Positions 1-64,000 of a stretch of 64,000 nucleotides of DNA are shown piece after piece (position 1 is the stretch's first letter; each line of letters begins with the position of its first letter). The DNA is taken from contig JAICWP010000009.1 in the NCBI GenBank assembly GCA_025934735.1, positions 71,640 through 135,639 on the forward strand, in the 5' to 3' direction. A model generated the notes under the pieces. That model saw only the letters and a list, made by a program, of their open reading frames with translations, did no database searches and had not been told where the DNA came from. The position numbers and the translations under genes were made by a program. Source of the stretch: Terriglobales bacterium. Its GTDB lineage: Bacteria; Acidobacteriota; Terriglobia; Terriglobales; Acidobacteriaceae.

Positions 1-1296
1 GCGGTGATGGCGCTCGAAACCGCGGGCAAACTGGGAGCACGGGATCTGATGTGGTTTCCCAGCGCTTCGTTTCCCTCCCAGGCGGCGGTGGTGGATTTGA
101 TGGAGGCGGGCGTCGTCCACCACATTGAAGGCAGCATGAATGGCCCCCTGGGCGCCTACACTACCCAAGGCAAAATGCGTGGTGTAGGGGTGCTGCGCTC
201 CCACGGAGGGCGCTGGCAAGCCATCCAGGATGGCGAAGTTCACATTGATATCGCGGTGATCGCCGCGCCCACCGCCGATGCCTTCGGCAATGCCGATGGG
301 TCGCACGGCAAATCTGCCTGCGGTTCGCTGGGTTTTGCGCTGGCCGATTCCATGTACGCCGAGCGCGTCATCGTGGTCACCGACAGCCTGGTGCCCTTTC
401 CCTGCGTGCCCTGGCAAATCCAGGGCAACAGCGTGGATTATGTGGTGCAGGTGGATTCCATCGGCGATCCCGGCAAGATCGTGTCCGGCACCACCCAGAT
501 CACGCGCAGCCCCGACCGGCTGCGCATCGCCGAGTTCGTGGCTCGTTTCCTGCGCGATGCCGGCATCATGCGCAATGGTTTTTCTTTTCAAGCGGGCGCC
601 GGCGGCATTGCCCTGGCGTTTGTGGATTACCTGCGCCATATGATGAAGGAGGATGGCGTCAAAGCGCGCTTTGTGCGCGGCGGCTCCACGCGCTATCTGG
701 TGGAGATGCTGCAGGAGGGCCTCACCGACTACATCCTCGATGGGCAGACCTTCGATTTGGACGGCGTGCGCTCCATCGCCGATGACCCACGCCACGTGGC
801 CACCTCGCCGTTCACTTCTTACAACTTTCACGGCAAAGGCAACTTCGCTTCAATGGTGGATGCGGTGGTGTTGGGCGCCACAGAAGTGGATGTGAATTTC
901 AACGCCAACGTGGTCACCCACTCCGATGGCCGCCTGCTGCACGGCATTGGCGGCTGGCAAAATTGCCTCTTCGCCGGCTGCAGTATTCTGGCCGTGCCCT
1001 CCTTCCGCGACCGTATTCCCGTGATTGTGGATGAGGTTACGACTATCACCGGCACCGGTGAAATGATTGACGTAGTCGCCACCGAGCGCGGCATCGCCAT
1101 CAATCCCCGCCGCCAGGACTTGCTCGATGCGGTGAAGGGCTCCCGCCTGCCTATTCGGCCGATTCAGGACATTCAGGCGGATGTGGAAAAAATCTGTGGC
1201 GGCAAGCCGACACGGCCCCGCCGCACCGACCGGCCCGTGGCCATTGTCAAATGGGTGGACGGATCGGTGCTCGACACCGTATGGCAACTAGGCTAA
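1..1296 (+). CDS. citF: Citrate lyase alpha subunit (citrate CoA-transferase), N-terminus cut by window edge
   Basis: ORF 4..1296 is open to base 1. The translation has CitF-like blocks (HGGRWQAIQDGEVHIDIAVIAAPTAD, FSFQAGAGGIALAF, LHGIGGWQNC). TAA stop at 1294-1296. Confidence 0.8.
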   Translation, partial: AVMALETAGKLGARDLMWFPSASFPSQAAVVDLMEAGVVHHIEGSMNGPLGAYTTQGKMRGVGVLRSHGGRWQAIQDGEVHIDIAVIAAPTADAFGNADGSHGKSACGSLGFALADSMYAERVIVVTDSLVPFPCVPWQIQGNSVDYVVQVDSIGDPGKIVSGTTQITRSPDRLRIAEFVARFLRDAGIMRNGFSFQAGAGGIALAFVDYLRHMMKEDGVKARFVRGGSTRYLVEMLQEGLTDYILDGQTFDLDGVRSIADDPRHVATSPFTSYNFHGKGNFASMVDAVVLGATEVDVNFNANVVTHSDGRLLHGIGGWQNCLFAGCSILAVPSFRDRIPVIVDEVTTITGTGEMIDVVATERGIAINPRRQDLLDAVKGSRLPIRPIQDIQADVEKICGGKPTRPRRTDRPVAIVKWVDGSVLDTVWQLG

Positions 1297-1367
1297 TTGA
1301 CCCTTGAAAAGCGGCTCATGCGCCACCCAATCGTCAATCAGTTTCCTTTGTGTCTCTGTGGCTGATT

Positions 1368-3698
1368 TTAAAAGCGGAACAAATAGGAAACTTTCACGAA
1401 TACCTGCCGGCCATCGTTGAGGTAGCGCCCGCGGGTGCGCAGCAGGTTGCCACTGGCATCGAAGCCCAGGGGTGAGACCAGGTTCTGCAGGTCGCTGTTG
1501 TAGCCCACGTAAATCGCGGTGCTGGGATGCACCAGGTAGGTAATGAGGAAGTCGGCGTTGAACTGCTTGCTGGTTTCCAGCGAGGTGAAGCGCTGATTCG
1601 ACAGCACCGTGGTGTACTGCGGGATCAGGCGCAGCGACAGGGCGCGCGTAATCTGATAGTTCCACTCTGATCGGATGATGTGATTGGTGAACACGCTCAT
1701 GCCCGTCGGCCGGTCCACCAACCGGTTCAGCAAGTAGGTGTTGTCTATCTTTAAATTCTTGGAAGGGTGTATGGTCAGGAACACCTGCGCCAGATCGTTG
1801 TTGTCGAGCACTGGCGCCTGGTTGATGGGCGTGTCGTAGTTTACGTTGGTGCCCCTCCCATAGAACGCTCCCAAGACGACCCATCGAAAATAGCTTGTGC
1901 CAAACGACGTACCGACCAGGTGCTGGTTGTAAGCGGCTACAGCGGGCAGGGTCGAGAAATCCACGGGCCGCAGTTGCTCCGGGTAGCTGCCGTACGGAAT
2001 AAAGTTCCAATAGGTCTGGCCCTTGAACTCGAAGGTGAGGTGCGGTTCGTAGGAGCCATCCAGAAACGTTCCGTCGTGACCGTAAATGCGGTCGAAGAAC
2101 ATGGCCGGGCCCCAGGAAACGAGGAAGCTGTTTTTAGGGCGGAAGCGGTAGCGGGCAAACTGGCGCACTTCGCGCATGTCCACGCGGGGCACGAATCCGG
2201 GATCACTCACAAAATTAGGACTGATGTCGTTGTACTGCATTTCATAGCTGGTGTGCAGGTCGTTGTATTGCAAATCTCCCTTGTACGCCGGGCCGGCCTG
2301 ATAAGTGCCGTCGAGGTTGCGGGTTGAGCTCACCACACCCTGCCCCAGCGCGGTCCAGTTCTTCCCGAATTTCAGCTGCGTGTCGAACCCGCCCACGCGG
2401 TTGAAGCTGCCATTGAACTCAAAGTCGGTGAAGATCACGCCCACACTGGACTGCTGGGCAATATCGCGCTTCAGGCGCGCGATATTGAAGTAAGCGCCCT
2501 TGTGAAAGCTGGGATCGCCGTCGGCTACGTCATAGCCCGGCCCGCGGTCGTTCACCGCGAACATGCCCAGTGAATAGGAACCTAGGCGGCCAGTTAAACG
2601 GGTGCCGAACTGCGGGTCCTCAATGCGCCGCGTGAAAACCAAATCCATGGGAGTGGAGAAATAATCCGCGTTTTCCAGGAAAAACGGACGCTTTTCCGGG
2701 AAGAAGACCTCAAAACGCTGGTTGGTGGTGATCTGGGGTTGGTCGGACTCCACCTGGCTGAAGTCCGGGTTGGCGGTCACGTCCAGCACCAGGCTGTCGT
2801 GCAGGATGAACTTGGAATCCAGCCCGAAGCGGCCCTGGTCGGCGGTCTCGAAGTAGGGCAGGGCATCGCGCGTATCCACGGCGCGGAAGGAGCGGAAGAT
2901 GCCGTAGGGAATGAATTGCATGTTGCGCCCGGGAGCGATTCCCTCCATTCCCTTGAGCGTGGCTTCCTGGTTCAGCCGCTCGTCCACGCGGCGCGTGATT
3001 TCCGGCCAGAAGGTGTTCTCGTTATTGCGCGGAATGCTGCGGTTGAGGATGATGCCCCAGCTCTGGTCAGGGTCGGAAGAAAAGCGCAGGCTCTTGAAGG
3101 GAATTGCCATCCAGACCACAAAACCCTGGCCCGTTAGCTTGCCCTTGGAGTCCCATACCGTGTCCCAGGAAGAATCGAAGTTGCCGAAGTCGCCCTGCGC
3201 CTGCTCGGCGTAGGTTCCGTCCCATTGCACGCCCAGAGCATTGCTCTGAAACACATAGGCGCGGCGCTGGTCGTGGAAGGTGTCGAGCATGACCTCCACC
3301 GTGTCGTCGTCGAAAATATCCTCGCGGCGGGAGAGGCGGGCGCGAGTTTGCCGGGGCTGATTGTTGAAGCATACGAACACAAAGTAGAGGTTCTTGCTGT
3401 CGTAGCCGAGGTACACGTGGGTGCGTTGGGTGGAAGGCGCGCCGTCGTTGGGATCGCGCTGCAAAAAACGGGAAACCTCGGCCATGTGTTCGGCCGCCGG
3501 GCCGCTGGGGTGCATTGTGAGAAAGTCTTCCAACGCGGGTGCTTGCGACAACCGGGGAATAGAGAGGACCGGGCGCGTGCGCTCGACCATAGCGGCAGCC
3601 GTGTGAGGATGGTCACGAGCAACGGCAGCCGACGCATGGAGCAAAAGGCTGCTCAGCACCAGGATGCTGAGGACGCGCAGTGGTGACAGGCGGGACAA
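1368..3698 (-). CDS. Secreted outer-membrane beta-barrel protein, DUF5916 / carbohydrate-binding-family-9-like
   Basis: 776-aa ORF with an N-terminal signal peptide (LSILVLSSLLLHASA). It has the block DDDTVEVMLDTFHDQRRAYVFQSNALGVQWDG, an alternating beta-strand pattern and a C-terminal ...SYLFRF aromatic end typical of OM barrels. Confidence 0.6.
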   Translation of the reverse strand: MSRLSPLRVLSILVLSSLLLHASAAVARDHPHTAAAMVERTRPVLSIPRLSQAPALEDFLTMHPSGPAAEHMAEVSRFLQRDPNDGAPSTQRTHVYLGYDSKNLYFVFVCFNNQPRQTRARLSRREDIFDDDTVEVMLDTFHDQRRAYVFQSNALGVQWDGTYAEQAQGDFGNFDSSWDTVWDSKGKLTGQGFVVWMAIPFKSLRFSSDPDQSWGIILNRSIPRNNENTFWPEITRRVDERLNQEATLKGMEGIAPGRNMQFIPYGIFRSFRAVDTRDALPYFETADQGRFGLDSKFILHDSLVLDVTANPDFSQVESDQPQITTNQRFEVFFPEKRPFFLENADYFSTPMDLVFTRRIEDPQFGTRLTGRLGSYSLGMFAVNDRGPGYDVADGDPSFHKGAYFNIARLKRDIAQQSSVGVIFTDFEFNGSFNRVGGFDTQLKFGKNWTALGQGVVSSTRNLDGTYQAGPAYKGDLQYNDLHTSYEMQYNDISPNFVSDPGFVPRVDMREVRQFARYRFRPKNSFLVSWGPAMFFDRIYGHDGTFLDGSYEPHLTFEFKGQTYWNFIPYGSYPEQLRPVDFSTLPAVAAYNQHLVGTSFGTSYFRWVVLGAFYGRGTNVNYDTPINQAPVLDNNDLAQVFLTIHPSKNLKIDNTYLLNRLVDRPTGMSVFTNHIIRSEWNYQITRALSLRLIPQYTTVLSNQRFTSLETSKQFNADFLITYLVHPSTAIYVGYNSDLQNLVSPLGFDASGNLLRTRGRYLNDGRQVFVKVSYLFRF

Positions 3699-3949
3699 GA
3701 CTCTCCTGCATTGTGGCGCCCAGACTGCGTTATAGCCGCCGCCTCGGGTCCGAAAACGATCAGCCAGCGTTTAATTTCAGTTTAGCGAGCGAAAGTGCGG
3801 CAGCATTGTAACAGCAGGCCGCCCCAGTCGCGGGCGATAAAGGCCGGATTCTGGAATGCAGAACGAACCTCTGCCGAGTTTTTGCAGCCTTTATCTTTAC
3901 GGTAGGTGGCAGTTAGTAGTTGGTGGCGCGTTCTGCTAGTTATTGCTCT

Positions 3950-4990
<1,041 letters not shown>

Positions 4991-5227
4991 TCTGGCCGGA
5001 GTGTAAGACGAAACTGAGCCGAAGGCAATAACACAGTCAACCGCTGACGTTCGAGGTCAGAATCTATTCACCGCCGAGACGGCGAGGGCGCAGAGGTTCG
5101 GATTGTGCGTTGCTTCTCACCCCTCTTCTGCGGTACGCCTGAACGGTAAAAACGCGGAATACCCCTTCTCTTTTTCCTTCCCCTGTGAATACTAGTGGGC
5201 TCGTATCTGCTCCGAGGAGGGACTGTC

Positions 5228-6874
5228 ATGCCGCAAAACCGTCCAGTTCTGGCTGTGCTTACGCTCCTGTGCTGCTGCTTGCCGGCCACATCCCAGAAAG
5301 TGCGGGCAGAGGCTCCCATCGAACTTAATGGCCACACCATCTTCGTCCTCAAGTCCGGGGTAGGCTCGGTCACAGCGCAAGAGCGAGCTCAGATTGTGAA
5401 TCAGCGTCTGGCTGCGCTGGAGCAATCCCAGTCCACCACGAGTGTTCTGCGCGTGGAAAAATCCGACACCGGACTGGTAGTCATGTCGGGCAATGAACCG
5501 ATCGTGTCGGTCACGCCGGGCGATGCACGTGCGGAAGCCAGCAGTGAAGCGGCCTTGGCGGAGCGCTGGGCCAAGCTGCTGGGAGACACCCTCGCACAGA
5601 GCCGCCAGCGGCATCTTGATTACAGCTTCTGGCGCCGCCTCGGGGTAACCCTGCTGGTGTTGGCAACCGCCTTATTTTTGTTGTGGCTCATCCGTCGTGA
5701 GCGGGTGCGGTTGGTGGCGGCCATCATTCGGCGCCGGGACCACATTCCGGAATTGAAGCTCCGTGGCCTGCAACTGATATCCGCGCGACGCGTGTTTCGC
5801 AGCACGTTACACACCTTGCAGGTGTGCTACGCGGTGCTGCTCGGCTCCACCGTCGTGGCCGCTCTTTTGCTGGTATTCGGCCAGTTCCCCAGCACCCAGG
5901 CCTATGCCCGCCGCGTTTTCTTCTGGATTTGGCAACCCCTGATTCAGATTTTCTGGGGTGTAGTCGGCTATCTGCCCAACCTTTTCTACATCGCGGTAAT
6001 CGTCGTGGTGACTCGCTTTGTCCTGCGCACTCTGGATTTCTTTTTTAAACAGGCGGAAGCCGGAGTGATCAGCTTGGAGCCCTGGGTTCAGCGAGACGTC
6101 GCCCGGCCTACCAGCCAGATTCTGAAGGCCGTTATGATTGTGCTGGCGCTCTTCTTTATCGCTCCCTTGATTCCCGGCACCGGCAGCACCGCCGCCCGCG
6201 GCTTGTCGGTCATCATTGGCCTGGCCATCTCCTTCGGCTCCAGTTCCACTGTGGGCAACATGATTGCTGGCATCATTCTTACCTACATGCGGCCTTTCCA
6301 GATCGGCGACCGGGTAAAAGTCGCCGATACCACCGGCGATGTGCTAGAAAAGAGCTTCCTGTACACCAAAGTGCTCACTATCAAAAATGAGGAGGTCATT
6401 GTCCCTAGCCTGCAAGTATTGAGCGGGTCCATGGTCAATTACAGCGCGCGGGCACACTCGGCTGGACTGATCCTGCATACCTCGGTCACCATTGGTTATG
6501 ACGCCCCCTGGCGTAATGTCCACGAGTTGCTGCTGCGCGCTGCCCAAAATACCGCCGGCATTTTGCAAGAGCCCAAACCTTTTATCCTGCAAACTGCGCT
6601 TAACGATTTCTTTGTTACCTACCAGCTTAATGCGTACACCAGTGAAGCCAGCAAGATGGCCAACATCTACTCTGAGCTGCACCAAAACATTCAAGATTCG
6701 TTCAACCAGGGAGGGATTGAGATTCTGTCGCCACACTACATGCAGCTCCGGGACGGCAACCTGAGCACCATAGCAGCTCAAAATCAGGGTAATGATAACG
6801 AGAATGAGCGTAGGCGCTTCCTAGTGGACAGCCGCGTAAGTGCGCAAGCAGCCACCGCGGCGAAGGGTGCATGA
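5228..6874 (+). CDS. Mechanosensitive ion channel (MscS family) protein
   Basis: ATG at 5228 is preceded by a GAGGAGGG RBS; the track ORF starts at GTG 5195. Signal/TM segments are followed by an MscS core block (GNMIAGIILTYMRPFQIGDRVKV...TGDVLEKSFLYTKV). Confidence 0.8.
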   Translation: MPQNRPVLAVLTLLCCCLPATSQKVRAEAPIELNGHTIFVLKSGVGSVTAQERAQIVNQRLAALEQSQSTTSVLRVEKSDTGLVVMSGNEPIVSVTPGDARAEASSEAALAERWAKLLGDTLAQSRQRHLDYSFWRRLGVTLLVLATALFLLWLIRRERVRLVAAIIRRRDHIPELKLRGLQLISARRVFRSTLHTLQVCYAVLLGSTVVAALLLVFGQFPSTQAYARRVFFWIWQPLIQIFWGVVGYLPNLFYIAVIVVVTRFVLRTLDFFFKQAEAGVISLEPWVQRDVARPTSQILKAVMIVLALFFIAPLIPGTGSTAARGLSVIIGLAISFGSSSTVGNMIAGIILTYMRPFQIGDRVKVADTTGDVLEKSFLYTKVLTIKNEEVIVPSLQVLSGSMVNYSARAHSAGLILHTSVTIGYDAPWRNVHELLLRAAQNTAGILQEPKPFILQTALNDFFVTYQLNAYTSEASKMANIYSELHQNIQDSFNQGGIEILSPHYMQLRDGNLSTIAAQNQGNDNENERRRFLVDSRVSAQAATAAKGA

Positions 6875-7143
6875 AAATCGCTGCGGCTTTAAGGCACCGG
6901 CGCGGCTTGCAGGGGAAGGTGCTCAGGCAGAGACCGCTGGAGTGGACCAGCCTGGAACCACAGGGCATGTGCACGTCGCATCGGCTTCAGCTACAACGTG
7001 CTTGAGGCGGCGAACAATAGGCGAATAAATCCTTGATTTCCGCTTCCCTCCACAACATAATCTGACCTCTAACAGCTTATTCACAAAGCAGTTCAGTCTG
7101 TTGTTGCGCTCTCGTGCCAATTGGACGATTCTTACCCGGCAAC

Positions 7144-9057
7144 ATGGCCAACCCCGGCGATTTCGCGTACACGGTCAAACAGCAGGCGGATATCGTCCGC
7201 ATCGTGGGCGATTATGTGAAGCTGAAGAAGGCCGGAGCCCAGAACTACTCCGGCATTTGCCCCTTCCACCAGGAAAAGACGCCCTCCTTCTCGGTCCACG
7301 CCACGCGCCAGTACTATCACTGTTTCGGCTGTGGGGTTTCCGGCGACGTGTTCAGCTTCGTGCAGAAGATCGAGAACATCACCTTCCCGGAAGCCGTCCG
7401 CGCGATAGCCCAGAAGGTGGGCATTGCTCTCCCCAAGATTTCCTACAACAGCCCGGCAGAAGCTGAGGAAGCGAGAGTCAGGGGCAAGCTGCTGGAAATG
7501 CAAGAGCGCGCGACCGATTTCTTTCGCGAGCAACTGCGCCGCCCGGAAGCGGCTCACGCCCGCGAATACCTGGCCGGCCGCGGCCTCGACCAGGAAATGA
7601 TTGCCCGCTTCCGCATCGGCTTTGCCCCGGAGACCGGGTTCCTTCTTCGCGACGCCCTGCGTGGGCAGTTCGATGAAGAGGCGATGAGGGCGAGCGGGCT
7701 GTTTTCGTGGAAGGAGAAAGAGCAGTCGACGGCTGACAGTCCACGGTCGGCTGCAAACTCGCGGAGTGCGCCAGAGAGACCGCAGACGCCCGTTGACAGC
7801 CGCCCGTCGACGCTTTACTCAAAGTTCCGCAACCGCATCATGTTTCCCATCGCCAATGAGTCGGGGCGGGTGATCGCCTTCACCGGACGCACCCTCTCCA
7901 CTGACGAAAAGGCTGGGCCCAAATACCTCAATTCGCCAGAAACGGGCATCTATTCTAAGTCGCGTGTTTTATTCAACTTAGACTTGGCCAAGGAGGCTAT
8001 TCGCAAGCTCGATTACGCCATTCTGGTGGAAGGGCAGATGGACTGTATTTCCGTGTTTGCCGCCGGCTTCCACAACGTGGTAGCCAGCTCCGGAACTGCC
8101 TTCACAGAGCTCCATGCCAAGCTGCTGGGCCGCTTCAGTAAGAACGTGGTGGTCAACTTCGATCCCGACACAGCCGGGGCCAATGCCACCGAGCGTACCT
8201 TGGGGCTGCTGGTGGCTGAGGAATTCCACATCAAGGTGCTGACCCTGGAACCCGGCTTCGATCCTGACCTGTTTATCCGGCGCAAGGGCAGGGAAGCCTA
8301 CGCTCTGGCGCTCAAGAACGCCCAAAACTACTTCGATTACCTCATTGAGCGCGCCCGCGCTTCCTTCCCGGTGCGCAGCCCGGAAGGCAAGGTGAAGGCG
8401 GTGAACTTTCTCCTGCCCCACGTGCAGCGGGTACCCAGCCGAATCGTGAGGGACGAACTGGCTCGAGAGATCGCCCAGAAACTGGGCATTGACTCCGCCG
8501 TGCTTAGCCAGGAACTGCGCCACGCGGCCACGCAACGATCGTCAGCCCAGCTCAAGGCCCCGGCAGAGGCCCAGGTGACGCAGGCGGAGCGCATCCTGAT
8601 ACGCGCCCTGGCCTCCGCCGGCCAAGTGCAGGGAGACGAAAGCCGCGTTTCCGCCCGCGACGGGGTGGATGAGGAATTCGAGCCGGCCCGCCAGGCGCAG
8701 TTCGCGCTCAGCAGCGAACGTCTCCATGAAGGCCTGGCTACCGAAGCATTGCTGGACGTGTTGCTGCAGGCTGACCTGGCCGAGACCGGCGCCGACCCCC
8801 TCTCCCTCGCTCTGCCTGAAGCCGACCAGCGCCGGCTGGCGGCCACCCTGATGCAGGAAGACGAAGAACTCACCCCTGAGCTCCTGGAGGGAGCCATAGA
8901 AGCCCTCCGTCGGCGACATTTGCAGCGCCGCCAGCGTCAAATCCAGGTACAGATCGCAGACGCCGAACGCCGGCAGGACAGCACGGTGCTGGGGCAGCTT
9001 TTACGCGAAAAGCTGGTACTGGACCGTACCTTGGCAGGCGTAGCGGCCAGGGAGTAG
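7144..9057 (+). CDS. dnaG: DNA primase DnaG
   Basis: Zinc-ribbon CPFHQEKTPSFSVH...YHCFGCGVSGDVFSF and a TOPRIM block (ILVEGQMDCISV...VVNFDPDTAG). Start is set at ATG 7144 (MANPGDF...). Confidence 0.95.
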   Translation: MANPGDFAYTVKQQADIVRIVGDYVKLKKAGAQNYSGICPFHQEKTPSFSVHATRQYYHCFGCGVSGDVFSFVQKIENITFPEAVRAIAQKVGIALPKISYNSPAEAEEARVRGKLLEMQERATDFFREQLRRPEAAHAREYLAGRGLDQEMIARFRIGFAPETGFLLRDALRGQFDEEAMRASGLFSWKEKEQSTADSPRSAANSRSAPERPQTPVDSRPSTLYSKFRNRIMFPIANESGRVIAFTGRTLSTDEKAGPKYLNSPETGIYSKSRVLFNLDLAKEAIRKLDYAILVEGQMDCISVFAAGFHNVVASSGTAFTELHAKLLGRFSKNVVVNFDPDTAGANATERTLGLLVAEEFHIKVLTLEPGFDPDLFIRRKGREAYALALKNAQNYFDYLIERARASFPVRSPEGKVKAVNFLLPHVQRVPSRIVRDELAREIAQKLGIDSAVLSQELRHAATQRSSAQLKAPAEAQVTQAERILIRALASAGQVQGDESRVSARDGVDEEFEPARQAQFALSSERLHEGLATEALLDVLLQADLAETGADPLSLALPEADQRRLAATLMQEDEELTPELLEGAIEALRRRHLQRRQRQIQVQIADAERRQDSTVLGQLLREKLVLDRTLAGVAARE

Positions 9058-9378
9058 CGAAACCAGGGGGTAAGCCACGTGGCCGGATGCGAGCCAAACC
9101 GCTAAACGGCTGACAGTATTGAGGGTTCCTGATTCGGGAAAGGGGAAGATTTCGTCCGGCTACTTAGAAACCAGGCAGCTGTTTGCGTCATCTAACATAT
9201 TGACTTTATTAGCTTCCACAAATCGGGGCAAAAGGTAGTCGGGTTGCCATTGGTAGCAGGCGGACAACTGTGCTAAACTTCATAGGTTTCTGCCGGCACT
9301 AAACCCGCAGTTCACACATCCCACCTCGAAAGGAAGCTGCGCCGTCCGCTCCGGGCGTCGACAGAGGGGTAGACCGTT

Positions 9379-11070
9379 TTGGCTCTTGAAGACAAGTTTG
9401 ACGATATCAAAAAGCTGATCGATGTGGGCAAGGAAAAAGGATATCTCACCTATAACGAGGTGAATGACCTGATTCCTCACGACGTCCACTCGCCTGAGGA
9501 CCTGGATGACCTGCTGACCACCATCGGCACGCAGGGCATCGATGTCCTGGAAGGCCCGGCCAAGATGCCCTCCGGCGGCTTGGACAAGGCCGAGGACATG
9601 GAGGTCGGCGAAGATGTCGAGCTGGACCTGACTCCGGGCGCGCTGGAAAAAACCAACGACCCGGTGCGCATGTACCTGCGCGAAATGGGCACGGTTCCAC
9701 TGCTCACCCGCGAAGGTGAAGTGGAAATCGCCAAGCGTATTGAGCGCGGGCAAAACCGCGTACTCAAGGCGCTTTCCCGCTCTCCCATCGTGATCCGGGA
9801 GATTCTCGCCCTGGGCGACGACCTGCGCCGCGGCGTGCGCTCCATCAAGGAAATCGTCACCTTTGACGAGGAGGAAATCACTGACGAGGTCCTGGAGAAC
9901 CGCCTGAAGGACATGGTGGGCCGGATTGACGAGGTGGCCAAGCACTATAAAAAAGTCAATCAGCTGCTGGAAAAATTCCAGGCCATTAACAGCAAGAAGC
10001 GGCCCAAGGATTACCGCCGCTACCGCTGGAATCTGGCGCGGGAAGTGGTGCGCATGTCGCGCGCCATGCGCAACCTGGGCGTCACTAATATTGAACGCAA
10101 GCGCCTGATTGACCGGGTGAACAAAACCGTGGACTCCATGCGGGCCTTGGAGCGTCAGGTCAACAACCTGGAGAAGAAGGCGGAAGCCACCCGCAACGAC
10201 GAGCAGAAAAAGGAATACCGGCGGCAAGCGCGCCAGCTGCGCTCGGACATGGAGAAGCTGGAAGCCGAGTCCGGCGTCGGCTATCCGGAACTGAAGCGCA
10301 CGCAACGCGAAATCATTCAGGGTGATATTGACGCCGACCAGGCCAAGCGTGAGCTCATCGAAGCCAACCTGCGCCTGGTGGTTTCGATTGCCAAGAAGTA
10401 CACCAACCGCGGCTTGCAGTTCCTCGACCTGATCCAGGAAGGCAACATCGGCCTGATGAAGGCGGTGGACAAGTTCGAATACCGCCGCGGCTACAAGTTT
10501 TCTACCTACGCCACCTGGTGGATCCGGCAGGCCATTACGCGCGCTATTGCCGACCAGGCCCGCACCATCCGCATTCCGGTGCACATGATCGAGACCATCA
10601 ACAAGCTGATCCGCACCTCGCGGCAGTTGGTGCAGGAACTGGGCCGGGAGCCTACGTCGGAAGAAATCGCCAAGCGTATGGACATTCCCGTGGCCAAGGT
10701 GCGCAAGGTGCTCAAGATCGCTCAGGAGCCCATCTCGCTGGAGACGCCGATTGGTGAAGAAGAAGATTCGCACTTGGGCGACTTCATCGAAGACCGCGCC
10801 GTGGTATCGCCTTCGGATGCTGTCATCAACGTCAACCTGAAGGAGCAGACGGCGCAGGTGCTGCGCACGCTGACGGCGCGCGAGGAGAAGGTGATCAAGA
10901 TGCGCTTCGGGCTGGAGGATGGCAGCGAGCACACGCTGGAGGAAGTGGGCCAGTCGTTTGCAGTGACTCGTGAGCGTATCCGCCAGATCGAAGCCAAGGC
11001 GCTGCGCAAGCTACGCCATCCTTCCCGCTCGCGCAAGCTGCGGGCCTTTATGGATGGAGTGCACGACTAA
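9379..11070 (+). CDS. rpoD: Primary RNA polymerase sigma factor RpoD (sigma-70)
   Basis: Regions 1.1 to 4 are recognisable ([116 protein letters not shown]). The apparent start is TTG. Confidence 0.95.
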
Positions 11071-11073
11071 GTC

Positions 11074-11100
11074 TCACCACGGAGTCACAGAGGCACGGAG
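11074..11100. repeat. CACGGAG/CACAGAG REP-like element directly after the rpoD stop
   Basis: TCACCACGGAGTCACAGAGGCACGGAG begins 4 nt after the TAA at 11068-11070. Confidence 0.6.
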
Positions 11101-11116
11101 CCAGTCAAAACATAGA

Positions 11117-11145
11117 GCCGCAGGTCATCCGATCTGCGGCTTTTT
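11117..11145 (+). terminator. Rho-independent terminator after rpoD
   Basis: GCCGCAG (11117-11123) pairs with CTGCGGC (11134-11140) around a 10-nt loop, followed by TTTTT (11141-11145). Confidence 0.7.
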
Positions 11146-11199
11146 AACGCTGCCGGGACGGATTGCGCTAAGCTGTGAGGTGCAGGAACGGGAGGCGAA

Positions 11200-11568
11200 A
11201 TGACCCCAAAAATGGCCCAACTGCTGGACGCGGCGCAGGAACTGCAGATCACGGTGACGGGAAGAAGATCGGGGCAGAATATTTCCCTGCCGGTGTGGTT
11301 TGTGCGCCAGCACGACCGGCTTTACCTGCTGCCTGTGCGCGGCTCCGACACGCAATGGTATCGCAACGTGCTGCAGACGCCGGTGCTGACCATCGCTGCC
11401 AAGGGCACGACGGCGGGAGTGAAGGCCAAGCCAATCAATGATGCGAAGCGGGTCAGCGAAATTGCGGAGCAGTTCCGCAAGAAGTACGGCGCCGGCAATG
11501 TAAAGAAGTACTACTCCAAGCTTGACGCCGCGCTGGAAATAGAGCTTCCCGCCGAAGCCGCGGCCTGA
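11200..11568 (+). CDS. Small split-beta-barrel protein, DUF385 / deazaflavin-dependent nitroreductase-like
   Basis: 122 aa. The pattern TGRRSGQNISLPVWFVRQHDRLYLLPVRGSDTQWYRNVLQTPVLTI resembles the DUF385/PNPOx-like fold family. Confidence 0.45.
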   Translation: MTPKMAQLLDAAQELQITVTGRRSGQNISLPVWFVRQHDRLYLLPVRGSDTQWYRNVLQTPVLTIAAKGTTAGVKAKPINDAKRVSEIAEQFRKKYGAGNVKKYYSKLDAALEIELPAEAAA

Positions 11569-11619
11569 AGCGAGATTTGTTCCCAGCCAGCCTTTTGCCA
11601 ACGCAAAGTCGAAGAGAGC

Positions 11620-11898
11620 CTAGGAGCGGCGGATGAGCCGCCGGATTCCAAAGAACAGGCACCAAACGGCAAGGCTCCAGCAGAGCCAACACAGGAGGAT
11701 TGCCAGAAAGAAACCAAGTGCTCCCTCGCCCTCGTGAATATCCACGGAGAGAAAGCGGGTGATGATCAAGCCCGGCCCATCCACCATCCAGTTTAGAACG
11801 TCAAACTTGAAGGCGGCGGCCACGAGAGCCGCGCCGGCGGCTCCGCTGCAAAATGCGAGGAGAATCTTCTTCTGCCAGAATGTTGCCGGAGGCGGCAT
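11620..11898 (-). CDS. Hypothetical small membrane protein
   Basis: 92 aa with 2-3 hydrophobic segments. No family recognised. Confidence 0.35.
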   Translation of the reverse strand: MPPPATFWQKKILLAFCSGAAGAALVAAAFKFDVLNWMVDGPGLIITRFLSVDIHEGEGALGFFLAILLCWLCWSLAVWCLFFGIRRLIRRS

Positions 11899-11928
11899 CT
11901 CTGATTAGACCGCGAAGCCACCGCCCGG

Positions 11929-12417
11929 TCAGCTTTTTTTCTCTTCCTCGCTGTGGAGCTGTTGGGAAAGATAGTTCTGCAGACCCATTTCATCAATGGC
12001 GTGGAGCTGGCCTTCCAGCCAGTCAATGTGGTGTTCTTCGTCGGAAAGGATCTTGTTGAGCAGCTCGCGGGTGCCGTTGTCGCCGGCGGCCATGCAGAGC
12101 TTGATGCCCTCATTCAGTCGCTTGACCGCGTCATATTCCACCTGCAAGTCGTTTTGCAGCTGCTGCTTGACGTTTTCGCCGATGTTTATTTTGAAGTAAT
12201 CGCTCATGTTCGGGGTGCCGTCGAGCAGCAGGATGCGTTCAATGAGCACCTCGGCGTGGCCCATCTCCTCAATAGATTCAGCCTTGGTCAGCCCCGCCAG
12301 CCTGGAGTAACCCCAGTTCTCACACATTTCGGAGTGCAGGAAATACTGGTTGATGGCGGTGAGCTCCGCCTTGAGCACCTGTTGCAGCACCGCAATAATT
12401 TTGGGATCGCCTTTCAC
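11929..12417 (-). CDS. bfr: Bacterioferritin
   Basis: MKGDPKIIAVLQQVLKAELTAINQYFLHSEMCENWGY...EEMGHAEVLIERILLLDG...DEEHHIDWLE, which includes the di-iron and haem-Met ligand pattern of Bfr. Confidence 0.9.
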   Translation of the reverse strand: MKGDPKIIAVLQQVLKAELTAINQYFLHSEMCENWGYSRLAGLTKAESIEEMGHAEVLIERILLLDGTPNMSDYFKINIGENVKQQLQNDLQVEYDAVKRLNEGIKLCMAAGDNGTRELLNKILSDEEHHIDWLEGQLHAIDEMGLQNYLSQQLHSEEEKKS

Positions 12418-12509
12418 GAGCGCCTCCTTGCAGGGGTCAAATATATCATCTAGAGGACACCTGTTAGCAGGACGCGGCTGGTAGTTGTTAGCTTGTAGGC
12501 GGGAGCGAA

Positions 12510-13331
12510 TTACGCCTTTACAGGCGCGAGGGGGTCTGCGGCTTCGATTTCAGCTTGCTTCTCCTGGCCAGCTGGAGCAGCGGGAGCAGTCGCCGGGATA
12601 GGCAGGGGCGGCACCGCGTCGGTGTTATCGAGCAGCCGATGATGCAGGCAGTAGAGCGCCAGCTCGAGGCGATCGGAAACTCCCAGCTTGTCGTAAACCT
12701 TGCGCAGATAGTTCTTCACGACCTGCTCAGTGGTGTTGACGCGTACCGCGATTTCCTTGTTCTTCATGCCCTGGGCCACGCAGGCCACAATCATCATTTC
12801 CTTTTGCGTGAGGTGCACCTTGGCGGCGGGGGCGATAGGGCGGGTAGCCTGGGTACGGTACGCGTGCAGCACCCAATTGACCGCCTGCTCATCCAGCCAA
12901 ATATCGCCTTTAGCCACCTTGTGAATGCAGGCCACCAGGGTCTCTGGCGGAATGGAGCGGTCCACAATGCCATAGGCGCCGCGGCGCAAGTATTCCAGAA
13001 CCTCTTCCTGGCTGGTGCCGGCGGTGAGCACCACCAGCTTGGAACTGGGGGCACGGCGCATCAGTTCGGAGATGGCTTCGGCGGGCTCAGCGGCGAGCGT
13101 GGTTTCGAACAGAATCACGTCGGCACTGAACTTGGCCAGGGCCGCGATGGCCTGGCCGTAACTTTCGGCTTGGCCGACCACGCGAATGTCGTCTTCCAGG
13201 GCAAAGATCTTGCGCAGCCCGACGCGGAAAATGGTTTGGCTGTCGGCCACGATCACGCGCGTGAACGCCTTGCCCTGGCTGTCCTGCGCGTTCTCGCTAC
13301 CGTCCTCAAGTTGGACCGAGCTGCTGGCCAT
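12510..13331 (-). CDS. LuxR/NarL-family response regulator with atypical (pseudo-)receiver domain
   Basis: C-terminal GerE HTH (LTQKEMMIVACVAQGMKNKEIAVRVNTTEQVVKNYLRKVYDKLGVSDRLELALY). The receiver aligns to NarL but reads VIVADSQ (DD becomes AD), DVILFETT (phospho-acceptor D becomes E) and GIVDRS (conserved K becomes R). Confidence 0.85.
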   Translation of the reverse strand: MASSSVQLEDGSENAQDSQGKAFTRVIVADSQTIFRVGLRKIFALEDDIRVVGQAESYGQAIAALAKFSADVILFETTLAAEPAEAISELMRRAPSSKLVVLTAGTSQEEVLEYLRRGAYGIVDRSIPPETLVACIHKVAKGDIWLDEQAVNWVLHAYRTQATRPIAPAAKVHLTQKEMMIVACVAQGMKNKEIAVRVNTTEQVVKNYLRKVYDKLGVSDRLELALYCLHHRLLDNTDAVPPLPIPATAPAAPAGQEKQAEIEAADPLAPVKA

Positions 13332-13336
13332 AATTC

Positions 13337-13654
13337 TTATTGCTTCCTCGTGGGCGAGGTTCCCACACGTTCCAAACCGTACTCGTCAATGACCACGCCT
13401 ACCCAGTAGGCTTGGTTTTCCTGAAAGCAGCGCACGGCGCGACCGCGGCAATTGACCATTACGCCGGCGGTGGTGCCCAGCACGGTGGCGGGCATGCAGA
13501 TGCTGAATTCCACGGCGGAGCCTATGGGAATCTCCGTATCAGTTTGAAAGAGGACGCCGTTGGCGGAGATGTTACGAGTCTGCCCGGGATGGTCGCCGCT
13601 GGGGCTGTGAAATTCCACCGGCAACTGCAGAGGGAAACGGGCCGCGCTCTGCAT
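13337..13654 (-). CDS. Stand-alone PilZ-domain protein (N-terminal RxxxR motif degenerate)
   Basis: Start set at ATG 13654 (MQSAARFPLQLPVEF...). N-I-S-A-N-G fits the D/NxSxxG motif. Paralogous to 37648..37980 (shared RFPLQLP, GS.VEF.I, GR.VR, VID.Y). The stop lies 5 nt before the start of the regulator gene. Confidence 0.7.
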   Translation of the reverse strand: MQSAARFPLQLPVEFHSPSGDHPGQTRNISANGVLFQTDTEIPIGSAVEFSICMPATVLGTTAGVMVNCRGRAVRCFQENQAYWVGVVIDEYGLERVGTSPTRKQ

Positions 13655-13877
13655 ATCGTGGTAGCGAGCCGAGTGTTGCGGCGCTTCCGCTACCGCCAAA
13701 TGTGGCCTGATGTCTTTGGACACGCTGTTTCTCCACGATGGAGGCAGCCGGGGGTAGCGCGCTCCAGCCCACACGTTGGATACGTAGGGGAGCTTACAAC
13801 GGCGTTGGGAGCGGGAAAAGTTACGAAAGTTATGGCCTGTTCGGGTAGGGTTGTGAGCGCGGGGGTTCACCCCCGCC

Positions 13878-13950
13878 TTGCACGGGGCAGAGCCCCGTGT
13901 CCACACGCTCACACTTGCACGGGGCAGAGCTCCGTGTCCACACGCTCACA
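13878..13950. repeat. Tandem duplication (period 37 nt) of a 36-nt hairpin-containing unit
   Basis: TTGCACGGGGCAGAGCCCCGTGTCCACACGCTCACA (13878-13913) is repeated at 13915-13950 with one mismatch. Each unit holds the hairpin CACGGGGC-AGA-GCCCCGTG. Confidence 0.9.
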
Positions 13951-13978
13951 GCGGCCGCGAGCTCGGTACTTAGATGAA

Positions 13979-15292
13979 CTATTTGTACAAGTCAGCGGCG
14001 GTGTCGTGCAGGTAGGCGTGCGCCATTTGCAGGGCACGATCTTCGCTGATCTCGTGTTCTGAAACCATCTCCGCCAGCGCTCCGGCCAGCGATTCTCTTA
14101 CCGTCTGGACGCCCAGCCAGTAGCTCTCTTCCGCCCCCATCACGTCGTTATAAGGGAAGCAATCGGAGCCGTAGGTGATCTTATCGGGGAACAGTTCCAG
14201 CCACTCTTTGAGCGAGCGCTTGAACTGGGCGGGATACATGTCTACTTCCATCAGGGATGAATCAAGGTAAACGTTCTTCATCGCGGCCAGCCAGATGGCG
14301 ACGCGCTCCAGCGGATATCCACCGTGGATCATCACCCAGGTCACGTTGCTGTAGCGGGGATCGCGCAGCACGTTTTCCAGGTTCATGATGTTGCCGTGAG
14401 TGATGTCGAAGTAGTCGCCAATGCCCACGGCAGTGTGGATGTGCACGGGCAGATGGAGGCGGCCGCCTTCGCTTACCAGGTAACGGAAAATGTAGTCCTG
14501 GAAGGTGGTGTATTCCTGTATCGTGGGCACGCCGCCGGCGTGGTACTTGCGATAGAGTGCCTCGGCCTGAGCTTTGGATGGATCGCCGAAATGCAGCGAG
14601 CGGAAGTAGGCCGCCTCAAACTTCATGGCGATGCCGCCTTTGCGCTGGTTATCTTGCAAGGTGCGCGAGATAAACCTCAGGTACTCATCGAAGCTCGAGG
14701 GCAGGGCACTGACGTTTTCCTGCTGCATCCAGCGGTGCAGCATCTTTTCCTGCAGCGGGATGTAAACCTGCTCGTCAGAATTGCGCGCGGTCATTTCGCG
14801 ATTGTTGAACGGCCACATGAAAGAATCGGCGAAGAAGACCCACTTGAAGCGGTGGGGATCGAGGTAATCCATCATGGCGCGGTTGGCAATGGAAGTTTCA
14901 ATGCCCAGCTTATCGAGAATGCTGTCCCAATAGCCGGCATCGCCGAGTTGCTTGCGCAACTCCGCTTTTTTGGCCACCAGCCATTTGGCATGCTCCGGGC
15001 TCATGTCATCGTAGGGATAGCCCCAGAGCGCCTTCATAGCGGCAATCATCTCGGGATTGTCGAGGCGCTCGCGCAATGGCGAGCTGTAGTTGGGAGGCGC
15101 CGCCATGGCGTCCACATCAGGGTCGTCGGCGAAGCCTGGGTGGGCGTGATGGTCAAAGAGGGGAATCTTCTGAATTTCGCCCAGCAGGCGCTGATAGGTA
15201 GCTTGCAGATCCGGGCTGGGATAAGGCTGAGCCTGGGCCAGGGCGAGAGTGGGGAGCAGGAGAATCAGAGCCAATGTGCGAAGCATAATCAT
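13979..15292 (-). CDS. Secreted amidohydrolase-family (metal-dependent hydrolase) protein
   Basis: Start set at ATG 15292 (MIMLRTLALILLLPTLALAQA, a signal peptide). Contains HHAHPG and later HTAVG / MIHGGYP metal-ligand-like blocks. Confidence 0.75.
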   Translation of the reverse strand: MIMLRTLALILLLPTLALAQAQPYPSPDLQATYQRLLGEIQKIPLFDHHAHPGFADDPDVDAMAAPPNYSSPLRERLDNPEMIAAMKALWGYPYDDMSPEHAKWLVAKKAELRKQLGDAGYWDSILDKLGIETSIANRAMMDYLDPHRFKWVFFADSFMWPFNNREMTARNSDEQVYIPLQEKMLHRWMQQENVSALPSSFDEYLRFISRTLQDNQRKGGIAMKFEAAYFRSLHFGDPSKAQAEALYRKYHAGGVPTIQEYTTFQDYIFRYLVSEGGRLHLPVHIHTAVGIGDYFDITHGNIMNLENVLRDPRYSNVTWVMIHGGYPLERVAIWLAAMKNVYLDSSLMEVDMYPAQFKRSLKEWLELFPDKITYGSDCFPYNDVMGAEESYWLGVQTVRESLAGALAEMVSEHEISEDRALQMAHAYLHDTAADLYK

Positions 15293-15314
15293 TTGGCGAT
15301 TGATGATTCCTTTG

Positions 15315-15381
15315 CCACAGAGGCACGGATACACGGAGGAATCGTTTCCATAATCTTCTCAGTGGCTCTGTGTTTCTGTGG
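15315..15381. repeat. Imperfect inverted repeat of the CACAGAG/CACGGAG REP-like family
   Basis: CCACAGAGGCACGGATACACGGAGG (15315-15339) faces CAGTGGCTCTGTGTTTCTGTGG (15360-15381). It lies between the aminotransferase stop and the amidohydrolase start. Confidence 0.6.
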
Positions 15382-15393
15382 CGAATCCCTTAG

Positions 15394-16581
15394 CTAGCGG
15401 CGCGCAATAGCTGCCGACCAGGCCGCGGAAACCTTTTGGATGCGCTCGGTCGCCTCTTTCAGAGTCGCGTTGGAAGAGGCAAAGCTGAAGCGCACAAAGT
15501 CACGTCCAGCATCGCCAAAAGCGGCGCCAGAAATGGCGGCCACGCCCGCTTCTTCCAGCATGATGCGGCACAGTTCCTCGGCCGTTACGCCTGTGTCGGC
15601 AATATTCACCCAGGCATAAAATGCGCCCTCCGGCGGCAAGCAGCGGAAACCGGGAATGCGGTTCAGGTCGGCGATGAATTGCTGGTGGCGGCGCTCAAAT
15701 TCGCGCACCATGCGCGGGGTGGCGCCCTGGGCGTCGCGCAGGGCCTCAATGGCCGCCCACTGCGTAAATTCGGCCACACAGGTGTAGCTGTTCACGGCTA
15801 GCAGGTCGAGGGCGGTCACAAAGCGCTCAGGTGCCACCGTGTATCCCAGGCGCCAGCCGGTCATGGCAAAGCTCTTGGAGAAGCCGTCAATGATGAAGGT
15901 GCGCTCCGCCATGCCGGGGTAGCTGAGCATGGATTGGTAGGCGCCTCCAAAAATGATGCGGGCGTAAATTTCGTCCGAGAGCACGAGCAGGTCGTGCTTG
16001 ACCGCCAGTTCAGCCAGGGCGCGCTGGACTTCGTCCGTATAAACGGTCCCGGTGGGATTGTTCGGCGAACAGGTGATCAGAACCTTCGTGCGCGAGGTAA
16101 TCTTGCGCGCCACTTCTTCAGGATCGGGCTGGAGGCGATTGCGCTCGGCCAACTCATAAGGGACCGCCACGCCGCCGAAGCCGCGCGTAATGGAGGGATA
16201 TCCGGGAAAGCCAGGATCGGGATAGAGCACCTCGTCGCCGGGCTCAAGCAGCGCCATCAGCGCAAGAAACAGGGCAATCTTGCAGCCAGGAGCGAGGACG
16301 ATGTTCCCGGGTGGAACGCGCAGGTTGCGGGTGCGCGCCATGTAGGCGGCGATTTCCTGGCGCAACTCGGGCACACCCTGCACCGGGCAGTAACGGTCCT
16401 TGCCGGCATCGAGCGCATCTTTGGCCGCTTGCAGCACCTCGGCAGCAGGGTGGAAATCCGGCTCGCCCAGTTCCAGGTGAATGATAGAGCGTCCTTCGGC
16501 CTCCAGTTCCTTGGCGCGGGCGTAAACCGAGAGCGCGCCTTCGCCGCTCATCACCGCCAGCCGGGAAGCGAGTTGCCGCAC
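15394..16581 (-). CDS. Pyridoxal-phosphate-dependent aminotransferase (class I, aspartate aminotransferase-like)
   Basis: 395 aa. Blocks LGEPDF, SPNNPTG, and FSKSFAMTGWRLGY with the PLP-lysine motif. GTG start lies 2 nt after the upstream stop. Confidence 0.9.
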   Translation of the reverse strand: MRQLASRLAVMSGEGALSVYARAKELEAEGRSIIHLELGEPDFHPAAEVLQAAKDALDAGKDRYCPVQGVPELRQEIAAYMARTRNLRVPPGNIVLAPGCKIALFLALMALLEPGDEVLYPDPGFPGYPSITRGFGGVAVPYELAERNRLQPDPEEVARKITSRTKVLITCSPNNPTGTVYTDEVQRALAELAVKHDLLVLSDEIYARIIFGGAYQSMLSYPGMAERTFIIDGFSKSFAMTGWRLGYTVAPERFVTALDLLAVNSYTCVAEFTQWAAIEALRDAQGATPRMVREFERRHQQFIADLNRIPGFRCLPPEGAFYAWVNIADTGVTAEELCRIMLEEAGVAAISGAAFGDAGRDFVRFSFASSNATLKEATERIQKVSAAWSAAIARR

Positions 16582-16583
16582 GG

Positions 16584-17150
16584 TTATGCCTTCCTCGCGA
16601 CTGCCGCCGGTACCGGGGTGGTAGGAATGCGCAACGCATCCACGAAACGGGGAAAGAATACGAAGGCCGCGGCCGTGGCCGTTAATTCGATGATTTCCGG
16701 GTCGCTGAAACTGCGCTTCAGCTCCGCGTAGAACTCGTCGTCGAGTTCATAAGGCGAGCGGTAAAGCCGGTCAGCCGCGCGAAATCCCAGCTTTTCCTTT
16801 TCGTTATACGGACCTTTCTCGAAGTCCTGCAAGCCGGCCACTTGCGCCTCGCTGGCGCCCTTCTGCTTCGCCGAAGCAGTGTGGGCCGAGGTTCAATAAT
16901 CGCAATTCTGCAGAATGGCGACCCGGGTGGCAACCAACTCCTTGTAGCTGCCGGAGAGGGCGCCATCACCGAGCAGCGGCTTGAGAAACCCCGCAATCCC
17001 CATGGCCAGGGCGGGCGTGTGAGCAACCGTCTTGAACATATTGGGCACCGCGCCCCTCTGTTCCAGAAGGAGATCATAAAGCTTGCCGATATCCTCCGGA
17101 ACCTGGTTGCGCTCCAGCAGGGGAATACGCGGATGATCGTGGCCCTTCAT
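16584..17150 (-). CDS. AhpD-like / carboxymuconolactone decarboxylase-family protein with in-frame TGA (candidate selenocysteine, CxxU)
   Basis: Track ORFs 16893..17441 (from ATG 17150: MKGHDHPRIPLL...VATRVAILQNCDY) and 16584..16841 are in the same frame, separated only by TGA at 16893-16895. The read-through gives ...AILQNCDY-U-TSAHTASAKQKGASEAQVAGLQDFEKGPY..., which is the family CxxCxxxH motif with TGA at the second Cys. Confidence 0.7.
16858..16895 (-). promoter_or_regulatory. Candidate bacterial SECIS hairpin immediately 3' of the in-frame UGA
   Basis: mRNA reads UGA ACCUCGG CCC ACA CUGCUU CGGCG AAGCAG AA GGG. There is a 6-bp upper stem (plus-strand 16863-16868 / 16874-16879), a 5-nt apical loop with GG, and a 3-bp lower stem (16858-16860 / 16883-16885). 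The loop begins about 22 nt after the U of UGA. Confidence 0.5.
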
Positions 17151-20100
17151 CAGAATGCGTACCTCAACGAGAACTGTATCAGACGCGGTGTGCCGGTGGT
17201 ATTGGTGATCTGGCCGAAGTTGGCGGGGCTCTCCACGTCGGTGAAGGCCGGGCTGGCAAAGTTGGGATGATTGAAAAGGTTGAAGAAGTCGGCAGTGAAG
17301 CGCAGAGACTGCCGCTCGGTGAGGTGGAACATCTTGATGGCCGAGAAGTCGAAATTCTGCTGAAAGGGCCCGCGATAAATGTTGCGGCCGAGGTTGCCGA
17401 AATCGGTGCCGCAGAAGTTGGGGTTGTTCACGGGATCGCACTGCGCTGGATACAGCAGAGGCGCGGTGGTGAAGGCGGCGGGATTGAGGTAGCCGTTAAT
17501 GCGGTTAAAGATGTCACCGCTGCTCAAACCCGAGGACAAGGCGGCGCCGGGAGCCAGGCTGGCGCCCAGCAGCGGGGTGCTGCCCGCGCCCAAGAAGCCG
17601 GTGCCGGCGGCCGAATCAATGATGGAGAAGGGCGTGCCCGACTGGAACACAGTCACGCCGCTCACTTCCCAGCCCTTGAGCAGAGCGCCCTTGGCGCCGG
17701 TGGCGTTCTGGAAGACAGGCAGATCGTACACATAGCTGATGGCCAGGCGGTGAGGACGGTCAAAGTCGGAGAGGCCGCGCGAGGCGTTGATGTTGCTCTG
17801 GTCGTTGTAGGCGGTGTTGAACGCGGTGTTTCCGGTGGAGGTAGCGTCGGTGGAGCGGGAGAAGGTGTAAGCGGCCAGCAGGTAGCCGCGTCCCCAACGC
17901 CGGGTCAGATTGACCTGCAGAGCGTTGTAGTGGGAGTAGGCGTCATTAGCGAAGATCTGGTAACCGGAGTAGCCATTCAACCCGGGAGTGGGGGTGCGGG
18001 CAATGGCATTGTCGAGGGTGTTGGTTGTGATGGCGTGGGTTACGCCGCCGGTGTCGGTCACGAAGAATGGACTGCTGGGGCTTACCCGGACGGACTGAAT
18101 GCCATCGCGCGTTTCACGGAGGTGAATGGAGTGCGTGCCCACGTAGCCGACTTCCAGCACGAAGTTGTGGCCCAAGTCGCGCTGCAACGTCAGGTTCCAC
18201 TGCTGAGTGCTGGGCACAACAAAGCGCCGCGGGACTTCGAGGCCGAAGATGCCGACGGAGGGAACGCCGTTGCAGGAGGCATAGTCGGCGGCATGATCCG
18301 TGCCATTTGGAAATCCGGAGATCTTGGACAAGCAGGGAATGTAAGCCGGGCTCAGTTCGCCTGCCGGGGGGAGAGCGTTTGGGTTAGTCGCCAGCGTGCC
18401 AGAGAAGAAATTGGCCAGAGCGCCGGGAGCGGGCGCGCCGCCAAAGGCGATGGGTAACAGGGGCGCCTGGAAACTGAGCTGGTCAATGTTGCCCACGTCC
18501 TCCCGCACGTAGTAGATGCCGTAGCCGCCGCGCAGCACGGTCTTGTGCCGGCCCATGATGTCCCAGGCGAATCCGATGCGCGGGCCCAGCCCGGTAGAAA
18601 TCTGGTTGTTAAAGGTGGATGCCGAAGCGTTTCCGGAGAAGCCGGGCACATTGAGCTTGTTGACGCACCTGGGATACACGAACGGGTATTGGCCGCTCTG
18701 TGTTAGCGAGGATTGCAGGTTGCCGATATGGCAATCCCCGTCGGTGAAAGCGCCCATCAGTTCGGTGCGGAGGCCGAGGTTGAGGGTCAGGTCAGGACGC
18801 GCCTTCCAGTCGTCCTGGGCAAAGAAGCCGAAGTTGTTCTGGCGGTAGGCGTGGTTGAAAACGCCGCCGCCGCCGAAGCTGAAGTTGGGCTCGCCCAGCA
18901 GGAACTCCTGGAAGTCAGTCAGCCCGCCGTTGTTGACGAAAAACAACTGGCCATTAAACGTCTGCGGAAACTGCTTGTCCAGGTTGACGCGCGTCGCCTC
19001 GCCACCGAAGCGCCAGTTGTGGTTGCCATGGGTCCAGCTCAGAGTTTCTACGAAATTGTAGTTGTTCTGGTCCTGGAATTGGTCAGCCTGGGGGGTGGGA
19101 CCAAACTGGAAGCCGGAACTCAGCAGCGTGAACTTGTAAATGCTCTTGGTCAGGTTGTTAGTGGGGCGGTTGATGCCCACGTCGCTGACCGTGACCGGCG
19201 GCACGTTGATGGCGCTGTTGTTAATGTGTACCCAGCCAAAACGCAAGTCATTGACCATGGTGGGAGAGAAGAGATGGGTCTCGGCCACGGACATAAGGCG
19301 GTCGTCCACCGGAAGGTCGAAGGGGAAATTGAGGTCGGAGCCGCTGATGCTGCCGCCCAGGGAAGCCTGCAGGCCGCCCGCGCCGAAGGGCACCAGTTGC
19401 TCGGAGTTGGAGAAGAAGAAGCGGTAGGCGACCTTGTCCTTGCCGCCGCGGAACTCGCGGTCCCAGTTGGTGGTGAACTGGTCGTCGGTGAAGCGTCCGG
19501 GTTTGCTGAAGGCAAACGGACCGGTGTTCAGGTTGCCGGCGCTGTCCAACCCGGCTTGACCCGGCACACTGGGGAAAAGGAAGCCGCCGGGCGTATTGCC
19601 GAACTGATTACTTTTGAAATTGAGCACTTTGAGGGCGACAGGGTCAATCTGCACGCCGGTCTGGCCGGGGAAAAAGGTGTTGAGCAGCGACTGTGCGGAG
19701 CGGTCGGCGGGCATAACCGGCAGCAGAGTGCTGATGAACGTGCCGCCAGAAAGGCCACTGCGCTGGCGCGTGCCCTGATAATTAACGAAGAAGAAGCCAA
19801 ATTTGCCGTCTTTGCCGATGGGCCCGCCAAGGCTGCCGCCGAAGATGTTTTGCTTGATCACCGGGCGAGGCTGTCCGCTGCGCTTGAGGAAGAACTCGTT
19901 GGCATTGAGCACGTCATTGCGGAAAAACTCATAAACATCGCCGTGAAACTCGCGGGTGCCCGATTTCAGGATGGCATTAACGTTGCCGCCGCCATTGCGG
20001 CCCTGGCTGGCGTCGTAAAGCGAAGTCTGCACCTTGAATTCCTGCACCACGTCCGGGTTGGGCAAGGGCGTGTTGGTGAGTTCCGCCACGTTGTAGTCAG

Positions 20101-20704
20101 TGGCGGTGATGCCCTCAACCAGGTAATTGTTGTTGTCCTCGCGCTGGCCGTTGACGATGATGCGCACGTCACCGCGGCCCAGCTGCGCCGAGGCGTTGAG
20201 CTGGCTGGAGGCGCCGGCGGAGAGGCTCAACAGCTGCTGGAAGTTTTGTGTGGCCAGGGGCAGGGTGCGGATGGTGTTGGATTCGATGGCCTCGCCGGTG
20301 GTGGCTGTGGTGGTCTCCACGGTTTGCACTTCGGCCTGAACCTGGACCTCCTGCTTGACGGTCTGCGGCACCAGTTTGGCGGTCATGCGCGTGGTTTCGG
20401 TGACGCGCACGTCCACGGAGTTGACCGTGCCCTGGGCAAACCCGGGCGCGCTCACGGTGACGTCATAGCTTGCGACGGGCAGCAGCAGCGCGGTAAACGA
20501 GCCGCTGGCATCGGTTTTAAGCGTGCGCGCCACCTGGCCGGTGGCGTGGTTCACGATCTTCACCGTGGCGCCGGGCACGACCGCACCGCTGGGATCCAGC
20601 ACCTGCCCGGTCATGGCGCCGGTGGCGCCGCCCTGGGCCCATACCACGGCCGCCAACAAGAGCGGTAACAGTGCCAAACCAAGAATTCTGAGAACCGTCC
20701 GCAT
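17150..20704 (-). CDS. Giant TonB-dependent-receptor-like outer-membrane protein with N-terminal carboxypeptidase-regulatory-like domain
   Basis: 1184 aa. Signal peptide MRTVLRILGLALLPLLLAAVVWAQ, a CarboxypepD_reg block (GQVLDPSGAVVPGATVKIVNHATGQVARTLKTDASGSFTALLLPVASYDVTVSAPGF), beta-barrel repeats and terminal ...LRYAF. Confidence 0.85.
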   Translation of the reverse strand: MRTVLRILGLALLPLLLAAVVWAQGGATGAMTGQVLDPSGAVVPGATVKIVNHATGQVARTLKTDASGSFTALLLPVASYDVTVSAPGFAQGTVNSVDVRVTETTRMTAKLVPQTVKQEVQVQAEVQTVETTTATTGEAIESNTIRTLPLATQNFQQLLSLSAGASSQLNASAQLGRGDVRIIVNGQREDNNNYLVEGITATDYNVAELTNTPLPNPDVVQEFKVQTSLYDASQGRNGGGNVNAILKSGTREFHGDVYEFFRNDVLNANEFFLKRSGQPRPVIKQNIFGGSLGGPIGKDGKFGFFFVNYQGTRQRSGLSGGTFISTLLPVMPADRSAQSLLNTFFPGQTGVQIDPVALKVLNFKSNQFGNTPGGFLFPSVPGQAGLDSAGNLNTGPFAFSKPGRFTDDQFTTNWDREFRGGKDKVAYRFFFSNSEQLVPFGAGGLQASLGGSISGSDLNFPFDLPVDDRLMSVAETHLFSPTMVNDLRFGWVHINNSAINVPPVTVSDVGINRPTNNLTKSIYKFTLLSSGFQFGPTPQADQFQDQNNYNFVETLSWTHGNHNWRFGGEATRVNLDKQFPQTFNGQLFFVNNGGLTDFQEFLLGEPNFSFGGGGVFNHAYRQNNFGFFAQDDWKARPDLTLNLGLRTELMGAFTDGDCHIGNLQSSLTQSGQYPFVYPRCVNKLNVPGFSGNASASTFNNQISTGLGPRIGFAWDIMGRHKTVLRGGYGIYYVREDVGNIDQLSFQAPLLPIAFGGAPAPGALANFFSGTLATNPNALPPAGELSPAYIPCLSKISGFPNGTDHAADYASCNGVPSVGIFGLEVPRRFVVPSTQQWNLTLQRDLGHNFVLEVGYVGTHSIHLRETRDGIQSVRVSPSSPFFVTDTGGVTHAITTNTLDNAIARTPTPGLNGYSGYQIFANDAYSHYNALQVNLTRRWGRGYLLAAYTFSRSTDATSTGNTAFNTAYNDQSNINASRGLSDFDRPHRLAISYVYDLPVFQNATGAKGALLKGWEVSGVTVFQSGTPFSIIDSAAGTGFLGAGSTPLLGASLAPGAALSSGLSSGDIFNRINGYLNPAAFTTAPLLYPAQCDPVNNPNFCGTDFGNLGRNIYRGPFQQNFDFSAIKMFHLTERQSLRFTADFFNLFNHPNFASPAFTDVESPANFGQITNTTGTPRLIQFSLRYAF

Positions 20705-21058
20705 GATGCACCTCTTCCCTGAAAGTCGCTCCCGCCGGGAGTCTTACGTATAACGCGGCATCCGTAACGAGCGTATTGGCAGCCCTGATCGGCGATGCCG
20801 CGAGAAACTATTCGAAAAGATGTGAAAGTCCCTGGGAAAGGACTGGAATCCCTGGGAATGGCGAGCAGTCTACCGCAAATGCACGAGGTTCGGAAGAGCG
20901 TGGACAGAAAAATCGTTTCACTAGCTGCTAATTGCCCCTTCCGAGGAGGTGGGTACGCGATCCAATTTGTTGTGTTTTTCAGCGGTGCCAATGTCGGCTT
21001 CGGGAGCGTGTCAGTTTCCGACCCGCGCACTAGCTACTTACAAGCTGCGTTTACACGG

Positions 21059-21850
21059 CTAGCTTGTGCCCTTGTAGGTTCCGCCGTCCACCAGCAGGGT
21101 CTGCCCGGTGACGTAGGAGGCGCGCTCGGAAGCGAGCCAAACCACGGCATTAGCGAACTCCTCAGGCTGGCCGACGCGCTTTACGGCGGTGTCGGCCGCC
21201 CAGCCCTCGAACATCTCCTGCTCGCTTTTTCCCGTGACTTTGGAGCGCGCGGCGGCGAGTTCTTTTAGGCGGTCGGTGGCGGTGTAACCCGGGCCCACAT
21301 TGTTGACCAGGATGCCATCCTTGCCGAATTCATTAGCCAGGCTCTTGACCAAGCCCACCACGGCCGAACGCACGGAGTTGGAGAGCACCAGGTCAGGCAC
21401 GGGCTGTTTCACGGCTACCGACGTGATCGTGATGATGCGGCCCCAGTGGTTGCGCTGCATGTGAGGGATGACCTGGTGAGCGAAGTAAACCACACTGAGG
21501 AAATTCAGCTCGGCGGAGCGTTTCCATTCCTCCACCGTGGTGGCCATGAAGCCTTTGGCGGGCGGTCCGCCGGCATTGGTGACGCAAATATCAATGCGGC
21601 CAAAGCGTTTGGCGACGTTCTCCACGAAGCGCTGCACGGCTGAGGCATCGGTCACGTCGAACGCTTCGTAGTAAACATCGGCGCCGTGATTGGTGCGAAT
21701 CTCTTCGGCGGCGGCTTCCACCGCTTTGAGATTCCGGGAGCACATGGCAACTTTGCAGCCTTCGGCGGCGAAGGCGCGGGCTGCCGCCTGCCCCAGACCG
21801 TGGCTGGAAGCAGCCACAATGGCAACACGATCTTTCAGTCCCAAATCCAT
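21059..21850 (-). CDS. SDR-family oxidoreductase (3-oxoacyl-ACP reductase-like)
   Basis: Start set at ATG 21850 (MDLGLKDRVAIVAASSHGLGQAAA, a TGxxxGxG-type motif). Contains NAGG and the S...Y...K region. Only the C-terminal 263 aa of track ORF 21059..23068 look like protein. Confidence 0.85.
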   Translation of the reverse strand: MDLGLKDRVAIVAASSHGLGQAAARAFAAEGCKVAMCSRNLKAVEAAAEEIRTNHGADVYYEAFDVTDASAVQRFVENVAKRFGRIDICVTNAGGPPAKGFMATTVEEWKRSAELNFLSVVYFAHQVIPHMQRNHWGRIITITSVAVKQPVPDLVLSNSVRSAVVGLVKSLANEFGKDGILVNNVGPGYTATDRLKELAAARSKVTGKSEQEMFEGWAADTAVKRVGQPEEFANAVVWLASERASYVTGQTLLVDGGTYKGTS

Positions 21851-21907
21851 AGGGAAAGGATTATACAAAGTGAGTGGTGATTGAGGGGGCTGAGAACAAC
21901 GGGCCAA

Positions 21908-21947
21908 GGCGAGCTGCGCTCGCCCGCACAGGCGAGGGCGCCTGTGC
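21908..21947. repeat. Two adjacent GC-rich hairpins (REP-like) in a divergent intergenic region
   Basis: GGCGAGC-TGC-GCTCGCC (21908-21924) and GCACAGGCG-AGGG-CGCCTGTGC (21926-21947). Similar hairpins occur at 42056-42075, 13881-13899 and 33509-33529. Confidence 0.6.
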
Positions 21948-22093
21948 CCACGTGTTCTATCGTCCTCACCCGTGCCTACAAGAGAGGGGCGGTCCACGGA
22001 CAGCCAAGAATGTGAAGAGAATAGAATTCCAGGAAATAGAATTCTTTTGTGGTGGCGGCAACCCCGGTAATCCATTGGCGACTCGGAAGTAGC

Positions 22094-23113
22094 ATGGACC
22101 GTCGCGAATTCGTCAAGCTGAGCCTCACCACCGCACTGGCTTCCGGCGTCACACCATATTTGTTCGCGGAGAAAACTGGCGAGATGCAATACCGCACGTT
22201 GGGACACACGGGAGAGAAGGTTTCGATTGTCGGACTGGGCGGCTACCACATCGGAATGCAGAAGGATGCGAATGAAAGCATCCGTATCATCCGTACCGCG
22301 CTCGATAACGGCATGAACTTTCTCGACAACTGCTGGGACTATAACGACGGCGAGAGCGAAATCCGCATGGGAAAGGCGCTGCAGAACGGATATCGGCGGA
22401 AAGCCTTCCTTATGACCAAGATTGACGGACGGGACAAGGACACGGCGGCGCAGCAGATTGAGCAATCGCTGAAGCGCCTGCAGACCGATCACATTGACCT
22501 GCTGCAGTTCCATGAGGTCATCCGGCTGTCGGATCCGGAAAAGATTTTTCGTCCGGGCGGGGGCATGGAAGCGGCGCTGGCCGCCAGGAAAGCGGGCAAG
22601 ATCCGCTACATCGGCTTCACCGGACACAAGAATCCGGAAGTGCACCTGAAGATGCTGCACACCGCCTTCGTGCGCGGTTTCACCTTCGATTCGGTGCAGA
22701 TGCCGCTCAATGTGATGGACGCGCACTTCGAGAGCTTCGAGAAAAAAGTGCTGCCCGTGCTGGTGGAGCACAAAATTGGAGTGCTGGGCATGAAGTCCAT
22801 GGGCGACACTAATATTCTGTCCAGCAAAACGGTCACCCCGGTCGAGTGCCTGCACTATGCCATGAACCTGCCCACCAGCGTGGTAATCACGGGCTGCGAT
22901 TCCATGCAGATTCTGCAGCAGGCCCTGAACGCGGCCAGCAGTTTCCGGCCCATGGACCGGCAGGCAGTAGCTGCCCTTCTGGCCAAGACCGCCAAGGCGG
23001 CACAGAATGGCCGCTATGAGCCCTACAAAACCACGCACGATTTCGACGGCACCTACCAGAACCCGCAATGGCTGGGGCCCACCCAGAGCGGCGCCACGTA
23101 CCCCCAGGCGTGA
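22094..23113 (+). CDS. Aldo/keto reductase with twin-arginine (Tat) signal peptide
   Basis: Start set at ATG 22094 (MDRREFVKLSLTTALASGVTPYLFA). AKR blocks present (GGYHIG, FLDNCWDYNDGESE, DHIDLLQFHEV, IGFTGHK). Confidence 0.85.
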   Translation: MDRREFVKLSLTTALASGVTPYLFAEKTGEMQYRTLGHTGEKVSIVGLGGYHIGMQKDANESIRIIRTALDNGMNFLDNCWDYNDGESEIRMGKALQNGYRRKAFLMTKIDGRDKDTAAQQIEQSLKRLQTDHIDLLQFHEVIRLSDPEKIFRPGGGMEAALAARKAGKIRYIGFTGHKNPEVHLKMLHTAFVRGFTFDSVQMPLNVMDAHFESFEKKVLPVLVEHKIGVLGMKSMGDTNILSSKTVTPVECLHYAMNLPTSVVITGCDSMQILQQALNAASSFRPMDRQAVAALLAKTAKAAQNGRYEPYKTTHDFDGTYQNPQWLGPTQSGATYPQA

Positions 23114-23246
23114 GCAGCAGAAGAAGGCGAGTTGTCACCGGCGTGGTTCACGCACCCGCTCGCGCCGGCTGGTAAAATCAGCGGAACGCCACGCTTCCTC
23201 CGGGTTAGTCATCTTAGTAAGAAGGGAGGAAACTGCTATCGCCAGC

Positions 23247-23582
23247 ATGCAATCGCGACACATTCGCCGGTTTCGGATGGTCAATTCGGCTATTGGATTC
23301 GTACTCTGCGGCTTCGCCGCTTCTCTGCTGGCCATTCTTTTCTGGAACAGCCAGTATCAGGTTCTCGCCCCTATCCTGTTTACGGTGGTAGTTGTGGCGG
23401 TCGCTGTCCGGTTCGGCAGAATGGTTGGGATCCTGGGAACACTGTTCGGGGCGGCGCTGTTCGCGCTGTGGCTCTATCCTCCGTTTGGAAGCTTGGGCGT
23501 GAGCGGACAGCAGGCTCGGGGCAGCCTGAATGCCCTGCTGCTTGGCGGACTCGTATTGTCATACCTGCTGGGCGAAGAGTAA
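23247..23582 (+). CDS. Hypothetical membrane protein (DUF4118-like, 3 TM segments)
   Basis: ATG 23247 follows a GAAGGGAGGA RBS. The 111-aa hydrophobic protein contains ...AILFWNSQYQVLAPILFTVVVVAVAVRFG... Confidence 0.45.
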   Translation: MQSRHIRRFRMVNSAIGFVLCGFAASLLAILFWNSQYQVLAPILFTVVVVAVAVRFGRMVGILGTLFGAALFALWLYPPFGSLGVSGQQARGSLNALLLGGLVLSYLLGEE

Positions 23583-23668
23583 GTGCCGTCGCAATGAACT
23601 CTCGTTTCCGGTAGAGAATTACCCCACCTCAGTCTGTCTTTTTCTTGCTTCTCTCTCTTCGGTGAAAA

Positions 23669-25108
23669 CTAACGAGAGCGCAAACAAGCTTGCGCGGCGA
23701 AGTAGCCACACATCCCGTGCACGCCGGGCCCGGGGAAAGTTGAGGACGAACATAAATACACGCGCCAGGGCGAGGTGGTAGACGGTCGCGCTCCCATGCG
23801 CAAGAACATCTGCCGGAAGTCCATGCTTCCCCCGCTGATATCGCCGCCCACGAGATTGGCATTATGGGATTCCAGTTCAGCCGGGGGCATCACTGACCGC
23901 GCCAGAATCAGGTTGCGGAACCCGGGAGCAAAGCGTTCGATCTGGTTTTCGATGCGGGTCAACATGTCTTCCTGCGATCCGTTCATGACATGGCAGTAGG
24001 CCCAGGCGGTGTGCCGGCCGGCGGGCGCGCGGCTAGGATCGAAAAGCGTGTGCTGAGCCAGCAGCACAAAAGGAGCGTGTACCGGCTGCCCCCGCCAGGC
24101 CGCTCGCTCGGTCGCCGCGATTTCCTCCAGCGTGCCGCCCAGGTGGACAGTTCCCGCGCGGCGGCATTCCTCCGCCCTCCATGGGATCGGCCCACTTAAA
24201 GCCCAATCCACTTTGTAGGCGCCCATCCCGTAACGATAACGTTTCAGGCGGCGGCGCAAAGCGGGTGGGAGCTCCTGCGCCCCGAGATTCAGCAACTGGC
24301 GGGGCGTGATGTCGCACAACACTTCGGCGCCTCGCGGCAGCTCTTTCAACGAAGTTACCCGCGTTCCGGCGCGGATCTCGACCCCTAGGGATCGTGCGTA
24401 GGCGGCAAGCGCGTTGGAGATTTGCTGGGCGCCGCCACGGGGAAAGGGCCAGCCTACGGCGTGGCCGGCAACTCCCAGCGCCAAAGCGATGGCAGAGGTG
24501 CCCAGGTGCTCCAGCGGCAGCACGGCATGGGCGCCCAACCCGGCGAACAGGGCTCGGGCATGCTCACCGCGAAAGCGGCGGTGCGCCAGCCTGGTCACCG
24601 GCTGCAGGGCCTCCCAGCCCAATCGCGTTAACAGCCCAGGGTGGCGCGGAAAGCGCGGCGAAAGCACCAGCGCCAGCATTTCGTCCCAGTGCTTCACCGG
24701 GGAATCGAATAGCCGGCGGTAGTTGCCAGCGTCTTCGCCTAGACGCGCGGCGGTTTCTTCCACGGAACGGGCCATGATGGCCGCGCTGCCGTCGTCGAGG
24801 GGGTGGGCCAGCGGGATCTCGGGATGCACCCACTGCAATCCAAATTTCTCCAGGGGGAAGGTACGGAATACAGGCGAGCCCACGCCCAGAGGGTGAATGG
24901 CCGAGCAGATATCGTGCACGAAACCAGGCAGTGTGAGCTCGGCGGAGCGGGCGCCGCCGCCAATGCTTTGTTCCGCTTCAAAAACGGTTACCCGGCGGCC
25001 TGCCTGGGCCAGGATGATGGCGGCGGTCAACCCGTTGGGCCCGCTGCCCACCACGAATGTGGGCTGCGAACGCCTTCCATTCCCTATGGTTGTGCCGCCC
25101 GTTGCCAT
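23669..25108 (-). CDS. NAD(P)/FAD-dependent oxidoreductase, phytoene-desaturase-like family
   Basis: 479 aa. Rossmann motif VVGSGPNGLTAAIILAQAGRRVTVFEA..IGGG, with COG1233-like architecture. Confidence 0.8.
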   Translation of the reverse strand: MATGGTTIGNGRRSQPTFVVGSGPNGLTAAIILAQAGRRVTVFEAEQSIGGGARSAELTLPGFVHDICSAIHPLGVGSPVFRTFPLEKFGLQWVHPEIPLAHPLDDGSAAIMARSVEETAARLGEDAGNYRRLFDSPVKHWDEMLALVLSPRFPRHPGLLTRLGWEALQPVTRLAHRRFRGEHARALFAGLGAHAVLPLEHLGTSAIALALGVAGHAVGWPFPRGGAQQISNALAAYARSLGVEIRAGTRVTSLKELPRGAEVLCDITPRQLLNLGAQELPPALRRRLKRYRYGMGAYKVDWALSGPIPWRAEECRRAGTVHLGGTLEEIAATERAAWRGQPVHAPFVLLAQHTLFDPSRAPAGRHTAWAYCHVMNGSQEDMLTRIENQIERFAPGFRNLILARSVMPPAELESHNANLVGGDISGGSMDFRQMFLRMGARPSTTSPWRVYLCSSSTFPGPGVHGMCGYFAAQACLRSR

Positions 25109-25192
25109 CTGGTGCCTCTTCTGGCTTGCAAGATGATATCAACTCACGCGGTAGCCCTCGCCAAACCTGATCCCTGTGGCTACCATACAGCC

Positions 25193-25567
25193 ATGGAGCG
25201 GGAACGGTTCGAAGAACTGATGGAGGAGTCCCTGCGGGAACTCCCCGCCATGTTTCGCGAGAAGGTGGAAAACCTGGCCATCATGGTGGAAGATGAACCA
25301 GAAGAGCAGGCCCGGTTTCTCCACGGCCCACGCGGCGGCCCCAGGCGCCTGCTGCTGGGCATCTTTCAGGGCGTTCCGGCGACACAGAAGAGCGTGTGGG
25401 ACATTGTGACCGCGCCCAACCGCATTGTGCTCTATCAGAAAAACATCGAAGCCATCTGCCGCAATGATGACGAAATTCGCGAGCAGGTGCGAAAGACCGT
25501 GATGCACGAACTGGGACACTATTTCGGAATGAGCGAAGAACAGCTGCGCCAGGCAGGGTTGGGATGA
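25193..25567 (+). CDS. Small zinc metallopeptidase-family protein (DUF1025-like, HExxH)
   Basis: Start set at ATG 25193 (MERERFEELMEE...). Contains VMHELGHYFGMSEEQL. Confidence 0.7.
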   Translation: MERERFEELMEESLRELPAMFREKVENLAIMVEDEPEEQARFLHGPRGGPRRLLLGIFQGVPATQKSVWDIVTAPNRIVLYQKNIEAICRNDDEIREQVRKTVMHELGHYFGMSEEQLRQAGLG

Positions 25568-25974
25568 AACTCTCCACCGCTTTGCTCCTGGTCTTCACCC
25601 TGGTTATGGTGGCAGTCCACCTGACCAGCACGCGCCTGCTGCGGCGTGCCTGGAGTGCACGGGCGCCGGCGTGGTTAAGCGTGCTCAACATCTTCCGGTT
25701 TGAAGGAATCTACTACCTGGCTTTGATGGCCTACGTGGCTTGGCAGCGCAGCCGCTTTCTGCTGGCACCGCTGGTGATTATGGCGGCACTGCATGTGGCG
25801 GGTTGGGCGGTGGCGGAGTGCAAGCATGGCTGGCTGGTAACCACGGGCGGAGAGGCGGCGCAGGCGCGCATACTGACCGGTGTGCAGATTTTCGACCTGG
25901 GAGAAACCGTGGTGCTGGTTTACGTCGCCTATGTGCTGGCGCGGGGCATTCTGGGCTACTGGGTGGGGGCGTAA
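25564..25974 (+). CDS. Hypothetical membrane protein
   Basis: 136 aa with 4 predicted TM segments. The start overlaps the upstream stop (ATGA at 25564). Confidence 0.45.
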   Translation: MKLSTALLLVFTLVMVAVHLTSTRLLRRAWSARAPAWLSVLNIFRFEGIYYLALMAYVAWQRSRFLLAPLVIMAALHVAGWAVAECKHGWLVTTGGEAAQARILTGVQIFDLGETVVLVYVAYVLARGILGYWVGA

Positions 25975-26957
25975 TACCCAGGGCGGGCGCGAACGTGCAC
26001 CTTCTTGTTGACGGCGATGATCTCGATGGAGTGGTAGCGGCCGTCGGCGGCCAAATCCGCCGGCTTGTAGGCCACGGAATATTGGCTGCGCAACTCCTCT
26101 TCGATGGAAGAGAACGCCTTGGTGATATCACTCATCTTGTAGGGAAAGAAGGCGCGGCCGCCGGTGGCATTCGCTAACTGCTCGAGCACGCCGTCGCCGC
26201 GCATCACCAAGCCGCTATCGTCGGTGCTGATGGCGTAAATAACGACTTCGGCGTGCTGCGCCATCTGAATGGCCGTGCCCAGGCTGACCTGGCTCTGGTT
26301 ATCTTCGCCATCGCTAAGCACGATGATGGCGCGCCGCACCGGCCTCTCATCGCCGGTCCGCAGCAGCTTTTCCTTGCAAGCCAGGTAAATGGCGTCATAA
26401 AGCGCCGTGCCGCCGCCCGCGTGGAGGCTGTAAACGGCTGAAGACAGCGCTGCATCGTTGTCGGTGAAATCCTTCATCAGCTTGGAATGGCTGTTGAAAC
26501 CGATCACAAAGGCGCGGTCAGCGCCGGCGCGTACCACCTGTTTGAGGAAAGAAATGGCGGAGTTCTGCTCGAAGCTGAAACGGCTTCTCACCGAGCCGCT
26601 AACGTCAACCAACAACCCCACGCGGAGGGGCAAGTCGGTTTCACGGCGGAAATCCAGAATTTGCGGCGCCTGATTGTTATCCAGCACACGAAAATCATTT
26701 TGGGAAAGGTCGCGCACGAATTTCCCGCGGCCATTGGTGGCGGTGAAGACTACGCTCACCTCATCCACACGCTTGTGGATGGTCATCACGGAGGAGCTGC
26801 CCGCTTGCTCGGGGTAGGCGTCGGTTTCCGAAGCCGCCGCAGCGCTGCTCAGATAGGGAGTAGTAGGATCTTGAAGTGGTTGCACCTGAGCGGACACTTC
26901 CGGAGCCGAGAAGAACAGCAGCAGTACCGCAGCGAAGCCGAGGAGCAAAAATTTCAT
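25956..26957 (-). CDS. VWA-domain protein (VWFA-related acidobacterial-type)
   Basis: Start set at ATG 26957 (MKFLLLGFAAVLLLFFSAPEVSAQ). MIDAS-type LLVDVSGSV...GGTALYDAI...VLSDGEDN, preceded by the DFRVLDNNQAPQI block typical of this family. Confidence 0.8.
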   Translation of the reverse strand: MKFLLLGFAAVLLLFFSAPEVSAQVQPLQDPTTPYLSSAAAASETDAYPEQAGSSSVMTIHKRVDEVSVVFTATNGRGKFVRDLSQNDFRVLDNNQAPQILDFRRETDLPLRVGLLVDVSGSVRSRFSFEQNSAISFLKQVVRAGADRAFVIGFNSHSKLMKDFTDNDAALSSAVYSLHAGGGTALYDAIYLACKEKLLRTGDERPVRRAIIVLSDGEDNQSQVSLGTAIQMAQHAEVVIYAISTDDSGLVMRGDGVLEQLANATGGRAFFPYKMSDITKAFSSIEEELRSQYSVAYKPADLAADGRYHSIEIIAVNKKVHVRARPGYYAPTQ

Positions 26958-27140
26958 AAAACGTGCATTTTCTGCCGCGTTTCGGGGCACAGAATACTCC
27001 CTAGTGATGTAGTGCATTTTGAATGCCAGAAAGAACTGTAGGTCAGGGCTAGGGGGAAGCCAAGTTACAAACGGGGAACAGACTTTAGTTACACACTAAC
27101 GGTTACGGTTTAAGATGAGAATTCCCCCGTGGAGGATTCC

Positions 27141-27857
27141 ATGAAAAAGCTGGTGGCGGTACTGACTTCCGTGCTCATCCTCGCCGCTCCACTGCTAGCG
27201 GCCAAAAGCAACGAAAAAGAGCAGGACCGGGTCAAAGACGCCGGCGAAGTGCTCAAAGAGATCATCAATATTCCCGATAACATCCCCAAAGATCTGTTCG
27301 ATCGGGCGGAATGCATTATTGTGCTGCCGTCGGTTAAGAAATTCGCTATCGGGTTGGGCGGCAGTTATGGACGCGGTGTGATGAGTTGCCGCACCGGCCA
27401 ACACTACACCGGTCCCTGGAGCGCTCCCGCCATGTATGCGCTGGAAGGCGGCAACATCGGCTTCCAGTTGGGCGGGCAGGCGACCGACTTCGTGCTTCTG
27501 GTGATGAATCCGCACGGGGCAGAGTCGCTGTTGAAGACGAAAGTGAAGCTGGGTGCGGATGCAGCGGCCGCTGCCGGACCTAAAGGCCGCGATGCGACGG
27601 CCGCCACCGACGTAGCCATGCGCGCGGAGATTCTGTCCTATTCGCGCTCGCGCGGATTATTTGCCGGCATTTCACTGGAAGGCTCGACGCTTCGCCAGGA
27701 TAACGGCGCCAACGAGAAACTCTACGGCCGCAAAGTTACGGCGCGTGAGATCGTGCGCGAGCACCGCGTAGGCGTGCCTGGCGCCGGACAACAACTGGTG
27801 TCGCTGCTGAACCATCATTCGCCCCGCAACCGGTCTGATCCCAAATCACTGGAGTAG
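27141..27857 (+). CDS. Secreted SYLF (Ysc84/DUF500) lipid-binding-domain protein
   Basis: MKKLVAVLTSVLILAAPLLAA signal, then AECIIVLPSVKKFAIGLGGSYGRGVMSCR...GGNIGFQLGGQATDFVLLVMN...FAGISLEGS. Confidence 0.75.
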   Translation: MKKLVAVLTSVLILAAPLLAAKSNEKEQDRVKDAGEVLKEIINIPDNIPKDLFDRAECIIVLPSVKKFAIGLGGSYGRGVMSCRTGQHYTGPWSAPAMYALEGGNIGFQLGGQATDFVLLVMNPHGAESLLKTKVKLGADAAAAAGPKGRDATAATDVAMRAEILSYSRSRGLFAGISLEGSTLRQDNGANEKLYGRKVTAREIVREHRVGVPGAGQQLVSLLNHHSPRNRSDPKSLE

Positions 27858-27888
27858 CACGGCAGGCGGCGCAAGAGTCCTTCGAATC

Positions 27889-27920
27889 AGCAGGCCGGTG
27901 GGCACATATGCCGGCCTGCT
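27889..27920 (+). terminator. Possible terminator hairpin after the SYLF gene (no U-tract)
   Basis: AGCAGGCCGG (27889-27898) pairs with CCGGCCTGCT (27911-27920) around a 12-nt loop. Confidence 0.35.
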
Positions 27921-28054
27921 CTCCTCAACATTATGTCCGGTGAGTAATCAGCACAGCAGCAGAAGCGCGGAATCCCGCTCTGGGTCGAGAGCATCTTAGA
28001 GTTGTTCGTCGCACGGCAATTCTGAATCAATTTTACCCGCCGACATCTTGGCTC

Positions 28055-28471
28055 ATGATTTCCCGCTTCATTACTAAGACCGCCGCTATTAGCGCCGTCG
28101 TGGTGGTCAGCAACGCTGTAGGCAATTACGCGCTCAGCAAGGGCATGCAGGAGGTGGGTCACCTGGTTACCTGGCAGCCCGGCCCCTATCTGCAGGCCTT
28201 TGCCGATCCCTGGGTCATGGCCGGCGTGATCCTGCTGATTGCTTGGCTCATCTTCCGATTGGCGCTGCTCAGTTGGGCGGACCTGAGTTACGTGATTACC
28301 GTGACCTCCACTTCCTATGTCATTAGCGCGCTGTTGGGCAAGTTTTTTTTGGCGGAGGAGGTTTCGCCCCTGCGCTGGGTGGGCATTGCGCTGATTACCG
28401 TGGGAGCTGTGTTCGTGGGCGAAACCTTCCCCAGCACCACCGACGAAACCGGAGGTCTGGCCGAGGAATGA
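28055..28471 (+). CDS. Half-size DMT/EamA-like membrane protein (first of a pair)
   Basis: 138 aa with about 4 TM segments. Ends with an EamA-like block (FFLAEEVSPLRWVGIALITVGAVFV). Confidence 0.6.
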   Translation: MISRFITKTAAISAVVVVSNAVGNYALSKGMQEVGHLVTWQPGPYLQAFADPWVMAGVILLIAWLIFRLALLSWADLSYVITVTSTSYVISALLGKFFLAEEVSPLRWVGIALITVGAVFVGETFPSTTDETGGLAEE

Positions 28472-28833
28472 TGCGCTGGATTCTGGTGGCGTTGATTGTG
28501 GTCCCGGGCACAGTGGGCGACCTGCTCACCACCGTGGGCATGAAACGGCACGGAGAAGTGAACGACTTCAGTGTGCCCGGGTTGGCGAGGCTGGTCTGGC
28601 AGTTGTCGCGCAATCCTTACATCATTGTGGGCATCGTGGCCATGGCAATCCCGTTTTTCGCGCTCATGGACCTGCTCTCTATCGCCAAGCTGAGCTTCGC
28701 TGTGCCTGCAACAGCCTCCAGTTATTTGGTGGAGACGGCCCTGGCCAAGTACCTGCTCGGCGAAGAGGTGGGATGGAAACGCTGGGCGGGGGCATCACTG
28801 GTGGCCATCGGCGTGATGCTGATATCAATCTAG
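28468..28833 (+). CDS. Half-size DMT/EamA-like membrane protein (second of a pair)
   Basis: 121 aa. The start overlaps the upstream stop (ATGA at 28468). Ends with YLLGEEVGWKRWAGASLVAIGVMLI. Confidence 0.6.
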   Translation: MMRWILVALIVVPGTVGDLLTTVGMKRHGEVNDFSVPGLARLVWQLSRNPYIIVGIVAMAIPFFALMDLLSIAKLSFAVPATASSYLVETALAKYLLGEEVGWKRWAGASLVAIGVMLISI

Positions 28834-29896
28834 GCGATTCCGCGGTTTCAAGGGCCAACGCCTCAAAGCTTCGCCGCGATTCCGAAACACAGACGCAAGG
28901 CCACCCTAGTCGGGCGGAGGGGCCAGAATTTTCGCCCTTGCCGCTCAAGCCCAAAAGTACCAGGCCAGCCACAATGAGCAATGTAGCCACGGTTTTGCCG
29001 ACCAGCGTCCAGCCCCGAAAGTTCTCTTTCAGCCATTGCGGGCGCAGTTGAGTGAGCAGGTAGGCTCCGAGAAAGATCACGGCGTAGCGCACGCCGGAGA
29101 TGGCGTCCACCACCGCCGGATGAGCCAGATCAATGGCGTAAAAGACCAGGAACGAGCCCACCCCGGAAACGAACCGGTTAACGAAATACCAGAAACGGCT
29201 GCGCGGTTCGGCCCGCTCCGAGGTCAGGAAAATCTGCCGCCGCCAGGAGCGCCGTACCAGCAGAAGCGCCGAACCCAGGAACGTTCCCAGGGTAAAGATC
29301 ACATACCCGCTCACAAAGTTGGTGTGGTCAAATACCACCTTCTGCAGCACGTTGACCAGGCCGAACAATCCGGAGGAGAGCAGGATCGCGGGCAAAATCC
29401 GGCGGACGTTCAATTTTTCTGACAAAAACATGACAAAGCCGCCGATCACCAGCAGCGCAAACGCCAGCACGTGGCCGCGCGCCAGGTAGGGATGGCGCAG
29501 CAGGGGCAGCGCGATAAGCGCCGTGGCCACTGGGGAGAAGCCACCCATAACCGCCAGAGTTTGCGACGCTTCGCCACGCTTGAGGGCGGCGTAATAGAAC
29601 CAAATAGCGGCCAAATGCAGAATGCCGGTGCACAGAGCCAGGGCAGCGATTCCCATGCTCGGCCAGTGAAAACCAAAAGGAGCCAGGAGCAGGCCGAAGA
29701 TGCTGATGGCGCCCAGCCAGAACACGTACGAGACCAGGTTCTGGGTTTCCGGTTGCTTGAGCAGCACCTTGTCCCAGACCAGCGAGATGCCGATCAAGCC
29801 GTTGGAAATGATGGCAATAAAGACGCCGTTGCGCAGGAAATCAAGGCTGGGGGGCAGCCAAGCCGCCAACGCCGCGTCATGAAGAATAGGGATCAT
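28679..29896 (-). CDS. Full-length DMT/EamA-family transporter (C-terminal tail of doubtful reality)
   Basis: About 10 TM segments up to ...LLIVAGLVLLGLSGKG (near 28945). The ORF then continues about 85 codons (R/P/S/W-rich) to the first stop at 28679, running 155 nt into the convergent gene 28468..28833. Confidence 0.6.
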   Translation of the reverse strand: MIPILHDAALAAWLPPSLDFLRNGVFIAIISNGLIGISLVWDKVLLKQPETQNLVSYVFWLGAISIFGLLLAPFGFHWPSMGIAALALCTGILHLAAIWFYYAALKRGEASQTLAVMGGFSPVATALIALPLLRHPYLARGHVLAFALLVIGGFVMFLSEKLNVRRILPAILLSSGLFGLVNVLQKVVFDHTNFVSGYVIFTLGTFLGSALLLVRRSWRRQIFLTSERAEPRSRFWYFVNRFVSGVGSFLVFYAIDLAHPAVVDAISGVRYAVIFLGAYLLTQLRPQWLKENFRGWTLVGKTVATLLIVAGLVLLGLSGKGENSGPSARLGWPCVCVSESRRSFEALALETAESPRLISASRRWPPVMPPPSVSIPPLRRAGTWPGPSPPNNWRLLQAQRSSAWR

Positions 29897-29918
29897 GCGG
29901 GGCGCCGAACCGGATACG

Positions 29919-30371
29919 TCACGCCGATTGTTGCAGCGGGGTAGAGGTGTCAGTGGGGAAGAGCACGGGCTGAAGGAGAACGCGCCGGGCCTCGTCCAAA
30001 GTCAGCGCCTGGTCGGCGGAGAATAACTCTGCCTGGCCGGCGGGTGAAGGGCGAATGGAAAAGAAACCTCCGTCAGGAGCCGGTACTTCCTCGCGCACGG
30101 CGTCAAAGTTGTAGCGGACATGACGGTCGCGAATGCCGGCTTCAATCCGGACCTGCAGCCCGGTGGCGGGATCGGAAACCGCAACCTGCTCTACGCCGGT
30201 GGCGTCGAAAATGGCCGCGCCACCCAAGCGGTTGTATTCATTGATGTCGGCCTGAAGGCCCTCGCGGAGTTCCAGCCAGAGATTGGCCACCGCCTGCTGG
30301 CGGTCCTGGTCGCTGGCTTGCGGGGCCTGCGGCGGTCGCCGCCGGGAAAATTCTTGTGTGATCCAGCCCAT
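29919..30371 (-). CDS. Hypothetical protein
   Basis: Start set at ATG 30371 (MGWITQEFSRRRPP...). 150 aa with protein-like composition. No family recognised. Confidence 0.45.
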   Translation of the reverse strand: MGWITQEFSRRRPPQAPQASDQDRQQAVANLWLELREGLQADINEYNRLGGAAIFDATGVEQVAVSDPATGLQVRIEAGIRDRHVRYNFDAVREEVPAPDGGFFSIRPSPAGQAELFSADQALTLDEARRVLLQPVLFPTDTSTPLQQSA

Positions 30372-30736
30372 GGATAGCAATGTGTTGCTCCTAAAGGACG
30401 CTGAGTTGCCACAACGACCACCGCCGAGAGCTAAGTTGAAGGCGAATTTTCCACATCCCGGGGCGACTCTCGTCATCTAACCAAATACGGAATCTTTCGC
30501 CCCAGGGGAGCCGGGTAGGCCGCTGGACGGGGCTTCTGGACGGGGGTATAGTCGCCGTTAACAGCTGCCCTGAATTGTCCTGGGAGTCAGCGCCGGCCCA
30601 CACAGGGAGCCAGAAGAGGCTAGGTGGACAACTATCGCAGAACGCTCCTGCCTCTAAGTAGGTGAGGACCAGCAAAATCGGCCACTGGTCAGGAGCTCCG
30701 GGGCAGCCCAGTTTGTTCGCAGCAAGAGGTAATTTT

Positions 30737-31741
30737 ATGATTCGCCGTACAATTTCCGCAGCTACGGCCCTGCTTTTCCTGTTTGGCACTTATGCGGCTT
30801 GGGCCGCCAACGAGAGCACGGTCAAGACCTACCACGATGGCAGCATCCGCGACATCGCCGCCATCGGCAACCGCAATGTAGGCTGCGGTGAAGGGGTGGG
30901 AAACTGGTACAGCATCGAGAAACAGGTGCAGATGGGTAAGCAGTTCGCCGCCCAGGTGGAGTCGAGTGTAAAGCTCATCAATGACCCGGTGGTCACGGAA
31001 TACGTGAACCGCATCGGGCAGAACCTGGTGCGCAACTCCGATGCCAAGGTACCCTTCACCATCAAGGTAATTGATTCCGACCAGGTCAACGCTTTCGCTC
31101 TGCCCGGCGGCTTTTTTTACGTCAACTCCGGGCTGCTGCTGGCGGCCGATAATGAAGCCGAGCTGGCGGGCGTGATGGCGCACGAGATTGCCCACGTAGC
31201 CGCCTGCCACGCGGCCCGGGAACAGACCCGCGGCCAATTGGTGAATTTGGCGTCCATTCCCCTTATTTTCGTGGGGGGCGGCATCGGCTATGCGGTGCAA
31301 AGCGCCGCCGGCCTGGCTTTGCCAGTTACCTTCCTGCGTTTTTCGCGCGGATTTGAGGCGGAAGCCGATTACCTGGGCCTGCAGTACATGTATAAGAGCG
31401 GCTACGACCCGCAGTCGTTCATCGCCTTCTTCGAGAAGCTGAAGGCACAGGAGAAGAAGAAGCCGGGATTCCTGGCCAAAGCCTTTGACACGCACCCCCA
31501 GACGCCGGACCGGATTGGAAAGTCACAGGCGGAGATCGCACACCTGCTGCCGCCCCGCCAGGAGTACATCGAGGACACCTCGGAATTCGAAGACGTAAAG
31601 GCGCGCCTCGCCAACATCGAAAACCGCCACAAGATCCAGAACCCCAAGGACAACCGGCCGACGCTACGGCGGACCAACGGACCCGACGATCAGAAGAAGG
31701 ATGATGGGCGGCCTACGCTGAAGAAGCGGGGCGACAGCTAA
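30737..31741 (+). CDS. Secreted M48-family zinc metalloprotease (BepA/Ste24-like)
   Basis: Start set at ATG 30737 (MIRRTISAATALLFLFGTYAAWA). Contains NAFALPGGFFYVNSGLL, MAHEIAHV, FSRGFEAEADYLG and THPQTPDR. Confidence 0.85.
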   Translation: MIRRTISAATALLFLFGTYAAWAANESTVKTYHDGSIRDIAAIGNRNVGCGEGVGNWYSIEKQVQMGKQFAAQVESSVKLINDPVVTEYVNRIGQNLVRNSDAKVPFTIKVIDSDQVNAFALPGGFFYVNSGLLLAADNEAELAGVMAHEIAHVAACHAAREQTRGQLVNLASIPLIFVGGGIGYAVQSAAGLALPVTFLRFSRGFEAEADYLGLQYMYKSGYDPQSFIAFFEKLKAQEKKKPGFLAKAFDTHPQTPDRIGKSQAEIAHLLPPRQEYIEDTSEFEDVKARLANIENRHKIQNPKDNRPTLRRTNGPDDQKKDDGRPTLKKRGDS

Positions 31742-31768
31742 CACAAGAGGCTGGCAAGAGTTGTCCAA

Positions 31769-31800
31769 GCGCAGGGGCGCGAGCCTCTGCGCTTTTTTAT
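31769..31800 (+). terminator. Rho-independent terminator after the M48 protease gene
   Basis: GCGCAGGGG-CGCGAG-CCTCTGCGC (9-bp stem including one G.U pair) followed by TTTTTTAT. Confidence 0.75.
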
Positions 31801-31970
31801 TGTGGGAGTTCCGAGAGCCGGCCAGCGTAAGCCTCGGCGTGCAGGTCAGTCCAGTGTTCTGTTACAAGAAAAGTTCGTGTTACGATTGAATTCCAGGCAT
31901 CCCATCTGTTTACCTGGTAATCGCATTCTGGTATGCCTCCCGGCAACAGAGCACATCTTGAGAAAGAAGA

Positions 31971-33473
31971 TTGAGCACGCCCATGAAAGAGAAAGTCGTC
32001 CGCCTTGGTTATCCTGCAGCCATTCTGGTAGCGGCAGTTTTCCTGGTAATCGGAGGAGTGCTGGGCTGGGTGATTCCGGCCTCAGCCGGCATGCGCAACA
32101 GCAATGGCGTCGTGCCGGTGTACGTCAATGCGGTCGGCCCCAGCGGGGCGCCGAACAGCATGGGCTTTGCCGACGTGATCAAGCCGGTATTGCCCGCCGT
32201 GGTGAACATCTCGTCTTCGCGGCTGGTGAAATCGCAGGGCAACCAGCTCAATCCATTTTTCAATAGTCCCTTTTTCCAGCAGTTTTTTGGCGGGCAGATG
32301 CCGCAGCCGCGTGCGCAGCGCGAGGAGGCTCTCGGATCGGGTGTCATCATCACTCATGACGGCTACATCCTTACCAATAATCACGTGGTGGACAAGGCGA
32401 CACAGGTCAAGGTGTTCCTGTCCAACAAGCAGGAGTACCCGGCCAAGGTGGTGGGCACCGACTCTAAGACCGACATTGCCGTACTGAAGATCCAGGCAAA
32501 CAACCTGCCGACGGTCACCTTCGGGGATTCTTCCAAGCTGCAGATCGGCGATTACACCCTTGCTATCGGGGATCCGTTCGGCATCGGCGAGACGGTGACC
32601 ATGGGAATTGTGAGCGCCACCGCCCGCAGCCAGCTCGGTATTGAGAACTACGAGGACTTCATCCAGACCGATGCAGCCATCAATCCGGGCAACTCCGGAG
32701 GCGCGCTGATCAACGCACGCGGCGAACTGATCGGCATTAACACCGCCATCTTGTCTGGCGGCACCGGCGGAAACCAGGGCATCGGCTTCGCCATTCCCAT
32801 CAATCTGGCGCGTTACATCATGGGCCAGATTCTCAAGTACGGGAAGGTGACGCGGGGCTGGCTGGGGGTCGGCATCCAGGACGTCTCGGCGCCGGTAGCT
32901 AAGGCTTACGGTGTCCCCGCCAACCAGGGAGCCATTGTCAGCGATGTGCAGCCCGACAGCCCGGCCGCCAAAGCTGGCCTGCAGCGCGGTGACGTGATCA
33001 CGCAACTGGATGGGCAGCCGGTACAAGGGGCTAACGATCTGAAGCTGAAGATCGGCGAAATGCGGCCAGGCACGACGGCGCATCTCAAGGTCTCGCGCAA
33101 CGGAACGCCGCACGATATCACGATGACCTTGGGCGAGGAGCCCAAGAGGCAGCAGGAAGGGCAGGGGGCGCCAGGCGGGCAGCCGGAAGGGCTGATGCAG
33201 GGCGTTGATGTGCAGGACCTGACTCCCGATATCCTGCAGCAACTGGGCTTACCCTCGGCCACCAAGGGCGTAGTGGTGGTGCAGGTGGCGCCGGGAAGCG
33301 CCGGAGAAGCAGCGGGCCTGCAGCGCGGCGACGTCATCGAGCAGGTGAATCGCCACCCGGTGGACAGCGTTTCCCAATATCGCCGTGAGATTAGGATGGC
33401 GGGCAATCAATCCATTGTGCTGCTGGTGAACCGGGGTGGGACCACCCGCTTTGTGGTGGTGCAAGCGCCCTAG
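31971..33473 (+). CDS. Periplasmic serine endoprotease DegP/HtrA family (two PDZ domains)
   Basis: Catalytic blocks TNNHVV, TDIAVLKI and GNSGGALIN. Two PDZ-like segments (GAIVSDVQPDSPAAKAGLQRGDVI and GVVVVQVAPGSAGEAAGLQRGDVI). Start uncertain: TTG 31971 or ATG 31983. Confidence 0.9.
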   Translation: MSTPMKEKVVRLGYPAAILVAAVFLVIGGVLGWVIPASAGMRNSNGVVPVYVNAVGPSGAPNSMGFADVIKPVLPAVVNISSSRLVKSQGNQLNPFFNSPFFQQFFGGQMPQPRAQREEALGSGVIITHDGYILTNNHVVDKATQVKVFLSNKQEYPAKVVGTDSKTDIAVLKIQANNLPTVTFGDSSKLQIGDYTLAIGDPFGIGETVTMGIVSATARSQLGIENYEDFIQTDAAINPGNSGGALINARGELIGINTAILSGGTGGNQGIGFAIPINLARYIMGQILKYGKVTRGWLGVGIQDVSAPVAKAYGVPANQGAIVSDVQPDSPAAKAGLQRGDVITQLDGQPVQGANDLKLKIGEMRPGTTAHLKVSRNGTPHDITMTLGEEPKRQQEGQGAPGGQPEGLMQGVDVQDLTPDILQQLGLPSATKGVVVVQVAPGSAGEAAGLQRGDVIEQVNRHPVDSVSQYRREIRMAGNQSIVLLVNRGGTTRFVVVQAP

Positions 33474-33508
33474 GAAGGTGTGCAGCCTGAGTTAAAGGCA
33501 ATTCTCGG

Positions 33509-33529
33509 GGACGGGGCTTCGCCCCGTCC
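33509..33529 (+). terminator. Possible terminator hairpin after degP-like gene (no clear U-tract)
   Basis: GGACGGGGC-TTC-GCCCCGTCC, a 9-bp stem lying 36 nt after the stop. Confidence 0.4.
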
Positions 33530-33749
33530 TCATGGAATTTGCCCAGACCTACAATTACTTTTAAGCGAGCACGCCCGCGATCCGCAAAATGGACCGTGAA
33601 GTCGTCTAAGCCGGAGCAAACCGCCGGAGGCAGAAATCGAGGTTAGGCCAGGGGATTAGCGGCCAGGCGGCTTACTCTGTACTGGCTCGCTCGTTCTCGC
33701 CTGTGATAACTTGCCTGTACGGACCCCAGAAAACTGAAAACCGGAGCCT

Positions 33750-34304
33750 GTGATGGCCCTGATCATTTTTTTAATCGTCATCGTTCTGGTGGTGGGCTTC
33801 TTCATCGCCATGTACAACGGCCTGATCCGTTTGCGCGTGCGCGCGGACGCCTCCTGGTCGGATATTGACGTGCAGCTTAAGCGGCGACACGACCTTATTC
33901 CCAACCTGGTGGAAACGGTGAAAGGCTATGCCGCCCACGAAAAAGGCACTTTCGAGAACATCGCCAAATACCGCTCGGCAGCCATGACCGCCACGTCACC
34001 GGCGGATCGGTCGGTGGCCGAAGGGCAGCTGACGCAAGCTCTGCGCGGCTTGCTGGCAGTGGCGGAGAATTACCCGCAATTGCGCGCCTCCGAAGAGTTC
34101 ACCGCGTTGCAAGGGCAGCTGACGCAGACGGAAGATAACATCCAGAACGCCCGCCGCTACTACAACGCCGTGGTGCGCGACTTCAATACCAAGCTGCAGA
34201 CTTTTCCCACCAACGTTTTCGGCAATATGCTGGGATTCCAGCCACGCCAGTATTTCGAACTGGAAACACCGGCTGACCGCGAGAACGTTGTTGTGAAGTT
34301 CTAA
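33750..34304 (+). CDS. lemA: LemA-family protein
   Basis: N-terminal TM segment, then YNGLIRLRVRADASWSDIDVQLKRRHDLIPNLVETVKGYAAHEK...NYPQLRASEEF..LQ.QL..TE..I...RRYYN..V..FN. Confidence 0.9.
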   Translation: MMALIIFLIVIVLVVGFFIAMYNGLIRLRVRADASWSDIDVQLKRRHDLIPNLVETVKGYAAHEKGTFENIAKYRSAAMTATSPADRSVAEGQLTQALRGLLAVAENYPQLRASEEFTALQGQLTQTEDNIQNARRYYNAVVRDFNTKLQTFPTNVFGNMLGFQPRQYFELETPADRENVVVKF

Positions 34305-36058
34305 TGCTGGGCAGAACGAAGTTCGCGAAGTCAGCACCCTGGCTGCGCGTGTTGCTTCTGTGCTGCCTGGCGCTGGCCGCCTTGCCCGCCGCGGCGGAAT
34401 GGCGCATCACCGACTTTCATTCCACGGTGAACCTTGACCGCAAGGGCAGGGCCAATGTCAGCGAGCGTATCGGCCTGGCCTTCAACGGCACCTACCACGG
34501 CATCTACCGTGATATTCCGCTCGAGTATCCGGGACCGCACGGCACCCATTACACCCTGTTTCTGAATATCACCGGGATCACGGATGGCTCCGGCAACCAA
34601 CTTAAATACGACTCCAGCATCCGCAACGGCTATCGCCACCTGAAGATCTACATTCCCGGGGCGGAGGACACCACCAAGACGGTGGAGATTGACTACAGCA
34701 TCCCCAACGCGGTTCGCTATTTTCCCAGCTACGACGAGTTCTACTGGAACGTGACCGGCAACGACTGGCCCGTACCCATTGACCGCGCTTCCGCTTTTGT
34801 GCACCTCCCGGAAAGCGCCGCAGGCAGCCTGCGGGCCCAGGCTTTCACTGGCCTGTACGGCTCCATTGGCCACGACGCCACGGGGGAAGTGAACGGCGCC
34901 AATGCGCGCTTCGAGACCACGAGTCCGCTCCCGATGCGGGGTGGCCTGACCATTGACATTTACATTCCAAAAGGCATTCTGCAACAGCCTGGACCGCTGA
35001 CCCGGGCGAGCTGGTTCTTGCGCAGCAACCCTCTGGTGCTGCTGCCGCCCTGGGCTTTCGTGGTGATGTTCTGCCTGTGGTGGTTCAAAGGCCGCGATCC
35101 CAACCCGGGGCTCTCAGTGGCTCCCATGTACGGGCCGCCCACGGACATGACGCCGGCGGAGGTGGGCTCGCTAATTGATGACACGGTCAATCCCCGCGAC
35201 ATCACCTCCACCATTGTGGACCTGGCGGTGCGCGGCTTCATCAAGATTGAAGAGACGGTGGACAAGGGGTTAGTGTTCCACCATAAGGACTACATTTTTC
35301 ATCTGCTCATTCCGCAGCCCAAGTGGACGGGCCTGGCGCCGCACGAGCAGGTCATGCTAAAAAATATTTTTGCCGGCGAGGTGAACGAAACCCGCCTTTC
35401 CAGCCTGAAGAACCGCTTCTACACTGCCATTCCGGTCATTCGCGACGACATCATGTCAGCCCTGCGACGCAAGGGCATGTACCTGATTGACCCAGAGTCC
35501 GCCAATGCCTACCTGCTGGGCGGAGCAATACTGGTGGCCGCGCCATTCATCCTGCTGGCCGTGACCGGCACAGCTGATGTTTTTGGGTCGGTACCGATTG
35601 CCGTTGTGACCATCCTGGTGGCTGCGCTGATCGTGTGGCTGTTCGGGCGCCGGATGACCTGCAAGACCTTGAAGGGGGCGCGCACCCGGGTTGCTATCCT
35701 CGGTTTTGAGGAATTCATGAACCGGGTGGATGCCGACCGCATTAAGCGCATGCCCCCGGACACGTTTGAGAAGTTCCTGCCTTTCGCTATGGCACTGGGA
35801 GTAGAGCACCACTGGGCCCAGGCCTTTGCTGGAATCGTGCAGAACCCACCCACCTGGTATGTCTCTCCTAACGGCGTCATGTTCAACCCCATCCTGTTCT
35901 CCAGCAGCATACATAGCATGTCGTACGACATGAACCAGGTGTTTGTCTCCGCACCCCGAGCCAGTTCCAGCGGTTCCGGCTGGAGTGGCGGAGGGTTTGG
36001 CGGGGGTGGCGGCTTCTCTGGCGGGGGCTTCGGCGGCGGCGGCGGCGGGGCCTTCTGA
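34304..36058 (+). CDS. DUF2207-domain membrane protein (LemA partner) with Gly-rich C-terminus
   Basis: The start overlaps the lemA stop (TAATG). Signal peptide, a large extracytoplasmic domain, TM segments and a tail SGWSGGGFGGGGGFSGGGFGGGGGGAF. Confidence 0.8.
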   Translation: MLGRTKFAKSAPWLRVLLLCCLALAALPAAAEWRITDFHSTVNLDRKGRANVSERIGLAFNGTYHGIYRDIPLEYPGPHGTHYTLFLNITGITDGSGNQLKYDSSIRNGYRHLKIYIPGAEDTTKTVEIDYSIPNAVRYFPSYDEFYWNVTGNDWPVPIDRASAFVHLPESAAGSLRAQAFTGLYGSIGHDATGEVNGANARFETTSPLPMRGGLTIDIYIPKGILQQPGPLTRASWFLRSNPLVLLPPWAFVVMFCLWWFKGRDPNPGLSVAPMYGPPTDMTPAEVGSLIDDTVNPRDITSTIVDLAVRGFIKIEETVDKGLVFHHKDYIFHLLIPQPKWTGLAPHEQVMLKNIFAGEVNETRLSSLKNRFYTAIPVIRDDIMSALRRKGMYLIDPESANAYLLGGAILVAAPFILLAVTGTADVFGSVPIAVVTILVAALIVWLFGRRMTCKTLKGARTRVAILGFEEFMNRVDADRIKRMPPDTFEKFLPFAMALGVEHHWAQAFAGIVQNPPTWYVSPNGVMFNPILFSSSIHSMSYDMNQVFVSAPRASSSGSGWSGGGFGGGGGFSGGGFGGGGGGAF

Positions 36059-36247
36059 TCTAAGCTGCGATGTGCGCTGCTGCACGCGAGAGTCTCCCGT
36101 TCTTCAGCAGCGCCCTCCAGCAACACGGCCCTGTGCTGGCCGTGGTACCCGCTTCTCTCCGGCAATCCAGACGCCTGCAAACACCGCGCGTCATATCCAC
36201 ATCCAATGTCAAGAGAAGGGAAAGGTTCTCGGCGGAAAGGAATAATC

Positions 36248-36778
36248 ATGGCTGAAACCAAACGTACGGAAGAGATGCTGCCCCCGGATGTGCCGGTTTT
36301 GGATCCGGAGCGGGAATTGCCGGAAGGTACGCCCAGTAACCCTCGCCTGAACGAAGCGGCAGAGGCCATCGGTGGCGCTCTGGGCACCGCGACGCGCCAG
36401 GTCCAGAACGCGCGTGAGCGGTTTACCGTGATCCGGGGCGGTGGAGAGGGTGGCCCCTCCAGCACTGAGCAGCTGAAGCAAACGGCTCGAGAGAAAGTTG
36501 AAGACGTCCAGGAGAAATTGGGAGAGCTTAAGGAGCGGGCCAGCGCCGCCGTCGAGCAGGCCAGGATCCAGGCCACGGCCAAGCTGGAGGAGGCCAGAGT
36601 TAAGGCTTCGCGACTGGCGCAGAGTGCCAGGGATTCGGCGACCGAACGCGCCCGCATGGTTCGCTGGCGCGCCGTGCGCCTTACCAACGAGCGGCCCCTG
36701 GCGGTCATAGGAGCTATCGGCGGAGCGGCTTTTTTGTTGGGTATCTTTTTGCGGCTGGGAAGGGGGAGACGTGGCTGA
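36248..36778 (+). CDS. ElaB/YqjD-like (DUF883) C-tail-anchored membrane protein
   Basis: ATG 36248. Coiled, charged body (EKVEDVQEKLGELKERASAAVEQARIQATAKLEEARVKA) and C-terminal anchor ERPLAVIGAIGGAAFLLGIFLRLGR. Confidence 0.6.
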   Translation: MAETKRTEEMLPPDVPVLDPERELPEGTPSNPRLNEAAEAIGGALGTATRQVQNARERFTVIRGGGEGGPSSTEQLKQTAREKVEDVQEKLGELKERASAAVEQARIQATAKLEEARVKASRLAQSARDSATERARMVRWRAVRLTNERPLAVIGAIGGAAFLLGIFLRLGRGRRG

Positions 36779-37196
36779 TCAGAGCGTCAATTTTAACGGG
36801 CGAAGCTTTGCCGGAGTCGTGAACGAGGTCAAGGATGAGCTGAAGGAATTCCTGCAGACCCGCATCACCATGTTGAAGGCGGAATTGGGCGAGAAAATGC
36901 GCACCTTCAAAACCGCCCTTCCGATGATAGCCACTGCTGTTGTGTTCTTAACAACAGCTTTCGTGCTGTTCACCCTCTGCCTGGTGGGGCTGATTTCTGT
37001 TGCGTTTTACGGCAATCCGTTCCGCTGGTTCTTGTCCTTCATCATTGTGGCCGTGCTGTACTCCATTGTGGGAGGCATGGCGGCGGCGTTTGGGCTGAAG
37101 GAACTGCGTGCCCAGGGGCTGATGCCCAAGAAAACCATCAAGGTGCTGAAAGAAGATCAAATCTGGCTGCAGCATGAAGCGAGGACCCAAGTATGA
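36771..37196 (+). CDS. Phage-holin-family / YqjE-like (DUF1469) membrane protein
   Basis: GTG start overlaps the upstream stop by 8 nt. N-terminal amphipathic helix plus two TM segments (ALPMIATAVVFLTTAFVLFTLCLVGLI; FLSFIIVAVLYSIVGGMAAAFGL). Confidence 0.6.
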   Translation: MADQSVNFNGRSFAGVVNEVKDELKEFLQTRITMLKAELGEKMRTFKTALPMIATAVVFLTTAFVLFTLCLVGLISVAFYGNPFRWFLSFIIVAVLYSIVGGMAAAFGLKELRAQGLMPKKTIKVLKEDQIWLQHEARTQV

Positions 37197-37411
37197 GCGC
37201 GAGCAACATTCCTACTGATCTGCTGGAACTGCAGGCGGCCGAGCAACGCCGCCGACTGCATAACTCCGTAGCCGAACTGCGCGTGCAAATGCGGGAGAAG
37301 CTGGACCTGCGGCGCAATGCCCGGCGCTACTTCTGGCCGGCTTCGGCGGTGGTCGGCGTGTGCGGACTGATGCTGGGTTACGGCTTCGGCGGCATCCTCA
37401 CGCGTGACTAA
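37193..37411 (+). CDS. YqjK-like small membrane protein
   Basis: ATGA overlap with the upstream stop. 72 aa: LELQAAEQRRRL... followed by one TM segment. Confidence 0.45.
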   Translation: MSASNIPTDLLELQAAEQRRRLHNSVAELRVQMREKLDLRRNARRYFWPASAVVGVCGLMLGYGFGGILTRD

Positions 37412-37647
37412 TTAACGAGTGCGTTGCGAGCACCGGATACCAAGTTCCGGGTCCGGAACTCCCGGGCTCGCCAATGGCTCGGAAGTGCTAGGTACTCCCT
37501 TAGTTACTAAAGTCATGGGAACCTACGTGCTTAAGCCTTGTGGTACATCTCTCCTTTATTCCCGGCTTCCGCCGTGGTATAAGGCTTGCCAGCACTAAAC
37601 TCACAACCCAGTAGGGCCTGTAAAAAGGCCAAACGGGAGGAGGTCCC

Positions 37648-37980
37648 GTGGCGGAAAACCGGACGGGGAAGCGTTTCCCTCTGCAACTGCCAATTCGTGT
37701 TCATAAAGCGGAAGCCGGCGCCGAGCATAAGGCGGTGACCGGTAACCTGAGCGCCGCCGGAGTTTACATCCAGGGAGATGCTTCGCTGGATGTCGGGTCC
37801 CAGGTAGAGTTTGAAATCACCTTGCCGCCGGAGGTAACCGGCAGCGATCACAACGTGACCATCCAGGGCCGCGGGCGGGTAGTACGCACCGACACCCCGC
37901 CGAAGGGCCGCAACGGAGACAAAAATTTTCGTGGGGTGGCCTGCGTGATTGATTCGTACGAGTTCGTTCGCAATACATAG
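37648..37980 (+). CDS. Stand-alone PilZ-domain protein (complete c-di-GMP motifs)
   Basis: GTG start after a GGGAGGAGG RBS. R-T-G-K-R fits RxxxR and N-L-S-A-A-G fits D/NxSxxG. Paralog of 13337..13654. Confidence 0.8.
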   Translation: MAENRTGKRFPLQLPIRVHKAEAGAEHKAVTGNLSAAGVYIQGDASLDVGSQVEFEITLPPEVTGSDHNVTIQGRGRVVRTDTPPKGRNGDKNFRGVACVIDSYEFVRNT

Positions 37981-38000
37981 CACAGCGGAGGCTGCGCGCC

Positions 38001-38672
38001 ATGGTGAAATTGATTCTGGCCGATAATCAGGCAATATTCCGGGCGGGGATCGCCAAAGTATTGGCGGTGGAGGACGACATGAGAATTGTCGCCCAAGCCC
38101 AGACTCTCGAGCAGTTGCTCATGGCGGTGGACAAGTTCCGCGCCGCCGTGGTTGTAGTAGCAAGCAACTTCCATCCTGACCTCACACCTATCGTGCAGGC
38201 CGCCGCTAAAGCCAAGACCCGTGTCGTCGTGCTGGCCGATACGGGCGAGACCTCCAGTCGCTTTATGAACACCGGCGCCCATGGTGTGGTTTACCGCAAC
38301 GTGACCGGTCCGGCGCTGGTGGAATGCGTACGCAAGACGGCCGCCGGCGAAAGCTGGGTGCAGGATTTAGCCGTGCCCACCGAGCTTACCGAGAACGATA
38401 TGGTGGGATTGCGGGTGCGCGATCGCCTGACCGCGAAGGAATTGCGCATCGTGGCGCTGATTGTGCAGGGCTATAAAAATAAGGAAATTGCCACCCAACT
38501 GGGCACCACCGAGCAGGTGATCAAGAATTATCTGCGCAATGTGTACGACAAAATCGGGGTGTCTGACCGGCTGGAGCTGGCGCTGTTCACTATTCACCAT
38601 CGCATACTGGCGGAAGCCGCCGCTGCCACCGCCGCAACCATGACCGCCGCACCCGCTCCCCAGGCAAACTGA
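38001..38672 (+). CDS. LuxR/NarL-family response regulator with atypical (pseudo-)receiver domain
   Basis: GerE HTH (LTAKELRIVALIVQGYKNKEIATQLGTTEQVIKNYLRNVYDKIGVSDRLELALF). The receiver reads LILADNQ, AAVVVVASNF (no acidic residue at the phospho-acceptor position) and GVVYRN (K becomes R). It starts 20 nt after the PilZ stop. Confidence 0.85.
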   Translation: MVKLILADNQAIFRAGIAKVLAVEDDMRIVAQAQTLEQLLMAVDKFRAAVVVVASNFHPDLTPIVQAAAKAKTRVVVLADTGETSSRFMNTGAHGVVYRNVTGPALVECVRKTAAGESWVQDLAVPTELTENDMVGLRVRDRLTAKELRIVALIVQGYKNKEIATQLGTTEQVIKNYLRNVYDKIGVSDRLELALFTIHHRILAEAAAATAATMTAAPAPQAN

Positions 38673-38690
38673 GCGTTCTCCAAAGTGAAG

Positions 38691-38720
38691 CGCCGCGCTT
38701 TGAGCGCGGCGTTTTTATTT
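38691..38720 (+). terminator. Rho-independent terminator after the PilZ/LuxR bicistron
   Basis: CGCCGCGC-TTTGA-GCGCGGCG followed by TTTTTATTT. Confidence 0.8.
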
Positions 38721-38802
38721 GGGTGTTTTTCTTTGCGCCGGCAGCGTGAGCCTGAACATAAACAGTCGCAACCGCGGATTAAGAACTGGACTGGCAAGTG
38801 GT

Positions 38803-39174
38803 TCAGTCGGAGGCGGCCTTTTCGTCGCTTTTGAGCAGTTCGTTGACGATGGTGACCAGTTCTTCGGGATTGACGGGTTTTTCCAGGTAGAGGTCGGCCA
38901 ACGGTTCGGCGGCCTGAAAGGCTTCGGCCACATAACCGGACACCACCACTACGGGTAGGGCGGGCCGGTTTTTGGCGGCCTGCACTACAGCGCGGCCATT
39001 GGCGTCGCCCAGTCGCCAATCGGTGACCACGGCGTCGTAGTTGTTGTGGGAGAGCTTGGCGATGGCATCGTGGGCGGAAGTGGCGGCGGTGACGGTGTGG
39101 CCGGCGGACTCCAGGATGGCGCACTTCAGCGCCACCACATTCGGCTCATCGTCCACACAGAGAATTCTGGCCAT
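38803..39174 (-). CDS. Single-domain CheY-like response regulator (canonical receiver)
   Basis: ILCVDDEP, VVTDWRLGD (acceptor Asp), VVVSG and LEKP are all present. Confidence 0.85.
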   Translation of the reverse strand: MARILCVDDEPNVVALKCAILESAGHTVTAATSAHDAIAKLSHNNYDAVVTDWRLGDANGRAVVQAAKNRPALPVVVVSGYVAEAFQAAEPLADLYLEKPVNPEELVTIVNELLKSDEKAASD

Positions 39175-39391
39175 AACCTACTTCGCCAGTTCCAGCCCCA
39201 CGGGGGGCGAGGCCTGAGATACCCCACCTAGCCATCTCATTCTCCGGCAGGCGGATAAGCCATGTCAATGCTTACCGTAGATCCAGGCGGGCTAGAGGCT
39301 CTAACCAGGAACTCGGGCGCACAGGTCCTCGCCACCTCAGGCAAGCTGCTGCTACCATGGACATAGCGAAGCGACAAAGGCCCGGGTTGTC

Positions 39392-42010
39392 ATGAGCGGG
39401 AAGACGGTTTCCCACTATCGTATCGTCAGCCAGATTGGCGGCGGCGGGATGGGTGTGGTCTACGAGGCCGAGGACTTGAACCTGGGCCGCCGTGTAGCCC
39501 TCAAATTCCTTTCCCAAGAAGTAGCGGGCGATCCCGCCGTATTGGAGCGCTTTCAGCGTGAAGCCCGCGCAGCTTCCGCACTCGACCACCCCAACATCTG
39601 CACGGTTTACGATTTCGGGCAGCAGGACGGGCAGCCCTTTCTGGCCATGCAGTTGCTCGACGGGCAGACGCTCAAGCAGCGTATCGCCGGCAAGCCGATG
39701 GATCTGGATACCGTCCTGGAGCTTGCCATCCAGATCGCCGATGCCTTGGACGCCGCCCACGAGAAGGGCATCGTGCACCGCGACATCAAGCCAGCCAATA
39801 TCTTTGTCACCACCCGCGGGCAAGCCAAGATCCTGGACTTTGGTCTGGCCAAGTCTCTGCACCCCGTAATGGCGGCCCAGGCGACTGTCTCCGGCGCTGC
39901 GACGAGCAGCACAGCAGGCGATTCGCTGACCAGTTCCGGGGTCACACTGGGCACCGTCGCCTACATGTCGCCGGAGCAGATTCGCGGCAAGGAACTGGAC
40001 GCCCGCAGCGACCTTTTCTCCTTCGGTGCCCTCCTCTACGAGATGGTTACGGACACCGTGCCTTTTCGCGGCACAACTTCTGGCGCGGTTTTCGACTGCA
40101 TCCTGAACCGCGCTCCTACGGCAGCCGTCCGCCTCAATCCAGAGATCTCTCCTCAGCTGGCAGAGATCATTGAAAAGGCGCTGGAGAAGGATCGCGATCT
40201 GCGTTATCAGACCGCCGCAGAGATGCGCGCCGACCTGAAACGTCTGAAGCGAGACACCGACTCGGATCGCATACTGGCCACGGCTGACGCGCGGCCACCG
40301 CGGGCTAGTGATTATCGTTGGATCGTTTTGGCGGTAGCTGGCGCAGCAGCGCTGGCCGTGGCGGCGGTGTTCCTTCTGCGCGCTCCTCTTCCCGCGCCGC
40401 GCATTACTGGCTCGCGACAACTGACCAACGACGGCCTGCAGAAAATAATGCTGGTGGGCGACGGCAGCCGGCTTTACGTAACCGAGAGCTCCGGGACCAA
40501 TCAGACCATCGCGCAAGTTTCGGTAAACGGAGGCGAGACTGCGCCCCTCGATTTGCCCCTGAGCAATGCTATGGCCGGTGACATTTCGGCCGATGGGTCC
40601 GAGTTGCTGGTGGCGCAGTCGGCTCCAACGAACAGACCGCTTTGGTCACTGCCCCTTCCGGCCGGCGCACCTCGCCGTCTCGGTTCCATGACCCGCGGCG
40701 GCATCTGGGCGCCCAACGGGCAGCTTTTCTATCCGGTGGGACGGGACATCTATATTGCCGACCACGACGCCGGCAATCCGCGCAAGCTGGCCACGGCTCC
40801 CGGCATTGTGGTCAGCGCGGCTTATCCGCCCGACGGCAGCCGAATTCGCATGACCCTGGCCGATGAGACCACCAACAATTCCTCCCTGTGGGAGATGCGC
40901 GCAGACGGCAGCGGCATGCACGAACTGCTCCCCGGCTGGAATCGTCCCCCGCAGGAATGCTGCGGCAGATGGACGCCGGATGGCCGGTACTACGTTTTTC
41001 AGAGCACTCGCGAGGGAGCGACCAACCTGTGGGTAATGGCGGAGAGTTCGTCATTCTTGCACAGGAGCTCGCACCAGCCAATGCAGCTCACTGCGGGTCC
41101 ACTCTCCTTTTTCCGACCCCTGCCCAGCCGCGACGGCAAGAAGCTCTACGCGATTGGCATGCAACCGCGAGCCGAACTGGTGCGGTATGAAGCGAAATCA
41201 GGCGCCTTCCTGCCGTACCTGGGCGGCATCTCTGCCGGCGAAGTGGAGTTCTCCCGAGACGGCAAATGGATCACCTACGTCAGTTATCCCGAAGACGTCC
41301 TGTGGCGCAGCCGACCTGACGGCAGCGAGCGCCTGCCGTTGACCTTTCCGCCTATGCGAGCCGCACTTGCGCATTGGTCGCCGGATGGCCGCCAGATTGC
41401 CTTTTCCGGGATTACTCCGGGGCAGCCCTGGAAGGTTTTTCTCGTGCCCCGGGACGGCGGAGGTTCTACTGCGCTTACGAATGAAAATGAAGGAGAAACT
41501 GATCCCACCTGGTCAGCCGATGGCAAATACCTGGCGCTGGGCCACCAGCCCCGGGGCCAGCAGCATTTGTACATCGAGGCTGTCGAGTTGCAGACGCGCA
41601 AGGCCTTGCGCCTGCCCGGCTCGCAGGATGTATTTGGCCCGCGCTGGTCGCCGGATGGGCGCAGCATTGTTGCCATTTCCTATGACAATACCAAGCTAAT
41701 GCTCTTCGACACAGAGAAGCAGAGCTGGCGCCAGCTAGCCACCAACTTGGGATTGATTGGGTACATCACGTGGGCTGCCGATTCGCGCTTCCTTTATTTC
41801 GATACTTTGTTCAGCAGCCAACCGGCCTTCTACCAGTTGCGCATCAGCGACGGCGAAATGACCAAGATAGTGGACCTGAAATCGCTGCGTACTTTCCCCG
41901 GTCAGTTTGGCCCGGGCTCGTGGACGGGTCTGGCTCCCGACAAAACACCGCTATTCGTGCGCGACATCAGTACGCAAGAAATCTATGCGCTAGACTGGCA
42001 GCTGCCGTAA
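39392..42010 (+). CDS. Serine/threonine protein kinase fused to a TolB-like/WD40-like beta-propeller
   Basis: Hanks kinase motifs ([32 protein letters not shown]), a TM segment ([19 protein letters not shown]), then repeated ...SPDG..I.F... propeller blades. Confidence 0.9.
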
Positions 42011-42055
42011 AGCCAATCGTTGTTCTTGACTCTAAGCCGTTGGACCCAAAGAGAA

Positions 42056-42075
42056 GGGCGAGCCGCAGCTCGCCC
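42056..42075. terminator. Hairpin between convergent kinase and pruA genes (possible bidirectional terminator or REP)
   Basis: GGGCGAGC-CGCA-GCTCGCCC, an 8-bp stem with no U-tract. Confidence 0.3.
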
Positions 42076-42095
42076 CGCCTCCCCGAAACGATCAT

Positions 42096-43688
42096 CTACG
42101 TGGTTTTAATTCCTACCGACTTGGCCTGGGTGAATAGGTACAGGTAATCCGGGCCGCCCGACTTGGAATCCGTGCCCGACATATTGAACCCGCCGAAGGG
42201 GTGCGCCCCCACGATGGCACCCGTACATTTACGGTTGATGTACAGGTTCCCGACGTGGAACTCACGAATGGCGCGGTCCAGCTTGTCCTTGGAACTGGAG
42301 TAAACAGCGCCGGTGAGGCCGAATTCCGTGTCGTTGGCAATCTGCAGGGCGTCGTCGAAATTGCGCGACTTGATCACCGCCAGGACCGGGCCGAAAATTT
42401 CTTCCTGCTCGATGCGGTCGCCCGGTTTGACGTCGGCAATCACGGTGGGCTGCACGAACCAGCCCTCGCCGGCATTGCTGTCGCGCTTGCCGCCCGTCAG
42501 GACGCGCCCGCCTTGCTTCTGTCCCGCCTCAATATATTCGAGAATGGACTTCATCGAGCCCTCGTTGATCACCGGCCCCATTCCTGGGTTTTTCGCGGGA
42601 TCGCCCAAGGTGATCTTCTCCACGCGAGCTTTCAGGCGCTCCAGGAACTTGTCGTAGATGCGCTCATCAATGATGGCGCGCGAGCATGCCGAGCACTTCT
42701 GCCCGGAGAAGCCGAAAGCAGCCGCGGCCACGCCGTCCACCGCGGCATCGAGATTGGCATCCGCATCCACGATGATGGCGTCCTTGCCGCCCATCTCCAG
42801 GATGGTGCGCTTGATCCATACCTGGCCGGGCGCTTGTTCTGCGGCACGCTTGTTGATGTCTAGGCCCACTTCCCGCGAGCCGGTAAACGCGATAAAGCGC
42901 GTCTTGGGATGCGCCACCACGGCGTTACCGAAGCTGGCGCCCGCACCCGGGCAGAAATTGACCACGCCTTCCGGAAGGCCGGCTTCTTCCAGTGCTTCCA
43001 CGAATTTGGCTGCAATGGCGGGCGAGTCGCTGGAGGGCTTCAGGATCACGGTATTGCCGCACACAATGGAGGCCAACGTCATGCCGCCCATGATGGCGCT
43101 GGGAAAGTTCCACGGAGGAATTACCGCGCCCACGCCCAGCGGGATGTACATGAGCAAGTCGCGCTCGCCAGGCAGTTGTACCGGCGGTTCCGCCTTGGCC
43201 AGGCGCAGCGCTTCTCGCGGGTAGAATTCGCAGAAATCAATCAGCTCTGCGATGTCGGCATCGGCCTCGGCATAGTTCTTGCCGACTTCGAACACCATCC
43301 AGGCGGCGTACTCAAACTTGCGCTCGCGCAGGATCTCCGCCGTGCGGAACACGATGGCGGCCCGCTCTTCCACCGAGGTGCGGCTCCAGCTCTCAAACGC
43401 CTTGAGGGCCGCCTCCATCGCCGGTTCCACATGTTCCTTGCCGGCCTTCTGGAACAGCCCGACCAATTCCGAGGGCTTAGCCGGGTTGATGGATTTGATC
43501 TTGTCCTGAGTTTTTACCCGGCGACCGCCGATGATCAGGTCGTATTCGCGGCCGAGTTGGCCGCGCACTTCCTCCACTGCCGCTCGCATCTTGCGCGCGT
43601 TCTCTTCGCGCGTGAAGTCGGTCAGTGGCTCGTTGACGAAGGGCCCTTCATGAATCCGTGCCCGCGGCGGGGCTTGCATTGTCGCCAT
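42096..43688 (-). CDS. pruA: L-glutamate gamma-semialdehyde (1-pyrroline-5-carboxylate) dehydrogenase
   Basis: Start set at ATG 43688 (MATMQAPP...). Aldehyde-dehydrogenase blocks FTGS, EMGGKDA, GQKCSA and EEIFGPVLAV, plus the PruA/RocA-type end GAHPFGGFNMSGTDSKSGGPDYL. Confidence 0.9.
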   Translation of the reverse strand: MATMQAPPRARIHEGPFVNEPLTDFTREENARKMRAAVEEVRGQLGREYDLIIGGRRVKTQDKIKSINPAKPSELVGLFQKAGKEHVEPAMEAALKAFESWSRTSVEERAAIVFRTAEILRERKFEYAAWMVFEVGKNYAEADADIAELIDFCEFYPREALRLAKAEPPVQLPGERDLLMYIPLGVGAVIPPWNFPSAIMGGMTLASIVCGNTVILKPSSDSPAIAAKFVEALEEAGLPEGVVNFCPGAGASFGNAVVAHPKTRFIAFTGSREVGLDINKRAAEQAPGQVWIKRTILEMGGKDAIIVDADANLDAAVDGVAAAAFGFSGQKCSACSRAIIDERIYDKFLERLKARVEKITLGDPAKNPGMGPVINEGSMKSILEYIEAGQKQGGRVLTGGKRDSNAGEGWFVQPTVIADVKPGDRIEQEEIFGPVLAVIKSRNFDDALQIANDTEFGLTGAVYSSSKDKLDRAIREFHVGNLYINRKCTGAIVGAHPFGGFNMSGTDSKSGGPDYLYLFTQAKSVGIKTT

Positions 43689-44065
43689 GATTACGCCTCT
43701 CTTAAGTGTCCCGGTAGGACCCGGGAAACGGTAGGAAACCATCAATTTTACACCCCGGGGAGCGAGAACACGCCGAGGTGGGATCGTAGTCGGGTGCGCC
43801 GCGCCATCAGGGCAGCAAACCGGCTGGCGCGGGTCTGTCCGTGTAAGAGCAGGTCCCAGAACAACTTAGCCGTCCAACATCTTCTGCCCGGGAAGAATCC
43901 AATTTAACTGTAAACGGGGCATATCCAGTCCTAGAGAAGAGGGAAAAGCTTATGTGGGCAGTGGCATTGAGCGGTGTAGCTGTGTTGATCGCGGCAGCCG
44001 TAGCCGCGGCTCGAGAGGTCCACAACGAGTCTCGGCGGCCCTTCGGCTGCTGCTGAAAAAGAGCA

Positions 44066-44173
44066 GGTTTCAAGGTTTAAAACCAAGTTTCAGAGTTTCA
44101 GGGTCTCCATGGTTCAGAAACTCTCAGCAACAGTCTGGACGCGAAACCTTGAAACCGGCCTAACCTTGAAACC
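44066..44173. repeat. AACCTTGAAACC-family repeat cluster forming a long imperfect hairpin
   Basis: GGTTTCAAGGTTT (44066-44078) is the exact reverse complement of AAACCTTGAAACC (44144-44156). Inner arms AGAGTTTC / GAAACTCT also pair. An extra copy AACCTTGAAACC lies at 44162-44173. Confidence 0.7.
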
Positions 44174-44178
44174 TGCAG

Positions 44179-45216
44179 CTAACGCCTTCCCAGAAACTCT
44201 GCTATCGCGGCGCTGACTTTGGCTTGGTCGCAGCCCGGACCGAGGTGGCCGCAATCGTTTTCCAGCACCATTGTTTCAGCGCTCTTTAGTTTGGCAAAAT
44301 CCAGCGCCGGGCGGGGTGTAACCATGTGATCGTGCGCGTCCACAACGATCAGCATGGGCGCCTTCACCGCGGCGGCTGCTTTTTCCATGGAGCCGCCAAA
44401 GGGCGCGCTCACGTCGAGTCCCATCATGGCCTGCGCCTGGCGAATGCGGTCGTTGCTGTCGAAGCGTGTATCGGCCGGCTTTTTCAGCGAATCGAAAAAT
44501 TTCTGCCGCGTCATCTCGTGGTTGTAATGCTCGGGAGTGGAGAGCGCCAATTCGCCGATCTGCTCCACTTCATGAGGCACCGGCTGCTTTTCGTAGTTTC
44601 CATCCTTCCACAGCGGATTTTGCTCGATGGCGTCAACCATGGTTTGCCAGAGCAGCAGGTCATAGGGCGCCAGCCGGGGCGAGCCTACGATCGGAATCGC
44701 CTTGTCCATGAAGTCGGGATAGGCGACAGCCCACTGAAAGGTCTGCATGCCGCCCATGGAGATGCCCATTACCGCGTGTACATGGGTGAGGTGCAGCACG
44801 TGTGTGAGCAACTCATGCTGGCTCTCCACCATGTCGCGGATGGCGAACTGGGGAAATTTCATGCGCCGCTGTGCCCGGCTGTTGGAAGGCGAGCAGGAAA
44901 CCCCATCCCCCAGTGCGTCCACCGCCACAACAAAATATTTTGTGCTGTCTACCAGCTTGCCCGGACCGATTAAGTCCACCAGGTCCTGGGTGCGCCCGCC
45001 GAACCAGGTGGGAAAGAGAACTGCATTGGATTTGTCGTCGTTCAGCTGCCCGAAGGTGCGATAGCCGATGCGGCAGTCGCGGATTACTTCCCCGCTCTGC
45101 AACTTCAGGTTGCCGATACTGGCGAACTGCTGCGCGCCGGCAACCGGAGGTTTTTGCGCGCTGGCGGTTACAACCAGCACGATGGCGGTCGCGACTAGGC
45201 GGACGGTTTTTTTCAT
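44179..45216 (-). CDS. Secreted alpha/beta-fold hydrolase (homoserine O-acetyltransferase/MetX-like fold)
   Basis: Start set at ATG 45216 (MKKTVRLVATAIVLVVTASAQ). Nucleophile elbow GISMGGMQ and the MetX-like block NAVLFPTWFGGRT. Confidence 0.7.
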   Translation of the reverse strand: MKKTVRLVATAIVLVVTASAQKPPVAGAQQFASIGNLKLQSGEVIRDCRIGYRTFGQLNDDKSNAVLFPTWFGGRTQDLVDLIGPGKLVDSTKYFVVAVDALGDGVSCSPSNSRAQRRMKFPQFAIRDMVESQHELLTHVLHLTHVHAVMGISMGGMQTFQWAVAYPDFMDKAIPIVGSPRLAPYDLLLWQTMVDAIEQNPLWKDGNYEKQPVPHEVEQIGELALSTPEHYNHEMTRQKFFDSLKKPADTRFDSNDRIRQAQAMMGLDVSAPFGGSMEKAAAAVKAPMLIVVDAHDHMVTPRPALDFAKLKSAETMVLENDCGHLGPGCDQAKVSAAIAEFLGRR

Positions 45217-45493
45217 GGCGGACGGCATTCTAATACGGCGGGTTTGTCTCGCGCCGCTGCCCACGGTTGCGTGCGATTGGGTGGGCATAACAATTGTCAT
45301 CTACAAAAACCTGTATTGCTCCTATGTAAATTGGTGGTGTTGGTGGGCCTTAGCTGTCTAAGTTATTGGTTTTTGTCGGAGTTGGCTGCTAAACCCTTAA
45401 CCAGATTTGGGCTCTGAATTGCACAGTAGCTGACAAATCTCTCAGGCCCATTTGTTGGACGTCTATGTCTACAAAAAAATTCAGGAGCACCAG

Positions 45494-48400
45494 ATGCGCA
45501 TCGCTAAGCTGATCTTCCTATTCGCCTTCGCAGCCTTGCTCAGCGTCTACGTATTTGCCCAGACGGGAACCTCGTCCCTACGCGGAACGGTAACTGATCC
45601 TAAGGGAGCAGTGATCCCCGGGGCCACTGTGACCATATCCAACCCGCAGACGGGCTACACCCGGACTGTGAAGTCGAACTCCCAGGGTGTGTACCAGTTC
45701 CTGGAAGTGCCGCCGGCCACCTATAAGCTGACGTCCGACGCCAGCGGGTTTGCCACCCTGACGCAAGCCAACGTGATCCTGATGGTCAACACGCCGGCGA
45801 TGTTGGATCTAGGCATGCAGGTGGCGGGAGCTGCCACGACGGTGGAGGTGACAGGCGCCGCGCCGCTGGTCAATACGCAGGACGCCAGCCTGGGGCATGC
45901 GTTCAACGCCCTGCAAATTCAGGATCTGCCGTTTGAAGGGCGCGATCCAGCAGGCATTCTGAGCCTGCAGGCGGGCGTAGCGTACACCGGCAACAATGAC
46001 CAGGCGATGCCGCAGAGCCAGGACAGCCGCAGCGGTTCAGTCGCTGGCGCGCGCAGTGACCAGGCCAACATCACCATCGATGGTGTGGACAACAATGATC
46101 CCATCCTGGGCCAAGCCTTTCAGGGGGCCCTTCGCGCCACACTGGATTCGTTGCAGGAATTTCGCGTGACCACCACCGGCGGCAACGCCGATGAAGGGCG
46201 TTCCTCTGGAGCACAGGTGGTTCTGGTCACCAAGAGCGGCACCAACGATTTTCACGGCACTTTGTACGAATACCATCGCCCGACTTTCACCACGGCCAAC
46301 GACTGGTTCGTGAAGAACGCGCAACTCGGTGCGGGCGAGCCGAATATTCCCGGCAAGCTGATCCGCAACACCTTCGGAGGCGCCATTGGGGGACCGATAA
46401 AGAAAGATCGGCTGTTCTTCTTTGCCACCTATGAAGGACAACGCTTGCGGGAGAACACGTCTATCGTTCGCACCGTGCCCAGCGCCGACCTGCGCAATGG
46501 CTTCATCAGTTACATCACGGACACGGGCACAGTGCAGCGGCTATCACCAGCTGACATTGCCAGCATGGATCCGAACTGCAGCACCACTTGCCCACTCGGG
46601 CCAGGTGCGAATCCGGCTGTCATGCAGATTTTCAAGCAGTACCCGCTGCCCAATACCAATATCGTGGGCGACGGATTCAACTTCCGCGGCTTCCAGTTCA
46701 CGGCTGGCGCTCCTGCCAAACGGGACACGTATATTGTGAAGCTGGACTACAACCTAACGCAAAACGGCAACCACCGGCTGTTTGTGCGCGGCAACTTGCA
46801 GAACGACAGTGTTGCCGGCATAGGCAACGATGGGCCCGAGTTCCCCGGCGATCCCCCGAACGTCACCAACAAGGGCAATAACAAGGGCATCTCGGTCGGC
46901 TACACCGCTATCCTTCGGGATAACCTCATCAACAATTTCCGTTATGGCTTCATACGGGAAGGCATTGACAACGTGGGCTTGCAGAACTCTGCATTCGTCA
47001 ACTTCCGCGGTCTGAATGACCTCAACGGCCAAACCCCCACGACCCGGGTCACTGTCCCAATGCACAACCTGGTGGACGATGTCACCTGGACCAAAGGCAA
47101 GCACACCTTCCAGTTCGGCGGTAATATCCGCATCATCAATGACGAGCGACTGGGCAATACCGACTCGTTTAACTTTGGCCAGACCAACGTTTCCTGGTTA
47201 CAGGCCGCGGGCATTGCCGGGTCGGGCGGAACCCTTGACCCGGGGAATTTCGGCTTCCCAGCTGTTTCCAGCGACTTCGGCCAGTCCTACGACTTGCCGA
47301 TGGCGGCTTTGGCAGGTCTGGTTCCTTTCGTCGAGGGCGAGTACAACCGTAACAAGACCGCTGCCCTTCTGCCTCAAGGCGCCTTTGTGCCGCGGCATTT
47401 CAAGGCGCACGAGGCGGAATGGTACGCGCAGGACACGTTGCGGGTAACCCCAAGTCTGACTCTGACCTTTGGTGCTCGCTATACCCTGCTGCAGCCACCT
47501 TACGAGGTGAACGGTAACCAGGTTGCCCCAACCATTGACCTCAGCCAGTTCTACACGCAGCGTGGGCAGTTGGCGCAGCAGGGTCTGCCCTACAATGTCT
47601 GCCCTCCCGATCCGAACAAGTGCACTAACCTGGTTGGATTGGGGCTTTCCGGGCCGGCCAACGGCAAGCCGCCTCTCTGGAACTGGGACTATGGAAACAT
47701 CGCGCCCCGCTTCTCTTTCGCTTGGGCTCCGTCGTATGACAGCGGCATCCTCAAGCACATCACTGGGGGCAGCGCTGGCAAATTTTCCGTGCGCGGCGGT
47801 TACGGCATCTACTACGACCATTTCGGCGAAGGCATCGTCAACAGCTTCGACCGCAATGGCTCGTTCGGACTGACTACCCTGATTGACAACCCCGCTGGCA
47901 CGCAGACGCCCGATACCAGCCCGCGATTCAGCCAGCCCAGCGTTACCACTATTCCGACCATGTCGGCCATCGGCAATATTCTGCCGCCCCCTCCCAGCGG
48001 GCCATTCCCCAGTATTCCGCCTGCGGACCTTGGTGGTGGAGGTTTTGCTATTACCTGGGGCCTGGATGGCAAAATGCATACTCCGTACTCCCACGTGGTG
48101 AATTTCAGCGTTACCCGAGAACTGCCAAAGAACTTCGTGGTGGAGGCGTCCTATGTTGGCCGCTTCGCCCACCACCTGCTGCAGGAAGAGGACATGTCCC
48201 AACCGGTGGATCTGGTGGATCCCAAGTCGCACATGGACTACTTCACAGCGGCCACGCTCTTGGCGAAGGCGGCAAACGCCGGCGTGCCGATTCAGCAAAT
48301 CAAGAACATTCCCTTCTGGCAGAATTTCTTCCCCAGCGCTGCCGGAGCTGCCGCTACCCAGCTTGGGTTTGGGTTTGGACCCGGAAACGGCTGCGCACCG

Positions 48401-49447
48401 GGCGACGGCAGCGTGACCGGCAACGTTACCGCGACGCAGGCTGTCTACGACATGTATTCCTGCTTCACGGGTAACGAGACCAGCGCGCTGTACGGAATTG
48501 ACGTGCCTGGCGGCTTCGGTATTACTACCAGTCCGGGCGGTTGTTTCCCGGCTTGCGCAACCATTAACGGAAAGCAAACCAATGGCTACGATTTCTACAA
48601 CCCGCAGTGGTCGTCACTGTATGCCTGGCGCAGCATTGGGAACAGCGTCTACAACGGGCTGCAGCTCAGCTTGCGCAAGCGGATGAGCAACGGGCTGAAC
48701 TTCGACCTGAACTACACCTACTCCAAGTCCATAGATGTCGGATCGAATGCGGAGCGTATTAATGAGTTCGAAGGCTTCGGTGTGGGTTCCAGCCAGATCA
48801 TCAATGCCTGGTCGCCGAAGCAGTTGCGTGCCGTTTCCGATTTCGACAACACCCACCAGATCAACGCCAACTGGGTCTATGAGCTTCCGGTCGGCCGCGG
48901 CAAGCACTTTGGCAGCGGCATGGGAGGCGTGCTCAACGCCCTGGTAGGCGGCTGGTCCATTTCGGGCCTGTGGCGCTGGTCCAGCGGCTTCCCATTCAGT
49001 GTGGGGCCGGGTCTGGGCTTCTGGGGTACGGACTGGCAGCTCACTTCCAACGTGGTGCAGAACGGCCCTATGCCGAAAACTGGTAGCTTCAATGTCGCCG
49101 CTACTCCCGGTGGTTCGGTGCTGCCTAACGTCTTTCAGGATCCAGCCGCGGCGATTAAAGATTTCCGGCTGGCTTTTCCCGGAGAGTCAGGACAGCGTAA
49201 TAACCTGCGTGGTCCGGGCACATTCGACATTGATGCCAGCCTGGGCAAGACCTGGAAGGTTACCGAAGGCAAGGACTTCAGCTTCCGCTGGGAAACCTTC
49301 AACATCACCAACACCCCGCGGTTTGACGTAGGCCAGATGCAGTTCAATGGCAACAACACGCTGGCAACTGCCGCGACTTTCGGCACATTCACCAACACTC
49401 TGAACAAGCCGCGGCTGATGGAGTTTGCCCTGCGGTTCACATTCTAG
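45494..49447 (+). CDS. Giant TonB-dependent-receptor-like outer-membrane protein with carboxypeptidase-regulatory-like domain (second copy)
   Basis: Start set at ATG 45494 (MRIAKLIFLFAFAALLSVYVFAQ). Contains GTVTDPKGAVIPGATVTISNPQTGYTRTVKSNSQGVYQFLEVPPATYKLTSDASGF and terminal ...ALRFTF. Same architecture as 17150..20704. Confidence 0.85.
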   Translation: MRIAKLIFLFAFAALLSVYVFAQTGTSSLRGTVTDPKGAVIPGATVTISNPQTGYTRTVKSNSQGVYQFLEVPPATYKLTSDASGFATLTQANVILMVNTPAMLDLGMQVAGAATTVEVTGAAPLVNTQDASLGHAFNALQIQDLPFEGRDPAGILSLQAGVAYTGNNDQAMPQSQDSRSGSVAGARSDQANITIDGVDNNDPILGQAFQGALRATLDSLQEFRVTTTGGNADEGRSSGAQVVLVTKSGTNDFHGTLYEYHRPTFTTANDWFVKNAQLGAGEPNIPGKLIRNTFGGAIGGPIKKDRLFFFATYEGQRLRENTSIVRTVPSADLRNGFISYITDTGTVQRLSPADIASMDPNCSTTCPLGPGANPAVMQIFKQYPLPNTNIVGDGFNFRGFQFTAGAPAKRDTYIVKLDYNLTQNGNHRLFVRGNLQNDSVAGIGNDGPEFPGDPPNVTNKGNNKGISVGYTAILRDNLINNFRYGFIREGIDNVGLQNSAFVNFRGLNDLNGQTPTTRVTVPMHNLVDDVTWTKGKHTFQFGGNIRIINDERLGNTDSFNFGQTNVSWLQAAGIAGSGGTLDPGNFGFPAVSSDFGQSYDLPMAALAGLVPFVEGEYNRNKTAALLPQGAFVPRHFKAHEAEWYAQDTLRVTPSLTLTFGARYTLLQPPYEVNGNQVAPTIDLSQFYTQRGQLAQQGLPYNVCPPDPNKCTNLVGLGLSGPANGKPPLWNWDYGNIAPRFSFAWAPSYDSGILKHITGGSAGKFSVRGGYGIYYDHFGEGIVNSFDRNGSFGLTTLIDNPAGTQTPDTSPRFSQPSVTTIPTMSAIGNILPPPPSGPFPSIPPADLGGGGFAITWGLDGKMHTPYSHVVNFSVTRELPKNFVVEASYVGRFAHHLLQEEDMSQPVDLVDPKSHMDYFTAATLLAKAANAGVPIQQIKNIPFWQNFFPSAAGAAATQLGFGFGPGNGCAPGDGSVTGNVTATQAVYDMYSCFTGNETSALYGIDVPGGFGITTSPGGCFPACATINGKQTNGYDFYNPQWSSLYAWRSIGNSVYNGLQLSLRKRMSNGLNFDLNYTYSKSIDVGSNAERINEFEGFGVGSSQIINAWSPKQLRAVSDFDNTHQINANWVYELPVGRGKHFGSGMGGVLNALVGGWSISGLWRWSSGFPFSVGPGLGFWGTDWQLTSNVVQNGPMPKTGSFNVAATPGGSVLPNVFQDPAAAIKDFRLAFPGESGQRNNLRGPGTFDIDASLGKTWKVTEGKDFSFRWETFNITNTPRFDVGQMQFNGNNTLATAATFGTFTNTLNKPRLMEFALRFTF

Positions 49448-49483
49448 AACTCCCCACCCGCACCATAGCGTGCGGCCAGCTTA

Positions 49484-49513
49484 GGGGGCGGAAATTCCGC
49501 CCCCAATTTTTTT
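49484..49513 (+). terminator. Rho-independent terminator after the second giant OMP gene
   Basis: GGGGGCGGA-AAT-TCCGCCCCC followed by AATTTTTTT. Confidence 0.75.
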
Positions 49514-49632
49514 GCGCGAGTACCAGGCCAGCTGCCCCCCGCACTGCCAAGGTGAAACTTGGCACAAGCAGCAGGCGCGTGCTCACAGACATCCAACCGG
49601 ACGTTGCGCGTAAAATTGTCCCGGAGGCGGAT

Positions 49633-50049
49633 ATGAAGGCGGAGCCGACGCTGAATGCAGACGTGAGTGCAATCATCCACAAAACCGGAGACGACTGGGC
49701 GCGCTACTGGAACTCGCGGCAGCCCGAAAAGCTGGCCCAACTTTACGCCGAAGACGCGGTCTACCTGCCGCCGCATCACCCTGCCGTGCATGGCCGGGAG
49801 GCCATTCGCGAGTACCTGAGCCGGCCCCTGCACCACGACTACACCGACTTGAAATTTGAAGTCACCTACGTCAAGCAGACCGGCGAGCTGGCCTTCGACG
49901 TGGGCACCTACACCATGAAAGTGCCCAAGGAAGGCGGCGGGCAAAAGCCCGACAAGGGCAAGTACCTGACCGTGTGGAGAAAGCGCCAGGGCGGCGATTG
50001 GCACATCGTGGCGGATTCATGGTCCAGCGATCTGCCACACAACCAGTAG
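49633..50049 (+). CDS. SnoaL-like / DUF4440 (NTF2-fold) protein
   Basis: Start set at ATG 49633. The pattern DDWARYWNSRQPEKLAQLYAEDAVYLPPHHPAVHGREAIREYL...GKYLTVWRKRQGGDWHIVADSW is typical of DUF4440. Confidence 0.6.
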   Translation: MKAEPTLNADVSAIIHKTGDDWARYWNSRQPEKLAQLYAEDAVYLPPHHPAVHGREAIREYLSRPLHHDYTDLKFEVTYVKQTGELAFDVGTYTMKVPKEGGGQKPDKGKYLTVWRKRQGGDWHIVADSWSSDLPHNQ

Positions 50050-50072
50050 TTGGTCAGTAGTCGGGAGTCAGC
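50045..50072. repeat. GGGAGT/AGTAG-word repeat directly at the stop of the SnoaL-like gene
   Basis: AGTAGTTGGTCAGTAGTCGGGAGTCAG. The core AGTCGGGAGTC is at 50059-50069. Confidence 0.55.
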
Positions 50073-50105
50073 CAGGAACCGGGCTGCCCGAATGGAGGCC
50101 TTTGA

Positions 50106-50486
50106 GTGGTAGGCCTGAACATCGATGTAGACGGGCTTGGAAAGAAACTGCTCTCAATAGCAGCCAAGCCACAAATCGCGATCGTCACCGCTAAATTTGG
50201 GATGAGCCCTGATGCCCTCGCCACCGAGAATAGCCTTTACGAGCACCTTCTATTTCTTCTGAAGTCCGGAGTGGCCTTAGAAATTGCGTTACGGCGCCTT
50301 GCAAGTCCCCAATGGCTTCGATACTCGCTCGAATTGCGAAGGAGCGGGAGATCGCAATCTGAGATTGCTTGGGCTCTTACGGACGAAGGCAGATTGAACC
50401 GAAGGGGCTCGTCTCCATTATTCGGAGGAGTAATTCCGTGGGTTCTTAGCTTATTTCGACGCTATCGAACGCCTCCGATCCAATAA
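50106..50486 (+). CDS. Doubtful ORF in an AT-richer islet; possible recombinase-like remnant
   Basis: GTG-initiated 126-aa ORF. Only one short stretch (RRSGRSQSEIAWALTDEGRLNRRG) resembles the HTH / 'IA..LN..G' segment of serine recombinases. No catalytic domain is present. Confidence 0.25.
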   Translation: MVGLNIDVDGLGKKLLSIAAKPQIAIVTAKFGMSPDALATENSLYEHLLFLLKSGVALEIALRRLASPQWLRYSLELRRSGRSQSEIAWALTDEGRLNRRGSSPLFGGVIPWVLSLFRRYRTPPIQ

Positions 50487-50492
50487 GTGACC

Positions 50493-50506
50493 GACTCCCG
50501 ACTCCC
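50493..50506. repeat. Inverted copy of the GGGAGTCGGGAGTC repeat
   Basis: GACTCCCGACTCCC is the reverse complement of GGGAGTCGGGAGTC. It lies 7 nt after the stop of ORF 50106..50486. Confidence 0.55.
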
Positions 50507-50580
50507 CCGCTTTGCCCAATTCAATCGCCAGCTAATACAATCTTAGGTTCGCACTTATATCTTAATGCGAGGAGAGCGGA

Positions 50581-51003
50581 ATGCAACGTAAGGCAAGCGC
50601 GGAGTGGAAGGGCAGTTTGAAGGAAGGCTCAGGAGCGGTTTCTTCCAGCAGCGGAGTGTTTTCCAAAACGCCATTCTCATTTGGTACGCGGTTCGGCGAC
50701 CAGCCGGGCACCAACCCGGAAGAGCTGATCGCGGCGGCACACGCGGGCTGCTTCTCCATGGCCCTTTCGGCGCAGTTGGGGAACGCCGGGCTGACCCCGG
50801 ACAGCATTAAAACCAATGCAACCTTGACCCTGGAAAAGCTGGATTCCGGCTGGACGATTACCGCCGTTCACCTGGACGTGACCGGCAAGGTACCAAAAGC
50901 CGACAAGGCGGCATTCGAGAAAGCGGCGGACGCGGCCAAGGCAGGCTGCCCGGTTTCCAAAGTGCTGAACGCCAAAATTACAATGAGCGCGAAACTGGAG
51001 TAG
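50581..51003 (+). CDS. osmC: OsmC-family peroxiredoxin
   Basis: AEWKGSLKEGSG...GTNPEELIAAAHAGCFSMAL...AKAGCPVSKVL. Both conserved Cys are present. Confidence 0.9.
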   Translation: MQRKASAEWKGSLKEGSGAVSSSSGVFSKTPFSFGTRFGDQPGTNPEELIAAAHAGCFSMALSAQLGNAGLTPDSIKTNATLTLEKLDSGWTITAVHLDVTGKVPKADKAAFEKAADAAKAGCPVSKVLNAKITMSAKLE

Positions 51004-51010
51004 CCAAAAT

Positions 51011-51069
51011 CAGGGAGTCGGGAGTGGGAGTCAGTAGGCAGCGGTGGGTAGCTGGGAGTTAGTAGTTGG
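51011..51069. repeat. GGGAGT-word microsatellite-like repeat directly after the osmC stop
   Basis: CAGGGAGTCGGGAGTGGGAGTCAGTAGGCAGCGGTGGGTAGCTGGGAGTTAGTAGTTGG has four GGGAGT words. The AGTTAGTAGTTGG tail recurs at 3911-3923. Confidence 0.6.
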
Positions 51070-51162
51070 CGATCGGCTGCGTGCAGTTCCCTGGTACTGG
51101 ATCACCAGCTACCCGCCACAAACTATCAAGGCCCCCGACCCTGAGCCTGACACCTTTTAAAC

Positions 51163-51564
51163 ATGGCAGAAAAACTTACCAAAACCGACGCCGAGTGGCG
51201 CCAGCAGCTTTCCCCCGACGAGTACCACGTTACTCGTCAGAAGGGCACGGAACCGGCTTTCAGTGGACGCTACTGGAACTCCAAGGAGCATGGCACCTAC
51301 AAGTGCGTGTGCTGCGGGGAGCCGCTGTTCAGCTCGGAAACTAAGTACGAGTCCGGCACCGGCTGGCCCAGCTTCTGGCAGCCTTTAGAAGAAGACCGGG
51401 TGGAAGCGCACCTCGATCGCAGCCATGGCATGGAGCGGACCGAAGCACTGTGCGCGCGTTGTGGGGCCCATCTGGGGCATGTGTTTGAAGATGGCCCTGC
51501 ACCTACCGGGCTGCGCTACTGCATGAACTCCGCCGCGCTCAAACTAGAATCCGACAAGAAATAA
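51163..51564 (+). CDS. msrB: Peptide-methionine (R)-S-oxide reductase MsrB
   Basis: CVCCGEPLF...GTGWPSFW...[16 protein letters not shown]...RYCMNS. It has the zinc CxxC pairs, and the catalytic residue is Cys, not Sec. Confidence 0.95.
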
Positions 51565-51567
51565 TAA

Positions 51568-51592
51568 TTTCACCACGGAGACACGGAGGAAC
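51568..51592. repeat. CACGGAG REP-like element directly after the msrB stop
   Basis: TTTCACCACGGAGACACGGAGGAAC. Compare TCACCACGGAGTCACAGAGGCACGGAG at 11074-11100, after rpoD. Confidence 0.6.
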
Positions 51593-51614
51593 AAATTGTC
51601 AATTGACAATTTGT
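51591..51614. repeat. Perfect 24-nt palindrome between convergent msrB and tdh
   Basis: ACAAATTGTCAATTGACAATTTGT equals its own reverse complement. It is AT-rich in a GC-rich genome. Confidence 0.9.
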
Positions 51615-51669
51615 TGATGGACGATTGAAAACCGTTCCCAACGGATATGGACGGCACAAAGTTTTCGAC

Positions 51670-51701
51670 CAATCGTCAATGTTCAATCGACAATCGTCAA
51701 T
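51670..51701. repeat. Direct repeat of CAATCGTCAAT spaced 21 nt start-to-start
   Basis: CAATCGTCAAT occurs at 51670-51680 and 51691-51701. It shares GACAAT/ATTGTC-like words with the neighbouring palindrome. Confidence 0.6.
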
Positions 51702-51705
51702 TGCT

Positions 51706-52758
51706 TCATTTCACGCCATTCGGATAGAGCAGGATCTTGCTGGCCTCGCCGGTTTTCAGCCGCTCCATGCCCTTGCTGAAATCCTTCATGGACATGCGGT
51801 CGGTGATCACGGGGTGAAGGTCGAGCTTACCCGCCTTGAGCAGCGCGGTCATCTGGTACCAGGTCTGGTACATGCGGCGCCCATTGATGCCCTGGATGGT
51901 GATGCCCTTAAAAATTATGTCTTCGGAAAAGTTCAAAGCGATGGGCTTGGAGGTCAGGCCCAGGAGGGAAATGCGGCCGCCGCGGCGCACGATGTTGAAG
52001 GCTGTTCGAATGGCGTCCGGGTGGCCCGCCATCTCCAGCACCACGTCCACCCCCAGTCCCCCGGTGTGGTCCATCACAAAGGCGCGCACGTCCTCGCTTT
52101 TGGGATCGAGCACGTAATCCGCCTTCATCTGCTGGGCAATTTTTCGGCGGTACTGGTTGGTTTCGATCGCATAAACCGCGGTGGCTCCCACGGCCCGGGC
52201 AACAGCGATCGCAAACAGGCCGATGGGGCCGCAGCCGGTAATAGCCACTGTCCGGGCGGCGATCTCGCCCGCCAGCACAGTATGAACGGCGTTGCCCAGG
52301 GGGTCGAGGATAGAGGCGTATTCCTGGGGAATCTCCGGATCCAGCTTCCAGATGTTGGATTCGGGAATGCGCACGTACTCGGCAAAGGCGCCGTTGTCGT
52401 CCACCCCGATGATCTTCACGAATTGGCAAATATGAGCTTCGCCGGTGCGGCACTGCAGGCACTTGCCGCAGGCCACATGCATTTCCGCGGAGACAAAGTC
52501 GCCTTCCTTGACGCTGGTGACCTCGCCGCCCACCGCCGCCACCACGCCACAGAACTCGTGCCCCGGGATGAGAGGCGGATGGATGCGGCGCTGTGCCCAG
52601 GGATCCCAGTTGTAGATGTGCAGGTCGGTGCCGCAGACCGACGCCACCTTAACCTTCACCAGCACGTCGGTAAGGCCAATTTTGGGGATGGCGACGTCGC
52701 GGACCTCGGCGCCCGGTTTCGGCTCGGGCTTCACCACGGCGAGCATGGTTTCAGCCAT
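51706..52758 (-). CDS. tdh: L-threonine 3-dehydrogenase
   Basis: ASVCGTDLHIYNWDPWAQ, GHEFCGVV, CGKCLQCRTGEAHIC, ITGCGPIGL and GRRMYQTWYQMTALLKAGKLDL are co-linear with E. coli Tdh. Confidence 0.95.
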   Translation of the reverse strand: MAETMLAVVKPEPKPGAEVRDVAIPKIGLTDVLVKVKVASVCGTDLHIYNWDPWAQRRIHPPLIPGHEFCGVVAAVGGEVTSVKEGDFVSAEMHVACGKCLQCRTGEAHICQFVKIIGVDDNGAFAEYVRIPESNIWKLDPEIPQEYASILDPLGNAVHTVLAGEIAARTVAITGCGPIGLFAIAVARAVGATAVYAIETNQYRRKIAQQMKADYVLDPKSEDVRAFVMDHTGGLGVDVVLEMAGHPDAIRTAFNIVRRGGRISLLGLTSKPIALNFSEDIIFKGITIQGINGRRMYQTWYQMTALLKAGKLDLHPVITDRMSMKDFSKGMERLKTGEASKILLYPNGVK

Positions 52759-52916
52759 TCAGGTTTCTCACCTTCCGTTCCTACGCGCCGGGGGCGGAGT
52801 GCAGCAGGAAACTCCTGATTCTAACATTGGGGCGCGGAGGTGGCTGTTCGTATGGGCACGGGCTCTGGCCCGTGCAGGATGCGTCGCAGCCCCGCCTCCA
52901 CATACGCATCTGCAGA

Positions 52917-53435
52917 TCAGGGCTTAAACTTTTCCTGGCCAGGCTTGGGCACACTAAGCGATTTCCAGTCGGATCCGCGAAAGTGCTTGGCCACATAGGC
53001 GATCTGCCCAATGTGGTAGGCGTAGTGCAGCGAAGCCACATTGAGGGCTTTGAGCACGGAGTAAGGTTCGCCGCGAATGGTGATGGTGCGCTCCAGGTCC
53101 TCAGGGCGCAGCGCCTCCAGGCTGCTGAACAAAATGGTCCAGCTCTCCTCCCAGGAGCGCATGAGTTGGCCGCGCGCCATGCCGGCGGAATCCTCAAATT
53201 CCTGATCGCGATGGCGGTCGGGCTTCTCCCCGTCGCTGGTCAGAAAATCGGTGAAGCGCGAGCGCAGGTTGCCGGCAATGTGCTTCACGATCAAAGCGGC
53301 GCTGAGCGACTCGGGATCGGGCCGGCGAACAAATTCCTCATCGCTGAGTTGGGCAAGCGCGCCTTCCGCAAGCCTCTTGTAAGCTCGGAGCGCGCGAACA
53401 GCTTCGGAAATGTAGGCGGTAGGTAGGTCGGGCAT
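52917..53435 (-). CDS. DinB-family / DUF1572 four-helix-bundle protein
   Basis: 172 aa. Contains ...IVKHIAGNLRSRFTDFLTSDGEKPDRHRDQEF... and ...HYAYHIGQIAYVAKHF.. Confidence 0.6.
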   Translation of the reverse strand: MPDLPTAYISEAVRALRAYKRLAEGALAQLSDEEFVRRPDPESLSAALIVKHIAGNLRSRFTDFLTSDGEKPDRHRDQEFEDSAGMARGQLMRSWEESWTILFSSLEALRPEDLERTITIRGEPYSVLKALNVASLHYAYHIGQIAYVAKHFRGSDWKSLSVPKPGQEKFKP

Positions 53436-53484
53436 AGAGCTCCCGGCAATCGCCAGGCGCCCAAATTATCGCACCGAGTCCGTC

Positions 53485-53859
53485 TCAATTGATCATGAAG
53501 TTCACCGTATTGGAATTCTGACTGTTACTGCGAACATACACGGAAGCCGTACCCTTATTTGCGATGTCGGCAGCGGAGATTGCGGCCGTCACCTGGTTGC
53601 CCGTGACATAGGTGCTGGCACGAGGCGCGCCGTTCCAGTACAGCGTGGCATCGGTGCCGAAATTGCTGCCATTCACCGTCAGCACGAAGCCCATGCCGCC
53701 TGATGTAGCTGAGCTGGGAGAAAGTTGGCTGATGGCGGGCGCCGCCGTGGTGGGCGTGTTGCCGGTCATAGTGTTGTAGTTGTGGGAGCCGTAGCCGCAA
53801 CCCAGAGAAAACAGAACTATTCCCAGCAGCACGGCAATGCCATGATGAGGCAGTCGCAT
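53485..53859 (-). CDS. Lipoprotein with IPT/TIG domain
   Basis: Lipobox LFSLGC, then PAISQLSPSSATSGGMGFVLTVNGSNFGTDATLYWNGAPRASTYVTGNQVTAAI... Confidence 0.6.
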   Translation of the reverse strand: MRLPHHGIAVLLGIVLFSLGCGYGSHNYNTMTGNTPTTAAPAISQLSPSSATSGGMGFVLTVNGSNFGTDATLYWNGAPRASTYVTGNQVTAAISAADIANKGTASVYVRSNSQNSNTVNFMIN

Positions 53860-54104
53860 AGTGACCTCCCGGAGCGCAAAAGTGACTGTCTTGGGCCAAG
53901 AAGGCGAACTCGACTCGGCGGCGTGCCTGCGGCCTCTGATTGGGTAAATGACACAGGGCCGAATGTCATCCGCTGTTTTCCGCCATACGGGAAATGGCGG
54001 TCGCAGGACAACCGAGCCAGCAGTAAATCCGGTTCACGAAACAAGCGGCGAACGTCTTTGGTAACTTGCCCGCTGGTACGGGTGGCGTGTTTGAATTTGT
54101 CAGA

Positions 54105-54422
54105 ATGGAGAAGCGTCCGGCAACCCGCTACGATTTTCGCTGCGAAGCGGAATTTTGCAAGCGGGGGAGCAGCGCCACATTTCACGGCTTTTTGAGCGAC
54201 ATCAGCCTGACCGGCTGCTATATGGAGATTATGACGCCCGAGCCGGTGGGCACCAACGTGGAAATATTGTTTCAGGCCAATGGAGCGCTCGTGCGCCTGC
54301 CCGGCGTGGTGCGCGTGGTGCACCCCAGCATGGGGATGGGCATTGAATTTGCTCAGCTATCCCCGGAGTCAGCCCAGGCCCTGCACGGACTGGTCAAGGC
54401 GCAGGCCGCCGGAGCATCGTAG
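54105..54422 (+). CDS. Stand-alone PilZ-domain protein (third copy, complete motifs)
   Basis: Start set at ATG 54105 (MEKRPATRYDF...). R-P-A-T-R fits RxxxR and D-I-S-L-T-G fits DxSxxG. Confidence 0.8.
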   Translation: MEKRPATRYDFRCEAEFCKRGSSATFHGFLSDISLTGCYMEIMTPEPVGTNVEILFQANGALVRLPGVVRVVHPSMGMGIEFAQLSPESAQALHGLVKAQAAGAS

Positions 54423-54540
54423 CCCGTCTTCTTCGCGCCACAAATACACAAGAACTATCTGCGTCCTCTGCGTTGAAACTAAAAAAGACGGCCCCGGCGG
54501 GGCGAATGCCGAGGCCGCTCGCGCAGTGATGGCTCGCCGT

Positions 54541-54864
54541 TCAAGCCGCCACTGCGGCAATCACATGCTCGGAAATGGTGGTCTCCACCATGAAGGTGTT
54601 CACCACCATCGGCATGGTCAGGAAGGGCTTAACAATTTCGTTTACCTTGGGAAACGCTTCGCGCTCATAGCGCTCGGCGTCGTTCTTGGTGTGCCACAGG
54701 CTGAGAATGCAGAATTTCTCCGGCTTGGTCTCGTTTTCCAGGCCGATGATGTCTACGAATCCGGTGTGCCTCTTGAGTATCGGCAGGATTTCCTGGCGCA
54801 CCTTGGTGAGGAACTCGGGTTTCTTCTCCAGCTTCAGGTTGCCTTCCAGCATACGTGCGTACAT
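54541..54864 (-). CDS. ABM (antibiotic-biosynthesis-monooxygenase-like) ferredoxin-fold protein
   Basis: 107 aa. The pattern ...GFVDIIGLENETKPEKFCILSLWHTKNDAERYERE.F... is typical of ABM/dimeric alpha-beta-barrel proteins. Confidence 0.55.
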   Translation of the reverse strand: MYARMLEGNLKLEKKPEFLTKVRQEILPILKRHTGFVDIIGLENETKPEKFCILSLWHTKNDAERYEREAFPKVNEIVKPFLTMPMVVNTFMVETTISEHVIAAVAA

Positions 54865-55108
54865 AGGAAGCGCTCCTTTCAGTGAGGTTATGTATTACGG
54901 GTTCGACTCCGCCCACCGGGAGGGCGAAATCAGTTTCGCCAGATGTCGCGACATCAAATCTCGGATACCGAAAGCCTAAACCTGGAGAGCCCGAAGGAAA
55001 GACAAAGCGTCACAAAAATTTGCCTGCACGTGCCGATTTGGGAGGGACCTGACGCGCTAGCAAAACTCTATTGCGTGTTATCACCCCAACACAAGAAACC
55101 GCATTCGC

Positions 55109-56572
55109 TCAGGACGGTTCCGGGGAAGGCACCGCGGAAGAGTCGGGCTCGGCTTGTTTGCTGAACGGCAAGTTTACCCAAATGCGCGTACCTTCGTGCT
55201 GCATGCTCTTCGCCTGGATGGTGCCGCCGTAAGCCTCCACGATGGCCTTCGCGATGGCGAGACCCAGGCCAAAGCCTCCTGTCTCCCGCGAGCGCGAGGG
55301 ATCGCCCCGGCGGAAACGTTCGAAGATGTAGGGCAGGTCCTGGGGAGCGATGCCGGTGCCCCAGTCCTGCACGCTGATGCAAGCGTTGTCGGCAGTGCGC
55401 TTCAGTTGCAAGCGTACGGTGGAACTTGGCGGGCTATGCTGGATGGCGTTTTCCAGCAGATTGACCCAGACCAGTTCCAGATCTTCAGGATCGGCGCGCA
55501 CGTCGCCCCCGCCATCGGCGGAGAACTGAACTTCTACTCCCCGAGTCGCGGCCAGGTTCTTGATGCGCGCTACCGCCATTTCGCAGGTGGAAGCGAGATC
55601 GGCTACCTCCAGCGTGCGCGGTTCGCCATCGGCCACCTGCTGTTCCGCCCGCGCCAGGCGCAGCATGCGGTTGAGCAGTTCCTCCAGGCGGTCCACGTCG
55701 CCCAGCAAGTCCAGGAGCCCGGCTCGGTATTCATGGGGCGAGCGCGGCTTCTGCAGCAGGGATTGAAAGGTGGATTTCAGGATGGCCACAGAGGTCTTGA
55801 GCTCATGGGCCGCATCCGCCAGGAATTCACGCTGCTGCTCGAAAGCCAGCTCCAGTTTGCCCAGCACGGTTTCAATGGCCTGCGCCAGAGGCGCCAGTTC
55901 CGGTGTCTCCAAAGCGGCTTTGGGTGGACGGAAATTCCAGTTCTTGACCGAAATGCCGGCCGCCTCGCCCGCCAGCCCGTGCAGCGGCCATAGCCCACGG
56001 CGCACCGCCCAGGCGGCCAGCAAGCCGGTTAGCACCAGCAACATCAGGCTGGCTCCGGCCACCATCATGCCCACCTCGTTGGCGCGGCGGGTTATGTCCA
56101 GCGTTGGCGCGGCGTAGAACACGTCCACGGTCACATCAGTGTCCAGGGTGTCGATTTCGGCATCACGGATGGAGACCTTGCGCAGAATCAAGCCGCGATA
56201 GGGCACTCCTTTGGAGGTGAAGTTCCAGTACTCGCCGCGCGACGGTTCGCCGCGCAGAAATGCCGTATCGAAATTTTTGGAGTGCGCTTCGAACGGCCGG
56301 ATCGCGCTCGTCACCTGGTAAATGTCGGGACGCGAAGCATCGAAAGGAGGGGGCGCCTCGTCATCGTCGATCAGCAACCCTGGCTTGCCACCCGGAGGAT
56401 AGTAAACCAGCGCGGCAATGGCGCGGGCCTTGCCCTGCAGGCTCATATCAAAAGCCGCCAGCAGCTGCCGCCGCGCAAAGGTGATGCCCACCAACACAAG
56501 GCCGATGGCCAGCAGGAGCTGAGCGCCAACCACCACGGCAGTGAGGCGGCCCGTTAATGAGAGGCGTTTCAT
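55109..56572 (-). CDS. Sensor histidine kinase (periplasmic sensor, HAMP, HisKA, HATPase_c)
   Basis: Two TM segments flank a periplasmic domain of about 150 aa. H-box FLADAAHELKTSVAIL, N-box LLENAIQHS, G-boxes DWGTGI and GGFGLGLAI. Confidence 0.9.
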   Translation of the reverse strand: MKRLSLTGRLTAVVVGAQLLLAIGLVLVGITFARRQLLAAFDMSLQGKARAIAALVYYPPGGKPGLLIDDDEAPPPFDASRPDIYQVTSAIRPFEAHSKNFDTAFLRGEPSRGEYWNFTSKGVPYRGLILRKVSIRDAEIDTLDTDVTVDVFYAAPTLDITRRANEVGMMVAGASLMLLVLTGLLAAWAVRRGLWPLHGLAGEAAGISVKNWNFRPPKAALETPELAPLAQAIETVLGKLELAFEQQREFLADAAHELKTSVAILKSTFQSLLQKPRSPHEYRAGLLDLLGDVDRLEELLNRMLRLARAEQQVADGEPRTLEVADLASTCEMAVARIKNLAATRGVEVQFSADGGGDVRADPEDLELVWVNLLENAIQHSPPSSTVRLQLKRTADNACISVQDWGTGIAPQDLPYIFERFRRGDPSRSRETGGFGLGLAIAKAIVEAYGGTIQAKSMQHEGTRIWVNLPFSKQAEPDSSAVPSPEPS

Positions 56573-56615
56573 GGTTATGTCGAAAAAACTAGAGTGTCCC
56601 TGGTTTTAAAGCCGG

Positions 56616-56661
56616 GAAACTTTGAAGCCTGCGAAACCTTGAACCTTGAACCTTGAAACCC
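56616..56661. repeat. Tandem AACCTTG heptamer repeat in the response-regulator/kinase intergenic spacer
   Basis: AACCTTG x3 at 56635-56655, followed by AAACC, preceded by the degenerate copy GAAACTTTGAAGCC. Same word family as 44066-44173. Confidence 0.7.
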
Positions 56662-57348
56662 TTACCTTCGTCCTTCTTCCACGCGCAGGGCATACCCTTG
56701 GCCGCGCAGGGTGCGAATCAATTTTACCGGCGCCCCATCATCAATCTTTCGGCGCAAGCCCGAGATGTACACCTCGATCACATTGCTGAACTTTTCCCAA
56801 TTGTAGTCGTAGAGGTGTTCCAGAAGTTCCGTCTTGGAAACAACGGCCCGGGGCCGGTGCGCCAGGTATTCGAGCACCCGGTATTCCATGGGCGTCAGTG
56901 TAATGTCGCGCCCGGCGCGCCGCACCGAGCGTTCAATGGTGTTCACCTCTAGGTCGGCCACCACCAGCAGGGGGGTAGGCTGTCCCTTTGCGCGGCGTAC
57001 CAGCGCTTTGGCGCGGGCCAGAAATTCCCCAAGGTCGAAGGGCTTGGCCAGGTAATCATCCGCGCCGGCGTTGAGCAGGGTCACGACGGAGCCCTTCTCA
57101 TCGCGCGCAGTCAGCACCAATACTGGGGTCTTGTGTCCCTGCTTGCGGTAGCGCCGCAGCAATTCCAGGCCGTCCATCTTAGGCAGCATGAGGTCGAGCA
57201 CGATTAAATCGTAGTTGACGGACTCAGCCAGGTGCAGCCCATTTTCGCCGTCCAGAGCAACATCCACCGCCCAAGCGGCGTTCTCCTTCAGGCTGCGGGC
57301 GACGTTTTCTGCCAACCGTCGTTCGTCTTCAATCACCAGCACTCGCAT
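56662..57348 (-). CDS. OmpR-family response regulator (canonical receiver)
   Basis: Start set at ATG 57348 (MRVLVIEDERRL...). Contains DLIVLDLMLPKMDG, VLVLTA and LAKPF, plus the winged-helix block LTPMEYRVLEYL...IEVYISGLRRKI. Confidence 0.9.
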   Translation of the reverse strand: MRVLVIEDERRLAENVARSLKENAAWAVDVALDGENGLHLAESVNYDLIVLDLMLPKMDGLELLRRYRKQGHKTPVLVLTARDEKGSVVTLLNAGADDYLAKPFDLGEFLARAKALVRRAKGQPTPLLVVADLEVNTIERSVRRAGRDITLTPMEYRVLEYLAHRPRAVVSKTELLEHLYDYNWEKFSNVIEVYISGLRRKIDDGAPVKLIRTLRGQGYALRVEEGRR

Positions 57349-57571
57349 GGCGCGCCTTGCTTCCAGATTATCCGGCCCGCAGAGGCGTGCACAAGCCTGC
57401 ATTGTAAAACTTACTCCAGCCAGGCTTAAGGCTCGCTTAACTTGCCCGAGATGGGCGACTGGCTGCGCCCCGGCCGTTTTCCTGCTCCTCCGTTTCGGCG
57501 TTACACTTACTGGTTGGAAAATCAGCGTTCTGCCGCAGTGTTGGGCGGCGGCGCACGCGCGAGGCACCCAC

Positions 57572-58789
57572 ATGGCCACCCAGACCTCCACTCGCCCGCA
57601 ACTCTCCTATCTCACCGAGCAGCTGAACCAGTTCAAGCAGAAGGGCACCTATTTCCGCTTGCGGGTGCTGGACGATGAACAGGCGCCGGTGTGCACCTTT
57701 GACGGCAAAAGGGTCATCAACCTGGCTTCCAACAACTACCTGGGCCTGACTACCCACCCCCGGCTGCGCGAAGCGGCGCTACAAGCCACGCGCAAGTATG
57801 GCGTGGGTTCGGGCGCGGTGCGCACCATCGCCGGCACCATGAAAATCCACATGGAGCTGGAAGAAAAAATTGCCCGCTTCAAAAACGTGGAGGCGTCGGT
57901 GGTGTTCCAGTCCGGCTTTGCGGCGAACGCTGGGACCGTTTCCGCAGTGTTGGGCAAGGAAGATTTCATAATCTCCGACGAACTGAACCATGCCTCCATT
58001 ATTGATGGCGCCCGGCTCTCACGCGCGGCCATCAAGGTGTTCCGCCACAAGGATGTCGCCCATGCGGAGGAATTGCTTAAGGAAGTTGCGGGCCAGCCCG
58101 GCCACAAACTGCTGATCACGGACGGTGTGTTCTCCATGGATGGCGACGTTGCGCCTCTGCCGGCGCTTTGCGATCTGGCGGAGAAATACGGCGCCATCAT
58201 GATGGTGGATGACGCGCACGCTTCCGGCGTGCTCGGCCGCAATGGCCGCGGCACCATTGACCACTTCCATGTGCACGGCCGGGTAGACATCCAGGTGGGC
58301 ACGCTCTCCAAGGCCGTTGGGGCGCTGGGCGGCTACGTGTGCGGGTCGCGCGACCTGATTGATTTTCTGTACCACCGCGCCCGCCCGTTTCTCTTTTCCA
58401 CTTCCCATCCACCCTCCGTGGCCGCCAGTTGCATTGCCGCATTCGAGGTGCTGGAGCAGGAACCGGAGCGTATCGAAAAACTTTGGGACAACACGCGCTA
58501 CTGGAAAAAGGAATTGGGCAATCTGGGCTACAACATCGGGGGCGTGAATACCCCCGCCAGCGAAACCCCCATTACTCCGATCATCATCGGCGATGGCAAG
58601 CTCACCATGGACTTTTCTCGTGAGCTGTTCAAGGAAGGCGTAATGGGCACCGGCATCGCATTTCCTACGGTGCCAGAGGGTAAGGCGCGGGTTCGCACCA
58701 TCGTGACCGCCACCCACACACGCGAGGAACTGGATGGTGCCCTGGAGGTGCTGCGGCGCGTGGGCAAGCGCATGGGCATCTTGCGATAA
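57572..58789 (+). CDS. kbl: Glycine C-acetyltransferase (2-amino-3-ketobutyrate CoA ligase)
   Basis: Start set at ATG 57572. NNYLGL, ISDELNHASIIDG, DGVFSMDGD, MVDDAHA, GTLSKA (PLP Lys) and FPTVPEGKARVRT are co-linear with E. coli Kbl. Confidence 0.9.
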   Translation: MATQTSTRPQLSYLTEQLNQFKQKGTYFRLRVLDDEQAPVCTFDGKRVINLASNNYLGLTTHPRLREAALQATRKYGVGSGAVRTIAGTMKIHMELEEKIARFKNVEASVVFQSGFAANAGTVSAVLGKEDFIISDELNHASIIDGARLSRAAIKVFRHKDVAHAEELLKEVAGQPGHKLLITDGVFSMDGDVAPLPALCDLAEKYGAIMMVDDAHASGVLGRNGRGTIDHFHVHGRVDIQVGTLSKAVGALGGYVCGSRDLIDFLYHRARPFLFSTSHPPSVAASCIAAFEVLEQEPERIEKLWDNTRYWKKELGNLGYNIGGVNTPASETPITPIIIGDGKLTMDFSRELFKEGVMGTGIAFPTVPEGKARVRTIVTATHTREELDGALEVLRRVGKRMGILR

Positions 58790-58863
58790 AGATCCAGCCT
58801 GAGGCAACTCCGCTCCTAGGCTGCGGCATCCAGTTACAGGCTTTCCCTGAATTCAGACGTATC

Positions 58864-60723
58864 TTGTTGCGCGCCGTGACCGCTTCACAGCCGAAACCCT
58901 CCGCCCCGAGACAACCGACCTCACGCGAGGTCGGTGTACCGGCATTGGCGGGCGATTCGGAATCGCTGCACCTGCTGCTGCAAGCCTCAGCCACTCTGCT
59001 CGCCAAGCCCGACCTGCACGCGGTGCTGGACCGGATCCTGACCCTCTCGCGCGATTTGATCCATGCCGACGCGTATGCCGTCTGGCGCCTCGACGAAAGC
59101 TCCGACACCTGGCGGGTGCTGGCTTCCCGCGGGTTATCGGACGCCTATCTTGAGATGTCCTCAATCCCAGCCACGGGCATTACTGAACTCAGCGATGAAC
59201 CCATTGTCGCAGCGGACGTTGCTGCCTTGCCGCTGCTCGAACACCGGCTCCGCGGTTACACGGCAGAGGGCATCCGGGCGCTGGTGGCCTTGCCCATGCG
59301 CATTCAGGGCCGCAACGTGGGCACCATTACGTTCTATTTCCGGGAACGGCGTGAACTGCAGCCGTCCGAGTTACAGCTAGCGGAACTGCTGGCCAATCTG
59401 GCCGCATCCGGCATCAGCAGCGCCGAGCTATACGAGGAGCAGGTCCGGCTGCGGGAGCAAGCGGAGGCGCAGCGCCGGCGAGCCACCTTTCTGGCCCAGG
59501 CCAGCGCCGCCCTTGGGGCGTCGCTCGACTTCAATCTTACCTTGCAGCGCGTGGCCGAACTCGCGGTGCCCGAAGTCGCCGACTGGTGCGCCGCCTATGT
59601 GACCAATGAAGAGGGAATCGTGGAGCGCACCGCCGTGGCGCATCGCGACCCCGCAAAAATCGCGCTGGCCATGGAATTCCACACCAAGTACCCGCCCTCC
59701 TTAAGCAGCGGCAGTGCCATTGCCAATGTCATTGAAACCGGCGAGCCGCAGTTCTTTCCGGAAGTCACGCCGGAAATGCTGCGCCAGAGAGCGCTGGATC
59801 CGGAGCGCCTGCGCCTGGTCATGGCGCTGAACATGAGATCGGTGCTGGTGGTTCCCATGTCTGCTCGCGATCGAGTGCTGGGCGCGTTGGTATTCGTGAT
59901 GGCGGAGTCGGGACGCGTGCTTTTGCCCGCCGACATGGAGCTGGCCGAAGCGCTGGCTGCCAGGGCCGCCGCCGCCATTGATAACAGCCGCCTCTTCCAC
60001 CTGGTGGAACAGGAACTGGAGCAGCGCGCGCGGACGGAGGCCGCCCTGGTCAAGACCGAACGCCTGGCCACTGCCGGCCGCTTGGCCGCTACCATTGCCC
60101 ATGAGATCAACAATCCTCTGGAGGCGGTCACCAATCTGATTTATCTGGCCCGCTCCGCTCCCGCCCGCCAGGCTCGCCGTTATCTGGAAATGGTGGAGGA
60201 GGAGCTTTCCCGCATCGCTCACATCACCAAGATGACTCTGGGCTTTTATCGCGAGAGCGGCGCGCTGGTCCCCGTGGGCCTGGCCGACTTGGTCGCGGAG
60301 GTTTTGTCTCTTTACCAAGCCAAGCTGCACGCCAAAGGTATCCAGGTGCAGACTCACATTGAACGCGCACAGCCGATTTTGGGCTCCAGGGGCGAGTTGC
60401 GCCAGGTGCTTGCCAACCTGGTGGCCAACGCTCTGGACGTCCTACCCGCCGGCGGCGCGCTGGATATTTCTGCCGGCGAGGCTGGCGGCAGCGTTCAGTT
60501 GCAGGTCTCCGACAATGGCCCCGGCATTCCGCCGGATAATCTGAACCGCATTTTCGAGCCCTTCTTCACCACCAAGGCGGAACTGGGCACAGGATTGGGG
60601 CTTTGGGTTTCCCGCCAGATCGTTGAAAAACACGGCGGCACGATTGCGGTGGAGAGTAGTCCCAAGGGCACCTGCTTTACCATTACCCTGCCGTCCGCCT
60701 CGCAGCTTTCGCGCGCGTCGTAG
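58864..60723 (+). CDS. Cytoplasmic sensor histidine kinase with two GAF domains
   Basis: Two GAF-like segments (...ILTLSRDLIHADAYAVWRLD... and ...VAELAVPEVADWCAAYV...). H-box ATIAHEINNPLEAV, N-box LANLVANALD, G-boxes DNGPGI and GTGLGL. Start uncertain: TTG 58864 or GTG 58876. Confidence 0.85.
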   Translation: MLRAVTASQPKPSAPRQPTSREVGVPALAGDSESLHLLLQASATLLAKPDLHAVLDRILTLSRDLIHADAYAVWRLDESSDTWRVLASRGLSDAYLEMSSIPATGITELSDEPIVAADVAALPLLEHRLRGYTAEGIRALVALPMRIQGRNVGTITFYFRERRELQPSELQLAELLANLAASGISSAELYEEQVRLREQAEAQRRRATFLAQASAALGASLDFNLTLQRVAELAVPEVADWCAAYVTNEEGIVERTAVAHRDPAKIALAMEFHTKYPPSLSSGSAIANVIETGEPQFFPEVTPEMLRQRALDPERLRLVMALNMRSVLVVPMSARDRVLGALVFVMAESGRVLLPADMELAEALAARAAAAIDNSRLFHLVEQELEQRARTEAALVKTERLATAGRLAATIAHEINNPLEAVTNLIYLARSAPARQARRYLEMVEEELSRIAHITKMTLGFYRESGALVPVGLADLVAEVLSLYQAKLHAKGIQVQTHIERAQPILGSRGELRQVLANLVANALDVLPAGGALDISAGEAGGSVQLQVSDNGPGIPPDNLNRIFEPFFTTKAELGTGLGLWVSRQIVEKHGGTIAVESSPKGTCFTITLPSASQLSRAS

Positions 60724-60835
60724 GGGTTGCAGCCTGCAATCCGGATTCCCTAAGACCGATTGGAGTTGGCAGGTGGTTAAGCTTGCCTTAATCTGTCCCC
60801 CTCTACATTAGCGCCTCTGGAGCTACGGTAGCGCC

Positions 60836-62440
60836 TTGGGAGGAATTGTGCGTCAAGTGGCAGGGGTGATCCTGGCTTGCGGTTGGGCCATGAGCTGGGC
60901 TTGGGGCCAGGCGCCCGTACCGCGTACTGCAGCGGCACCCGCTTCGTCGGTTGCTGTCCCAGCGAACCTCATATCCGGCCCGCGGCCGAGCACACAGACA
61001 ACTACTCCGCAGGATTGGTTGCGTTTGGCCAGGAATATGAGCCCGCCGCCCCGGCGAGCCCAGGCCAGCACCCCGCAGGAGGAGAACGCGCAGGCGCAGC
61101 AGCCTGCACCGCCTCCTGCTTCTTCCGCCGAAGCGCCCGTACCGGTCGTGCAGCTTGAGCAGCCAGGTAACCCAGGGCAAACCGGTCCCCCAATCACCAT
61201 CACTCTCCAGGATGCGGTTGCGCGGGCCAGCAGAAACTATGCACAGTATCTTTCGGCGCTCACCGACGCCAAAATAGCCAACGAGGACCGCGTGCAGGCG
61301 CGAGCCGCCATGCTGCCCTCGCTCAGCTACACCCAGCAGTACCTGGGAACCGAGGGAAACGGCAAGCTGGCCAGCGGGCGTTTTGTCACCAACGATGGCG
61401 TGCACGTTTACCGCGTTTGGGGCGTCGTCCACCAGGAGTTTCCCCCGGGATTCTTCAGCTTCTCGCCATACAAGCGGGCAGCCGCAGCCGCCGCCATCGC
61501 CCGCGCTAAGGAGGAGATAGCGCGCCGTGGGCTCACGGTGACTGTCACCAACTTGTATTACGAACTGCTTGTGTCGCAGCGCGAGTACGCCACGGCACAA
61601 CAGGTGCTGGACCAGGCGCAGCACTTTTTCAGGATCAGCCAGGAACTGCAGCGCGGAGGTGAAGTAGCGCGCAGCGACGTCATCAAGGCCCAACTGCAGT
61701 TCGATCAGCAGAAACAGGCGTTTCAGGAAGCAGCGCTGGCCATGAGCAAAGCCCGGCTCGACTTGGCGGTGGTGCTCTCGCCCAGCCTGGACCTGAACTT
61801 CAACCTGGTGGACGACATGGACCAGCCGCGCGCCCTGCCTCCCTTTGCCGAAGTGGAGGGCATGGCGGCACACGAAAACCAGGATGTGCGCGCGGCAGTG
61901 GAAGCTATGAAAGCGGCGCAATCCGATGTCACCATTGCACGCGCCGGCTTTTTTCCCACCCTGAGCATCGACGGGGTGTATGGCATTGAGGCCAATGCCC
62001 TAGCCTTACGCGCCGTTGATGCCTCTTTCCCCGAACTGGGACCGGTTCCGACTCCCGGCTACTTCATTACCGCGTCGCTGAACGTGCCCATATGGAATTG
62101 GGGAGCGACCCTGAGCAAGTTGCGCCAGGCCGAGTACAGGCGGCAGCAGGCCAGGGTGGAGTTGTCGCAGGCGCAGCGCCAGGCGATCAGCAGTCTTTAT
62201 TCCTTCTACAATGAGGCGGCGGTATCGCGTGCTGAGGTGCAGGGATTGCGCGAGGCTGCCGATCTGGCGGCGGAGAGCCTCCGCCTGACCACGCTGCGCT
62301 ACCAAGCGGGAGAATCCACGGCCCTGGAGGTAGTGGACGCGCAGAATGTAATGGCCACGGCTCGCAACGCCTATGACAACGGGCAGCTGAGATATCGCAT
62401 GGGACTGGCCACGCTCCAGACTTTGACCGGCAAATTCTGA
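60836..62440 (+). CDS. TolC-family outer-membrane efflux protein (long Pro/Ala/Gln-rich N-terminal linker)
   Basis: Signal-like N-terminus, then two TolC repeats (LTLQDAVARA...; coiled segments ...RVELSQAQRQA.., LRYQAGESTALEVVDAQ). Non-ATG start; exact start uncertain. Confidence 0.8.
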   Translation: MGGIVRQVAGVILACGWAMSWAWGQAPVPRTAAAPASSVAVPANLISGPRPSTQTTTPQDWLRLARNMSPPPRRAQASTPQEENAQAQQPAPPPASSAEAPVPVVQLEQPGNPGQTGPPITITLQDAVARASRNYAQYLSALTDAKIANEDRVQARAAMLPSLSYTQQYLGTEGNGKLASGRFVTNDGVHVYRVWGVVHQEFPPGFFSFSPYKRAAAAAAIARAKEEIARRGLTVTVTNLYYELLVSQREYATAQQVLDQAQHFFRISQELQRGGEVARSDVIKAQLQFDQQKQAFQEAALAMSKARLDLAVVLSPSLDLNFNLVDDMDQPRALPPFAEVEGMAAHENQDVRAAVEAMKAAQSDVTIARAGFFPTLSIDGVYGIEANALALRAVDASFPELGPVPTPGYFITASLNVPIWNWGATLSKLRQAEYRRQQARVELSQAQRQAISSLYSFYNEAAVSRAEVQGLREAADLAAESLRLTTLRYQAGESTALEVVDAQNVMATARNAYDNGQLRYRMGLATLQTLTGKF

Positions 62441-62444
62441 AACC

Positions 62445-63737
62445 ATGAGCAGACCTCACCAACCTAACCAGCCGGGCAGGCGCTCTGCCGCCCTCGTTTT
62501 GGCCGCGCTGCTGCCGCTGGCCTTGTTCGGATGTTCCGGAAAGGAAAAGGAGAAGGAGCCGGTGGTGGCGGTGGAATCGGCGCTGGTGAAGCGCGCCAGC
62601 CTGCAGCGCACGGTTACCGCCGAGGCGATCCTCTATCCTCTGCACCAGGCAGCGCTGGTGCCCAAGATCAGCGCCCCGGTGGAGAAGTTTTACGTGAACC
62701 GCGGCAGCCGCGTGCAACAAGGGCAGCTGCTGGCGGTGCTGGAGAACAGGGACCTCAGCGCGGCGGCCGAGCAGAGCAAAGGCGAATGGGAGCAGGCCCA
62801 GGCCGCGTACGAGACCACCACCGTGGCCACCGTTCCGGAAGAAGTGCAGAAAGCGCAACTGGACGCGACCGCCGCCAAGCAAGCCCTGGAAGCGGAGCAG
62901 AAAGTGTACGCCGCCCGGCAAAACCTCTATAAGCAAGGGGCGCTCCCGCGCAAGGACCTGGACGCAGCCGCGATTTCCCTTACGCAGGCGCGCAATGCCT
63001 ACGACATTGCCCAACAGCACCTGAACTCGCTCCTCAAGACCTCCAAGGCGCAGGAACTCAGGTCGGCGCAGGGGCAACTGGCGGCGGCCAAGGGCAAGTA
63101 CCAGGGGGCGGAGGCGCAGCTTGGCTATTCCGAAATTCGCAGCCCCATTTCCGGCGTAATCACCGATCGTCCCTTGTACCCGGGCGAGATGGCCACCGCC
63201 GGGACGCCCCTACTCACGGTCATGGATTTATCGCATGTGATCGCCAAAGCCCACATCCCGCAAGCTGAGGCAGCGTTGCTCAAAGTAGGCGACAAGGCGA
63301 GCCTTACCGCTCCCTCGTTGAGCGAACCGCTGCCTGGGAAGGTGGCGGTGGTCAGCCCGGCGCTGGATCCTAACAGCACCACGGTGGAGGTGTGGGTGGA
63401 TGCCGCCAATCCGCATCAAGAGCTCAAGCCGGGCACCAGCGTAAGCCTGTCCATGCTTGCGCAAACTATTCCGGATGCGCTCACGGTGCCGGCCAGCGCG
63501 GTGCTCACCGAATCTGACGGCACCACGTCGGTCATGGTCATTGGCGACGATAGCCGCGCCCACCAGCACGACGTCAAGACCGGAGTGCGGCAGGATAACC
63601 AGGTGCAGATCGTCTCCGGGGTGAAAGCAGGAGATCGGGTGGTGACAGCGGGAGCCTATGGCCTGCCGGATAACACGCGAGTGCAGTTGCAGGCGGCTGC
63701 TCCTGCGCAGCCCGTGAAGGAAAGCGAGAAAGATTGA
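62445..63737 (+). CDS. Efflux RND transporter periplasmic adaptor (membrane-fusion) subunit
   Basis: Lipobox LALFGC. Blocks VKRASLQRTVTAE, GQLLAVLEN, a coiled-coil hairpin, IRSPISGVITDR and VVTAGAYGL. Confidence 0.85.
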   Translation: MSRPHQPNQPGRRSAALVLAALLPLALFGCSGKEKEKEPVVAVESALVKRASLQRTVTAEAILYPLHQAALVPKISAPVEKFYVNRGSRVQQGQLLAVLENRDLSAAAEQSKGEWEQAQAAYETTTVATVPEEVQKAQLDATAAKQALEAEQKVYAARQNLYKQGALPRKDLDAAAISLTQARNAYDIAQQHLNSLLKTSKAQELRSAQGQLAAAKGKYQGAEAQLGYSEIRSPISGVITDRPLYPGEMATAGTPLLTVMDLSHVIAKAHIPQAEAALLKVGDKASLTAPSLSEPLPGKVAVVSPALDPNSTTVEVWVDAANPHQELKPGTSVSLSMLAQTIPDALTVPASAVLTESDGTTSVMVIGDDSRAHQHDVKTGVRQDNQVQIVSGVKAGDRVVTAGAYGLPDNTRVQLQAAAPAQPVKESEKD

Positions 63738-63753
63738 CCCGGAACTAGGCGCA

Positions 63754-64000
63754 TGAACCTGCGGTCATTCACAGAACCCACGCAGTCGCCAGGCGGAACT
63801 GCGAAAGGCGGTGAAGGGGAAATCTCCCGCTACTGGTTCGCCTACTTCTCCAAGCCCATCATCTTTCTCATCCTGACTCTCGCCTTGGTGGGCATGTACG
63901 AGGCTTTCACCATTCCCATCGCGGTTTTCCCGGAAACCAACTTTCCTCGCATCGTGATCGGCATTGACAACGGCGTGATGCCGATTGACCAGATGACCGT
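63754..64000 (+). CDS. Efflux RND transporter permease subunit (AcrB/CzcA family), 5' part only
   Basis: ATG 63754. My own translation gives MNLRSF...ISRYWFAYFSKPIIFLILTLALVGMYEAFTIPIAVFPETNFPRIVIGIDNGVMPIDQMT, the typical RND N-terminus. The ORF is open to the window end and is not in the ORF track. Confidence 0.8.

Follow-up and report, generated by a model that had tools for sequence, protein, structure and literature searches.

Described PilZ Adaptors and Pseudo-Receiver Regulators

The closest precedent for the gene pair analysed here is the TssZ (PA0012)–HinK system of Pseudomonas aeruginosa. TssZ, a stand-alone PilZ protein, attaches physically to HinK, a LuxR-family regulator, and prevents it from binding DNA, with c-di-GMP modulating the effect (PMC10912698). 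Judging from the locus numbers and from the fact that a yeast two-hybrid screen was needed, tssZ and hinK are apparently neither adjacent nor co-transcribed. The locus described here, referred to as module 2, lies in a 64-kb stretch of Terriglobales DNA (the window), and resembles this system in that a stand-alone PilZ protein (PilZ2) with an RxxxR motif at residues 5–9 is combined with a LuxR-family regulator (Reg2) carrying a GerE helix-turn-helix (HTH). The differences are also apparent: contact with the partner is proven for TssZ, whereas the PilZ2–Reg2 partnership is proposed from genomics alone; HinK is described as a LasR-type protein, whereas the N-terminal domain of Reg2 has the receiver fold; and PilZ2 is a remote homolog of TssZ.

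Another stand-alone PilZ protein, HapZ, reportedly docks on the REC domain of SagS in a c-di-GMP-dependent manner and feeds c-di-GMP into a two-component-type pathway, a finding attributed to Xu et al. in 2016, in which SagS is said to be a hybrid histidine kinase with a phosphorylatable receiver and a phosphorelay output. HapZ (PA2799)–SagS of P. aeruginosa is cited as a stand-alone PilZ case in PMC10912698. Unlike that pair, module 2 has a dead receiver, no kinase, and an output domain, the DNA-binding HTH, that is part of the receiver protein itself.

Response regulators with a pseudo-receiver are common. According to a 2025 review, what switches them on or off "remains a mystery" (PMC12632262), and their inputs are termed largely unknown in reviews (PMC4395418, PMC12632262); no mention of PilZ occurs in the searched portion of PMC12632262. 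The aspartate-less pseudo-receivers of BldM/WhiI and SecR are similar to that of Reg2, as the fold is kept, the catalytic residues are replaced, and the proteins are orphan and phosphorylation-independent (PMC4395418, PMC12632262). Regulators of the VpsT/CsgD type likewise share the NarL/FixJ fold, a phosphorylation-independent receiver and the GerE HTH with Reg2, and VpsT couples c-di-GMP to transcription; VpsT, however, binds c-di-GMP by itself via a W[F/L/M][T/S]R motif, which is found in 0 of the 160 regulators compared here. We know of no PilZ partner gene for VpsT. MrkH and the fusion clusters of the PilZ-HTH and REC-PilZ types also combine a PilZ sensor with a DNA-binding function or a receiver (PMC5055493; bioRxiv 10.1101/2020.02.11.943704), but these are single-chain fusions of other architectures, whereas the PilZ2 subfamily is stand-alone among its closest 150 representatives.

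PilZ Protein of Module 2

A previous sequence-only reading of this DNA had described a PilZ protein of 110 aa with complete RTGKR and NLSAAG motifs, followed after 20 nt by a regulator whose receiver lacks an acidic acceptor and has Arg in place of Lys, and all of these features were recovered. The PilZ2 gene (37648..37980, plus strand) has a GTG start codon and encodes a stand-alone PilZ-domain protein, a candidate c-di-GMP receptor or adaptor. Its ribosome-binding site (RBS), as read from the sequence, is GGGAGGAGG (37635..37643, plus strand), and GAGGAGG is present near position −12 in 62 of the 78 orthologs. PilZ2 matches the Pfam PilZ model (PF07238) with an E-value of 2.8 × 10−7 and 31.3 bits, thus passing the curated cut-off of 22.5. 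RTGKR occupies residues 5–9, leaving RxxxR intact, and is kept in 77/79 orthologs, while NLSAAG corresponds to residues 33–38, where the Ser, both Ala and the Gly are each found in 79/79 orthologs, with Asn or Asp as the first residue in 78/79. Based on these alignments, the c-di-GMP motifs of PilZ2 are under purifying selection, and PilZ2 probably binds c-di-GMP.

Comparison of the PilZ2 family profile with the PDB revealed PA0012/TssZ with bound c-di-GMP as the top sequence match (E-value, 0.007). Both motifs of PilZ2 align with those of PA0012, with RTGKR placed opposite RQYPR. Canonical PilZ domains fold as a six-stranded beta-barrel; the AF2 model of PilZ2 is beta-rich but of low confidence (pLDDT 64), and a Foldseek search of the PDB with this model gave PilZ domains as the top matches, but with E-values of at least 0.006 and TM of ~0.5. 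Among the Foldseek matches listed, PA0012 has the highest identity to PilZ2 (27%). The family is considered to be stand-alone because the best 150 cluster representatives are all 62–180 aa in length.

Regulator of Module 2 and Its Receiver Domain

The second gene (38001..38672, plus strand) encodes Reg2, a NarL/FixJ-LuxR-type regulator of 223 aa with a pseudo-receiver at residues 1 to ~120 and the GerE HTH at residues ~140–200. GerE was the only Pfam domain detected (E-value, 2.6 × 10−13), and NCBIfam NarL-type models cover Reg2 over its full length (E-value, 4.7 × 10−19). In the AF2 model (pLDDT 82), a (beta-alpha)5 receiver fold is joined to a four-helix HTH, and the Foldseek matches of Reg2 include VraR, LiaR, EvgA, DesR, NarL, RcsB and VpsT.

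Alignment to NarL (1a04) places A7, D8, A54, A79 and R99 of Reg2 at the positions of D13, D14, D59, S87 and K109, respectively. The acidic pair after beta1 is represented by A7-D8, the Ser/Thr site after beta4 by A79, and the Lys after beta5 by R99, whereas the acceptor Asp site at the end of beta3 (NarL D59) is occupied by Ala54. All four substituted residues (A7, A54, A79 and R99) are invariant across 79/79 orthologs, and D8 is invariant as well. Judged by the alignments and the model, the receiver of Reg2 is a conserved pseudo-receiver in which the fold is kept and the phosphorylation residues are replaced. No histidine kinase match was obtained anywhere in the window, and a HisKA_3 kinase was found within ~6 kb at only 3 of the 160 loci, each time weakly matched and encoded on the other strand; a cognate kinase could be encoded farther away. 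Given the retained receiver fold, the invariant A7/A54/A79/R99 and the rarity of nearby kinases, a non-phosphorylation input would be needed.

The VpsT-type motif W[FLM][TS]R, as defined in PMC10333796 and located where the helix after the receiver begins, was detected in none of the regulators of either module; this comparison with VpsT is one of motif absence. At the corresponding site, Reg2 has W119-V-Q-D, with Trp119 after alpha5 being invariant in its orthologs, and the module 1 regulator (Reg1) has W-L-D/E. As this motif is absent from Reg2, the PilZ protein is more likely to be the sensor.

Operon Organization of Module 2

The distance between the stop codon of PilZ2 and the start of Reg2 is 20 nt (mostly 12–50 nt across orthologs), and the spacer harbors the RBS of Reg2, GGAGG (37987..37991, plus strand). 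No plus-strand terminator was found between the two genes. An intrinsic terminator is located after Reg2 (38691..38720, plus strand); its stem (38691–38711) has nine GC-rich pairs and is followed by the T-run TTTTTATTT. With a dG of −31 kcal/mol and a z of −5.3, it is as strong as the sequence-only reading had proposed. These signals (an RBS within the spacer, no terminator between the genes and a strong one after Reg2) point to co-transcription of PilZ2 and Reg2.

A putative extended −10 promoter element, TGGTATAAG, was identified at 37575..37583 (plus strand) without a good −35 hexamer; the strict sigma-70 scan made no call at this position because the −35 is weak. Orthologous upstream regions contain CGTGATATAA in 62/78 and TGATATAA in 69/78 cases, which is consistent with the element acting as a promoter. 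No riboswitch or other known RNA element scored above the Rfam threshold in the module 2 leader, and the sub-threshold matches are due to the terminator hairpin.

Paralogous Module 1

Module 1, encoded on the minus strand of the window, had been regarded as having the same layout. The same PilZ–regulator pair is indeed present: Reg1 (12510..13331, minus strand) is a pseudo-receiver LuxR regulator paralogous to Reg2, and PilZ1 (13337..13723, minus strand) is a paralog of PilZ2. The regulators of the two modules share 41% and the PilZ proteins 37% identity, the HTH of Reg1 is nearly identical to that of Reg2, and the sequence strings quoted previously as common to both PilZ proteins and to both regulators are all present. 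The start of PilZ1 had apparently been placed at an internal Met, but the gene probably starts upstream, at GTG 13723, giving a protein of 128 aa: conservation of the frame continues beyond this Met in the upstream direction, a stop codon occurs shortly upstream in one ortholog, and a GGAG precedes the GTG by 8 nt.

Module 1 is, based on the ortholog alignments, not an equivalent copy of module 2. The N-terminal motif of PilZ1 is the non-canonical QSAAR, and its RxxxR is degenerate, with Gln replacing the first Arg (Q-S-A-x-R) in 76/76 orthologs, whereas NISANG is conserved. Glu at the acceptor position and Arg in place of Lys are each found in 79/79 Reg1 orthologs. Since the first Arg of RxxxR is missing from PilZ1 in all orthologs, the dependence on c-di-GMP cannot be alike in both modules.

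Conservation and Co-Duplication of the Gene Pair

Conservation was analysed in 80 Terriglobales species-level genomes with a Reg2 ortholog (module 2) and in 80 metagenome loci (module 1). In 79/80 module 2 genomes, the gene immediately preceding the regulator on its strand is a PilZ ortholog, the remaining genome being interrupted by a contig end; the same layout was observed in 78/80 module 1 loci, the other two being truncated. The junction is thus unbroken in ~157 loci, while the flanking genes vary, which bears out the previous suggestion that the linkage is functional. As all of the sampled genomes belong to one order, part of this synteny could reflect phylogenetic inertia.

Both proteins fall into the same two clades, corresponding to modules 1 and 2, and the PilZ distances co-vary with those of the regulators (Mantel r of 0.69 and 0.90, P = 0.001). 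Between-group distances are ~0.58–0.59 for both proteins. The shared two-clade split together with the co-varying distances indicates that the pair was duplicated as a unit, as had been expected from the sequence. These comparisons support the view that the PilZ–regulator pair is a conserved functional unit that was co-duplicated and has been co-inherited since. Syntenic pairs number in the thousands, with more than 2,000 PilZ and more than 7,000 regulator homologs. No PilZ–regulator fusions were found among the closest 150 PilZ cluster representatives. The longer regulator homologs P0044, P0048, P0062 and P0096 were considered as PilZ fusions and rejected, because they contain read-through or unrelated extensions.

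Upstream Element Shared by the Two Modules

The search for an operator motif common to both upstream regions, which had been suggested earlier, yielded a 17-mer: CCATGACTTnnGTAACT is found at both 37502–37518 and 13819–13835. The candidate operator of module 2 (37502..37518, minus strand) is CCATGACTTTAGTAACT; the plus strand reads AGTTACTAAAGTCATGG, in which a GTTAC-N4-GTCAT imperfect palindrome is recognizable. That of module 1 (13819..13835, minus strand), CCATAACTTTCGTAACT, is oriented as the module 1 genes and precedes a −10-like TGTAAG by ~20 nt. With up to two mismatches allowed, the element has only two matches in the window, one upstream of each module, versus 0.04 expected.

All of the 68 unique module 1 orthologous upstream regions contain GTAACTTT, and their consensus is GTTCCATGACTTCGGTAACTTT; the module 2 element is an exact match to this consensus derived from module 1 orthologs of other organisms. 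An exact RT[TG]AC-N4-GT[AC]AY is present in 60/68 module 1 promoters vs 21/78 module 2 promoters, and RTTAC-N4-GTAAY-type palindromes occur at the equivalent position of 21/78 module 2 orthologous promoters. Many of the module 2 orthologs carry GTTAACTAACGGGTTATC instead, with a different half-site spacing. A direct repeat of 9 bp that overlaps the −35 region is an equally good reading of the module 1 element, and both the orientation and the distance of the element differ between the modules. A single clean palindromic operator was rejected as a model in view of the low count in module 2, the varied spacing and the direct-repeat alternative. A shared element is therefore proposed here rather than a binding-site model; this 17-nt element may serve as an operator common to both modules.

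Proposed Mechanism and Alternative Explanations

As the PilZ gene is invariably found directly upstream of a regulator with a dead receiver in the related soil Acidobacteria examined, it is probable that the PilZ protein supplies the missing input of the regulator. The explanation favored here, to which we give about an even chance, is that c-di-GMP acts, through the PilZ protein, on a pseudo-receiver transcription factor that is probably autoregulated. PilZ2 would be a stand-alone adaptor binding c-di-GMP via the N-terminal RxxxR and [D/N]xSxxG, and the receiver of Reg2 would keep its fold with phosphorylation being impossible and a partner kinase being absent. PilZ2 would dock on Reg2, most likely on the pseudo-receiver, and replace phosphorylation in the control of dimerisation or DNA binding, and the output of Reg2 would track the c-di-GMP level of the cell. 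The effect may go either way, c-di-GMP strengthening or weakening the binding. The operon would probably be autoregulated, and cross-regulated with module 1, via the GTTAC/GTAAC-type element upstream of the promoter. Within this scheme, c-di-GMP binding, the PilZ–regulator contact, the sign of the effect and the function of the operator are predictions.

A broader version can be put forward tentatively, although it is more doubtful: PilZ may have replaced the histidine kinase in Terriglobales, giving a "kinase-less two-component system". A NarL-type factor would be switched by c-di-GMP-loaded PilZ docked on its dead receiver, and two ancient modules would share one operator and possibly form a cross-regulating pair. 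Module 2 could then represent a ligand-competent PilZ with an Ala ("off-like") receiver, and module 1 a PilZ with degenerate RxxxR and a Glu ("phosphomimetic") receiver. If so, a pseudo-receiver response regulator would for the first time have a defined protein input. The locus offers a testable candidate for such an input: throughout an abundant order of soil bacteria, a PilZ adaptor is genetically tied to a NarL-type regulator with a pseudo-receiver. If the proposed mechanism is true, it would open a new path leading from c-di-GMP to transcription, and PilZ proteins with a LuxR-family factor as their target would be known in two cases; to our knowledge, it would be the first such pair encoded as an operon. 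It would also offer an entry point to c-di-GMP signalling in Acidobacteria, on which nothing relevant was found in the literature. The two modules provide natural variants for dissecting the mechanism, namely Ala vs Glu at the acceptor and an intact vs degenerate RxxxR.

Co-expression would also be compatible with independent action, the PilZ protein serving a motility, secretion or polysaccharide target and the regulator responding to another ligand or to its own abundance. Most of the characterised stand-alone PilZ adaptors do act on non-transcriptional targets, as exemplified by MapZ and HapZ (as cited in PMC10912698) and by FlgZ, MotI and YcgR (PMC12564702), and some of the pseudo-receiver regulators, BldM among them, work without a signal from a partner (PMC12632262). 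The lack of fusions among the 150 closest representatives and the distant PilZ relatives unlinked to LuxR genes point in the same direction. Independent action is nevertheless unlikely, given a junction that was never broken while its flanks vary, a pair that was duplicated as a unit with both copies keeping the linkage over ~60% sequence divergence, and a module 2 neighborhood in which no other conserved candidate target gene of PilZ was found. The PilZ protein might instead be a c-di-GMP-independent structural partner or anti-activator, similar to the non-binders of the PilZ/FimX type, with the PilZ:regulator ratio setting the activity. TssZ binds HinK without c-di-GMP, and its R5A/R9A mutant still binds (PMC10912698); the Gln for the first Arg in all PilZ1 orthologs would also fit. 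This explanation is improbable for module 2, the motifs of which are near-invariant and align to a c-di-GMP-bound crystal structure, since it would be difficult to account for such conservation if no ligand were bound.

The regulator itself could sense c-di-GMP or another ligand through its pseudo-receiver, in the manner of VpsT or ShkA, leaving PilZ as a regulated product or nucleotide buffer. Pseudo-receivers can take c-di-GMP on the alpha4-beta5-alpha5 face (PMC12632262), VpsT, a c-di-GMP-binding LuxR/CsgD-type pseudo-receiver protein, is among the structural and sequence matches of Reg2, and Trp119 is invariant; on the other hand, the VpsT motif is missing from all of the regulators, and an obligatory PilZ partner would be left unexplained, which makes a sensing regulator quite improbable. 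The sequence-only reading had, in addition, described the locus as dense in signalling genes, raising the option of one signalling island in which Reg2 is phosphorylated elsewhere by the neighboring Ser/Thr kinase or operated via the adjacent CheY. Both genes lie within 1 kb in this genome and gave the expected domain matches: CheY (38803..39174, minus strand) has a Response_reg domain (E-value, 5.8 × 10−19) with canonical DD/D/S/K residues, and the kinase (39392..42010, plus strand) has Pkinase and PD40 propeller repeats. However, CheY was matched, weakly, at 1/80 orthologous loci, and the matches to the kinase query, found at 9/80, are mostly weak and scattered. The two genes are separate transcription units past the strong terminator and fill a variable slot between Reg2 and a conserved aldehyde dehydrogenase. 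Being absent from nearly all of the orthologous loci, they were rejected as parts of the system, and the argument from a signalling-dense locus was abandoned, as the two genes provide no evidence for function or for alternative phosphorylation; a signalling island is highly improbable. No GGDEF/EAL genes were detected by motif in the window, a sample too small to be informative.

Related PilZ Genes in Other Contexts

Distant members of the PilZ subfamily were found in unrelated contexts in four of the five distinct neighborhoods examined, which indicates that the linkage to the regulator is specific to the orthogroups described here. At one locus of an unrelated metagenome lineage, a PilZ gene of the same subfamily adjoins a canonical kinase/regulator pair, and the canonical regulator of that lineage carries the common tail ...GVSDRLELAL..HHR.

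Organization and conservation of the PilZ–regulator pair

Module 2 consists of two genes on the forward strand, encoding the PilZ protein PilZ2 (37648..37980; GTG start, 110 aa; preceded by GGGAGGAGG at 37635-37643) and, after a spacer of 20 nt, the regulator Reg2 (38001..38672; 223 aa; GGAGG at 37987-37991). This order, PilZ followed by a LuxR-type regulator, had been recognized in the sequence-only reading and was borne out by the ORF table and the sequence, as was the strong terminator that ends the bicistron (hairpin stem at 38691-38711 of the forward strand, with a T-run; dG -31 kcal/mol, z = -5.3). With so short a spacer, the two genes are predicted to be co-transcribed.

Pfam searches detected a PilZ domain in PilZ2 (2.8e-7) and GerE only in Reg2 (2.6e-13). 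NarL-type NCBIfam models span Reg2 end to end (4.7e-19), and thus a diverged receiver lies N-terminal to the HTH. HMMER alignment to NarL (1a04) revealed that A7, D8, A54, A79 and R99 of Reg2 correspond to NarL D13, D14, D59, S87 and K109, so LILADNQ, AAVVVVASNF and GVVYRN had been read correctly as parts of a dead receiver; all five residues are invariant in 79/79 orthologs. The AF2 model of Reg2 (pLDDT 82) has a complete (beta-alpha)5 receiver fold and a four-helix HTH, with Foldseek matches to VraR, LiaR, EvgA, DesR, NarL, RcsB and VpsT.

The AF2 model of PilZ2 is beta-rich and of low confidence (pLDDT 64); PilZ domains, among them 8u0i (27% identity), head its Foldseek matches in the PDB. 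This structure, Pseudomonas aeruginosa PA0012 with c-di-GMP, is the best PDB match of the PilZ2 family profile (E = 0.007), RQYPR and DLSDTG of PA0012 aligning with RTGKR and NLSAAG of PilZ2, respectively. RTGKR is retained in 77/79 PilZ2 orthologs; the motif [N/D]LSAAG begins with N or D in 78/79, and its S, A, A and G are each present in 79/79. Both c-di-GMP-contacting motifs are under strong purifying selection.

The window belongs to a MAG of Terriglobales (Acidobacteriota), and proteins identical to its own are encoded in the same gene order in GCA_025933835.1. When one genome per GTDB species was scanned, at least 588 relatives of the module-2 regulator were found, the best 80 of which (79-85% identity) were analysed; most are labelled as Terriglobales, Acidobacteriaceae or Sulfotelmatobacter MAGs, and the few labelled as other phyla are taken to be mis-binned contigs. 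Among these best 80 of at least 588 loci, the regulator is immediately preceded by a PilZ2 ortholog on the same strand (58-71% identity) in 79, and in the remaining one the contig ends 76 nt ahead of the regulator. A metagenome scan with the regulator of the paralogous module 1 gave 80 loci (56-98% identity), 78 of which carry a complete PilZ1-type gene immediately ahead of the regulator; contig ends truncate the remaining two, with a PilZ1 fragment left in one. Across orthologs, most gaps between PilZ stop and regulator start measure 12-50 nt. The pair is a conserved unit in a variable neighbourhood, and its retention, interrupted by contig ends alone, upholds the earlier claim that the linkage is functional.

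Genomic neighbourhood

The conserved downstream landmark is a convergent aldehyde dehydrogenase gene (42096..43745); 56/80 loci have it, 79-5347 nt away from the regulator. The slot between the Reg2 terminator and this gene (42096-43745) holds different genes or none in other Terriglobales genomes. Its occupants in this genome (38803-42010) are a convergent, canonical CheY gene (38803..39174, reverse strand) and, divergent from it, a gene for a Ser/Thr kinase with a kinase domain and PD40-propeller repeats (39392..42010, forward strand). Both are as previously described, but the "signalling-dense locus" drawn from them is incidental, since among the 80 module-2 loci CheY gave one weak match and the kinase scattered matches only.

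A sigma-70-like promoter, TTGACA-18-GAGAAT, precedes the CheY gene (39268-39239, reverse strand). This lineage alone has, ahead of the PilZ promoter, three small forward-strand genes with overlapping stop and start codons (36206-37411; products of 190, 141 and 72 aa); the 141-aa product is a membrane protein of PF07332 (Phage_holin_3_6), and the trio presumably resembles the yqjD-yqjE-yqjK stress-protein cluster of E. coli.

Duplication of the module

Module 1 is located about 24 kb away on the opposite strand. Its regulator, Reg1 (12510..13331, reverse strand), is 41% identical to Reg2, and PilZ1 is 37% identical to PilZ2; no further PilZ–regulator copies were found in the window. The layouts match as noted before, and every string quoted as common to both modules is present in the paralogs. 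Mean distances between groups are 0.58 for PilZ and 0.59 for the regulators, as compared with 0.23 and 0.28 (PilZ) and 0.09 and 0.31 (regulators) within groups. Both proteins split into the same two groups, the opposite of independent juxtaposition, and the proposed duplication of the pair stands: the pattern is as expected for an ancient whole-pair duplication followed by co-inheritance. The correlation of PilZ and regulator pairwise distances (Mantel r = 0.69 in module 2, 0.90 in module 1; P = 0.001) shows co-inheritance rather than physical co-adaptation, the sample coming from one order and linked genes sharing history anyway.

PilZ1 probably starts at GTG 13723 (13337-13723, reverse strand; GGAG 8 nt before; 128 aa) and not at the internal Met apparently chosen earlier: the frame is conserved further upstream, with a basic extension R-x-R-Y-x-D before MQSAxR, and a stop codon occurs shortly upstream in one ortholog. 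A mechanically called 191-aa ORF was rejected as an overcall that reads through a promoter element. In PilZ1 orthologs, Q-S-A-x-R replaces RxxxR (Q for the first Arg) in 76/76, and NISANG is retained. Reg1 orthologs have Glu at the acceptor position and Arg for Lys (each 79/79), and Reg2 orthologs have invariant Ala at the former. Because Glu is a classic phosphomimetic, whereas Ala resembles the unphosphorylated form, Reg1 and Reg2 may be locked in opposite conformations. Directly downstream of Reg1 is a 162-aa ORF (11929-12417, reverse strand), bacterioferritin-like by sequence (MKGDPKIIAVLQQVLKAELTAINQYFLH...) and possibly co-transcribed with module 1.

Promoters and a shared upstream element

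Module-2 ortholog promoters have an extended -10 in common, with CGTGATATAA in 62/78 and TGATATAA in 69/78 (window version TGGTATAAG, 37575-37583, forward strand) and conserved blocks upstream of it; module-1 promoters share GTTCCATGACTTCGGTAACTTT, and GTAACTTT is present in 68/68. The window was scanned, allowing up to two mismatches, with CCATGACTTnnGTAACT, the core of an externally derived module-1-promoter consensus. Exactly two matches were found against 0.04 expected, and no shuffle yielded two. The search for a shared operator motif, suggested previously, thus located the same element upstream of module 1 (13819-13835, one mismatch) and of module 2 (37502-37518, no mismatches; GTTAC-N4-GTCAT on the forward strand). 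ATTAC-GAAG-GTAAT, GTTAC-GATG-GTAAC and similar palindromes occupy the equivalent place in 21/78 module-2 ortholog promoters (background rate, 0.02 per 281 nt). Because the HTH sequences of Reg1 and Reg2 are nearly identical, a common candidate operator, and hence auto- and cross-regulation, may reasonably be inferred. The orientation and distance of the element are not alike in the two modules, a differently spaced variant is found in many orthologs, and the module-1 element abuts the -35 region; therefore, no binding-site model is claimed. The leader matched no Rfam family, c-di-GMP riboswitches included.

In the promoters of the 80 module-2 loci, the palindrome is preceded at a distance of about 20 nt by a second conserved block, GGGGGAAYCTAGTTCCTACC, itself roughly palindromic (GGAAC-CTAG-GTTCC). 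The window carries it as GGAAGTGCTAGGTACTCCC (37481-37499), with a partial second copy, GGGAACCTACGTGC, at 37517-37530. This arrangement points to some 31 nt having been inserted or duplicated in this lineage between the element and the -35 region.

Proposed mechanism and alternatives

Reg2 has kept the receiver fold, lost every catalytic residue and lacks a nearby kinase (HisKA_3 kinases occur within about 6 kb of the regulator at only 3/160 loci), and the PilZ protein is the sole invariant companion of the regulator. Together with the selected PilZ2 motifs and the predicted co-transcription, this makes one reading the most economical, with chances that seem about even: PilZ2 would be a sensor subunit that binds the regulator and, in place of phosphorylation, switches its dimerisation or DNA binding, and the operon would feed back on itself. 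The proposed c-di-GMP effect could have either sign, as precedents differ: c-di-GMP strengthens the partner interactions of HapZ and MapZ but weakens TssZ–HinK binding (PMC10912698).

That PilZ and the regulator function independently and are merely co-expressed is unlikely beside so invariant a companionship. It is distinctly unlikely that PilZ is a ligand-independent partner of the regulator; PilZ1 has lost the first Arg of its motif, and PilZ2 keeps both of its own. Ligand sensing by the regulator itself is very unlikely: the c-di-GMP motif of VpsT, W[F/L/M][T/S]R (PMC10333796), occurs in 0/160 regulators of both modules, and Reg2 orthologs have an invariant W-V-Q in its place. Control of the regulator by the adjacent Ser/Thr kinase or CheY, close as these genes are, is hardly credible for occupants of a variable slot.

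The closest known system to the proposed PilZ2 sensor is TssZ–HinK. TssZ (PA0012), the nearest solved relative of PilZ2, is a stand-alone PilZ that binds the LuxR-family factor HinK and blocks its DNA binding (PMC10912698). The PilZ2–Reg2 genes differ in forming a strictly conserved operon and in being duplicated, and the N-terminal domain of Reg2 is a pseudo-receiver, whereas HinK is described as LasR-type. A second precedent is HapZ–SagS, whose PilZ adaptor couples c-di-GMP to two-component signalling; HapZ reportedly docks on the SagS receiver domain (work of Xu et al. in 2016).

Full-text literature searches found no description of a PilZ paired with a LuxR/NarL pseudo-receiver or orphan response regulator, and nothing relevant on PilZ and c-di-GMP in Acidobacteria. 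A 2025 review of pseudo-receivers leaves PilZ unmentioned and calls their inputs a mystery (PMC12632262), and a PilZ sequence-similarity-network preprint has REC-PilZ and PilZ-HTH fusion clusters and no such operon (bioRxiv 10.1101/2020.02.11.943704). PilZ2–Reg2 is one clear case that makes the question of what regulates pseudo-receivers testable, the mechanism still being a proposal.

Distant relatives of PilZ2

Of the 465 clusters that the PilZ2 family profile matched at E <= 1e-10 among 1.84 billion cluster representatives, the best 150 are all 62-180 aa long, so the subfamily is stand-alone, and no Rosetta-stone PilZ–regulator fusions were found among them. A distant branch was sampled through relatives of the PilZ protein P0365, which share about 35% identity with PilZ2; LuxR genes are absent from four of the five distinct neighbourhoods. 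The exception is a locus of JGI metagenome 3300052992 (L166:263-3333, also L167) with the order HisKA_3 kinase, canonical REC-GerE regulator, 33-aa ORF and PilZ (35% identical to PilZ2). Its regulator is 34% identical to Reg2, has all phosphorylation residues, Asp included, and shares with Reg2 the C-terminal tail ...GVSDRLELALY.IHHRL. This locus may be an evolutionary intermediate or ancestral arrangement of the PilZ–regulator association, or a coincidence.
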